From the sequence record SRR20825006_483: a stretch of 38,562 nucleotides of DNA. One strand, written 5' to 3'. The translations under genes and the position numbers were made by a program. Under the pieces are notes generated by a model. That model was given only the letters and a program-made list of their open reading frames with translations. It was not told where the DNA came from and did no database searches. Below, piece after piece: positions 1-38,562 of the stretch (position 1 is its first letter; every line of letters starts with the position of its first letter).

Positions 1-136
1 TGGATGTTTCCGGGTGCGTCGTGGAAGGCGGCGGCATTGCCCGTCGGACGCGCGAAAGGATGGAGGAGTGCCCGACTAAGAACACGATGGTGAACAAAGC
101 GTAGTCGATGCGATATTCGTACCACGCTTGCCACAT
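1..136 (-). CDS. Partial CDS (5' end only), probable membrane protein running off the window edge
   Basis: Minus-strand ATG at 136, 3 nt after the stop of the upstream ORF, and open to base 1. Translates MWQAWYEYRIDYALFTIVFLVGHSSILSRVRR..., with a hydrophobic stretch. Not in the ORF track because it is truncated. Confidence 0.55.
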   Translation of the reverse strand, partial: MWQAWYEYRIDYALFTIVFLVGHSSILSRVRRAMPPPSTTHPETS

Positions 137-139
137 TGG

Positions 140-514
140 TCAGTTGCCCTGCGTGGGAGCGAGAGTGTGTAGCACCAGCATTCCGACTCCTGCGAAGAGT
201 GCAATCGTGTAGATCAGCACCACAATTGACCAGATGATTCGTTGCCAAGCAGAAAAATTTGGGTTTCGCCACAACAGCGGTATCCCGAAGGCACCGGTCA
301 CAAAAAACAAGACTGTCAATGTTGCCACGGGACGATTCGACCACTGGGCCGCATCGTCGTCATTGGTGCCTTTCAAGTACGCCGGTGCAACCGTTCCTGG
401 CTGAATGACGATCGAACGGTGAACACTATCGGTGACGCCATGCGTTTGTTCCGCTGACGAGTCAACGCCTTCGTTCGGCGGGGGGAGTTCCAGGTTCGCT
501 TCGGCGGAAGTCAT
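140..514 (-). CDS. Small hypothetical membrane protein (2 C-terminal TM helices)
   Basis: ORF 140..553. The start is more likely ATG 514 (MTSAEAN...), which removes the overlap with the upstream kinase-like gene. C-terminal hydrophobic hairpin TLTVLFFVTGAFGIPLLW...IIWSIVVLIYTIALFAGVGMLVL. Confidence 0.7.
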   Translation of the reverse strand: MTSAEANLELPPPNEGVDSSAEQTHGVTDSVHRSIVIQPGTVAPAYLKGTNDDDAAQWSNRPVATLTVLFFVTGAFGIPLLWRNPNFSAWQRIIWSIVVLIYTIALFAGVGMLVLHTLAPTQGN

Positions 515-527
515 CCAGACGATCTCG

Positions 528-2189
528 CTAAGGAAGTTTGTCGACGGCGGCACCGGCAGATGTTTCCGCTAATCGACTTTGTGCGGTGGCAACGAGCGGT
601 TCGACAGCCGCATTGGACCCATACAGTTCTTCGATGCTGTACCAGATCTTCCGCGCCGCGATGGTTCGCCCTTCGACGAACATACGGTCGGCTTCTTTCA
701 GCCGGTCCGTGATGATCCGGGCGGCTTCGGTTTGGTTGGTGTCCGCCTGTGAGATCTGCGCAATGCGGTTGCGGGCGAGATTGACCAATGGTTTGTATTG
801 TTCTTCGTCTCCGAGCACCGTGATCATCGATTGGTATTTGTCGACTGCGGTGGCATTGTCTCCGAACGTTTCATACCGCATGGCCTCGGCAACCAGGCGT
901 TCGGCTTCGTTCTGGAGAGGCAAGTTGCGATTCATCTTGACTGTCAAAGCATGCTCAGCCTCGACCATTCGCACGCGGTCAATTTGTTCGGCCGCCCATT
1001 CGGAGTGTTCTCCATCCGGGAATTGAGCCAACATTGGTTCCAGGTAACTGATGCGAGCTTGCGACATCGACGAGCGTGTGTCTTGTGCTAGCAACTCCTC
1101 TGCTTCGTTTCGCATCTTTGATTCGTTCATTGGCCAAGCGACCCATACCAATATGCCGATCAACAAAGCCAGGATTGGTAGCAGCACCAATGCTTGATCG
1201 TGCCACGGTGTCGCATCCGGAATCGAATCAACCTCCGCTTCGATTTCCTTTCGCCCCAGCAGCTTGCGGGCTTCTTTCCGATCCGCATCGTCCGTCACCG
1301 ACAACGGACTGAAACCACTCGAGGCATGCTCGGCGACACCACTGCGAGACATGGAACGTTTGCGGACTTCGGCTAGCTGGAGCTTGACCGCGGCAGCCGA
1401 CACCGGGCGTTGTCCGGGATCTTTGTTGAGCAACTGCATTACCAATCGATCCATCCACACGGGGCATTCCATCACGGTGGAAGCCACGGAAGTTGGCGAC
1501 TGATATTTCAGGTTGCTGGTGACTTCTTGAACGGTGGAACCAGTGATCGGCGGGGCACCTGTGAGTGCTTCGTATAGCAACGCACCGAACAGATAGAGGT
1601 CGGTGCGGGCGGTCACCGGATCGTTTGGCGTGGGGGCCTCCGGAGCCGACCGCATCATTTGGCCGATCGATGGTGGACGCGAAACGTGGTACGGACCGCT
1701 TCGAAAGGGAGGCGTTCCGTCGACGTCGCGAACATCGATCAAGACCGGACTCAGCCCAGCGATGATGACTTTGTCAGGGGTGATTCTTCCGTGAACGATG
1801 TCGCGGTCGTGCAGATACATCAACGCATCGATCAGAGGTTCCGCAAGTTCTAGAACCGATTCCCAAGGCAATCGACCTCGACGCTGGATCTCTTCGGCCA
1901 AAGTGGATCCTTCGACCAACTCATGAGCCAGGTAGGCTTCTGACTCTTCAAAGCCGCCGCCGTAGCATTTGACGATCGCTGGATGATCAAGCCGTTTGAG
2001 GCGATCCCATTCTTCCGCGAAAGCCTGTCGCGATTCTTGCGTTCCGCCAAATGGCATTTGGAAGACGCGAACGGCCACCGCTTTTCGCATTTTGATGTGC
2101 ACAGCACGCCAAACACGCGCGTCCCTCGCCGACGGATCGGGACCCAGCGGGGATTCAATGGCGAGCGGACCGAGACGACTGCGAGGCAT
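528..2189 (-). CDS. Membrane-anchored Ser/Thr kinase-fold protein with degenerate catalytic motifs (probable pseudokinase) and a helical C-terminal domain
   Basis: Hanks kinase scaffold: RLDHPAIVKCY, AHELVEGSTL, APE, TDLYLFGALLYEALTG, LLNKDPGQRP. Catalytic motifs are altered: VAVK->VAVR, HRD->HGR, DFG->DVR. One TM (ALVLLPILALLIGILVWVAW), then a TPR-like helical region. Confidence 0.85.
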   Translation of the reverse strand: MPRSRLGPLAIESPLGPDPSARDARVWRAVHIKMRKAVAVRVFQMPFGGTQESRQAFAEEWDRLKRLDHPAIVKCYGGGFEESEAYLAHELVEGSTLAEEIQRRGRLPWESVLELAEPLIDALMYLHDRDIVHGRITPDKVIIAGLSPVLIDVRDVDGTPPFRSGPYHVSRPPSIGQMMRSAPEAPTPNDPVTARTDLYLFGALLYEALTGAPPITGSTVQEVTSNLKYQSPTSVASTVMECPVWMDRLVMQLLNKDPGQRPVSAAAVKLQLAEVRKRSMSRSGVAEHASSGFSPLSVTDDADRKEARKLLGRKEIEAEVDSIPDATPWHDQALVLLPILALLIGILVWVAWPMNESKMRNEAEELLAQDTRSSMSQARISYLEPMLAQFPDGEHSEWAAEQIDRVRMVEAEHALTVKMNRNLPLQNEAERLVAEAMRYETFGDNATAVDKYQSMITVLGDEEQYKPLVNLARNRIAQISQADTNQTEAARIITDRLKEADRMFVEGRTIAARKIWYSIEELYGSNAAVEPLVATAQSRLAETSAGAAVDKLP

Positions 2190-2269
2190 GAGGCAACGAA
2201 AGAAAACGGAATGGAGAAAACACCTTCTCTATCATACCCACGTCATGGAAGATTGGGTCGGGAAGTGTG

Positions 2270-3004
2270 TCAGGCGCCCACGTTTAACCCGCCAAAGCGA
2301 CGTTGTCTGCCGGCAAACTCATCCAAAGCAGCCTGGAAGTCGTCTCGCTCGAATTCTGGCCAACATTTCGGGGTGAAGTACAGCTCGGCATAGCTGATCT
2401 GCCACAGCAGGTAGTTGCTGATTCGGATGTCTCCCCCGGTGCGAATCATCAAATCGACGTCGGGCAGTCCCGCCGTGTCGAGCGACTCGTCCACCAGCGA
2501 CTCAGTGATCTCGTCGATTGACCGCTCACCGTCCCGGACTTGCTGAGCGAGTTGCCGAGTCATTCGAGTCAGTTCGTCGCGTCCGCCATAGTCGACGGCC
2601 AGGACCAATTCCGTTCCGGTGTTGTTTTCGCTCACCGCCTGTGTTTTCGCAATTTCCTTCAGGACTTCATCGCTCAGCCGGTCGCGTCTTCCGATGAAAC
2701 GCAATCGCATGTTCTGATCGCGAATGGTTCGCCGTTCCTCGACGAGATACTGCTGAAGCAGGTGCATCAAAAAGTCGAGCTCTGCCTGCGGCCGTTTCCA
2801 ATTTTCGCTCGACAAGCAATATAACGTCAGAGCGTCGAGTTTGAGTTCGCTGGCCATTTCCGTGACCGTTCGCACCGTCGTGACGCCGCGTCGGTGGCCT
2901 TCGATGCGAGGTAAATCGCGTGCTTGGGCCCATCGGCCATTGCCGTCCATGATGATCGCGACGTGACGTGGAAGATTCATGCTGAGAAGTGGAACAGAAG
3001 TCAT
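2270..3004 (-). CDS. uppS: Undecaprenyl diphosphate synthase (cis-isoprenyl transferase)
   Basis: PRHVAIIMDGNGRWA, GHRRG, LYCLSSENWKRP, YGGRDE, DLMIRTGGDIRISNYLLWQISYAE, RRFGG. ATGA overlap with the upstream gene. Confidence 0.97.
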   Translation of the reverse strand: MTSVPLLSMNLPRHVAIIMDGNGRWAQARDLPRIEGHRRGVTTVRTVTEMASELKLDALTLYCLSSENWKRPQAELDFLMHLLQQYLVEERRTIRDQNMRLRFIGRRDRLSDEVLKEIAKTQAVSENNTGTELVLAVDYGGRDELTRMTRQLAQQVRDGERSIDEITESLVDESLDTAGLPDVDLMIRTGGDIRISNYLLWQISYAELYFTPKCWPEFERDDFQAALDEFAGRQRRFGGLNVGA

Positions 3005-4461
3005 GCGAGTTTGGAAAGGACCGTTTCAATGCACGGTTTCCAATCCCCGAGCTCGGTTTGGCGAACGATTTCAACGCTGGGGTACCAAACAGTCGTCTCC
3101 CCCGATCGGAGCCAACGCCAATCGGGAACTTTGCCCAGCAGCAGTATCGTGCGTACACCAAGGGATCCCGCCAAGTGGGCAATGGCTGTATCGGTGGTGA
3201 CCAACGCATCCAAGTTGCACAGCACTGCCGCGGTATCCACGAATTGTCCACCCGATTGGTCGATGTCGTCGGGCAACCGGTGGATCGAGCTTCCCAAATC
3301 GCTTTGCTCGAGTTGTTCGGATCCATGGCCGAATTGCAGGCTGATCGATTCTAAGTTTGGCATTTCAATCAGCGGGCGAAACGTTTCCAGCGGAACGCTG
3401 CGATACACATCGGCATGGTGTTCCGGATTGCCCTGCCAGTTGAGCCCGATCAGCTTCTTTCCGGGTTGCTTCAGCGGTTGCAGGAAGTTTGCCCAGTAGT
3501 GGACGGTTGATTCCGGAACGCTCAAGTACCCCGCCCAGTGATCCGATTCATTCCGCTGAAACAAATCGGACCCGTCGTAAAGTTTGCCATCGCGCTGATA
3601 CAAACCGTCGAGTACCTCGAGGAAAGATCCCTGGTAATCGATCTCGACACCCGCGGGCAAACTCATCAGCCCGGATTGAGCGTCGATGTCGGGGATCAAA
3701 CGTTCGATGCCCAAACCTGATGGTCCGACGGCGGAGGAAAACAGTGGGATCATCTTTGGTGGGCAGACGACCATCACGTGAGCACCATCCTGCGCGAGTG
3801 CCGCGGCGACACGCAGGAAGTGAATCGCATCGCCAAGTCCCTGTTCGGGATAGATCAAGATGGTTTTGCCAGCGAGTGGTTGGCCGGACCAAACTGGCAC
3901 ATGCCCACCCGCGGAACGCAAGTGATCCGTGATTGCGGGACGACCGACACCGGGCATTCGCCAACGCCAGCGGTATTCGTTCCAACCCCGGTCGTAGTCA
4001 CCCAGCAATAGCGAGATCACACCGAGGTTGCGGTGCAGTTCGGCGTTGTCGGGCTGGATCGCGAGGCCTTCTTCATACCATTTCAGGCCACGTTCGATCT
4101 CACCATTCCAGATCCAAAGCGTGCCACGATTCTTGATCGCGGAAAGATAGCCTGGCTGAAGCTCCAAGGCTTTGGCAAAGCTTGCCTCGGCTTGATCGAC
4201 TTGGCCGATCATTCGGAATGCGTTGCCTAGGTTGTTCCACGCGATCGGGAAGTTGGAACGCAGATCGATCGCTTTTTGGTACGAGTCCACCGCTCCGGTG
4301 AAATCTCGTTTGTCGAACTGAGCGATGCCCAGGTAGACCCAGGCATCCGCGGAGTTGGGTACCTGACGCAAAACGCCGCGATACATTTGCATCGCGGCGT
4401 CCACGTTACCCGATTGATGAACTTGCCAGCTTTGCTGCAAGATCTCGGCCAAGGTTGGCAT
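3001..4461 (-). CDS. TPR-repeat protein with C-terminal GT-B (family 9-like) glycosyltransferase domain
   Basis: About 5 N-terminal TPRs (AWVYLGIA, AWNNLGNA, LHRNLGVI). C-terminal motifs EQGLGDAIHF, WQGNP, DTAIAHLAGSLG and DWRW are typical of this TPR-GT family. Confidence 0.88.
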   Translation of the reverse strand: MPTLAEILQQSWQVHQSGNVDAAMQMYRGVLRQVPNSADAWVYLGIAQFDKRDFTGAVDSYQKAIDLRSNFPIAWNNLGNAFRMIGQVDQAEASFAKALELQPGYLSAIKNRGTLWIWNGEIERGLKWYEEGLAIQPDNAELHRNLGVISLLLGDYDRGWNEYRWRWRMPGVGRPAITDHLRSAGGHVPVWSGQPLAGKTILIYPEQGLGDAIHFLRVAAALAQDGAHVMVVCPPKMIPLFSSAVGPSGLGIERLIPDIDAQSGLMSLPAGVEIDYQGSFLEVLDGLYQRDGKLYDGSDLFQRNESDHWAGYLSVPESTVHYWANFLQPLKQPGKKLIGLNWQGNPEHHADVYRSVPLETFRPLIEMPNLESISLQFGHGSEQLEQSDLGSSIHRLPDDIDQSGGQFVDTAAVLCNLDALVTTDTAIAHLAGSLGVRTILLLGKVPDWRWLRSGETTVWYPSVEIVRQTELGDWKPCIETVLSKLA

Positions 4462-6020
4462 CAGTCCAGGAAACCAACCAAATCTTGGCTGCGGCTGGGC
4501 TGTTGCAGCTTGCGAACCGCTTTGGCTTCGATTTGGCGAATTCGTTCACGGGTCACCTTGAAGATGTGCCCGACTTCTTCCAGCGTGTAGCTGTAACCAT
4601 CGCCTAGACCGTAACGCAATTTGATGATTTCGCGTTCGCGGTAGGACAGGCTCTTCAGCACGCCAGTGATTCGTTGACGAAGCATTTCTTGCGTCGCACC
4701 AATCTGCGGGCTCTCTGCGGTGCCATCGGGCAGCAGGTCGCCGAACTGACTGTCTTCGCTGTTGCCAACGGGACGATCCAACGAGATTGGGAAACGGCTC
4801 ATTGTCAAAACACGACGTGCTTCTTCAATAGTGACGTCCGCACGACGAGCAGTTTCTTCGATCGATGGTTCGCGACCAAGTTCTTGCAACAACTGGCGAG
4901 CCACGTTGCGAACACGGCTCATGGTTTCAACCATGTGAACGGGAATCCGAATCGTGCGGCTTTGATCCGCGACGGCACGGGTGATCGCTTGGCGAATCCA
5001 CCAAGTGGCGTAGGTGCAGAACTTGAAACCACGACGGTATTCGAACTTGTCGACCGCTCGCATCAAACCGGCGTTGCCTTCTTGGATCAGGTCCAAGAAC
5101 GACAGTCCCCGGTTGCGATACTTTTTCGCAATCGAGACGACCAAACGAAGGTTCCCTTCGCTCAGCTCACGTTTGGCTTGTTGGTAATCGCTGTAAACCG
5201 ATCCCAACATCTTCACGCGATTGCGAAGCGAGGTGGGCGTTTCCTGGCAAGCGGTCAGGATCTGACGACGCTCGTGCAGCAATTGCTCACGGACTTCGCG
5301 GCCGTGCTTGGTACGTTTTTGCTGACGCACCAATTCATCGATTTCGTCGAGTCGGCGAGAGAATTTCTCCAGCAAGCCGATTCGGGTTTCGATGCGTTGT
5401 GTACGCAGACCGAGTTCTTCGACCAAACGAACCGCACGACGACGGCGACGAGCCAATGCACGCCAAGCTTCCGCGCGACGGCGGGCAGGTGCACTCTTGC
5501 TCATCGCGACTTTCCAGTCGTGACGGTTGCGGTTGAGCAACGTTTGCAGGGTTTTCAGGTTGTGTGGCAAACGACCAATGATCTGTTCTTTTTCCAAACG
5601 ATCGGTCACGCTGACCTGAACGGTTCGGTCGAACGGCAGTTGGCCGCGGTAAACCTTCTTCAACGTCTTGTAGGCTTCGACCAATACGTAGTGGTTCTCG
5701 AGCAGCTTCGTGCGGAAGCGGCGGCGAGTTTCTTCGATACGTTTGGCCAACTCGATTTCTTGACGACGTGTCAGCAAAGGGATCTCGCCCATTTGCGTCA
5801 GGTACATTCGAACAGGGTCGTCCGACCAAGTTTCCGACTCATCGAGCGCAATCAGTTCGTCCGGGCTGTCCAATTGGACTTCGCCTTCGGGCGCATCGGC
5901 AACGCTGACCGCGTTGTCGTCTTCGCTGTCGTCGACTGGTAACTTGCGGAATCCTCCTGTGACCACGTCAGTGCTTTGTGCTGAAACGTCGTCGAAATCA
6001 TCCATCATCGGATCAAACAA
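4461..6020 (-). CDS. rpoD: RNA polymerase sigma-70 factor, RpoD/SigA type
   Basis: Region 1.2 [12 protein letters not shown]; region 2 [27 protein letters not shown]...[20 protein letters not shown]; region 4 [30 protein letters not shown] start preceded by the SD AAAGGAG. Confidence 0.93.
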
Positions 6021-6461
6021 AGTAGATACTCCTTTAGGTGGCTGTCTTTTCTATGTTCGACGACCGCGATTGGTTTGGTGGGTCGTCACAAAGAACGCTG
6101 TGGCGATTCAGCGTTCGGGGCAATTCAATTGGTTTTGGAACATCCGTGTCGTTGGGCGGCGGCACTCGTATGAGCAGCTCGTCGTCGGAGTGTAGTTACG
6201 CCGAATGTGAGGTCGAGACGTAATCTGCCGCCGGGCATTGGGTCACTGGCGAAGTCGGTCAGGAGAAGTTCGAGAAGCACTTGGGTTTCGAGAAGAACAA
6301 TCAATCAATAACGAATTCGAAACGGTCCATGTGTTGGGAATGTTGCCAGTGCGAGGGACGCGGGTGCAGATCGATTGACCGACCGACGACGTCCATTGAA
6401 GAAAATTCCGACACACAGTGACTCTACCACCCGTTAACCTGCGAACCTCCGAATCAACTGC

Positions 6462-6484
6462 CAATTGGAAAAATTTTCCGATTG
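6462..6484. promoter_or_regulatory. Imperfect 11-1-11 palindrome, candidate operator in the divergent region upstream of rpoD
   Basis: CAATTGGAAAA-A-TTTTCCGATTG (one mismatch), in an ~800-bp non-coding interval. Confidence 0.35.
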
Positions 6485-6828
6485 ACCCGATATTCCATCC
6501 TGGAGGCTGAAAAGGGACGGTGGACCGTTTGTTGCGCGAACCGAATCCCATTCGGAAGCGAAGACGAACGATAGCTCGTTGTGGTTGTATCGCGACTCAT
6601 CCAGAGGATGTCCGGTCAGGCAAACGTGATTCTCGTGATCGATTGGCCAAGCAAGTTGAAGAATTTCAGATGAAACTCTGAATCAGCTTGCCGCCAAATG
6701 GCCGTTCGACGAGAGTGACGTCCTGACGGGAGCGATTGGTCGTGTGTTACCCTCAGCACACCGTGATTCTAGTTCCCAGAATGTCTCGGTCCACCCGGGC
6801 GTTGTTCTTTTGACCCGTGATTTCAGCC

Positions 6829-7374
6829 ATGTATTTGCTTCCCTGTCCGCACTGCGAAGAGTCCGCCGAGGTTAGTCCCGCCCGCGCCGGTGACCAGATC
6901 CCATGCCCTCATTGCGGCCAGAACATCCCCGTTCCAAAACTGGGTGAACTGCGTCAGCTCCCCACCGCAGAGGGCGACGCGGCGACGGAGAAGTCCAAAG
7001 CCAAGGCGGCCGAGGGTCGAGCCAACCGGCCGACAGTGCTGTTCACGGCACTCGGTTTGCTGGCAGCCGGCCTGTTTCTCGCGGCCGCGTTTTGTGTCGT
7101 GAATTGGGCCACTATCAGCGTTCCACTGACCACCGAAGGGCACATCGATGAGTTCCGTCAGGCCTACAAAGAGGTCAGCTCAGCTCAAATGATTCGGGAA
7201 TGGGAAGAAATCAATCGCAACGGAGTCGACCTTCCGGCGATGTATCAGTACCGCGTCATGGAGCTCGACAAACAGGCTTGGCTGACGAACGCCGGGCTGT
7301 TTTCCGGAGCTGGTTTGCTGGCTGTCATCGGGGCGTTTTTTGTCGGTCGATCCGGTCGGGCAAGCGAGGTGTGA
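6829..7374 (+). CDS. Hypothetical membrane protein with N-terminal zinc ribbon
   Basis: CPHC-x17-CPHC, then two TM segments flanking a soluble loop. The ORF track starts at GTG 6817; ATG 6829 is preferred. Confidence 0.8.
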   Translation: MYLLPCPHCEESAEVSPARAGDQIPCPHCGQNIPVPKLGELRQLPTAEGDAATEKSKAKAAEGRANRPTVLFTALGLLAAGLFLAAAFCVVNWATISVPLTTEGHIDEFRQAYKEVSSAQMIREWEEINRNGVDLPAMYQYRVMELDKQAWLTNAGLFSGAGLLAVIGAFFVGRSGRASEV

Positions 7375-7476
7375 ACCCGCTCACAATCCAGAAAAAAAAT
7401 CTGGACCGATACATTTCAACACCGTTCGGTTGAGGGACACTTGGTTGGCGTCCTCTTCGGGGGCGTCTGTCTGTGC

Positions 7477-8304
7477 TCAACCCTTGTTCTGCAGCACGTA
7501 AACAACGTCTTCGGTTGACGCATCGACGGTGATGGGATCATCCATGTCATACGCAAAGTCGTACGTTGCCAAGCATTCCCATTGGTCGTCCGCCGCGATC
7601 AACCGATTCATCTGTGCCGGTGTGTAACTTCGCAAGTGAAGTTCATCGTTGATGCGGAAACTTCGACTCGGGGTGTGCACGTCAAAGCGAATTCCGAAAC
7701 GCTCCATTCGTTTCTTCTTGTCGCGGTTGATCGTCCACATGTGTGTGTTGATCGCCAAGTTGCCGCGACGCGCCGACCATGATTCCGTTTCGCTGGGTGG
7801 AACCTTTGTGGGTGTCAGGTGCACACCGAGTAAGTAGATCCCGCCGCGACGAACCATCGATGCCATACTGCGTAGATGCCCGCGAGCGGCGGCTTCGGAG
7901 TTCACGTGCCGAAAACTGTTGATCGTGTTGAACGCGACGCAGGCTGGCCCTTCCGCTTTGGACGTTTTGGCTTTGCCGAGTGCGGATCGAAAATCAGCGG
8001 GTGAGAAGTCGCACATGTCCGCGACGATCGCGGTTCGTTTGAATCCACCTCGTTCCAAACGCTGATTGCAGAACTTGACGGCTTTTTCGTTCAGGTCCAA
8101 TCCACAGGTCGCATGTCCTTTGCGGTTCAGCGAAGCCATCAAGCGTCCTGTCCCACACGCAGGCTCGAAGAACAACTTCGGTTTGCGGGTTAGAAAACTG
8201 TCAGCGCAGTCCAAGATGAACTGCGTCTCCGCGGCGATGTCAGCTCCAAAGACCAAGTCGTAGTACTTGGGATGGTCGTAGATTGATTCTTCGAGGACTT
8301 CCAT
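7477..8304 (-). CDS. Class I SAM-dependent methyltransferase
   Basis: Motif I FFEPACGTGR, motif II CGLDLN, and ADMCDF. Confidence 0.9.
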   Translation of the reverse strand: MEVLEESIYDHPKYYDLVFGADIAAETQFILDCADSFLTRKPKLFFEPACGTGRLMASLNRKGHATCGLDLNEKAVKFCNQRLERGGFKRTAIVADMCDFSPADFRSALGKAKTSKAEGPACVAFNTINSFRHVNSEAAARGHLRSMASMVRRGGIYLLGVHLTPTKVPPSETESWSARRGNLAINTHMWTINRDKKKRMERFGIRFDVHTPSRSFRINDELHLRSYTPAQMNRLIAADDQWECLATYDFAYDMDDPITVDASTEDVVYVLQNKG

Positions 8305-8325
8305 GGATTCAGTTTCTTTCAGTTC

Positions 8326-8880
8326 CTAGCGAACAGATTCCAGGCCGAGCCCGCGTCGCAGCATTCCAATCTGGCCCGCATGCAAACCTTCGTGAATCGG
8401 GCAAAACAAAACCGCGCCCAACTTGCAGGGGTACACCGCGTACGGCATGTCGATCTCGACCAACAACTCAGCAGGATCCAGTTCGTCCAGTTCCGCCGAC
8501 GCGAGAGCATGGATGCGATTGAGTTTGTCGAGCAACTCTTGCGCGGTTGGTTGACCTTCGCTGGATTCGGGCGGCTTGCCGCCGCGGCCATAGGTCTTGC
8601 GAAACCGACCTTTTATCAAATCCAAATCCTCGGGACGACGGCCCCGCATCCGGAACATCAGTAAACCGTACTGGCTGACGGCCAAGTGTCCGACTTGCCA
8701 AGCCACATGGGATACGCCACCGGGTGGAATCTCGAACCAGCGATCCATCGGAGTCGCTCGAAGCAGTTCCAGTGTGTACTGACGGGCGAATTCAATTTGA
8801 CCACGTGCGGCTTCGAACATCCGAATCGCGTCGGACAGCTCTGGCAATGGCTTGTCGGAAGAGGGAGGTGTTTGGCTCAT
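8326..8880 (-). CDS. DinB/YfiT-family protein
   Basis: HVAWQVGHLA...HEGLHAGQI His triad of the DinB four-helix fold. Confidence 0.85.
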   Translation of the reverse strand: MSQTPPSSDKPLPELSDAIRMFEAARGQIEFARQYTLELLRATPMDRWFEIPPGGVSHVAWQVGHLAVSQYGLLMFRMRGRRPEDLDLIKGRFRKTYGRGGKPPESSEGQPTAQELLDKLNRIHALASAELDELDPAELLVEIDMPYAVYPCKLGAVLFCPIHEGLHAGQIGMLRRGLGLESVR

Positions 8881-9008
8881 CGCCGAACTTTAGCCCGGTC
8901 GTGCGGCTCTGTCACCCAGCGTCTAAAGCTCACCATCATTCAGATTTGCCGACCCGGGCAAACCATTTCGATACGGCGGTGCCCGATACTACGTTTCACG
9001 ATCGTCGT

Positions 9009-9500
9009 TCAGTGGATCGAACAACTACCTGAGTCGCACGATTTGCCCGCCAGCCGATACCGACGTTTGGCGACCTCGTGATACAGCCGACGCCACAATT
9101 TTGCCGTCCCCGGAAGATGCAAGATCGGAGCAGCAAACCACAGCATCGGTAACCGCCGCGAAAGGTAGCGAACCGCATCGGCACCGCCGTGACGTTGGCC
9201 TTGCTGATCAATCACGTACATCTGTTCCATCAGCTGCTCTCGCGTCAGATCGGGATAACGGGTCGACACTCGATCGTCATGGAGCGACAAAAACGCCAGC
9301 TTCTTTCCGCCCCAATCCAGACGCCGAAGGTTCTGGACGCCCGCTTTGCAAAAATTGCAGTGGCCATCGTAAATCACCACATCGCACGTCGAGCACTGGT
9401 CAGGATCCGGCAAATCGCCAGATCCGCGTGTCGTTTGCGAAGGAGCGGGCAATGGCTCTGCGGCCGTTTTCGCGTCGGTAATGGGTTGGGTTTGAGACAT
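9009..9500 (-). CDS. DCC-family (DUF393) thiol-disulfide oxidoreductase
   Basis: VVIYDGHCNFC (DxxCxxC) and C-terminal LYHEVAKRRYRL. Confidence 0.88.
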   Translation of the reverse strand: MSQTQPITDAKTAAEPLPAPSQTTRGSGDLPDPDQCSTCDVVIYDGHCNFCKAGVQNLRRLDWGGKKLAFLSLHDDRVSTRYPDLTREQLMEQMYVIDQQGQRHGGADAVRYLSRRLPMLWFAAPILHLPGTAKLWRRLYHEVAKRRYRLAGKSCDSGSCSIH

Positions 9501-9640
9501 GTATGGAAGTGTACGTCACTGGCGAACCCGCCGGATAGGATTCTCGTTCAACGGCGAATTTGAGGAACGGCACGGACTCCGCCGCACAGATTCTGCTGTC
9601 GGGAGCCAGATTCGGCGTGCGGGAAAAGCGTTCGCCGCGC

Positions 9641-9646
9641 TATAAT
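9641..9646 (+). promoter_or_regulatory. Candidate sigma70 -10 element
   Basis: Perfect TATAAT in a GC-rich divergent intergenic region, 60 nt upstream of ATG 9707. No clear -35 seen. Confidence 0.4.
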
Positions 9647-9706
9647 GATAAGAATCGAACCGCACTCGTTCCAAGTTCACAACTTCGGGCACCCACGGAG
9701 CTATCC

Positions 9707-11470
9707 ATGACCAGCGTCGCCCCATCGCAGGATCCGCACGACGAGTTGACCCAGTGGTCGCCCGAGGAAGCCAAGTCCAAAGTGGAATCGAAGGTTCGTT
9801 CCGCTCGCAGGCGAATGATGCTTGGGAAGTTTGGACGCACGTTCGCTGTAACTTGGTTTGTTGGTTTGATTGTCGCAACGATTGCGGTCGGTGCGATGGC
9901 AATCACTCCGTTGCCGCTGGATCGCTTCGGATTGGAATCATCCGAAGTTGGAGCCTCCCCGTTGACGGTGCAGCAATGGGCGATGGGATGGATCGTGGCT
10001 GCCACCGTGGTTTCCATGATTGTGTCCGCGATCGTGACGATGGTCTCGGCTCCATCGGTCATGCGAGTCGCTGCCGAAGTCGATTCTCGATTCGGATTGA
10101 AAGAACGTTTGAGCAGCGCATTGTCATCCGATGATTCGACGGATGGAAAATCCGCGGCCGGGAACGCACTCCGGCAGGATGCCGCCCGACGAGCCAGCAA
10201 GCTGGACGTGGCGGAGAAGTTTGCTTTGTCACCTCAGCGAGTTTCTTGGTTGCCGCTGGCGATTGTCCCGATTTTGGCCGTCTTGGTTTTCGCGATCGAG
10301 CCGGCAACCGAAATCACTTCCGAGCTGAACAACGAAGTCAACGCGAGCGAAGTTCGACAAGTTAAAATCGCCGCCGCGGAGCTGAAGAAACGTTTGGCTC
10401 AACAAAAGCGAGAAGCCGATGCGAAGGGCTTACTCGAGGCACGCGAACTGTTCGAGAAGATGGAATCGCAACTCGACAAGATCACCGAAAGCAAAACGTT
10501 GAAACGCAAGGACGCGTTGCTGGAACTCAACGACATCAAAGAACAAATTCAAGCTCGCAAGGACCGACTGGGGTCGCCGGAAGAGATGCGAAAGACGCTC
10601 GCTCAGATGAAGGGGCTCGATGGCGGTCCGGCCGAAAAGGTTTTGTCGCAGATCCAAAAGGGTGAGTTTGGCAAAGCTGCGGAAGAGATCAAAAAGCTCG
10701 CAAAGCAAGTGAAAGATGGCAAGCTCACCGATCAGCAGAAAGAAAAGCTGAACAAGCAAATCAAAAAGATGGCAGAGCAGATGAAAGAGGCTGCAAAGAA
10801 CCACGAAGAGAAAAAGAAGCAATTGCGAGAGAAGATCGAACAGGCCAAAAAAGAAGGACGCAACGAAGAGGCCGCCAAGTTGCAGCAGAAACTGAACGAA
10901 TCTGAATCAGCCGATGCACAGATGCAGCAAATGCAGAAGATGGCTGATGCGATGCAGCAAGCCGCCGACGCGATGCAGCAAGGCGATGAATCCGCAGCTG
11001 CTCAAGCGATGGAAGAAATGTCCAGTCAGTTGGGCGACATGCAAATGGCCATGTCCGAGCTGGAAGATTTGGAATCGGCCCTGGGTGACCTGTCGCAGTC
11101 CAAGAACCAAATGAACTGCAAACAATGCAATGGCGATGGTTGCCAAGCCTGCCAGGGTCAGGGATTTGGTGAGGGCGAAGAACCAGGGATGGGAATGGGA
11201 CGCGGCAAGGGTAAAGGAGACCGACCCGAAGAAGAAACGGACGTCAACACCTACGACACTCAGGTTCGCGGCAAGGTCAAACGCGGACGAGCAATCATCG
11301 CTGGTTTTGCGGACGGTCCCAACCGAAAAGGTGTGACCCGCGAAGACATCCAGTCGGCGATCGAGTCGAACCTCAGCGAAGAAGGTGATCCACTCGAAGA
11401 TCAGGTCTTGCCTCGTGACGAACGTGAACAAACCCGTGAATACTTTGATCGATTGCGAGAGGGTTCATGA
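9707..11470 (+). CDS. Membrane-anchored long coiled-coil protein with tandem CxxCxGxG motifs
   Basis: Start at ATG 9707 with GGAG upstream (ORF track starts at 9560). Three N-terminal TMs, a K/E/Q-rich coiled coil, CKQCNGDG-CQACQGQG, a Gly-rich linker, and C-terminal LPRDEREQTREYFDRL. Confidence 0.8.
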   Translation: MTSVAPSQDPHDELTQWSPEEAKSKVESKVRSARRRMMLGKFGRTFAVTWFVGLIVATIAVGAMAITPLPLDRFGLESSEVGASPLTVQQWAMGWIVAATVVSMIVSAIVTMVSAPSVMRVAAEVDSRFGLKERLSSALSSDDSTDGKSAAGNALRQDAARRASKLDVAEKFALSPQRVSWLPLAIVPILAVLVFAIEPATEITSELNNEVNASEVRQVKIAAAELKKRLAQQKREADAKGLLEARELFEKMESQLDKITESKTLKRKDALLELNDIKEQIQARKDRLGSPEEMRKTLAQMKGLDGGPAEKVLSQIQKGEFGKAAEEIKKLAKQVKDGKLTDQQKEKLNKQIKKMAEQMKEAAKNHEEKKKQLREKIEQAKKEGRNEEAAKLQQKLNESESADAQMQQMQKMADAMQQAADAMQQGDESAAAQAMEEMSSQLGDMQMAMSELEDLESALGDLSQSKNQMNCKQCNGDGCQACQGQGFGEGEEPGMGMGRGKGKGDRPEEETDVNTYDTQVRGKVKRGRAIIAGFADGPNRKGVTREDIQSAIESNLSEEGDPLEDQVLPRDEREQTREYFDRLREGS

Positions 11471-12072
11471 ATCGCGGCAACGTCTTGATGGTTGTTGTCG
11501 TTGTAGTGGGATGCGTTTGGCGTGGGTTGTGGCTGTCCGCCGGCGTGACCAATTCCACCTCGGTTGCCGACGTGACTCGCACCGAGTTGCTCCGCCAAAT
11601 CACTGATGAACTGAAGACACGCGGACATGTCTCCGGTCCGCAGAACCTGCATAGCGTTCAGGTGTTGGCGTATTTTGGTGATGCCAGCTCGACAGAGCCA
11701 TCGGTTGCTGCATCTCGATCATGGAAGCTTGATTCTGTTCAGCGATTCGATCCCAACGCGGAAGTGTGGATCGTGTCGGGTGCCGATGGCAAACCAGGTT
11801 GGGACGGCTGGGATGATAACCAAAATGGCACGGTCGACGACTTAAGCGAACTTGGTGCCGCATGGAGCGATGACCATTGTTTGACACCGCTGGATTCGGG
11901 GTACAAACAAGTCGATCCCGTCTATTCGCGGATCATCAATCGCGGAACGTTTGTCCCCTCCGACTTCGAATCTTTCGCGGCGGATCATTCTTTTGACCCG
12001 GACGAAAGCGACCACCAACCACATTCGTGGCGAGTGACGTTCGTTGATCAGGCCGCAGCCGAGCTCCGCTGA
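11467..12072 (+). CDS. Hypothetical exported/membrane-anchored protein with acidic Ca-binding-like motif
   Basis: ATGA overlap with the upstream gene. N-terminal hydrophobic segment and GADGKPGWDGWDDNQNGTVDDLSELG. Confidence 0.75.
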   Translation: MNRGNVLMVVVVVVGCVWRGLWLSAGVTNSTSVADVTRTELLRQITDELKTRGHVSGPQNLHSVQVLAYFGDASSTEPSVAASRSWKLDSVQRFDPNAEVWIVSGADGKPGWDGWDDNQNGTVDDLSELGAAWSDDHCLTPLDSGYKQVDPVYSRIINRGTFVPSDFESFAADHSFDPDESDHQPHSWRVTFVDQAAAELR

Positions 12073-12824
12073 GCAGCTGTTTCAGAAGTCCAAGCTTGGC
12101 GTTGTTGATCCAGCCGATGGATCGTTCGTTCGTCGATATGTTGACATCTTTCGCGTGCTCCCCATGCCAACACGACGTGCGTCCAAAACGCCAGTTGACG
12201 ATAGTCTTCGTTGGCCCATTCAGCGATCAGCTTCACGGCGTCTTCGGTGACGCGAGGTCGGAGCTGACCGGCGTGTGACAGCGCTGCTGCGAGACAACGG
12301 GCAAGCGAATCTGTGGAAACGCTCATGGTATAACTGACGCCAGAAGAGGTTTCTGGACCCATCAGGAGCAACGTCATTGGGCTGCATCGCGGATCGAGCT
12401 TCAAGGACTGCTTGTACCACTGAATCGTTGCCTGGTCGGGTGTTCCGTCGACGATGCACAACGTGTGAATGCCAAGGGGCCGATTGCTTCTTGCAATCGA
12501 CAGCCATTGCTGACAAACGTCATGGTCAAATTTTGTTGCCTCTGTTCCCAAAACGTCCAGCGGTAGATCAGCCAAACCGTGTGTTGCCATCCACTGTCTG
12601 GCCCACGTGGTTGCGCCAACTCCCGGGCAGATGTTCAACTTCGCGATTCCGACCTTGTTTCGCAGAATGGTTTCCAACCAGATCCGAGCCTGCGAATGTT
12701 CTGCGGACGCGTATAGAAACTCATCTGGCCGCGATGGAACGTTCACCGCGGGAGAATCGGCGAATGGTTGGCGGAACAATCCCCAGTGGCTTTGATCGGC
12801 CGGGCTGAGCAACGGGATCGGCAT
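12048..12824 (-). CDS. Degenerate ExeA/GspA-like P-loop ATPase homolog
   Basis: HWGLFRQPF N-terminus, PGVGATT (Walker A with Lys lost), LCIVDG (Walker B with Glu lost), LLLMGPE, and LSHAG...VTEDAVKLI follow the ExeA-family layout. ATG 12824 preferred over TTG 12899. Confidence 0.65.
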   Translation of the reverse strand: MPIPLLSPADQSHWGLFRQPFADSPAVNVPSRPDEFLYASAEHSQARIWLETILRNKVGIAKLNICPGVGATTWARQWMATHGLADLPLDVLGTEATKFDHDVCQQWLSIARSNRPLGIHTLCIVDGTPDQATIQWYKQSLKLDPRCSPMTLLLMGPETSSGVSYTMSVSTDSLARCLAAALSHAGQLRPRVTEDAVKLIAEWANEDYRQLAFWTHVVLAWGARERCQHIDERTIHRLDQQRQAWTSETAAQRSSAAA

Positions 12825-13078
12825 CGACGGCGGTCTCTCTCGGAAAAGAATCGGCTGACCCAGCGGGGAGATGCATGACCGAAGCTGACGTGGCAGCAAT
12901 CTGAGTCAAGAATCTTTGGTTGGTTTGAGGCACCACTGGGGTTCGCTAGTCAGTCAGATCGACTGACCCGCTCGCCGATCGCTTTCCGTTTCGGTTACCT
13001 TGCACCGATCGATGCAACCGGCACGATTGTACCTTTTGTCTTTTTTGTATCTTTTCGAATCCTGCTGAACCGCTCGCG

Positions 13079-13921
13079 ATGACCCGACGCTATTACGTTC
13101 CCGATCTACAAACCCAAGCACCCGTTGTGCAACTGCCTGATGAAGAGGCGTCGCACGCGTCGCGAGTCATGAGGGTGCAAATAGGTGACCGGATCGAGTT
13201 GTTTGACGGGTGCGGGCATCAGTCTGATGCGGAAGTCGTATCAGTCAGCAAACGGGAATGTGTTGTCCGGTGCGATGCGATCGAGGCCGTGGATCGGGAG
13301 CCCAGCATCGCGGTCGACCTTGCGATCGGTTTGCCCAAACCGGATCGAGCCAAGGAAATGATCGAGCGGTTGACCGAGCTGGGCGTTGCGCGTGTGTTTC
13401 CAATCGTCTTCGAAAGAACCCAGCGGCCTCCTAAGGAAAATTTTCTCGACAAGCTTCGAAGGATCGTGATCGAGTCGTGCAAGCAATCGGGACGCAACGT
13501 TCTGATGACAATCGAATCACCAATCGACTTCGTTAGCTTCACCGAGACACTTGCCGCAAGCAGCGCGACCAACGACGAGGAAGATCCACAGCCGCGTCAA
13601 TGGAGTTGGCAACGGGTGTTGGTCGCGATGCCGGACTCACCGCCGCTGAGTGCAACGGATGTTGAGCCAACCGGCGTGAGGCAAACCGGCGCGGGCCAAA
13701 CGGGCGTGGGACAAACCGACGTGGGACAACTCAACACAGGGCAATCCGGTTTGAATGGCCGACCGAGAACGCTGGCATTGATAGGCCCGGAGGGTGGGTT
13801 GTCGGAGGCGGAGCATCAGAGATGCGTCGACGTCGGAGCAGAATCCATTGGATTGGGGCGGCGGATTTTGAGGATTGAAACGGCTGCGGCGATTGTTGCG
13901 GCACGCTTGGTGGTGGATTGA
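13079..13921 (+). CDS. rsmE: 16S rRNA (uracil-1498-N3)-methyltransferase RsmE
   Basis: HASRVMR, LFDG, IERLTELGV, ESCKQSGR, LIGPEGGLS, LGRRILRIETAA. Confidence 0.95.
   Translation: MTRRYYVPDLQTQAPVVQLPDEEASHASRVMRVQIGDRIELFDGCGHQSDAEVVSVSKRECVVRCDAIEAVDREPSIAVDLAIGLPKPDRAKEMIERLTELGVARVFPIVFERTQRPPKENFLDKLRRIVIESCKQSGRNVLMTIESPIDFVSFTETLAASSATNDEEDPQPRQWSWQRVLVAMPDSPPLSATDVEPTGVRQTGAGQTGVGQTDVGQLNTGQSGLNGRPRTLALIGPEGGLSEAEHQRCVDVGAESIGLGRRILRIETAAAIVAARLVVD
13670..13744 (+). repeat. In-frame 15-bp degenerate tandem repeat (4-5 units) inside rsmE
   Basis: accggcgtgaggcaa / accggcgcgggccaa / acgggcgtgggacaa / accgacgtgggacaa / ctcaacacagggcaa, encoding TGVRQ-TGAGQ-TGVGQ-TDVGQ-LNTGQ. Confidence 0.85.
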
Positions 13922-13981
13922 TAGATATGTTCACTATGAAGGCAGGTTGCAGTTCGGGCTCGAATCGCAAGCTAGGTTTGC

Positions 13982-15382
13982 ATGGCCAACGATCTCGTCC
14001 CGCTGGGGTGGGTTGTTCGGAACCAATGCAAACAACTCCAAATGCTTGCTTCACGCATGAATGCCCTGCTAACCGACACACACAACTTCGAATCAGCCGC
14101 GTTGGGCGGTTTGTTGACGGACGATACGTTTTGGCCGGCGGAACCCCGCTCGCTGAATGAACTCGGCCTGTCGGTCAGCTTTATCGAAGCGTTGACGATC
14201 AAGTCGATTCATCAAATCGGAACCATCAGCGGTCGCAATGTGGCGACGATGATGGGATTGCCGTTTCGTTTGGTGGAACCCATCGTTGATGCGCTTCGGA
14301 CTCGCAAGTTTGTTGCTCACGTGCGACCGGCAGCGTTCAACGACTATTACTACTCGCTGACCGAACTGGGACAAAAGCGGGCGCAGACTCACCTTCAGCA
14401 ATGCAGCTACATCGGGCCAGCACCCGTGCCATTGGCTGATTACACACTCAGCGTGGAAGCTCAAGCCGCCGGTGTCGATCCCATCGAGCGAGATGATTTG
14501 CAAGCTTCACTTTCGAAGATCTCCTACCAGGACGAATTGCTCGACCAGATTGGTCCCGCGATCAATAGCAACACTGGGATGTTCCTGTTCGGTCCTCCCG
14601 GCAATGGAAAGACCACCATCGCTCGAAGCTTGACCCAGTGTTTGGGACAGGAAATCTGGATCCCCCATGCGATTCTGGATGACGGCAATTTGATCAAAGT
14701 CAAAGACGATGCCTATCACCAAGAAGCGCCTGTGCCGGAAGGCGACGGTCAGTTGTTGAAGGCGCAAGAATGGGACAAGCGTTGGGTGCGAATTCAACGA
14801 CCCAGCGTCGTTGTTGGCGGTGAATTGGTAATGGAGAACCTCGAAGTTCGCCACGATCATCGATCCAATATCTGCGAAGCACCGCTTCAGATGAAAAGCA
14901 ACTGCGGTTGTCTGTTGATCGATGACTTTGGTCGTCAACGAATTGCTCCGGAAGAGTTGCTCAACCGGTGGATTGTGCCGCTGGAAAATCGATGCGATTA
15001 CTTGACGTTGCCAACGGGTAAGAAGATTCAGATCCCGTTTGAGCAGCTCATCTTGTTCTCGACCAATTTGAACCCGGACGACCTTGTTGACGAAGCGTTT
15101 CTTCGCCGCGTCCCCTACAAGATTTTTGTGAACGACCCGTCGCCCGACGAGTTTCGGTCGCTCATGAAAACAGTCGCTTCGCAAATGGGTTTCCCTGAGA
15201 CACCCGAAGCCGCCAACCATTTGCTCGCCTACTACAAGCAAAACAATCGACCACCGCGTCGATGCCACCCGCGAGATTTGCTGACGCAGGTCGCTAACTT
15301 CTGTCGTTACCGTCGATTGCCTTTGACGTTACGTCCGGAGTACCTCGATCAAGCATGCCGTAGTTACTTCAGTGCTCTCTAG
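13982..15382 (+). CDS. AAA+ ATPase with N-terminal winged-helix-like region
   Basis: Walker A GPPGNGKT, Walker B LLIDDFG, sensor-1 FSTNL, Arg finger DEAFLRR. The true start may be ATG 14042 or 14057. Confidence 0.88.
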   Translation: MANDLVPLGWVVRNQCKQLQMLASRMNALLTDTHNFESAALGGLLTDDTFWPAEPRSLNELGLSVSFIEALTIKSIHQIGTISGRNVATMMGLPFRLVEPIVDALRTRKFVAHVRPAAFNDYYYSLTELGQKRAQTHLQQCSYIGPAPVPLADYTLSVEAQAAGVDPIERDDLQASLSKISYQDELLDQIGPAINSNTGMFLFGPPGNGKTTIARSLTQCLGQEIWIPHAILDDGNLIKVKDDAYHQEAPVPEGDGQLLKAQEWDKRWVRIQRPSVVVGGELVMENLEVRHDHRSNICEAPLQMKSNCGCLLIDDFGRQRIAPEELLNRWIVPLENRCDYLTLPTGKKIQIPFEQLILFSTNLNPDDLVDEAFLRRVPYKIFVNDPSPDEFRSLMKTVASQMGFPETPEAANHLLAYYKQNNRPPRRCHPRDLLTQVANFCRYRRLPLTLRPEYLDQACRSYFSAL

Positions 15383-15524
15383 GTTTTGTTCTAGGCGTGG
15401 CTGACCCTTCAACAGGGAATGCTCGACGTCTACTGATTTTTCGAAAGCAGCGGATTCCATCAAAGAATTCGCGCCGAACCAACTTTTCCATTCGCCGCTC
15501 AACAATGTCGTTCACAGTCGCCCG

Positions 15525-18500
15525 ATGACCGTCAAGACAACCCAAACGATCGCTCCCGGATACGAACCAATCACCGGCTACACGCTGGAGAAAAAGATTG
15601 GTGAAGGCGGCTTTGGTGAAGTTTGGTTGGCCAATGCGCCAGGCGGATTGAAGAAAGCGGTCAAGTTTGTGTTTGGTGCCAACGACGCCAGACGCGGTTC
15701 GCGTGAGCTGAAATCGTTGGAGCGAATCAAGGGAGTTCACCACCCGTTTCTGTTGACTCTGGAGCGATTTGGAATCGTGGACGATCGCTTGGTGATCGTC
15801 ACGGAACTGGCTGACGGATCGCTCGAAGACGTATTGAAACGACACCAAGACCGTGGTTCGTGCGGCATTCCCCGGGCTGCTTTGTTGTCGTATCTGCACG
15901 ATGCAGCGGATGCTTTGGATTACTTGCACGGCAGCTATCAACTGCAGCACCTCGACGTGAAGCCAGGAAATTTGTTGTTGGTCGGTGGGCACGTCAAAGT
16001 CGGTGACTTTGGGTTACTCAAAGATCTGCGAGAGATCGATCACTCGGTGATTGGCGGATTGACACCCATCTACGCTCCGCCGGAGTTGTTTGACGGTCGG
16101 CCATGCATCAACAGCGATCAGTATTCGCTCGCGGTGATGTATCAAGAGTTGTTGACCGGTACGCGTCCATTCTCCGGTCGTACGATTGCGCAATTGGCAA
16201 CGCAGCACATCCATGCCGCACCCGTGTTGGATTCATTGCCAGCAGCCGATCGTGTGGCGGTGGCGCGAGCATTGGAGAAAGACCCGGAACGTCGTTTCGA
16301 CTCGTGCAAGGACTTCGTCGAAGCTTTGCGAACGACCCGTGGTCGCGATGAGACGGCCATCCATACTTCGACCAAACCAAGCATTCGGACTCGCCAGGAA
16401 GCCGTCGAAGACTTGCCAAGTCTGAAGTCGGGAAAGGCGATGGTCCACGCCCGTGTGACGGGACACGCCTTGGTGGTCGCCGTTGGTGGCGTCGGAGCAG
16501 AATGCTTGCATGAACTGCGTAGCCGCGTTGCGACCTTGCATAGTGCATGCCCCTTGGATTTGCATTCGGTGTTGATCGACACGGACATGCATACCATTCA
16601 CGCGGCTCGTTTGGCAGAAGCATCGGACCGCATTCCGCCGGCGACAATTCTGCACACACCGCTCAAATCGGCTCAGCAATACCGCGAAGGACGGACTGAT
16701 CACTTCCGATCGTTGTCACGTCGTTGGATTTACAACGTGCCTCGCAGCGGTACGACCGAAGGCATGCGTCCATTGGGTCGGTTGGCGATGATTGATCACG
16801 CGAAAACCATCGACTCGGGGCTTCGCGAATCGATTGATCACTTGGCTGCGGTCTGTGGTGACCGGATTCCGTCGGTCTACATCATTGGTTCGCTTTCTGG
16901 TGGAACGGCGAGTGGAATGGTGATGGACTTGGCACCTCGGATTCGAACAATCTTGGATGAAGCGGGTCTGGAAAGCGCTTCGGTATTGCCGTTGCTGTCG
17001 ACCGTGTCGCTGCAGGGCAACCCGCACCAACCATTGACGCTTCATGATTCATTCGCCGCGATTTCTGAGATCGGTCACTACATGTTGCCCGAGAACAGTT
17101 ATCCCGGGGATTCCGGCGTGGACTGGTCCGGAGTTCCCGCCTCTCGAAACCCGCTGCGAAATGCGTATGTGGTCGTCGATGGCGATCACGCTCTCCCAAA
17201 ATCAGGTTCGGCCGCGGCAACGATGGTGGATTACCTGTGGGCGGATGCGACCGGTGCTGGCGAACTGTTGGCGGAAGCTAGACGAAGTGATCAAGCCGAT
17301 GCTGCGGTGCTCGCGAAACCTATGCTGCGATCGGTCGGAGTGGCTCGGCTGAAATGTGTTCGCGCATTGGAAGAGAATTTGCTCGCGCCCGCTGCGGCAC
17401 GTCACCTTTTGTTGCGTTGGCTCGGCAACCCCAATGAGTCACGTCAGATCGCAGGTCCAACAACCGAACGCTTACGAAAACGGTGCGGTCTGGACATCGC
17501 GAATTATTTGGACGAAGTGAAGGCACCGTTTGGCCAAGGCGCGGACAACATCGCAAGAAATTTGTCCGAGATGCTTTCCCGTCTATCGGTTCAGGAAATC
17601 ATGGATGGCCCACGAATCACGCGACTGTTGAAGGAAAAACTAAGCGAGTGTGATGTTTTGGATCGATTGGACCGTCGGGCGGCAACTCAAATGGTCATGC
17701 TTCGTCGCGAAGTGTCGGTCCGGATGCATGACGGACGAATCGATGTCACATCAAGCATGCAGGCCACCGAAGGATTGATGAATTGGTGTTCGGCCCAAGT
17801 CCAGGAGTTGGAACAATTCCGAACCGACTTACGCGAGCAGCAAACCGCGGTGCGGCAAAAGCTGTGCTCCGATACAGACTTGGAAAGCGAAATCGAAGCG
17901 GCTGAGAAGTTGGCGATGATGGAGTTGAATCTGATTGCATCAGAAATGGCCGGCGAACAGCTCAAAGCATTTGCAAAACGAATTGAGAATCTGCATGCGA
18001 CATTGACCAAGATGGCAGTCGGCATCGCGAAGGCCATTCGATGTGTTCCCGGTGACAATCGCGACACAGAGAATCCTTGGACGGAGATGCCGCAGGAGAT
18101 TCAGATGCGTTTCAATGCGGTACTGGAAAACCTGCATTCGCAAACCGCGTCACCTTGGTTGCTCGGTCCGTTGCGTGACGCGAAAATCGAGTGGGACGAA
18201 CAGGCGATGGCAACCGATTTGGTCGGGAGGTGTTTACCCGTCGTCGAAAATGTGATCGACGCTCATCGACAGTCTTCTGCTAGTTTGACTGATTCAACGA
18301 CCTCGTCAGCATCGGTTCTGACTCAGGATTCAGACCTAACCAATACTCGAGCGATCCCGGATCAACGCGACACCAATACGGCTCAGCTAGCCCGGACAGG
18401 TGTTTGCGAAACTCAAACATTTGAGCAACCACAGAACGGCACCTCGTTGTGGAATGAACAAACAACGATTGAATCCGCGTTGCGGGTTGCATCGCCACCG

Positions 18501-18764
18501 CTGCTGCAATGCGGCGGGCGGCAACGATTGTTGTTGTTGGTCGGAAGCGAGTCGGATCGTGAGCGTTTGGAACCCCAGGTTTCGTCCGCTCACACGGGCT
18601 CATTGACGACGGTGGTGATCCCGGGTGTGACTCCGATTTTGGTTCACGAAGCCCAGCAAATTCCGATTGATAATGTTTTGGAACAGCTGGAGTTGGTATC
18701 CGGCGGCAACACGCAGGTCAGCAAACGCTTGCACGCTCGCAGCGACGTGAACTGGAAAGAATAG
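15525..18764 (+). CDS. Ser/Thr protein kinase fused to a tubulin/FtsZ-like (Tubulin_2/FtsZl1-type) GTPase domain and a helical C-terminal region
   Basis: Kinase: IGEGGFGEV, KAVK, HLDVKPGN, DFG, APPE, SDQYSLA. Tubulin-like domain from ~16461: LVVAVGGVG, LIDTD, GMRPLGRLA, VYIIGSLSGGTASG. No obvious TM segment. Confidence 0.88.
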   Translation: MTVKTTQTIAPGYEPITGYTLEKKIGEGGFGEVWLANAPGGLKKAVKFVFGANDARRGSRELKSLERIKGVHHPFLLTLERFGIVDDRLVIVTELADGSLEDVLKRHQDRGSCGIPRAALLSYLHDAADALDYLHGSYQLQHLDVKPGNLLLVGGHVKVGDFGLLKDLREIDHSVIGGLTPIYAPPELFDGRPCINSDQYSLAVMYQELLTGTRPFSGRTIAQLATQHIHAAPVLDSLPAADRVAVARALEKDPERRFDSCKDFVEALRTTRGRDETAIHTSTKPSIRTRQEAVEDLPSLKSGKAMVHARVTGHALVVAVGGVGAECLHELRSRVATLHSACPLDLHSVLIDTDMHTIHAARLAEASDRIPPATILHTPLKSAQQYREGRTDHFRSLSRRWIYNVPRSGTTEGMRPLGRLAMIDHAKTIDSGLRESIDHLAAVCGDRIPSVYIIGSLSGGTASGMVMDLAPRIRTILDEAGLESASVLPLLSTVSLQGNPHQPLTLHDSFAAISEIGHYMLPENSYPGDSGVDWSGVPASRNPLRNAYVVVDGDHALPKSGSAAATMVDYLWADATGAGELLAEARRSDQADAAVLAKPMLRSVGVARLKCVRALEENLLAPAAARHLLLRWLGNPNESRQIAGPTTERLRKRCGLDIANYLDEVKAPFGQGADNIARNLSEMLSRLSVQEIMDGPRITRLLKEKLSECDVLDRLDRRAATQMVMLRREVSVRMHDGRIDVTSSMQATEGLMNWCSAQVQELEQFRTDLREQQTAVRQKLCSDTDLESEIEAAEKLAMMELNLIASEMAGEQLKAFAKRIENLHATLTKMAVGIAKAIRCVPGDNRDTENPWTEMPQEIQMRFNAVLENLHSQTASPWLLGPLRDAKIEWDEQAMATDLVGRCLPVVENVIDAHRQSSASLTDSTTSSASVLTQDSDLTNTRAIPDQRDTNTAQLARTGVCETQTFEQPQNGTSLWNEQTTIESALRVASPPLLQCGGRQRLLLLVGSESDRERLEPQVSSAHTGSLTTVVIPGVTPILVHEAQQIPIDNVLEQLELVSGGNTQVSKRLHARSDVNWKE

Positions 18765-18806
18765 CCAACCGCTTCTGGCAAACCGAAAAGCGTGTCAGGA
18801 AGCTCT

Positions 18807-19469
18807 TCACGCGTTGGTGTTCTGCGGCAACAGTTCCCAAAGTCGCGGATCAGCAAGTGATTCGGCGACCAAATGGACGTCCTCAAAAACGTGCGACCGG
18901 GTGTGCTCGTTCGGTACCGCAACCGTGACCGCACCGGCCGAAACCGCTGCTTTCGATCCGTTACCGCTGTCTTCTAAAACAAGCATCTCTGCTGGCGATA
19001 CTCGGAGCCGCTCGGCCGCTTTCAAGTACATTTCTGGATTGGGCTTGCCGTGAGTGACATCGTCACCGGTCAACACAAACGCCAGATCGTCCGACCATTC
19101 GGTAGTCGGCAAGATCATGTCAACGAACTTTCGACGACTGCTGGTGGCTAAACCGAACGGCAGTCCACTGGTTCGCAAACGCTCGATCCATTCCGCCAGA
19201 CCTGGCATCGGTCGAAGTTCTCCGAGCAAGAGATCGCCGTAGACATCATCGGACTCGGCGAGCAAAGACACCGGGTCGTCATCCAATTGGTGGTGATCGA
19301 TCATTTGACCAACAGCGGACAAACCTACCCGCCCCATCATCTTCTGTTGCAGTTCCAATGTGAACGTGTGACCGCGACGTTCCATCAACACTTGACCGAC
19401 CTGGAAATAAATTCGCTCGGTGTCGAACAACAGCCCGTCCATGTCCAACGCAACGCCTCGAAGATGCAT
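18807..19469 (-). CDS. HAD-family hydrolase (beta-phosphoglucomutase-like, subfamily IA)
   Basis: ALDMDGLLFDTE, LATSS, GKPNPEMY, LEDSGNG. Start at ATG 19469 with GGAG SD; the upstream extension to 19964 overlaps the MMPL gene and is spurious. Confidence 0.92.
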   Translation of the reverse strand: MHLRGVALDMDGLLFDTERIYFQVGQVLMERRGHTFTLELQQKMMGRVGLSAVGQMIDHHQLDDDPVSLLAESDDVYGDLLLGELRPMPGLAEWIERLRTSGLPFGLATSSRRKFVDMILPTTEWSDDLAFVLTGDDVTHGKPNPEMYLKAAERLRVSPAEMLVLEDSGNGSKAAVSAGAVTVAVPNEHTRSHVFEDVHLVAESLADPRLWELLPQNTNA

Positions 19470-19483
19470 GTTCACTCCAGATT

Positions 19484-21811
19484 TCAATGTGAGTTTGTCA
19501 GACGGTCGACCGCGACAATGGCAGCGGGCAATAACGTGAGGTTGATCAAAGCGGACGCCGCCAATGTCGCAGCGATCAACATGCCAAAGGTGGCGGTGGG
19601 GATGAAGGGACTGGTCATCAAAATGCCAAACCCAATCACCAATGCCAATGTCGCCAGCAAGATCGGAGTCGCCACATCCGTCGCCGCTTCCGTCGCGGCC
19701 ACCACCACATCCACACCCGCGGATCGTCCACGCTGATAGCCCGCAAGGAAGTGGATCGAACCGTCGATGGACAAACCGATGGAGACCGCACCAATCATGG
19801 CGGATCCTAGATCCAAGCCTCCGCCGGCAAGTCCCATGACAGCCAATACCAACATCACCGGCAACGTGTTCGTCAGCAATGCGACGAGAGAGTATCGCAG
19901 GTTGCCGGTCGCGATTCCGATCAATATGCCGACCAAGGCCAGAGCGATCGCCAAGGCTTTCCATTGGTCGCGAAGCAAACTGCTGACGAGTTGAGACATC
20001 AGAACGGAGTAACCGGTAACGAGTGCTCGCTCATCAAACTTTTGGGCCAATTGCGAGACTTGATCGATGAGTTCTCGCTTCACTTCGCCAGGCAGGCTTT
20101 CTTCGCTTCGCAGCATGATTCTCAGTTCTCGTGTCTCACCTTCCTTTGGTGGATCAAACGTCAACAGAGCGTCAGCGAAAGTGGGAATCGCGGTTCGCAT
20201 GCCTGCCAAGCGAACTTCGGGGGTCACGATGGATAGCAGTGGACTTTGAGCAGCAACTCCGTCCGCATCCGCTAGTGACAAGACCTTCGTCAGGCGATGA
20301 ATTTCGCCGGTCGAGGAATCAACAACTTCCAGTTCACGCAGTTTGGTCTCCAAACTTTGAACTCGAGACACGTAGTCCGGCGAAATGGTTTCTGGTGCGG
20401 GAAGTACAACGTCCCATACCCCCGCTCCGCCCAACTGTTGCTCCACACGAGCATAAGCCTGAACGATATTGCTGGTTTCTCGAAAGTTGCTTAGGAAGCT
20501 GGTTTCGGTTCGCAGTTGAGTGACCATCGTTGTGCTTACGATCAGAGCAAAGATGGAAACGATCGACAAAAGATTGCTGTGACGCAGGCTGACTGACACC
20601 AAGTGAACGAGAAATCTTTCTGAGAGACTGGGTGCTCCGGTGGGGTGCGTTGGTTCAGGCGGAGTTCGTTTACCCGATGGCAGGCTCATCAACGCCGCGG
20701 TGAACCAAACCAATGCGGCAACAATCGCCAATGCGGCAACAGCGGTCATCGTGCCAAATTGCTGAACCGGTCGCACTTTCGAGTTCAACAGCGAAGCGAA
20801 TCCGGCCGCATCCGTCAGGCAGGTCCAGAGAATGGGAATCGCCAGAAACGCAGTGACTCGGACGATCGATTCATTGGCGGGGGATTCACCTGACTCGTTG
20901 GAGTTGTCTCGCGAACGGACTCCGATATGCATGACAGCGGCGACTACGATGACCGCGATGATGGCGATCAAAATGGTTGAGACCAAAGACATTTCCATTC
21001 CCAACGCGACGATGGATGCTCTCGTGCAAAGTGTCGCCCATACGATTGCCAGGGTGGCCAGAAGGACAACGCGATAATCGCGAAGCGTCAACAGCATTAT
21101 CAGGCTCAGCAGACCGATCGTGCCCAACGCCAATCGATTACCATCAGCTTGGATCATGTCAAAAGCATCATCGAGCAGCACGGGTTCACCTATCAGAACC
21201 GGGGCTCGTTGAGAAGGAATTTGATCAGCAAGCCGTCGCAATTCTGCAATGGCTGATTCGGTCTGCCCAGGTTGAAGCATCGCCACAATCGCAGCGGTCT
21301 TCTCGTCCTGCCCATGGGTGTACCCCGCAAAGAGATCCCGAAACGAATTCGCGACCGGATCGTCTTTCGCTAGCATCTTTGACGGAGGCGGCGGAGCTTC
21401 TGAACCAGATGGAAGCGATCCTGCTAGGAACGAAAACTGTGGCCGGATGTAAGTAAACGCCTGGACCAATTTCGAGACTGACAAAACGCCTCGAACGCCA
21501 TCGATCGATTCAGCAGAGTTGGTCCACGTTCGATTCCGGGCGACTCCTTCAGGGGTCATCAATTCGGCGTCATCGTAGACCAACATGACGACCAAATTGC
21601 CGCCAAAGGTTTGCTGCAGATGCTGATACTGATTCAGCGTTGGATCGGTTGGAGAAAACATCGCCGCCAGGGAACGGTCCATCCCCAGGTCTGTCTGGTA
21701 GATCGCCAGCGGGATCGCCGACAGACAACCGATGAGGAATAACCACCAACGCCAAACCCAAAGCAATCGAGCCAGAGTGTATCGTGGCGACGCGATCAGC
21801 GAAGTTTTCAC
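19484..21811 (-). CDS. MMPL/RND-family membrane transporter
   Basis: Two repeats of TM + large loop + 5 TMs; CLTDAAGFASL, VQQFG, SIGLSIDGSIHF, TATFG, NLTLLPA. GTGA overlap with lspA. Confidence 0.88.
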   Translation of the reverse strand: MKTSLIASPRYTLARLLWVWRWWLFLIGCLSAIPLAIYQTDLGMDRSLAAMFSPTDPTLNQYQHLQQTFGGNLVVMLVYDDAELMTPEGVARNRTWTNSAESIDGVRGVLSVSKLVQAFTYIRPQFSFLAGSLPSGSEAPPPPSKMLAKDDPVANSFRDLFAGYTHGQDEKTAAIVAMLQPGQTESAIAELRRLADQIPSQRAPVLIGEPVLLDDAFDMIQADGNRLALGTIGLLSLIMLLTLRDYRVVLLATLAIVWATLCTRASIVALGMEMSLVSTILIAIIAVIVVAAVMHIGVRSRDNSNESGESPANESIVRVTAFLAIPILWTCLTDAAGFASLLNSKVRPVQQFGTMTAVAALAIVAALVWFTAALMSLPSGKRTPPEPTHPTGAPSLSERFLVHLVSVSLRHSNLLSIVSIFALIVSTTMVTQLRTETSFLSNFRETSNIVQAYARVEQQLGGAGVWDVVLPAPETISPDYVSRVQSLETKLRELEVVDSSTGEIHRLTKVLSLADADGVAAQSPLLSIVTPEVRLAGMRTAIPTFADALLTFDPPKEGETRELRIMLRSEESLPGEVKRELIDQVSQLAQKFDERALVTGYSVLMSQLVSSLLRDQWKALAIALALVGILIGIATGNLRYSLVALLTNTLPVMLVLAVMGLAGGGLDLGSAMIGAVSIGLSIDGSIHFLAGYQRGRSAGVDVVVAATEAATDVATPILLATLALVIGFGILMTSPFIPTATFGMLIAATLAASALINLTLLPAAIVAVDRLTNSH

Positions 21812-22479
21812 GACGCGGCCGGCTTCGTACCTTCGGTCGGTTCATCCGGCGCCCTCCGGCCTGGTAACTCATTGCCATCGGCTTCACCGTGCGGTGGTGG
21901 CGGGAAGAAGAATGATTGAACCAACAACATGATCGCTCCGGTGACCAACAAAGAATCCGCAATGTTGAAGTTGGGCCATTTCCATTGATCGGATGCCTGC
22001 CAAAGAATCCAATCGCGAACGCCGCTTTGCCATTGATCCGGCAGTCCCGGTTTCCACCAAAATCCTAGACGGTCGTAAAGGTTGCCGATGATGCCTCCGG
22101 TGATGCATCCGAGTGCGAACGTCAACCAACACGATCGCGCGGCCTTGAAGAAGAACAGCCAAGCGATGATTGCCGCAGCGGCAAAGACTGAGATCGCCGC
22201 GAAAACCAAACCTTGGCCAGCTCCTAAACCGAAGACCGCGCCGATGTTCACCGCGGTTTCAATCCCGAAGTAACCTTCGATGATCCAATGAACGTCTTGG
22301 GTTCCCGGCAATCCGCGCCAACGGAAGATGGCTTCCTTGCTCCACAGGTCCAATGCGCCACCAGCAATGGCGAGGCCGAAAAACAATGCATAGCGGCTGG
22401 CGGGAAACGCTGGCCCCTGGCTAGCGGTTGGCGCTGGGGTGGGGGCGTGTCCGGAAGGATTCACTTTGGCTGAATTCAT
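21808..22479 (-). CDS. lspA: Lipoprotein signal peptidase II
   Basis: DLWSK, NIGAVFG, GGIIGNLYDR, VRDWI, FNIADS. Start uncertain (ATG 22479 or TTG 22536). Confidence 0.93.
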   Translation of the reverse strand: MNSAKVNPSGHAPTPAPTASQGPAFPASRYALFFGLAIAGGALDLWSKEAIFRWRGLPGTQDVHWIIEGYFGIETAVNIGAVFGLGAGQGLVFAAISVFAAAAIIAWLFFFKAARSCWLTFALGCITGGIIGNLYDRLGFWWKPGLPDQWQSGVRDWILWQASDQWKWPNFNIADSLLVTGAIMLLVQSFFFPPPPHGEADGNELPGRRAPDEPTEGTKPAAS

Positions 22480-22681
22480 TCGGGCGGGCCAAATGGAGGA
22501 ACGCGAAGCAGACAGTGCCTGCTCGGGGTGCTTCAATCAGCCAGCACCGTAGATTGCGGAGGCGAAATTTCCCAGATGACTATCCGAGAAGAAGCCGCAA
22601 ACGTCTCAGAATGTTGGAAAGCAAGACGCCTGCATTCCAAAGAGCCAACAATTCCGCACATCCAGGCTGGCTCAGCCGGGG

Positions 22682-23116
22682 TCACTGGTGACTGGCGACC
22701 CAACTTCGGAGCTCAGATTCCGATCGATAGCCCACTTCGTCCGCCAAGACCTTGCCGTTTCGGACCAGGAACATCCTTGGAATGCCTTCGATTCCAAATT
22801 GGGCGGCGACTTCTGGTTGCTCTCCCACATCAATTTTCACCACACGAACCTCCCCCGCGAGAGTCGGTTCAAGCGATTCCAATTCCTTGTCAATCTGCCG
22901 ACATGGTCCGCACCATGGCGCACCAAATTTGACGAGCACCAAATCTTGATCGCCTGCTGAACCGACAACCTGTTGGATGGCTTCGGCGGGGACGTTCACC
23001 GTCGGCCCGGGGCTGTTGGGGACGTTGCACCCGATGAAGAACAACGAAGCCAGACCGATACCTGCAGCCGCAATGGAAGTCACGGCAAGTGAAGCGGGGC
23101 GAGGATAGGACGTCAT
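22682..23116 (-). CDS. Thioredoxin-family protein, probable lipoprotein
   Basis: LVKFGAPWCGPC active site and cis-Pro motif GIP. N-terminal hydrophobic stretch ending FFIGC (lipobox-like). ATG 23116 has GGAG upstream. Confidence 0.9.
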   Translation of the reverse strand: MTSYPRPASLAVTSIAAAGIGLASLFFIGCNVPNSPGPTVNVPAEAIQQVVGSAGDQDLVLVKFGAPWCGPCRQIDKELESLEPTLAGEVRVVKIDVGEQPEVAAQFGIEGIPRMFLVRNGKVLADEVGYRSESELRSWVASHQ

Positions 23117-23297
23117 GATCAGACTCCGCGAACAAAGCACCGCCGGAAAATGCGGTGCAAAAATGGGCAACGCGAAAAGACGCAATGCGAGGAACGGAAA
23201 CAAACTATTGTACTGCTAAGTATGCAATGTCTGTTCCACGGATTTCCCCGCACTGGATTTCATTTCAAATTCGCCCGTTTGCAGGCGGATATCCCAC

Positions 23298-24191
23298 TCA
23301 AGAGTGGAAGTTGTAGTCCTTGTTGTACGGATCGAAATCCGCATCGGTCAGTCCAACATTGACCTTCAGATTGAGGTAGTTGTACTCCTCGATCACTTCG
23401 CCGCGTCCGTCAGCATTGTTCGGCCAGTCATAGGCGATGTAGCGGATCGGCATGTCCAGTTCGTCGTCCATGAATACTTGAGCGGTATGGAATTCCGCAT
23501 CCGGACGACGGGTGGGTTGGGTCAATTGAAGCACGGTGCACGAACGATCTTTCAGCCGGGCGCCTTTGCGGAATTCTGCGTGGACGTCTTCGAATTGCAG
23601 AGCCTTTTCGCCTCGTTCGATCAGCTTCAAAATCATGTTCTCGACACCGATTTCGGTCATCGGATATCGCTGGCCACGCATGGCAAGCATCCCGGTTGGC
23701 GGAATGGAGACGGTCGGCAAGAAGCGGCCTTTGAAGCCGCCTTCGTGAGCGACAATGTTGCCATTGTTTTGATTCTCAACGTAGATGACTTCGCGACCTT
23801 TCACCGAGCTTGGTTTCAGGAACGACAGGTAAACGCTGAACGGTTGCACCAGACGACCATTGGCCTCTTTGCGGTTGCGAACCTTGATCGACATGTATTC
23901 GTGTTCGCCAACAGTGTCACCGATGCGTTCCCGTTTGACCAGGATCGCCGTGTAATCGTTGACTTCCGTTTTGGAACGCGTCAGCGATTGACGAGCCATT
24001 TCCAAGCCACGAACTAAGTCGGCTTTCGCGGAACTGACCGGGGCAGCTTTTTGTGCGGATAGGGCGGCGTTGGCAACTCGGTGAACCGGCTTGGTCCACT
24101 GGGGGTCTTGCCCAAAGAGAGTTGATTGAGAGAGTCCACCGGCCAGCAGTCCGCCGGCGAGTCCCAAAAATTGACGACGGGGTGTATTCAT
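23298..24191 (-). CDS. Tat-exported DUF1571-like protein
   Basis: Twin-Arg signal PRRQFLGL. DYTAILVKRERIG, VYLSFLKP...GREVIY, RYPMTEIG and EEYNYLNLKVNVGLTDADFDP match the planctomycete DUF1571 family as I recall it. Confidence 0.8.
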   Translation of the reverse strand: MNTPRRQFLGLAGGLLAGGLSQSTLFGQDPQWTKPVHRVANAALSAQKAAPVSSAKADLVRGLEMARQSLTRSKTEVNDYTAILVKRERIGDTVGEHEYMSIKVRNRKEANGRLVQPFSVYLSFLKPSSVKGREVIYVENQNNGNIVAHEGGFKGRFLPTVSIPPTGMLAMRGQRYPMTEIGVENMILKLIERGEKALQFEDVHAEFRKGARLKDRSCTVLQLTQPTRRPDAEFHTAQVFMDDELDMPIRYIAYDWPNNADGRGEVIEEYNYLNLKVNVGLTDADFDPYNKDYNFHS

Positions 24192-24492
24192 CTCAGCTTC
24201 CTTGCTGCGTGTGGGTCAGGCATTGAGTGGGAGGAACGCCACGGGAAGACGATCCAAGGGTCTGCGTCAATCAGAATCGACCGACTTGGTATGCAGCAGC
24301 CAATCGAGTGTTCGACTCAACTACAACCCGAACAATCCGAGTAACCAATCGGAGAATTCGTCCCTCGGCTATCGTGAAAAGTGCCGAAGGTGCGCCGACC
24401 GTAGCAAAAAGTAAGCACGAAGACCAAGCCAATCCTGCCCTTACGTCACGAAAAACAGTGCGTTTTCCGTGGTGCAGGACAACGATTGATCT

Positions 24493-24729
24493 TCAACGTG
24501 AGTCTTTCAGTCCACGCAGAATCGAACCGTGCGATTGAAATGCAGACAAACGCGTTTCCATGTCCGACAAATCCGTGTCAATCCAATCGCCAAAGGCAGC
24601 GTTGACTGACTCGGTGTCAAAAAGAGCCGTGATCCGTCCCCAATCAAGACATTGGATTTCATGCCGAGGCGAGCCGGTTTCAGACGGCACCCATTCGGAT
24701 GGATTCGGTGTTGGTGATGAAGTTGACAT
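24493..24729 (-). CDS. Small hypothetical protein (78 aa)
   Basis: ATG 24729 with GGAG SD; fills an otherwise empty interval on the same strand as the downstream gene. Confidence 0.55.
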   Translation of the reverse strand: MSTSSPTPNPSEWVPSETGSPRHEIQCLDWGRITALFDTESVNAAFGDWIDTDLSDMETRLSAFQSHGSILRGLKDSR

Positions 24730-24936
24730 GGTTGTTTCTCCAGGACCATTCCAGATGGCTTCACCCAGGATAAGGTTCGGCAAAAAGTGGGCCGAAGAAT
24801 CAATGTGGTTTACTGAAAACCTACGTTAAACGCGATCGAAACGCGTCGGAATCGCCTGAAAGAGAAGAGAAAACGCCAGCCTGGGACTGGTGTTTCTACG
24901 AATCGAAACCGCGGCAGGTCGCCGGAATTCACCCTG

Positions 24937-25039
24937 TTTGTGGGATTTTCGGTTTTTTTGCGCCCGTTTGCCAAGACGCGACCGCCTGGAACGAAGAACC
25001 CAATGATGCGGCACTGACTCCGCCAAAAAATCCCACAAA
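24937..25039. repeat. 13-bp perfect inverted repeat with 77-nt spacer in a divergent promoter region
   Basis: TTTGTGGGATTTT (24937-24949) and AAAATCCCACAAA (25027-25039). Confidence 0.75.
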
Positions 25040-25061
25040 ATGTTTTCTCAGGAGAACACAC

Positions 25062-25895
25062 ATGCTCAAAAAACTAGTGCTAGCAGGAACTGCTGCCACC
25101 TTGTTGTCTGGTTTGACCATCGCCACTCCAATCGGCAGTTACGCTCGTTGCGGTTGGTCGTACATGACCAATACCGCTAGCGACGCGGTGCCATTGGAAT
25201 GGGAACTCAACCGAGCCCGCCAATTGATCGTTGATTTGAAGCCCGAAATTCAACAAAACGCTCGCCGAATCGCTCAGGAAAAAACTGAGGTGGTTCGATT
25301 GCAACGCGAGTTGTCGACAACCGACGAGAAGTTGGCAAAGGCGAAGAACGACATTGAACGACTGACCAATGACCTGCGGGATGAAAGTTCCGTTTACTCC
25401 TATGGCGGTGTGACTTACACGTCGGCTCAGGTGAAGTCGGATTTGGGAAATCGTTTCAAACGTTTCCAAACTCGTCAGCAAACTTCGGAAAAGCTGCGAC
25501 AAATGCTTGCCGCTCGCGAAGCTTCGCTCGCTGCGGCTTCTGAGCGGATGGACGCAATGCTGGACGCAAAACGCCAGTTGGAAGTCGAAGTTGAAAACCT
25601 GCAGGCTCGTTTGGGTGCCCTCCGTGTCGCTCAAACCAGCACTCAGTTGCACCTTGATGACAGTGCTTTGTCGGATACTCGGCGTTTGCTGGACGACATT
25701 GCCACGCGAATCGATGTGGAAGAGGAAACGATGAAGGTCGATGTCGAGTACTTCGGCGAGATCAACTTGGACGAACCTTCGGACGAGAACCTGCTCGATG
25801 ACGTTACCGCTTACATGCAAAAGCTGGATGGCGGCAAAGATCAGGCCTACGTTTCGATTCAATTGGAAGAAGAAAGCAGCGATTCGTCGCTGTGA
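25062..25895 (+). CDS. Signal-peptide-bearing coiled-coil protein, PspA/IM30-like
   Basis: Strong SD (AGGAG). N-terminal MLKKLVLAGTAATLLSGLTIA, continuous heptad helices, and an acidic C-terminal tail. The PspA resemblance is by eye only. Confidence 0.75.
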   Translation: MLKKLVLAGTAATLLSGLTIATPIGSYARCGWSYMTNTASDAVPLEWELNRARQLIVDLKPEIQQNARRIAQEKTEVVRLQRELSTTDEKLAKAKNDIERLTNDLRDESSVYSYGGVTYTSAQVKSDLGNRFKRFQTRQQTSEKLRQMLAAREASLAAASERMDAMLDAKRQLEVEVENLQARLGALRVAQTSTQLHLDDSALSDTRRLLDDIATRIDVEEETMKVDVEYFGEINLDEPSDENLLDDVTAYMQKLDGGKDQAYVSIQLEEESSDSSL

Positions 25896-25904
25896 TTTGT
25901 CTGG

Positions 25905-25929
25905 CACGGGGAGCATCGGGCTCCCCGTG
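25905..25929 (+). other. Strong intergenic hairpin without U-tract (mRNA stabiliser or partial terminator)
   Basis: CACGGGGAGC-ATCGG-GCTCCCCGTG, a perfect 10-bp stem 10 nt after the stop codon. Confidence 0.7.
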
Positions 25930-25965
25930 TGACCGTCCGAGTGAACCTGGCGGAACGTTCTCGTC

Positions 25966-28047
25966 TTGATGAAAAGGCATGCGATGAGTGCTTTGGCCGA
26001 TACAATGGAACTTCCCGCAGACTACTCGAACCCAATGCCATCAACTCGTTCGATGAAATTCACCCACTCCCCTAACGATCTGGTCCTGGACCGATACACG
26101 ATTCGTCGTGGCATCGGAGTGGGGGGATTTGGCGAGGTGTATTTCGCGGTCAGCCAAGCGGGCAAGGAAGTCGCACTGAAACGCATCCAGCGAAATCTGG
26201 AAGTTGAACTGCGAGGAGTGTCTCACTGTTTGAATCTTAAACACCTGAACTTGGTCTCGCTTCACGACGTGTGTCGTGATGCCGACGACCAAGCCTGGGT
26301 GGTGATGGAGTATGTTGCCGGTCCCAACTTGAGAGAAGTATTGGATGACGCGGCCAAATCCGTCGCGTCCGATTCTCGCAATGTGTTGCCCAGCGGCATG
26401 TTCGAATCGCAGGCTCGTCACTGGTTCGCCGGAGCCGCGGCCGGCGTTGCCCATTTGCATTCCGCCGGTTTGGTCCACCGTGACATCAAACCTGGCAACT
26501 TGTTTGACGACAACGGCATTGTCAAAGTCGGTGACTATGGGCTGAGCAAATTCATTTCGGCGTCTCACCGAAGCGGACATACCGAAAGCATCGGTACGTT
26601 TCACTACATGGCACCAGAGATTGGTCGTGGGCAGTACGGTCGCGAAATTGACTTGTATGCACTCGGCGTGATCTTGTTTGAAATGTTGACGGGCGAGTTG
26701 CCGTTCGATGGCGAGACTCCCCAAGAGATCATCGTCAAGCACCTGACTGACTCACCCGATTTATCGCGTGTGCCGAATCAATATCGAAATGTGATCCATC
26801 GTTGCTTGCAAAAGGATCCCAGCAAACGTCCTCGTGATGTTGCAGAAATGCTTTCGCTGGCTTCGATGCCGGCCGATCAGACACCCGTTTTAGCGGAAGT
26901 GGTTTCGTTCGATTCAAAAGAACAAAACGGCGCTACATTCTGCTTTAATCCAAAGAACAACCGAAGAAGCGAGCCAGTTGGTGCCGCGGGCGGTGTGGCT
27001 TCACCGAATGCAGATGGTGCGTCTATGGTTTTGAACACATCGACCGGCGAAGAACCCATCGCTCGAGCAGTCCGAAACAGTTTTTCAGATGCACGAGCTT
27101 GGTGGCGGGCACTGGAAACATCGCCTGGTATCAAGCTGGTCTTGGCCATCTCTGCGGTCGCCATTTTGTTGATCAACACGCATTGGTTATTGCCAGTGCT
27201 GTCGATGGTTGGGTTCTTCTACGTTCCGTACTACGTGATTCGTCACGTTGTGCTGCAACTGTCCGAACCGACGTCGTATTCGCCCGGTGCAACAGATTCG
27301 CGAAGTGTGCCGCATCAAAATTCGACGGCTCATGCCGTCGCAAATGTTCGGCCAGCTGGAAAACCAGTCATGACGAAGGCTCAAGTCCGATCACTGCTGA
27401 GAACCAGCTTGTCTGAACGAACACGGTTGTCGCGTTCGGCGGAATGGGCAACATCGGGAATGACATCGATGATCGTGGCCGGTGTGCTGCTCTTGCTTAG
27501 TTCCGTGATCGGAATGCGAAGCACCCCGCTGACACCCATCGCCTTGGCACCTTACGTTTGGATGGCGTTGGTGATTTGGTTGGGGGCGTTTGGATTGCTT
27601 GGCATTGGTAAATTCTGGGAAGGCAGTGAAGGCGAAGGATTGGTTCGTCGCCTGGTGTCCGCTTCCTGGGGAGCCTGCGTTGGTCTTCTCGCCTACGCTC
27701 TCGGCCATTTCCTAATGGTGCCAATGGATGAAGGATTGGGGCGAGACATCGATGCAACGGTGCTGCCCGTTTCGTTCTATCTGGAATCGGGCGTTCCCAA
27801 AGCCGCGGCGATGATGGGGCACTTCGCTCTGCTGTTTGCACTACTTCGCATGTGGAAGCCGGTTGATCCTTTGCGTCGCGTTCGATTGAGTTTGTGGGCG
27901 GTCACCGTTGCGGTGGTTGGTGAATGGGTCGTTCATCAAATCGTTCCCGTTCCTCAGCCCGCAGGCATGTTGATTGCCGGCGGCGTGATCGTGATGACAC
28001 AATTGTCTGCTCCCTGGGTGAAATCCAATGCAATCTCAACAATCTGA
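25966..28047 (+). CDS. Ser/Thr protein kinase with multi-TM C-terminal domain
   Basis: IGVGGFGEV, VALK, HRDIKPGN, DYG, YMAPE, DLYALGVILFEMLTG, then about 8 hydrophobic segments. Start uncertain (several in-frame ATGs up to 26053). Confidence 0.92.
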   Translation: MMKRHAMSALADTMELPADYSNPMPSTRSMKFTHSPNDLVLDRYTIRRGIGVGGFGEVYFAVSQAGKEVALKRIQRNLEVELRGVSHCLNLKHLNLVSLHDVCRDADDQAWVVMEYVAGPNLREVLDDAAKSVASDSRNVLPSGMFESQARHWFAGAAAGVAHLHSAGLVHRDIKPGNLFDDNGIVKVGDYGLSKFISASHRSGHTESIGTFHYMAPEIGRGQYGREIDLYALGVILFEMLTGELPFDGETPQEIIVKHLTDSPDLSRVPNQYRNVIHRCLQKDPSKRPRDVAEMLSLASMPADQTPVLAEVVSFDSKEQNGATFCFNPKNNRRSEPVGAAGGVASPNADGASMVLNTSTGEEPIARAVRNSFSDARAWWRALETSPGIKLVLAISAVAILLINTHWLLPVLSMVGFFYVPYYVIRHVVLQLSEPTSYSPGATDSRSVPHQNSTAHAVANVRPAGKPVMTKAQVRSLLRTSLSERTRLSRSAEWATSGMTSMIVAGVLLLLSSVIGMRSTPLTPIALAPYVWMALVIWLGAFGLLGIGKFWEGSEGEGLVRRLVSASWGACVGLLAYALGHFLMVPMDEGLGRDIDATVLPVSFYLESGVPKAAAMMGHFALLFALLRMWKPVDPLRRVRLSLWAVTVAVVGEWVVHQIVPVPQPAGMLIAGGVIVMTQLSAPWVKSNAISTI

Positions 28048-28696
28048 ATACCGATGGGTGAGCATCGCGATCGCGATGTTTTTGCTAAGTGGTCTACCCA
28101 GTTTGGGGCTTTCCAACGCGCGGCGATGCTTCGCCGACGATGAAGTCAAAACTGAAGTGAAGCCGAAAGTGAAAGAGGCCGCTGAACTCAGTGTTGCGCC
28201 ACTTTCGCATTTGATCTATCCGGACGATCGACCCGGTTGGATCGATCAGCCGATCGTAAATGACGGCAAGGATTACAGCTTGGTCGTGACTGCGGGACCG
28301 AGTGGTTCGATGGAGGAAGCCGATGAACTCATCGGAGTTTATGCTCGTGGCGCCGTTCAGAGTTACGTCGATGAACTGGTGTCTGAGCAAGAATGGGCGA
28401 CCGAACCTGAGATGATTCCGCTGGACATCAATTGGATCCGCGATGAACTTGTTGTGCGGCGTTACGAGGGTGTTGTTCAGGTGGGCGATGAGCAGCAGTT
28501 CGAGAAAGCGATCTTGATCCGAATTGAACCCGACGACAAAAAGGTCTTCGAAACTGCTATCGCCGACATGAAGCTCAAAGAACGTTTGGCAGCGACGGGA
28601 ATTGTGATCTTGGGCGGTTTCTCGTTGTTGGTAGGAGGATCAATCGTCCTCGGTGGATTGGCTTCGCGTCAGAAGCAACCGACCGCTGCAGCTTGA
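28028..28696 (+). CDS. Hypothetical exported protein with C-terminal membrane anchor
   Basis: Overlaps the kinase stop by 20 nt. N-terminal hydrophobic signal and C-terminal TM (GIVILGGFSLLVGGSIVLGGL). Confidence 0.78.
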   Translation: MQSQQSEYRWVSIAIAMFLLSGLPSLGLSNARRCFADDEVKTEVKPKVKEAAELSVAPLSHLIYPDDRPGWIDQPIVNDGKDYSLVVTAGPSGSMEEADELIGVYARGAVQSYVDELVSEQEWATEPEMIPLDINWIRDELVVRRYEGVVQVGDEQQFEKAILIRIEPDDKKVFETAIADMKLKERLAATGIVILGGFSLLVGGSIVLGGLASRQKQPTAAA

Positions 28697-28747
28697 ATCA
28701 ACACTCAGACCTGTGAACAAAGTCCTGCCGGCTGGTGGGACTGTTTC

Positions 28748-28780
28748 GTCGGCGGTTGACCATTCCCCGTCGGCTTTTTT
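28748..28780 (+). terminator. Probable intrinsic terminator
   Basis: GTCGGCGG/CCGTCGGC stem (G-U pairs) followed by TTTTTT, between convergent genes. A second hairpin lies at 28721-28742. Confidence 0.6.
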
Positions 28781-28787
28781 CGGTCAC

Positions 28788-31700
28788 TTATTTCTGGGCC
28801 GTCAATTCATTCGCGGCCCGAAACAGTTCGGTAGAGAATGCTCTTTCGGACTGCATCCGAAACTCCGCCAAATCAACGACAACATCTTGGCGTTGGTCCT
28901 CGTCGTCGTCGTTCGAACTATTCGATGCGAGGCTCACGTCAGGGGTGTCGTCGTCCCGGATGACTTCTTCGCTCAACTCGTACGGGAAAGCGGAATCGTC
29001 AAGGTTCATCGTGTTTGTGGACGTCAGGTAGTCACTGGTGCTGACCTTCGGCATTGAAAAGGCACGCTTGCGAACACGACAACCGATCAAACGGGTGTGA
29101 TACGGAGGCGCGAAGTTGACGAAGAACGTTTGGTCGTGAACACCCAAATCCAAAGTCAGCCGAGGATTCACCCGAAGCAAATTGGCGATTTGTTTGGGGT
29201 CCAACGAGCAATCTTTTAGGACAACGCGACGAAGGGATTGCGAGTTGGCCAACGTGTTGAGATGAGATTCACTAAGTTCGCACCCGGTCAAGTCGAGAGC
29301 CTCGAGGTTGCCTGCAGCAAGGAGTCGTTGCAAATCCTCGGCTGGAAAATCGCATCCGCTTAAGTTCAACGATGACAGTTGGTACAGAGTGCTGACCATG
29401 CGTCGAGAGTCAGGGTTCAAGGGAACCCGAGCAATGGATAGCCGGCGTAACGATGGAATCGCATGCAACCATTCGAACGTTGGCAATGACACCTGTGTGT
29501 CATCGAAATTCGCGACGCGGAGACGAAGAAGTTTGGTCCAGTGTGATGTCACCTCGTCGTCCACGCGACAACCTGGGATCTCCAGGCCGGTCAGATACCT
29601 GTACTGCCCCAAAGCTTGTAATCGGTCAGTGGAGACATTCGGATACGCCAGCACGATGTGGTCAAGCTGCTTGAACTCTAGCAGTTGATCAATCACGTCA
29701 TCGTTCAGCTCAGGCCCACCACCACCGAAATAACGCAGGTTGGTCAAGCCTTCCAAGCTCGCCTTTCGAGGCCACGGGCTTTCGACCAGTAACTCATCGA
29801 GAAGCGGTAGATCGACCAAATGCACATTATTGATCTCGCCGCGAATTTGAATGGAACCACGTAGCCGGGGAAGACCCCTCAGTTCCAATCGATTCATCTT
29901 GGAAACCTCGAAGTGATCGAGCGAAACCAAATTTGGGTTCTCCGCGATGGTCAGTTGATCCAGATCGGAAAGGTCGGCTTGGACCATTCGTAACCTCGGA
30001 AGCTTTGCCAAGCAATCCTGAAGCCACTCGGCCGAGATTCGGCAGTCACGGATGCCAAGCGACTGAAGCTTTTCTAGACTCAACACCCAGTCGAGATCCG
30101 AATACTTCAGTCCGCACTTTTGAATGCTGAGCTGTTTCAGATACGAAAGGGTTGCAAGTTGTTCGAGAGACTCAGGCCGGAAGTGAACGCTCGCCAAGTC
30201 GACCTTGGTCAACGATGGTATTTGTGCGATTTGCTGCAGCCAAGCTTCGTCACCAACGACCGTTTTCGAATTGGTTGTGATCTGCCCTTGTGAGTCGTAA
30301 GAGTACACACCCAAGTAGAACTCTTTCAGGCGACCCACATCCGATAGCCGAAGTTCTTTCAAATCGGCGGCGTGGCACTGCAATCGTCGGAGATTGGGAA
30401 CATCCTGGAGATCGACGCTTTCGAATCGTGTAAGCCCGTGCAATTGGTCGTTCCGGCCGTACAACAGCATCAGATCGATCGGTTCTAAGATCCGCCGGAA
30501 TCGCGGCAGGTTCTTTGCGTGCAGTGAATGCTTTTGCGAACGGTCCAGTTCGATTTCGGTCAGCGACGGCAGGTTCGTAAGCGTCAACTTGAGGGTCGCA
30601 TTGTTGTAAATGCGAATTGAACTTCGAATGGACAACCGTTCCAGACTGGGCCATTGATAGAGATTTATATGCCCTGTTTCACCTGGCTCAGGGCGACTCA
30701 GAAGCAACGAACGACAGGTGGTTGACCATTCTGGTTTTGAAATCGTATCCAACTTCAGCGGGTTTCTGCGCAGATCAACGTACTGCAGTTTGTCCATCTC
30801 ATTGATGGGAGCTGCCATCTGAGATGTCAGATTGCACTGGTCCAAGCTGAGAAACATCAACCGTTTACAAGCTCGAATGTCTTCGCAAATCTCGTTTGAT
30901 ACGGGAGATCCGTTCAAAGTCAGGCTGGTCAGTTCGGTGGCATTGCGAAGTGGATCGAGCGTGTGTGTTCCTAGTCGACCATCCGTAATCAGGACCGATC
31001 GCAAGGTCTTGATTCCGATAAGCGAATTCAGTGTGTTTTCGGTCGGTGAGTAAAGCTCCAGAGTGCGAAGCCGCAAAAAGCACGGATGCAGTTGTGCCGG
31101 GATTCGCTTTTTCAAAAAGCGAGGTGCTTCGAAGGTGAATTGATAACCACCACGCGACTTTGACGATTCGATACTCGCCAATTGTGTTTTGGCGGTCCAG
31201 TTGCTCGCGAAAACCAAACCGGCCGGCAAAAGGAAGCAGGCCGAGGCGACGGCGATGTCAAACTTACGACGAGTTCGCTCAGGCGTTTCAGACACCGCGA
31301 TGCGTTCACCTCGCCAGCACCACAGCCAAAATGTGAGACCGATCAATAGGGAAGCGAAGGCAACGTCGGCCAGCAACGCCCATCCAGACCAATACTGCGG
31401 AGCGTTGTTTGCAAGCGAACGTGCCGCAAGAACATTGCTGGTAGACCGTTTCGAATTGCCGTCTGGACCTTCGTCGACCAAAACCTGATACCGCCACGGC
31501 CATCCGGCTCGGGTGATTTGATCCGCTTCTAAGGCGGGCGCGCGTTGCACGAGCGTGAATGGTTCACCCATCCAACGCTCACTGATCTGCGTGTATCGCC
31601 ATGGAAAGTTAAGAAGGACCGCTACAACGGCGATCAGAGCGGCAACGGCATAAGCTGTCAGCCGAGTGCGACGGCGATACTGCGAGACTGAATCCAACAA
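28788..31700 (-). CDS. Membrane-anchored leucine-rich-repeat protein
   Basis: Three N-terminal hydrophobic segments, then many LxxLxL repeats (LTSLTLNG, LQYVDLRRN, LTKVDLAS, LSSLNLSG, LEALDLTG) and an acidic tail. Confidence 0.85.
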   Translation of the reverse strand: MLDSVSQYRRRTRLTAYAVAALIAVVAVLLNFPWRYTQISERWMGEPFTLVQRAPALEADQITRAGWPWRYQVLVDEGPDGNSKRSTSNVLAARSLANNAPQYWSGWALLADVAFASLLIGLTFWLWCWRGERIAVSETPERTRRKFDIAVASACFLLPAGLVFASNWTAKTQLASIESSKSRGGYQFTFEAPRFLKKRIPAQLHPCFLRLRTLELYSPTENTLNSLIGIKTLRSVLITDGRLGTHTLDPLRNATELTSLTLNGSPVSNEICEDIRACKRLMFLSLDQCNLTSQMAAPINEMDKLQYVDLRRNPLKLDTISKPEWSTTCRSLLLSRPEPGETGHINLYQWPSLERLSIRSSIRIYNNATLKLTLTNLPSLTEIELDRSQKHSLHAKNLPRFRRILEPIDLMLLYGRNDQLHGLTRFESVDLQDVPNLRRLQCHAADLKELRLSDVGRLKEFYLGVYSYDSQGQITTNSKTVVGDEAWLQQIAQIPSLTKVDLASVHFRPESLEQLATLSYLKQLSIQKCGLKYSDLDWVLSLEKLQSLGIRDCRISAEWLQDCLAKLPRLRMVQADLSDLDQLTIAENPNLVSLDHFEVSKMNRLELRGLPRLRGSIQIRGEINNVHLVDLPLLDELLVESPWPRKASLEGLTNLRYFGGGGPELNDDVIDQLLEFKQLDHIVLAYPNVSTDRLQALGQYRYLTGLEIPGCRVDDEVTSHWTKLLRLRVANFDDTQVSLPTFEWLHAIPSLRRLSIARVPLNPDSRRMVSTLYQLSSLNLSGCDFPAEDLQRLLAAGNLEALDLTGCELSESHLNTLANSQSLRRVVLKDCSLDPKQIANLLRVNPRLTLDLGVHDQTFFVNFAPPYHTRLIGCRVRKRAFSMPKVSTSDYLTSTNTMNLDDSAFPYELSEEVIRDDDTPDVSLASNSSNDDDEDQRQDVVVDLAEFRMQSERAFSTELFRAANELTAQK

Positions 31701-31843
31701 TTCGATGCCCCATGCGAGTGCTTTTCCGCAGAGGGGTTCCCGTGCGGCTCTCCGGTCAATCTGTTGTCAGTTTAACAGACTCATTTGACGGATGATCACG
31801 TGAAATTTGCAACTTCGGTCGGATCGTTGTGGAGCTCATTTGC

Positions 31844-32596
31844 TCACCAAATTTGAGCCTCCACGAGTTGGCTGGTCGCTTTTCCCGCCCAATCCTTGTT
31901 CGCCGCTGGGGATGCGGGGCTGGGATGCAAAATCCGATGGATCGAAACGGATGTTTGCTCCATGGACTTCACGACGCGTTGCAGGCAATTTTCCGCGAAC
32001 GCGCCCACGCCAACCAGATCCGTCCACGGGGCTGCGGCGATGACCTTTTTCAAGTGAGCATCACAGACTGCTTGCAAAGCGTCTCTTTCGGCGGCGGGCA
32101 GTTTGTCCGGGGTTCGGTTTCTGCCACTTTCTTCCATGAAAACCAGCGGGCAGTAGTTCGCGACGAAGTGATGCTGGAAAAAGTTGGCCGGCTCGGGATA
32201 CCTTTCGGAAATCAATCCCCACAGTCGACGTCCACTGACTTCACTACGTGAACAGTTCAATCCTTCGACGGGACGCTTGGGATGTTCGTTGCTCGGGCGT
32301 TCAACTTCACCTTTCAAACCCATCCACTGAACCACGGAATCGATCTCACCGAATGGAACCCCACTTTGCGCCATGCCCCATGGCCCCGGGTTCATTCCGA
32401 GAAACAACACGTGAGCATCGGCACCGATTTGCCGGACGTATTGTTGGTGAAGATTCCACGCATATCGCAGCGGGTTGTAGACGTGAGTGACCGGTTCAGC
32501 GAATTGTAGTTGATCGACTTCATCTGAAAGTTCGCTCGCGGCGTCGAGCAATTGCTTTTGAATCTTCTTCTGACTTGGAGTTTTGGCTGACGTCAT
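31844..32596 (-). CDS. Uracil-DNA glycosylase, SMUG1-like (family 3)
   Basis: YNPLRYA, LFLGMNPGPWGMAQSGVPFG, SEVSGRRLW, NYCPL, ILHPSP. ATG 32596 preferred, 2 nt after the upstream stop. Confidence 0.92.
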   Translation of the reverse strand: MTSAKTPSQKKIQKQLLDAASELSDEVDQLQFAEPVTHVYNPLRYAWNLHQQYVRQIGADAHVLFLGMNPGPWGMAQSGVPFGEIDSVVQWMGLKGEVERPSNEHPKRPVEGLNCSRSEVSGRRLWGLISERYPEPANFFQHHFVANYCPLVFMEESGRNRTPDKLPAAERDALQAVCDAHLKKVIAAAPWTDLVGVGAFAENCLQRVVKSMEQTSVSIHRILHPSPASPAANKDWAGKATSQLVEAQIW

Positions 32597-32598
32597 GG

Positions 32599-33363
32599 TC
32601 ACTGCGGGTTTGGGTTGCGAGTCGGCGTCGTGGTTCCAACGGATTGGTTGAGGATCATGATCTTCTGCCAAATTTTTCGCGACAAACCGGTGGAGAGTTG
32701 TTCCACTTCGCTGACGGCAGCGACGGAGGCGGAGTCGTCGAAATTCTTCACGTACAAAGCAGCAATCTTGCCGGTCAAGGACAGCATCTCGCTGCAGTAG
32801 TCGAGGTATCGATTCAGCTCCAGCGGCGTCATTGTCTGTCGCGGCGAGTTGTCAGTGCCGCGAAAGTTGGACAGCACCCGCTCGGGATCTTTGGTGAGCT
32901 GATGCATGTCGATGATGTGACAGATCGAACGTAATTCGTGAATCGCTGTGAGAGCACGGCGACGTTTCAGGCGTGTTTCCAACGAGATCAAAAAGTAGAT
33001 GCCCGCACTGAGTAGTAGCATCACCTGGCTGGACGAATCCGCCATCGCAATCAGATTGGGCAGCTTCATGTCATCGCTGGACAAATCCGTCGTTGCGGGT
33101 TGTGCGATGGAGAAGATCAGGACGACCAATGATCCGATCAATCCGGCCAGCAGCAGATAGCTGGCGAATCGTATGCGCCGAATCGGGCGGCCGATTTCTT
33201 GCGATCGCTGAGAGGCACTGCGTCCAACTTCCAGCAATTCTCCGCACAGATGCTGGAGTCCTGAGTCGGGGAACCGCTCGCTGATACGACGTTGCAATTT
33301 TGCAATCGTTTCCACGATGTGGGTGTCTTGCAGCGTTAAGCGAGAGAGCAATTGCTTTTCCAT
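32599..33363 (-). CDS. Hypothetical membrane protein (2 TM)
   Basis: ATG 33363, 7 nt after the upstream stop. Two TMs, with well-formed blocks RISERFPDSGL, HIIDMHQLTKDP, RYLDYCSEMLSL and KIWQKI. Confidence 0.8.
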   Translation of the reverse strand: MEKQLLSRLTLQDTHIVETIAKLQRRISERFPDSGLQHLCGELLEVGRSASQRSQEIGRPIRRIRFASYLLLAGLIGSLVVLIFSIAQPATTDLSSDDMKLPNLIAMADSSSQVMLLLSAGIYFLISLETRLKRRRALTAIHELRSICHIIDMHQLTKDPERVLSNFRGTDNSPRQTMTPLELNRYLDYCSEMLSLTGKIAALYVKNFDDSASVAAVSEVEQLSTGLSRKIWQKIMILNQSVGTTTPTRNPNPQ

Positions 33364-33370
33364 CGTAGCC

Positions 33371-34315
33371 TTAAACGGATAGATACTCTTCCATCGCTTC
33401 GCGAAGCACATCCACCTGCACTTCGGCACCAAGCCACTGAGGAACGACTTTTGCCAAGCAGGCAGCGTGGATGTCCCAGCGAGTGATGCAGTTGCTGCCC
33501 GCATCCATTTTGCAGCGTTCCCACACGCTGATGTCGTTGGCGTCCCAATTTTCGTTCAGATCCACCAGCACGGTTCCTGGAGGTGTTGTCGAACGACGGA
33601 AGGCATCGATGATTTCGGATGCAGGACCGTCCACGGCCAACCAAACGTTTGCCAGCGACGTCGTGGTGATCTCGTCTGGCGAAGTCACCGTCACGACGCG
33701 GTCCAGCGTCGATTCAAGCTGTGGTTCAACGCCCGCCGGACAATCGGGAGTGCTCTCTTTTGCAGAGGCATCCTTGTCAGGTGGAATGGTTTGCTTTGAT
33801 TCGGTTGCAGCGAGTTGATTTTCAGCGACCAGCCTTTGCGTGAGTTGTTTGCGAACGTCCGCATCTGCACTGATGATTAACACTTGTTGGACTGAAAATC
33901 CGCCTCGTTCGAGCTGATCTCGGACCAGCTGAGTCCAGGTGTTTTCTCGAACCGCAATCGCTTTCCAGTTTGATCGGGGCTCATCGCTTAATTTGGATTC
34001 CGGTGCGTTTCGCAATGCTTCAACGGGGGATGATTGGTCCACGCCGTTGATGTGAAGCTGGTCGGCGGTGTTAGAGTCCTTCGAGATTTGGTCGCGACAG
34101 CTCACGTCGACCCAAACGCCTCGAAAGCTCATGGCATGCATGCCGTTCAGTGCGATAGGCAATTGCTCTGCATTGAGATCGAACGACAAAACGCGGCAGT
34201 CCACGTTGGCTTGTTCCAGTGCGCTCTCAAGAGCGAATTGGGTGGGGTTGCCGGCAACCGGATGGCCAATCACCGCTAGCACGGGCTCGATCTTTTCGTC
34301 CATGGATGGCGGCAT
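33371..34315 (-). CDS. Shikimate dehydrogenase (AroE)-like protein with degenerate active site
   Basis: AVIGHPVAGNPTQ...LSFDL...MSFRGVWV resembles the AroE substrate-binding domain, but TxPxK, NTD and GxGGxA are absent. Confidence 0.7.
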   Translation of the reverse strand: MPPSMDEKIEPVLAVIGHPVAGNPTQFALESALEQANVDCRVLSFDLNAEQLPIALNGMHAMSFRGVWVDVSCRDQISKDSNTADQLHINGVDQSSPVEALRNAPESKLSDEPRSNWKAIAVRENTWTQLVRDQLERGGFSVQQVLIISADADVRKQLTQRLVAENQLAATESKQTIPPDKDASAKESTPDCPAGVEPQLESTLDRVVTVTSPDEITTTSLANVWLAVDGPASEIIDAFRRSTTPPGTVLVDLNENWDANDISVWERCKMDAGSNCITRWDIHAACLAKVVPQWLGAEVQVDVLREAMEEYLSV

Positions 34316-34515
34316 GCCGTGAGTGGTGGGGCGTTCGATCTTGTCAGAGGCATTCCATTTGGAAGTTGCGATCCGCGTCGCGCCTCTCTGTGTTCAGTCT
34401 ACCGTTATCTATCTTGATGCACGACCTTGGTATGCTGGGCCAATCGGCCGCGGTCTTGTTTTGCTTGCTTTCCCTTTTGCGGCCGGGGTGATGCCACGAC
34501 ACGACGATCAACTTC

Positions 34516-35814
34516 ATGGAACCTTCTCGATCTGAATTCCGCTCGATGGACCGCGACAGCCTTCGCGCACATCAATGGGCCAAGTTGCAAAGCGTTTGGC
34601 AAGGGCTGAAAGAATCCAAGCATCCGCTCTATCAACAGGCTGTCACCGCGACACCGGACTTGCTTGATTGGAATTCATTCGAATCTCTGCCGTTCCTCAC
34701 CAAATCTGATTTGCTTGGAAATTCTCGCGAGGAACCGTCCAGGCTTTTCACTCTTCCACGGCAAGCCTATTCGCGAGCACATCAGACCAGCGGTTCACGC
34801 GGTTGGCCGATGCCAATCTTTGACACGCCTGATGATTGGCGTTGGTGGTTGAATTGTTGGCAGTACGTTTTGGATGCAGCTGATGTCACGCCCGCTGACA
34901 CGGTCATGATGGCGTTTTCGTTCGGCCCGTTCATCGGGTTTTGGACTGCCAACGATGCTTTGGTCGAGCGAGGTTGCCTTGTCGTTCCAGGTGGTGGTCT
35001 GTCTTCATCGGCTCGTTTGCAGATGATGCTCGATCGCGAGTGCACGGTCGTGTGTTGCACTCCGACCTACGCGTTGCATTTGGTATCGGTCGCGAGTGAA
35101 CATGGAATCGATTTGAAAGGCAGCCACGTTACACGATTGATTGTCGCGGGAGAGCCGGGCGGAAGCGTGCCCGAAATCCGTCGTGCAATCGAGGAACCCT
35201 GGGGGGCTCGTGTGATCGATCATGCCGGTGCCAGCGAGCTTGGAGCGTGGGGATTTCCGGCCTTTGACGATCGTGGTTTGCACATCATTGAGTCAGAGTT
35301 CATCGCTGAGTTTGTGGTGTTTGACGAAGACGGACGGGCCGTGCGTTTCGCGGAGCCCGGCGAAGAATCGGAATTGGTAATGACCAACTTGGGACGCTCA
35401 GGCGGACCAATTGTTCGCTATCGAACAGGTGACATCGTTCGGCCGGTCTGGGATCACGGACTGCTGTGTCAGTTCGTCAAGCTAGATGGGGGTGTGATTG
35501 GGCGAGCAGACGACATGCTGGTCATTCGTGGTGTCAACGTTTTTCCCGCCAGCATTGAAGCGATTGTTCGTCAGACGCTTCCCGAAGCGGAATTTCGAAT
35601 GATCGCGACCCGTCAGGACCATTTGGACCAACTTTCGATCGAAATTGAAGCTCCGGGCGAAACGGACACCGAATCCGGCAGGCTGGGAGGTTTGCAAAGA
35701 CTGCAAGATGCCTTTCGCGAGCGACTGGCTTTGCGCGTTGAGATCGCTTCGGTGCCGGAAGGGTCACTGCCTCGTTCGGAGGGGAAATCCAAACGCTTTA
35801 TGGATCATCGCTGA
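34516..35814 (+). CDS. Phenylacetate-CoA ligase (PaaK)-family adenylate-forming enzyme
   Basis: LPFLTKSDL, QTSGSRG, TPTYALHL, VAGEPG, DHAGASE, RYRTGD, IGRADDMLVIRGVNVFP, GKSKR. Confidence 0.9.
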   Translation: MEPSRSEFRSMDRDSLRAHQWAKLQSVWQGLKESKHPLYQQAVTATPDLLDWNSFESLPFLTKSDLLGNSREEPSRLFTLPRQAYSRAHQTSGSRGWPMPIFDTPDDWRWWLNCWQYVLDAADVTPADTVMMAFSFGPFIGFWTANDALVERGCLVVPGGGLSSSARLQMMLDRECTVVCCTPTYALHLVSVASEHGIDLKGSHVTRLIVAGEPGGSVPEIRRAIEEPWGARVIDHAGASELGAWGFPAFDDRGLHIIESEFIAEFVVFDEDGRAVRFAEPGEESELVMTNLGRSGGPIVRYRTGDIVRPVWDHGLLCQFVKLDGGVIGRADDMLVIRGVNVFPASIEAIVRQTLPEAEFRMIATRQDHLDQLSIEIEAPGETDTESGRLGGLQRLQDAFRERLALRVEIASVPEGSLPRSEGKSKRFMDHR

Positions 35815-35866
35815 TTTGTTTCGATCGTTTGTGCGGATCGTGAGGAATTTCCGGGTTTCGCATATA

Positions 35867-35891
35867 GGGTGCTGTCACATTGACAGCACCC
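35867..35891. promoter_or_regulatory. Perfect 11-3-11 palindrome upstream of the wzc-like gene
   Basis: GGGTGCTGTCA-CAT-TGACAGCACCC. A TTGACG (-35-like) hexamer follows at 35926. Confidence 0.55.
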
Positions 35892-36024
35892 GCAAAGGGA
35901 AAAGCGGGCAAAAATGCTTTTTCGCTTGACGATATCGAGAGCGCAAGTGAACATCGGTTTGTCACGGTAGGGGGATTCAACGAAACCCTGCGGTCCACAA
36001 TTGATCGATCTCGAGAAAGTATCT

Positions 36025-38424
36025 ATGGCTGAGTCTGCCAAACCGACCAACCGACTTCCATCACGCAGTCCATCAAGCTCAACGTCTGACGGCGAAGAAA
36101 CGCTGGATGTTCTGCAGATATTGAGCCGCCAACGCTGGTTGATCGCGTTTCTGTCAATCGCGGGACTCGCGGCAGGCGTTGCGTATGCATTGAACGCTCA
36201 GGTTTGGTACGAGTCCAACGCCAAGGTTCTGATCAACCAGAAGAGTGCTGGTTTGGGTGGTGATACGACCGGCACTGACATGGTTGATGAGGACATTCTC
36301 GCAAACCACATGGAGTTGATTCAAAGCCGAATGATTGTTGGTGAGGCACTTGATCCCGAAGACGTCAAGGATGAGGAAACTGGCTTGCTAATCAAGCGGG
36401 AGAAGTTGATTGATTTGCCATCCGTCTTGCCTCATCTCGACGAAAAAACGGATGCGATCGACTACGTCATCGACCAGCTTTCGATCGTTAAAGGTGGCGA
36501 CGGCTCTGCCAAGACGGCTCGAAGTCTCAACATCACGTTTACGCATACGGAACCTGATGATGCAAAGCGGATCTTAACCGCCGTGATGAAACGCTATGAG
36601 CAATTCATTAAGGATCAAATCGAGCAGGTGATGGGGCAAGCCAACAATTTGGTGGAACAGGCGAAGACCGACGTCCAAGGAAAGTTGACAACTCTTGAAG
36701 CAGAACATCTGAAATTTCGCCGAGATGCACCCCTGTTTTTTCAAGGAGAAGGTAGCAGCAACATCTACCAGGATCGCTATCGTCGATTGCAGGACGAACT
36801 GCTGGATCTCGACATCCAAGAGTCAACGGTCAAAACACGTTTGACTCGAGTCGATGAAACGCTGCAGGAGATGGATGAGTCGACAGATCCGATCGATCAA
36901 CTGGACAAACTTGCTTTGATTGATAGCGAGAGTTTGGAACGTCTTGGTGTCTTCGCAGGACTACAGATGAACTCTGCCAACACTGCCGAATTCAAAGCAG
37001 CAATGCCAGCCAAGGCTGAAGAAGCTCGGACGCAGATCACTCACCTGTTGAGGCTTAACAGTGAGAAGCAACGGTTGACCTCGGTCTTTGGACCTGGACA
37101 TCCGAAGGTCCAGGAGCTTGAGAGCGAAATCACGCTGGTCAAAGAGTTTTTGCAAGACCAAAAGGATCTCACCAGCCCTGCGGAAATGTTCGGCGATAGT
37201 GCACTGACTCCTGAGGGATTGTTGAAGGCTTATGTGGGTTTTCTGAATCATGATTTGGCGGCACTTTCCGAGCGTCGTAAAGAACTGACGTATCTTGCGG
37301 CCGACGCTGAATCAAAAGCGAAAGAACTGATCGAGTACGAACTTAATGATATGATCTTGCAAAAGAAGATCGCGAGAGAGGAAGCACTCTTCGATGGGGT
37401 GGTTCAGCAACTTCGTGAACTGGATACCGCGAAAGGACTGACAGGATACCTCTATGAATTCTTGGCCGTTCCAAGAACCGGCGAAAAGTCATGGCCGAAA
37501 CTTCCGCTTTGTGGACTTGGCGGTTTGATGCTGGGTTTATTTTCGGGACTGTTTCTGGCTGTTGCCAATGACGTTCGTGATGGACGTTTCCGATCGGCTG
37601 CTGAACTGGACGAAGCAATCGGATTGCCAAGCCTGGGCCGTGTTGGCAAGCTGAACTCGATCAACCAGGGCATCAAGGGATTGATTGCAACGGAGCTTTC
37701 GCCTGACGCTGAAGCTTTCCGTTTGGGACGCACTGTCTTGCTACCTGATGTCCGAAACGGAAATGTTCGTGCGATCGGGTTCACCAGTCCTATGCAGGGC
37801 GATGGCAAATCGACCGTGGTATCCAACTTTGCCGTGTCGTTCTCTCAAGTCGGACTGAAGGTATTGGTGATTGATGCTGACCTTCGACGTCCGAGTGCTC
37901 ATCGCTACTTCAGTCTAGGGAAAGAGGATGGGCTTTGTGATGTTCTCGAGGGGCGTCTCGAAATTCCGGAAGCGATCAAAGCCACCGAGGCTGACAACGT
38001 TTTTGTGATGACCTCGGGATCGTCTAGCCAAACACCTGCCGAACTATTGCAATCGCAACGACTCGATGAAGTTTTGGCAGTTGTGAAAGAAGATTTCGAC
38101 TTGGTCTTGGTTGACTTGCCGCCTGTGTTGGCGGTTTCTGACCCCGTGGTGGTGATGCCGCGATTGGATGGTGGCATTCTGGTCGTCAAGGTTGCCAATG
38201 TCCGTCGAGATGAAGTGGTCAACACGCTTCGCCGGATTGATAGTTCCGGCGGTGAGATGCTGGGCTGCATGCTCAACGCATTCGGAGCCGGCAAGAAGTT
38301 TGACTCCGATGGTGGCTATTATGGGTACTACAAGAGCGACTACACACGACCGTCATCGTCAACGACTCGCCAAGCCGCTCCAAAAGCAGCGACGATCTCG
38401 AGCAATGGACGTGTCGCAGAGTAG
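36025..38424 (+). CDS. wzc: Polysaccharide co-polymerase / tyrosine autokinase (Wzc family)
   Basis: N-terminal Wzz-like TM + WYESNAKVLI, periplasmic coiled coil with FGPGHPKV, second TM, Walker A SPMQGDGKS, A' IDADLRRPS, B VDLPP, and Tyr cluster GGYYGYYKSDY. ATG 36025 preferred over TTG 36001. Confidence 0.93.
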   Translation: MAESAKPTNRLPSRSPSSSTSDGEETLDVLQILSRQRWLIAFLSIAGLAAGVAYALNAQVWYESNAKVLINQKSAGLGGDTTGTDMVDEDILANHMELIQSRMIVGEALDPEDVKDEETGLLIKREKLIDLPSVLPHLDEKTDAIDYVIDQLSIVKGGDGSAKTARSLNITFTHTEPDDAKRILTAVMKRYEQFIKDQIEQVMGQANNLVEQAKTDVQGKLTTLEAEHLKFRRDAPLFFQGEGSSNIYQDRYRRLQDELLDLDIQESTVKTRLTRVDETLQEMDESTDPIDQLDKLALIDSESLERLGVFAGLQMNSANTAEFKAAMPAKAEEARTQITHLLRLNSEKQRLTSVFGPGHPKVQELESEITLVKEFLQDQKDLTSPAEMFGDSALTPEGLLKAYVGFLNHDLAALSERRKELTYLAADAESKAKELIEYELNDMILQKKIAREEALFDGVVQQLRELDTAKGLTGYLYEFLAVPRTGEKSWPKLPLCGLGGLMLGLFSGLFLAVANDVRDGRFRSAAELDEAIGLPSLGRVGKLNSINQGIKGLIATELSPDAEAFRLGRTVLLPDVRNGNVRAIGFTSPMQGDGKSTVVSNFAVSFSQVGLKVLVIDADLRRPSAHRYFSLGKEDGLCDVLEGRLEIPEAIKATEADNVFVMTSGSSSQTPAELLQSQRLDEVLAVVKEDFDLVLVDLPPVLAVSDPVVVMPRLDGGILVVKVANVRRDEVVNTLRRIDSSGGEMLGCMLNAFGAGKKFDSDGGYYGYYKSDYTRPSSSTTRQAAPKAATISSNGRVAE

Positions 38425-38562
38425 AACCGTCGTTCCAGTTGCTTCGTGAGAGAGTCTGAGCTTGCAAGCAGTTCTCTGCGGATTTGATAAGCAGGTTGTT
38501 CAGCATTTGAAATGTCTCGGCAAGCTTGGTTACTCCCACGTACAACCGGGGCTAACGCCCAA

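What the first reader, a model, noticed from the sequence alone, without database searches (positions are those of the whole stretch)
15525..18764. Ser/Thr kinase fused to a tubulin/FtsZ-like GTPase domain in a lineage lacking canonical FtsZ
Seen: an intact-looking non-RD kinase (HLD), then a domain with tubulin-superfamily motifs in the right order (VAVGGVG, IDTD, RPLGRLA, SLSGGTASG at ~16890-16916), then ~450 helical residues. The signature loop is GGTASG rather than GGTGSG. Known: planctomycetes lack FtsZ, and the divergent FtsZl1/Tubulin_2 family has been described computationally, including links to kinases, but to my knowledge its function is untested. Inference: a phosphorylation-controlled nucleotide switch or polymer acting in membrane remodelling, budding or conflict.
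Basis: partly seen in the sequence, partly recalled or inferred. Interest (0 to 1): 0.8.

Follow-up and report, generated by a model that had tools for sequence, protein, structure and literature searches.

The report
Known planctomycete kinase-tubulin-like fusion gene
This Rhodopirellula gene really does join an intact protein kinase to a distant tubulin/FtsZ relative, but the fusion has been in print since 2010, many FtsZ-less relatives lack it, and it looks more like part of a signalling module than a replacement for FtsZ.

Summary

The fusion is already published: Makarova & Koonin 2010 describe planctomycete FtsZl1 proteins with an N-terminal kinase domain and include R. baltica. This scan also reported it earlier on other genomes.

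What I add:
- The C-terminal ~100 residues appear to complete the tubulin fold. A ~290-residue helical insertion and a Ser/Thr-rich disordered loop lie in between.
- A strongly conserved AAA+ ATPase gene (13982-15382) lies directly upstream in at least 61 of 99 Pirellulaceae genomes.
- The FHA-EAL gene that accompanies the pair in more distant relatives is unlinked here, 1.28 Mb away in the nearest genome.
- Tubulin_2 was found in only 74 of 109 good-quality Pirellulaceae genomes and 13 of 301 sampled Planctomycetota. This argues against a general division role.

No experiment on the kinase-fused branch turned up in my literature searches.

The parts
13982..15382 (+). AAA+ ATPase partner gene. 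The ORF as listed is 466 aa; the conserved protein is the 441 aa from nt 14057. It has an N-terminal winged-helix-like domain followed by an AAA+ module.
15525..18764 (+). Kinase::FtsZl1 (Tubulin_2) fusion gene, 1079 aa
   Evidence: Of the 120 best of 678 homologues, 119 carry Pkinase plus Tubulin_2.
15579..16295 (+). Hanks-type Ser/Thr kinase domain (residues 19-257), non-RD (HLD)
   Evidence: Pfam E 3.9e-29. The Gly-rich loop, K47, E61, H142-L143-D144, K146, N149, D161-F-G163 and A184-P-P-E187 are invariant or nearly so in 84 orthologues. It is the most conserved part of the protein, with mean identity 0.80.
16470..17423 (+). Tubulin/FtsZ-fold nucleotide-binding domain plus the first beta-alpha unit of the second domain (residues 316-633)
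   Evidence: Pfam Tubulin_2; Foldseek and VIA matches to CetZ, FtsZ and tubulin; invariant G321 G322 G324, D352, R415 L417 G418 R419, G459 G460 G464, D468 and R586.
16890..16916 (+). T4-type signature loop SLSGGTASG (residues 456-464)
   Evidence: G459, G460 and G464 are invariant; T461 and S463 are at least 90% conserved. The family consensus is GGTGSG.
17427..18299 (+). Long helical insertion (residues ~635-925)
   Evidence: AF2 helices at model residues 341-628, pLDDT mostly above 90. It is poorly conserved, with mean identity 0.23.
18300..18455 (+). Disordered Ser/Thr-rich loop (residues 926-977)
   Evidence: pLDDT below 50. S+T is 27% against 9-14% in the folded parts, averaged over 84 orthologues; length varies from 1 to 86 residues.
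18465..18761 (+). C-terminal alpha/beta domain (residues 981-1079) that appears to complete the tubulin fold
   Evidence: VIA alignments run from model residue 17 to 769-784 and cover chain residues 1-340 of CetZ and 1-413/423 of tubulins. Its conservation equals that of the N-domain (0.51 against 0.52). In distant orthologues it is found as a separate second match.

Best explanation
The gene encodes a member of the planctomycete kinase-fused branch of the FtsZl1 (Pfam Tubulin_2) family. In outline, I read it as a GTP-gated signalling scaffold, not as the cell's division filament. Step by step: the tubulin-fold module binds GTP and, by self-association or a conformational change, controls the covalently attached, constitutively competent (non-RD) Ser/Thr kinase. 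The kinase then phosphorylates Ser/Thr-rich disordered segments of the same assembly (the linker at 258-315 and the loop at 926-977). These phospho-threonines recruit the FHA-EAL c-di-GMP phosphodiesterase that is genetically linked to the pair in more distant Pirellulaceae and encoded elsewhere in this lineage. The hexameric AAA+ ATPase encoded directly upstream remodels or resets the assembly. Shown here by computation: intact kinase motifs, a tubulin fold with conserved nucleotide-loop residues, the conserved AAA+ adjacency, the FHA-EAL linkage in relatives, and a patchy distribution. Inferred: GTP binding, assembly, autophosphorylation, FHA docking, and action of the AAA+ ATPase on this protein.
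Against: No biochemical or genetic datum exists for any kinase-fused member. GTP binding is inferred from motifs only. Self-assembly is uncertain. The loop I take, from secondary-structure order only, as the T7 equivalent (588-599) has no invariant acidic residue; the best position is 61% acidic in 84 sequences, so the canonical polymerisation-activated GTPase may be missing. In this window and its close relatives the FHA-EAL gene is not adjacent: 0 of 7 close loci at E<=1e-5, a best window hit of E 0.016, and 1.28 Mb away in G001. The three-gene logic is therefore borrowed from relatives. In at least 29 of 99 genomes no AAA+ copy was seen near the gene, although only 101 of 321 AAA+ matches were compared. 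The AAA+ family has paralogues with unrelated neighbours, so adjacency is the only link.
Confidence: 0.5

Rival explanations
1. It is a cytomotive, FtsZ-like filament that drives or organises budding and cell division in a lineage that lost FtsZ, with the kinase regulating the polymer.
For: The nearest complete genome has no PF00091 FtsZ/tubulin match. The protein has a complete tubulin-type two-domain fold by model. The division machinery of planctomycetes is unknown (PMC8382908, passage read).
Against: Tubulin_2 was not found in 35 of 109 good-quality Pirellulaceae genomes or in 288 of 301 sampled Planctomycetota, all of them FtsZ-less according to the literature passage. G377 (same genus, 99% complete) had no AAA+ match, and the genus tallies (1 of 2) imply no Tubulin_2 match. 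No conserved T7-type acidic residue was found. Makarova & Koonin could not find T6-H7 elements and thought a division role unlikely. The only tested family member, Synechocystis Sll0445, is dispensable.
Confidence: 0.1
2. The tubulin-fold module does not assemble. It is a monomeric or dimeric guanine-nucleotide sensor that allosterically gates the kinase, and the long helical insertion serves only as a dimerisation or docking arm.
For: There is no invariant acidic residue in the presumed T7 loop. The kinase is far more conserved than the rest of the protein. The huge insertion inside the second domain might obstruct longitudinal contacts.
Against: The nucleotide loops T1 and T4 and the C-terminal domain are conserved together. 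R586 is invariant in 84 of 84 and 96 of 96 sequences, next to the presumed T7 loop, and could act in trans. A linked AAA+ ring ATPase is more easily explained if there is an assembly to take apart.
Confidence: 0.25
3. It is part of an anti-phage or other conflict system in which a kinase, an NTPase and an AAA+ ATPase act as sensor and effector.
For: The kinase domain matches defence-kinase models in PADLOC (mad6 E 2.4e-42, PD-T4-6 E 5.4e-38). NCBIfam gives a weak IteA anti-phage ATPase hit for the AAA+ protein (29.4 bits against a cut-off of 510).
Against: The PADLOC hits cover only the generic kinase domain. The gene is single-copy in G001 and syntenic over the 8 close loci. The AAA+ protein is 73-88% identical across genera, which is a housekeeping-like level and unlike fast-evolving defence genes. 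Window GC is flat at 0.51-0.57. No tRNA was found, and no mobile-element family appeared among the neighbours scanned.
Confidence: 0.08

Closest known systems
FtsZl1 (FtsZ-like 1) family = Pfam Tubulin_2 PF13809, planctomycete kinase-fused branch (Makarova & Koonin 2010, PMC2875224; passages and section 6 read)
   Same: It has an N-terminal protein kinase, then an FtsZ-like nucleotide-binding domain, an extended helical region and a C-terminal domain. R. baltica is in that paper's alignment legend. The Pfam match is above the cut-off.
   Different: Most FtsZl1 operons hold a vWA protein, a P-loop GTPase or an OmpA-like protein. None of these was found among the neighbours scanned here; the partner here is an AAA+ ATPase. 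This subgroup matches only profile positions 1-270 of 356, whereas other planctomycete Tubulin_2 proteins match 1-355 at E about 1e-50. The paper could not place T6-H7 or a C-terminal tubulin domain, and the model here places one. The paper's additional files could not be seen, so they may already list these neighbours.
CetZ, FtsZ, tubulin and BtubA (solved structures 3zid, 4b45, 5zue, 2bto, 5o09)
   Different: Sequence identity is 8-16%. There is no PF00091 hit. About 345 residues are inserted inside the second domain. No conserved T7 acidic residue was found. A kinase is fused at the N-terminus.
Sll0445 of Synechocystis PCC 6803, a Tubulin_2 protein (PMC9880817, section 9 read)
   Same: It belongs to the same Pfam family. 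It is the only family member with a mutant phenotype that my searches found.
   Different: It has no kinase domain. It is encoded next to FtsA-like and DivIC-like genes. Its phenotype is impaired phototaxis and altered PSII fluorescence.
Q8U0N8 of Pyrococcus furiosus (PDB 8p49) and the LonB-type AAA+ module, compared with the upstream ATPase
   Different: Identity is 14%. 8p49 itself has no known function. No protease domain is present here.

Membership tests
FtsZl1 / Pfam Tubulin_2 (PF13809) | Profile match above the curated gathering score | tested here: met
   64.9 bits against a cut-off of 27, E 1e-17, residues 316-551. The orthologue in G001 scores 68.2 bits.
FtsZl1 / Pfam Tubulin_2 (PF13809) | Tubulin/FtsZ-type nucleotide-binding fold | tested here: met
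FtsZl1 / Pfam Tubulin_2 (PF13809) | Conserved T1 (GGxG) and T4 (GGTxSG) loops | tested here: met
   G321, G322, G324, G459, G460 and G464 are invariant and T461 and S463 are at least 90% conserved in 84 orthologues. G26 and G164 of the 784-residue construct (G321 and G459 of the full protein) are invariant in 96 broader relatives.
FtsZl1 / Pfam Tubulin_2 (PF13809) | Extended helical/coiled-coil region and a C-terminal domain after the FtsZ-like domain (Makarova & Koonin 2010) | tested here: met
   Model helices at 341-628, then an alpha/beta domain at 686-784.
FtsZl1 / Pfam Tubulin_2 (PF13809) | Typical but not defining: an operon with a vWA-domain protein | tested here: not met
   No vWA family was found among the 17 neighbouring ORFs scanned.
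FtsZl1 / Pfam Tubulin_2 (PF13809) | GTP binding and hydrolysis | not testable with these tools
   Only motif conservation is available.
Canonical FtsZ / tubulin (PF00091) | PF00091 profile match plus an FtsZ_C or Tubulin_C domain | tested here: not met
   None of these appears in the Pfam scan at E<=1.
Canonical FtsZ / tubulin (PF00091) | T7 loop with a conserved catalytic Asp/Glu | tested here: inconclusive
   No invariant acidic residue lies in 588-599 (maximum 61% acidic), and R586 is invariant.
Hanks-type Ser/Thr protein kinase | Gly-rich loop, VAIK Lys, alphaC Glu, HxD catalytic loop, DFG and APE motifs | tested here: met
   All are invariant or nearly so in 84 orthologues. HLD replaces HRD in all of them, so this is a non-RD kinase. 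Pfam E is 3.9e-29.
AAA+ ATPase (upstream gene) | Walker A and B, arginine residues, AAA+ fold | tested here: met
Meiotic-clade AAA (spastin/katanin/Vps4), considered for the upstream gene | Closest structural and sequence similarity to that clade | tested here: inconclusive
   Sequence hits to spastin and Msp1 cover only 27-61 residues around the P-loop. In Foldseek, spastin is rank 16, behind 8p49, LonB, BchI and RuvB. It is not among the 50 entries listed by VIA.

The most novel reading that the evidence does not exclude
FtsZl1 proteins have a complete tubulin fold whose second domain is split by a ~345-residue insertion: a helical arm plus a Ser/Thr-rich loop. In the planctomycete branch, GTP-dependent assembly of this fold brings the fused kinases together, and they phosphorylate the loops. 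The phosphorylated polymer becomes a docking surface for an FHA-EAL phosphodiesterase, which sets local c-di-GMP, and a dedicated AAA+ ring disassembles it. This would be a bacterial 'signalling cytoskeleton' with its own writer, reader and eraser.
Probability: 0.15. Interest if true: 0.7.

Novelty: already known. Interest (0 to 1): 0.33.

Why it matters
How FtsZ-less planctomycetes divide is an open question, and FtsZl1 is the most diverged branch of the tubulin superfamily and the least studied by experiment. This gene is a typical member of a branch known since 2010, so the finding as given is not new. It is still useful for anyone who takes the family to the bench. There is now a confident model in which the far C-terminus completes the tubulin fold. 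The protein has a very strongly conserved AAA+ partner. It is missing from about a third of the related genomes sampled, which directs experiments toward signalling rather than essential division.

Tried and rejected
1. Complex prediction of residues 296-1079 with the N-terminal domain (residues 20-150) of the AAA+ protein gave no verdict: score 0.00 against a mark of 0.34, and controls were not run. It says nothing either way.

2. A spastin/katanin-like 'severing' reading of the AAA+ partner was prompted by P-loop-only hits. I dropped it after the fold searches.

3. A profile search of alignment A2 against PDB sequences returned only kinases, because most rows carry the kinase domain. It gave no residue-level map to FtsZ.

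4. Model coordinates are not exposed to scripts. The placement of the insertion and of the T7 loop therefore rests on alignment ranges and secondary-structure order.

5. Promoter and terminator scans of 12800-19100 found nothing above shuffles: 0 promoters and 6 terminator-like sites against 7.5 expected, none on the + strand between the two genes.

6. RNA evidence is weak. One marine poly(A) metatranscriptome, held as contigs only, has five contigs at 90-97% identity covering 13992-15252 and 15503-15824. These come from a relative, transcription is not shown, and the uncovered remainder means nothing.

7. The AAA+ paralogue in G001 (L095:5099-6985) has no kinase neighbour; it sits beside a PSCyt1 protein and a polyphosphate kinase. 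The AAA+ family as a whole is therefore not tied to kinases.

8. The search of earlier findings by place returned nothing for this genome.
Full report
OBSERVATION

The ORF 15525-18764 (+) is open and encodes 1079 aa.
- Pfam places a protein kinase domain at residues 19-257 (E 3.9e-29).
- Pfam places Tubulin_2 (PF13809) at residues 316-551 (E 1e-17, 64.9 bits against a gathering score of 27).
- All quoted motifs are present, and SLSGGTASG is at nt 16890-16916 as stated.

In an alignment of 84 full-length orthologues (41-86% identical), the following are invariant or nearly so:
- the kinase catalytic residues: Gly-rich loop, K47, E61, H142-L143-D144, K146, N149, DFG 161-163 and APE 184-187;
- the tubulin-type glycine loops: G321, G322, G324, and G459, G460, T461, S463, G464.

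The non-RD 'HLD' is fixed in all 84. In a broader set of 96 relatives the signature loop is GGTGSG, so the alanine here is a local variant.

FOLD

An AlphaFold2 model of residues 296-1079, built on that 96-sequence alignment, is confident: mean pLDDT 89.3, pTM 0.75, with only residues 926-977 disordered.
- The Foldseek rows against the PDB listed are almost all CetZ, FtsZ, tubulin, TubZ or BtubA (probability 1.00, E 3e-5 to 7e-4, TM-score by target 0.33-0.46).

More interesting is the span of those alignments. They run from model residue 17 to 769-784 while covering chain residues 1-340 of CetZ and 1-413/423 of tubulin. The N-terminal part of the model cannot hold that many aligned residues, so the last ~100 residues (981-1079) must supply most of the second tubulin domain.

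The order of secondary-structure elements fits the tubulin order S7-H9-[insertion]-S8-H10-S9-S10-H11-H12. In the model this order is strand 305-313, helix 319-338, then helices 341-628 and a disordered loop, then strand, helix, strand, strand, helix, helix. This mapping is my inference, because I had no access to the coordinates.

Two independent observations agree with it:
- The C-terminal domain is as conserved as the N-domain (0.51 against 0.52 mean identity), whereas the insertion is not (0.23).
- In distant orthologues the query matches in two pieces, N-domain and C-terminal ~100 residues, with nothing between.

Makarova & Koonin reported that T6-H7 and a C-terminal tubulin-like domain could not be identified in FtsZl1. 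The model offers a reason.

In the loop I take as T7 (588-599) no acidic residue is invariant, while R586 is invariant in 84 of 84 and 96 of 96 sequences. Canonical polymerisation-activated GTP hydrolysis is therefore not supported, but it is not excluded either.

WHAT IS ALREADY KNOWN

- Makarova & Koonin 2010 define FtsZl1. They state that four planctomycete members carry an extra N-terminal kinase domain, list Rhodopirellula baltica in their alignment legend, and consider a direct division role unlikely (PMC2875224, passages and section 6 read).
- Santana-Molina et al. 2023 repeat the observation (PMC9871819, passages).
- A 2024 kinase survey calls the tubulin-like domain the commonest partner of cytoplasmic planctomycete kinases (PMC11032199, passage).
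- Public records already name many orthologues 'Tubulin-like protein'.
- The window is a Rhodopirellula. The protein is 97% identical to the match in a record titled R. europaea 6C.

Searches for 'FtsZl1', for PF13809 / 'Tubulin_2 domain' / 'tubulin-like domain', and for tubulin-like + Planctomycetes + kinase + FtsZ + budding found no experiment on a kinase-fused member. The one functional datum for the family is Synechocystis Sll0445, whose interruption mutant is viable with impaired phototaxis (PMC9880817, section 9).

This scan has also reported the same fusion and its neighbours on other genomes.

NEIGHBOURHOOD

The gene directly upstream (13982-15382, +) encodes an AAA+ ATPase.
- Its conserved form is 441 aa, starting at nt 14057.
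- It is more conserved than the fusion protein: 87-88% against 65-66% identity in five loci, and 77% against 55% in another. It is 73-88% identical across named genera.
- From the coordinates, it lies directly upstream on the same strand in 61 of 99 Pirellulaceae genomes that have the tubulin-like gene. It lies 4-5.5 kb upstream on the same strand in 7 more, and nearby on the other strand in 2.
- In 29 genomes no nearby copy was seen. Only the best 101 of 321 AAA+ matches were compared, and many contigs are short, so 61 is a lower bound.
- Its model (pLDDT 87.4) has a winged-helix-like N-domain and an AAA+ module.
- The AAA+ family is multi-copy. It was found in 134 of 151 Pirellulaceae genomes and in 18 of 301 sampled Planctomycetota: 2 of 2 in family f1, 15 of 15 in family f4, and 1 of the remaining 284.

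Earlier notes of this scan describe a third member, an FHA-EAL phosphodiesterase. I tested that lead.
- An FHA-EAL gene (an EAL-only ORF in L129) is adjacent in L126-L129 and in L006, which is 5 of 5 more distant loci.
- It is absent from 7 of 7 close loci (L002-L005, L007, L008, L010) at E<=1e-5 and from the window (best E 0.016).
- In these close loci and the window, an RsmE-type methyltransferase gene (13079-13921) and an unknown ORF occupy that position.
- G001 keeps a 71%-identical orthologue 1.28 Mb away.

DISTRIBUTION

- G001 (99% complete) has one Tubulin_2 gene and no PF00091 match.
- Tubulin_2 was found in 101 of 151 sampled Pirellulaceae genomes (74 of 109 at least 90% complete).
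- It was found in 13 of 301 sampled Planctomycetota.
- The window protein itself matched only family f1 in the phylum sample (2 of 301).
- One genome of the same genus (G377, 99% complete) had no match to the AAA+ query. The genus tallies (1 of 2) imply no match to the tubulin-like queries either.

A gene missing from a third of its own FtsZ-less family is a poor candidate for the general division machine.

MECHANISM

My best reading, at about 0.5, is a GTP-gated signalling scaffold.
- The tubulin fold binds GTP and, by assembly or conformational change, controls the fused non-RD kinase, which is the most conserved part of the protein.
- The Ser/Thr-rich disordered segments (27% S+T in 926-977) are the likely phospho-acceptors.
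- The FHA-EAL protein reads them.
- The AAA+ ring resets the assembly.

Only the sequence and fold features and the gene linkage are shown here; every biochemical step is inferred.

Rivals:
- a non-assembling nucleotide sensor (0.25);
- a division or budding filament (0.1);
- a conflict system (0.08). For this one, the PADLOC hits cover only the generic kinase domain, and the locus looks like a stable, strongly conserved chromosomal one.

VERDICT

The fusion is already known. The additions here are incremental and computational: the split-fold model, quantified AAA+ linkage, loss of FHA-EAL linkage in this clade, and the patchy distribution. The additional files of the 2010 paper, which I could not see, may already list the neighbouring genes.

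Noticed in passing
window 18807-19964 (-) and 19484-21811 (-): The HAD-hydrolase ORF as listed overlaps the MMPL-transporter ORF by about 480 nt. The HAD domain only starts at residue 169, so the true HAD start is probably well downstream of the first in-frame start codon.
   Followed up: no
window 9560-11470 (+) and 11467-12072 (+): Two overlapping same-strand ORFs (636 and 201 aa) have no Pfam family. They are conserved in the R. europaea locus L002 (95% and 84%) but were not found in the other close loci.
   Followed up: partly
L095:5099-6985 (G001 C1:5079098-5080984): A 49%-identical paralogue of the AAA+ ATPase carries a ~200-residue N-terminal extension. It sits next to a planctomycete cytochrome c protein and a polyphosphate kinase. 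This paralogue type is the one present in 15 of 15 genomes of a second family, f4.
   Followed up: partly
L126:6426-7925 (-) (G191): In this relative a REC-GGDEF-CBS gene lies between the AAA+ gene and the FHA-EAL gene, which adds a possible c-di-GMP synthase to the module.
   Followed up: no
G377 (same genus as G001): This 99%-complete genome of the same GTDB genus gave no match to the AAA+ protein, even though G001 has two AAA+ copies. The genus tallies (1 of 2) imply no Tubulin_2 match either.
   Followed up: no
window 23298-24191 (-): A DUF1571 protein (E 1.1e-83) follows thioredoxin, signal peptidase II and MMPL genes on the minus strand. These look like ordinary envelope genes, unrelated to the finding.
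   Followed up: no
rows P0172, P0186, P0203, P0206, P0209, P0210, P0216, P0237, P0241, P0250, P0260: About 800-aa relatives have the tubulin-like domain starting at residue ~1-36. They could be kinase-less forms, split genes or gene fragments. I did not check which.
   Followed up: no
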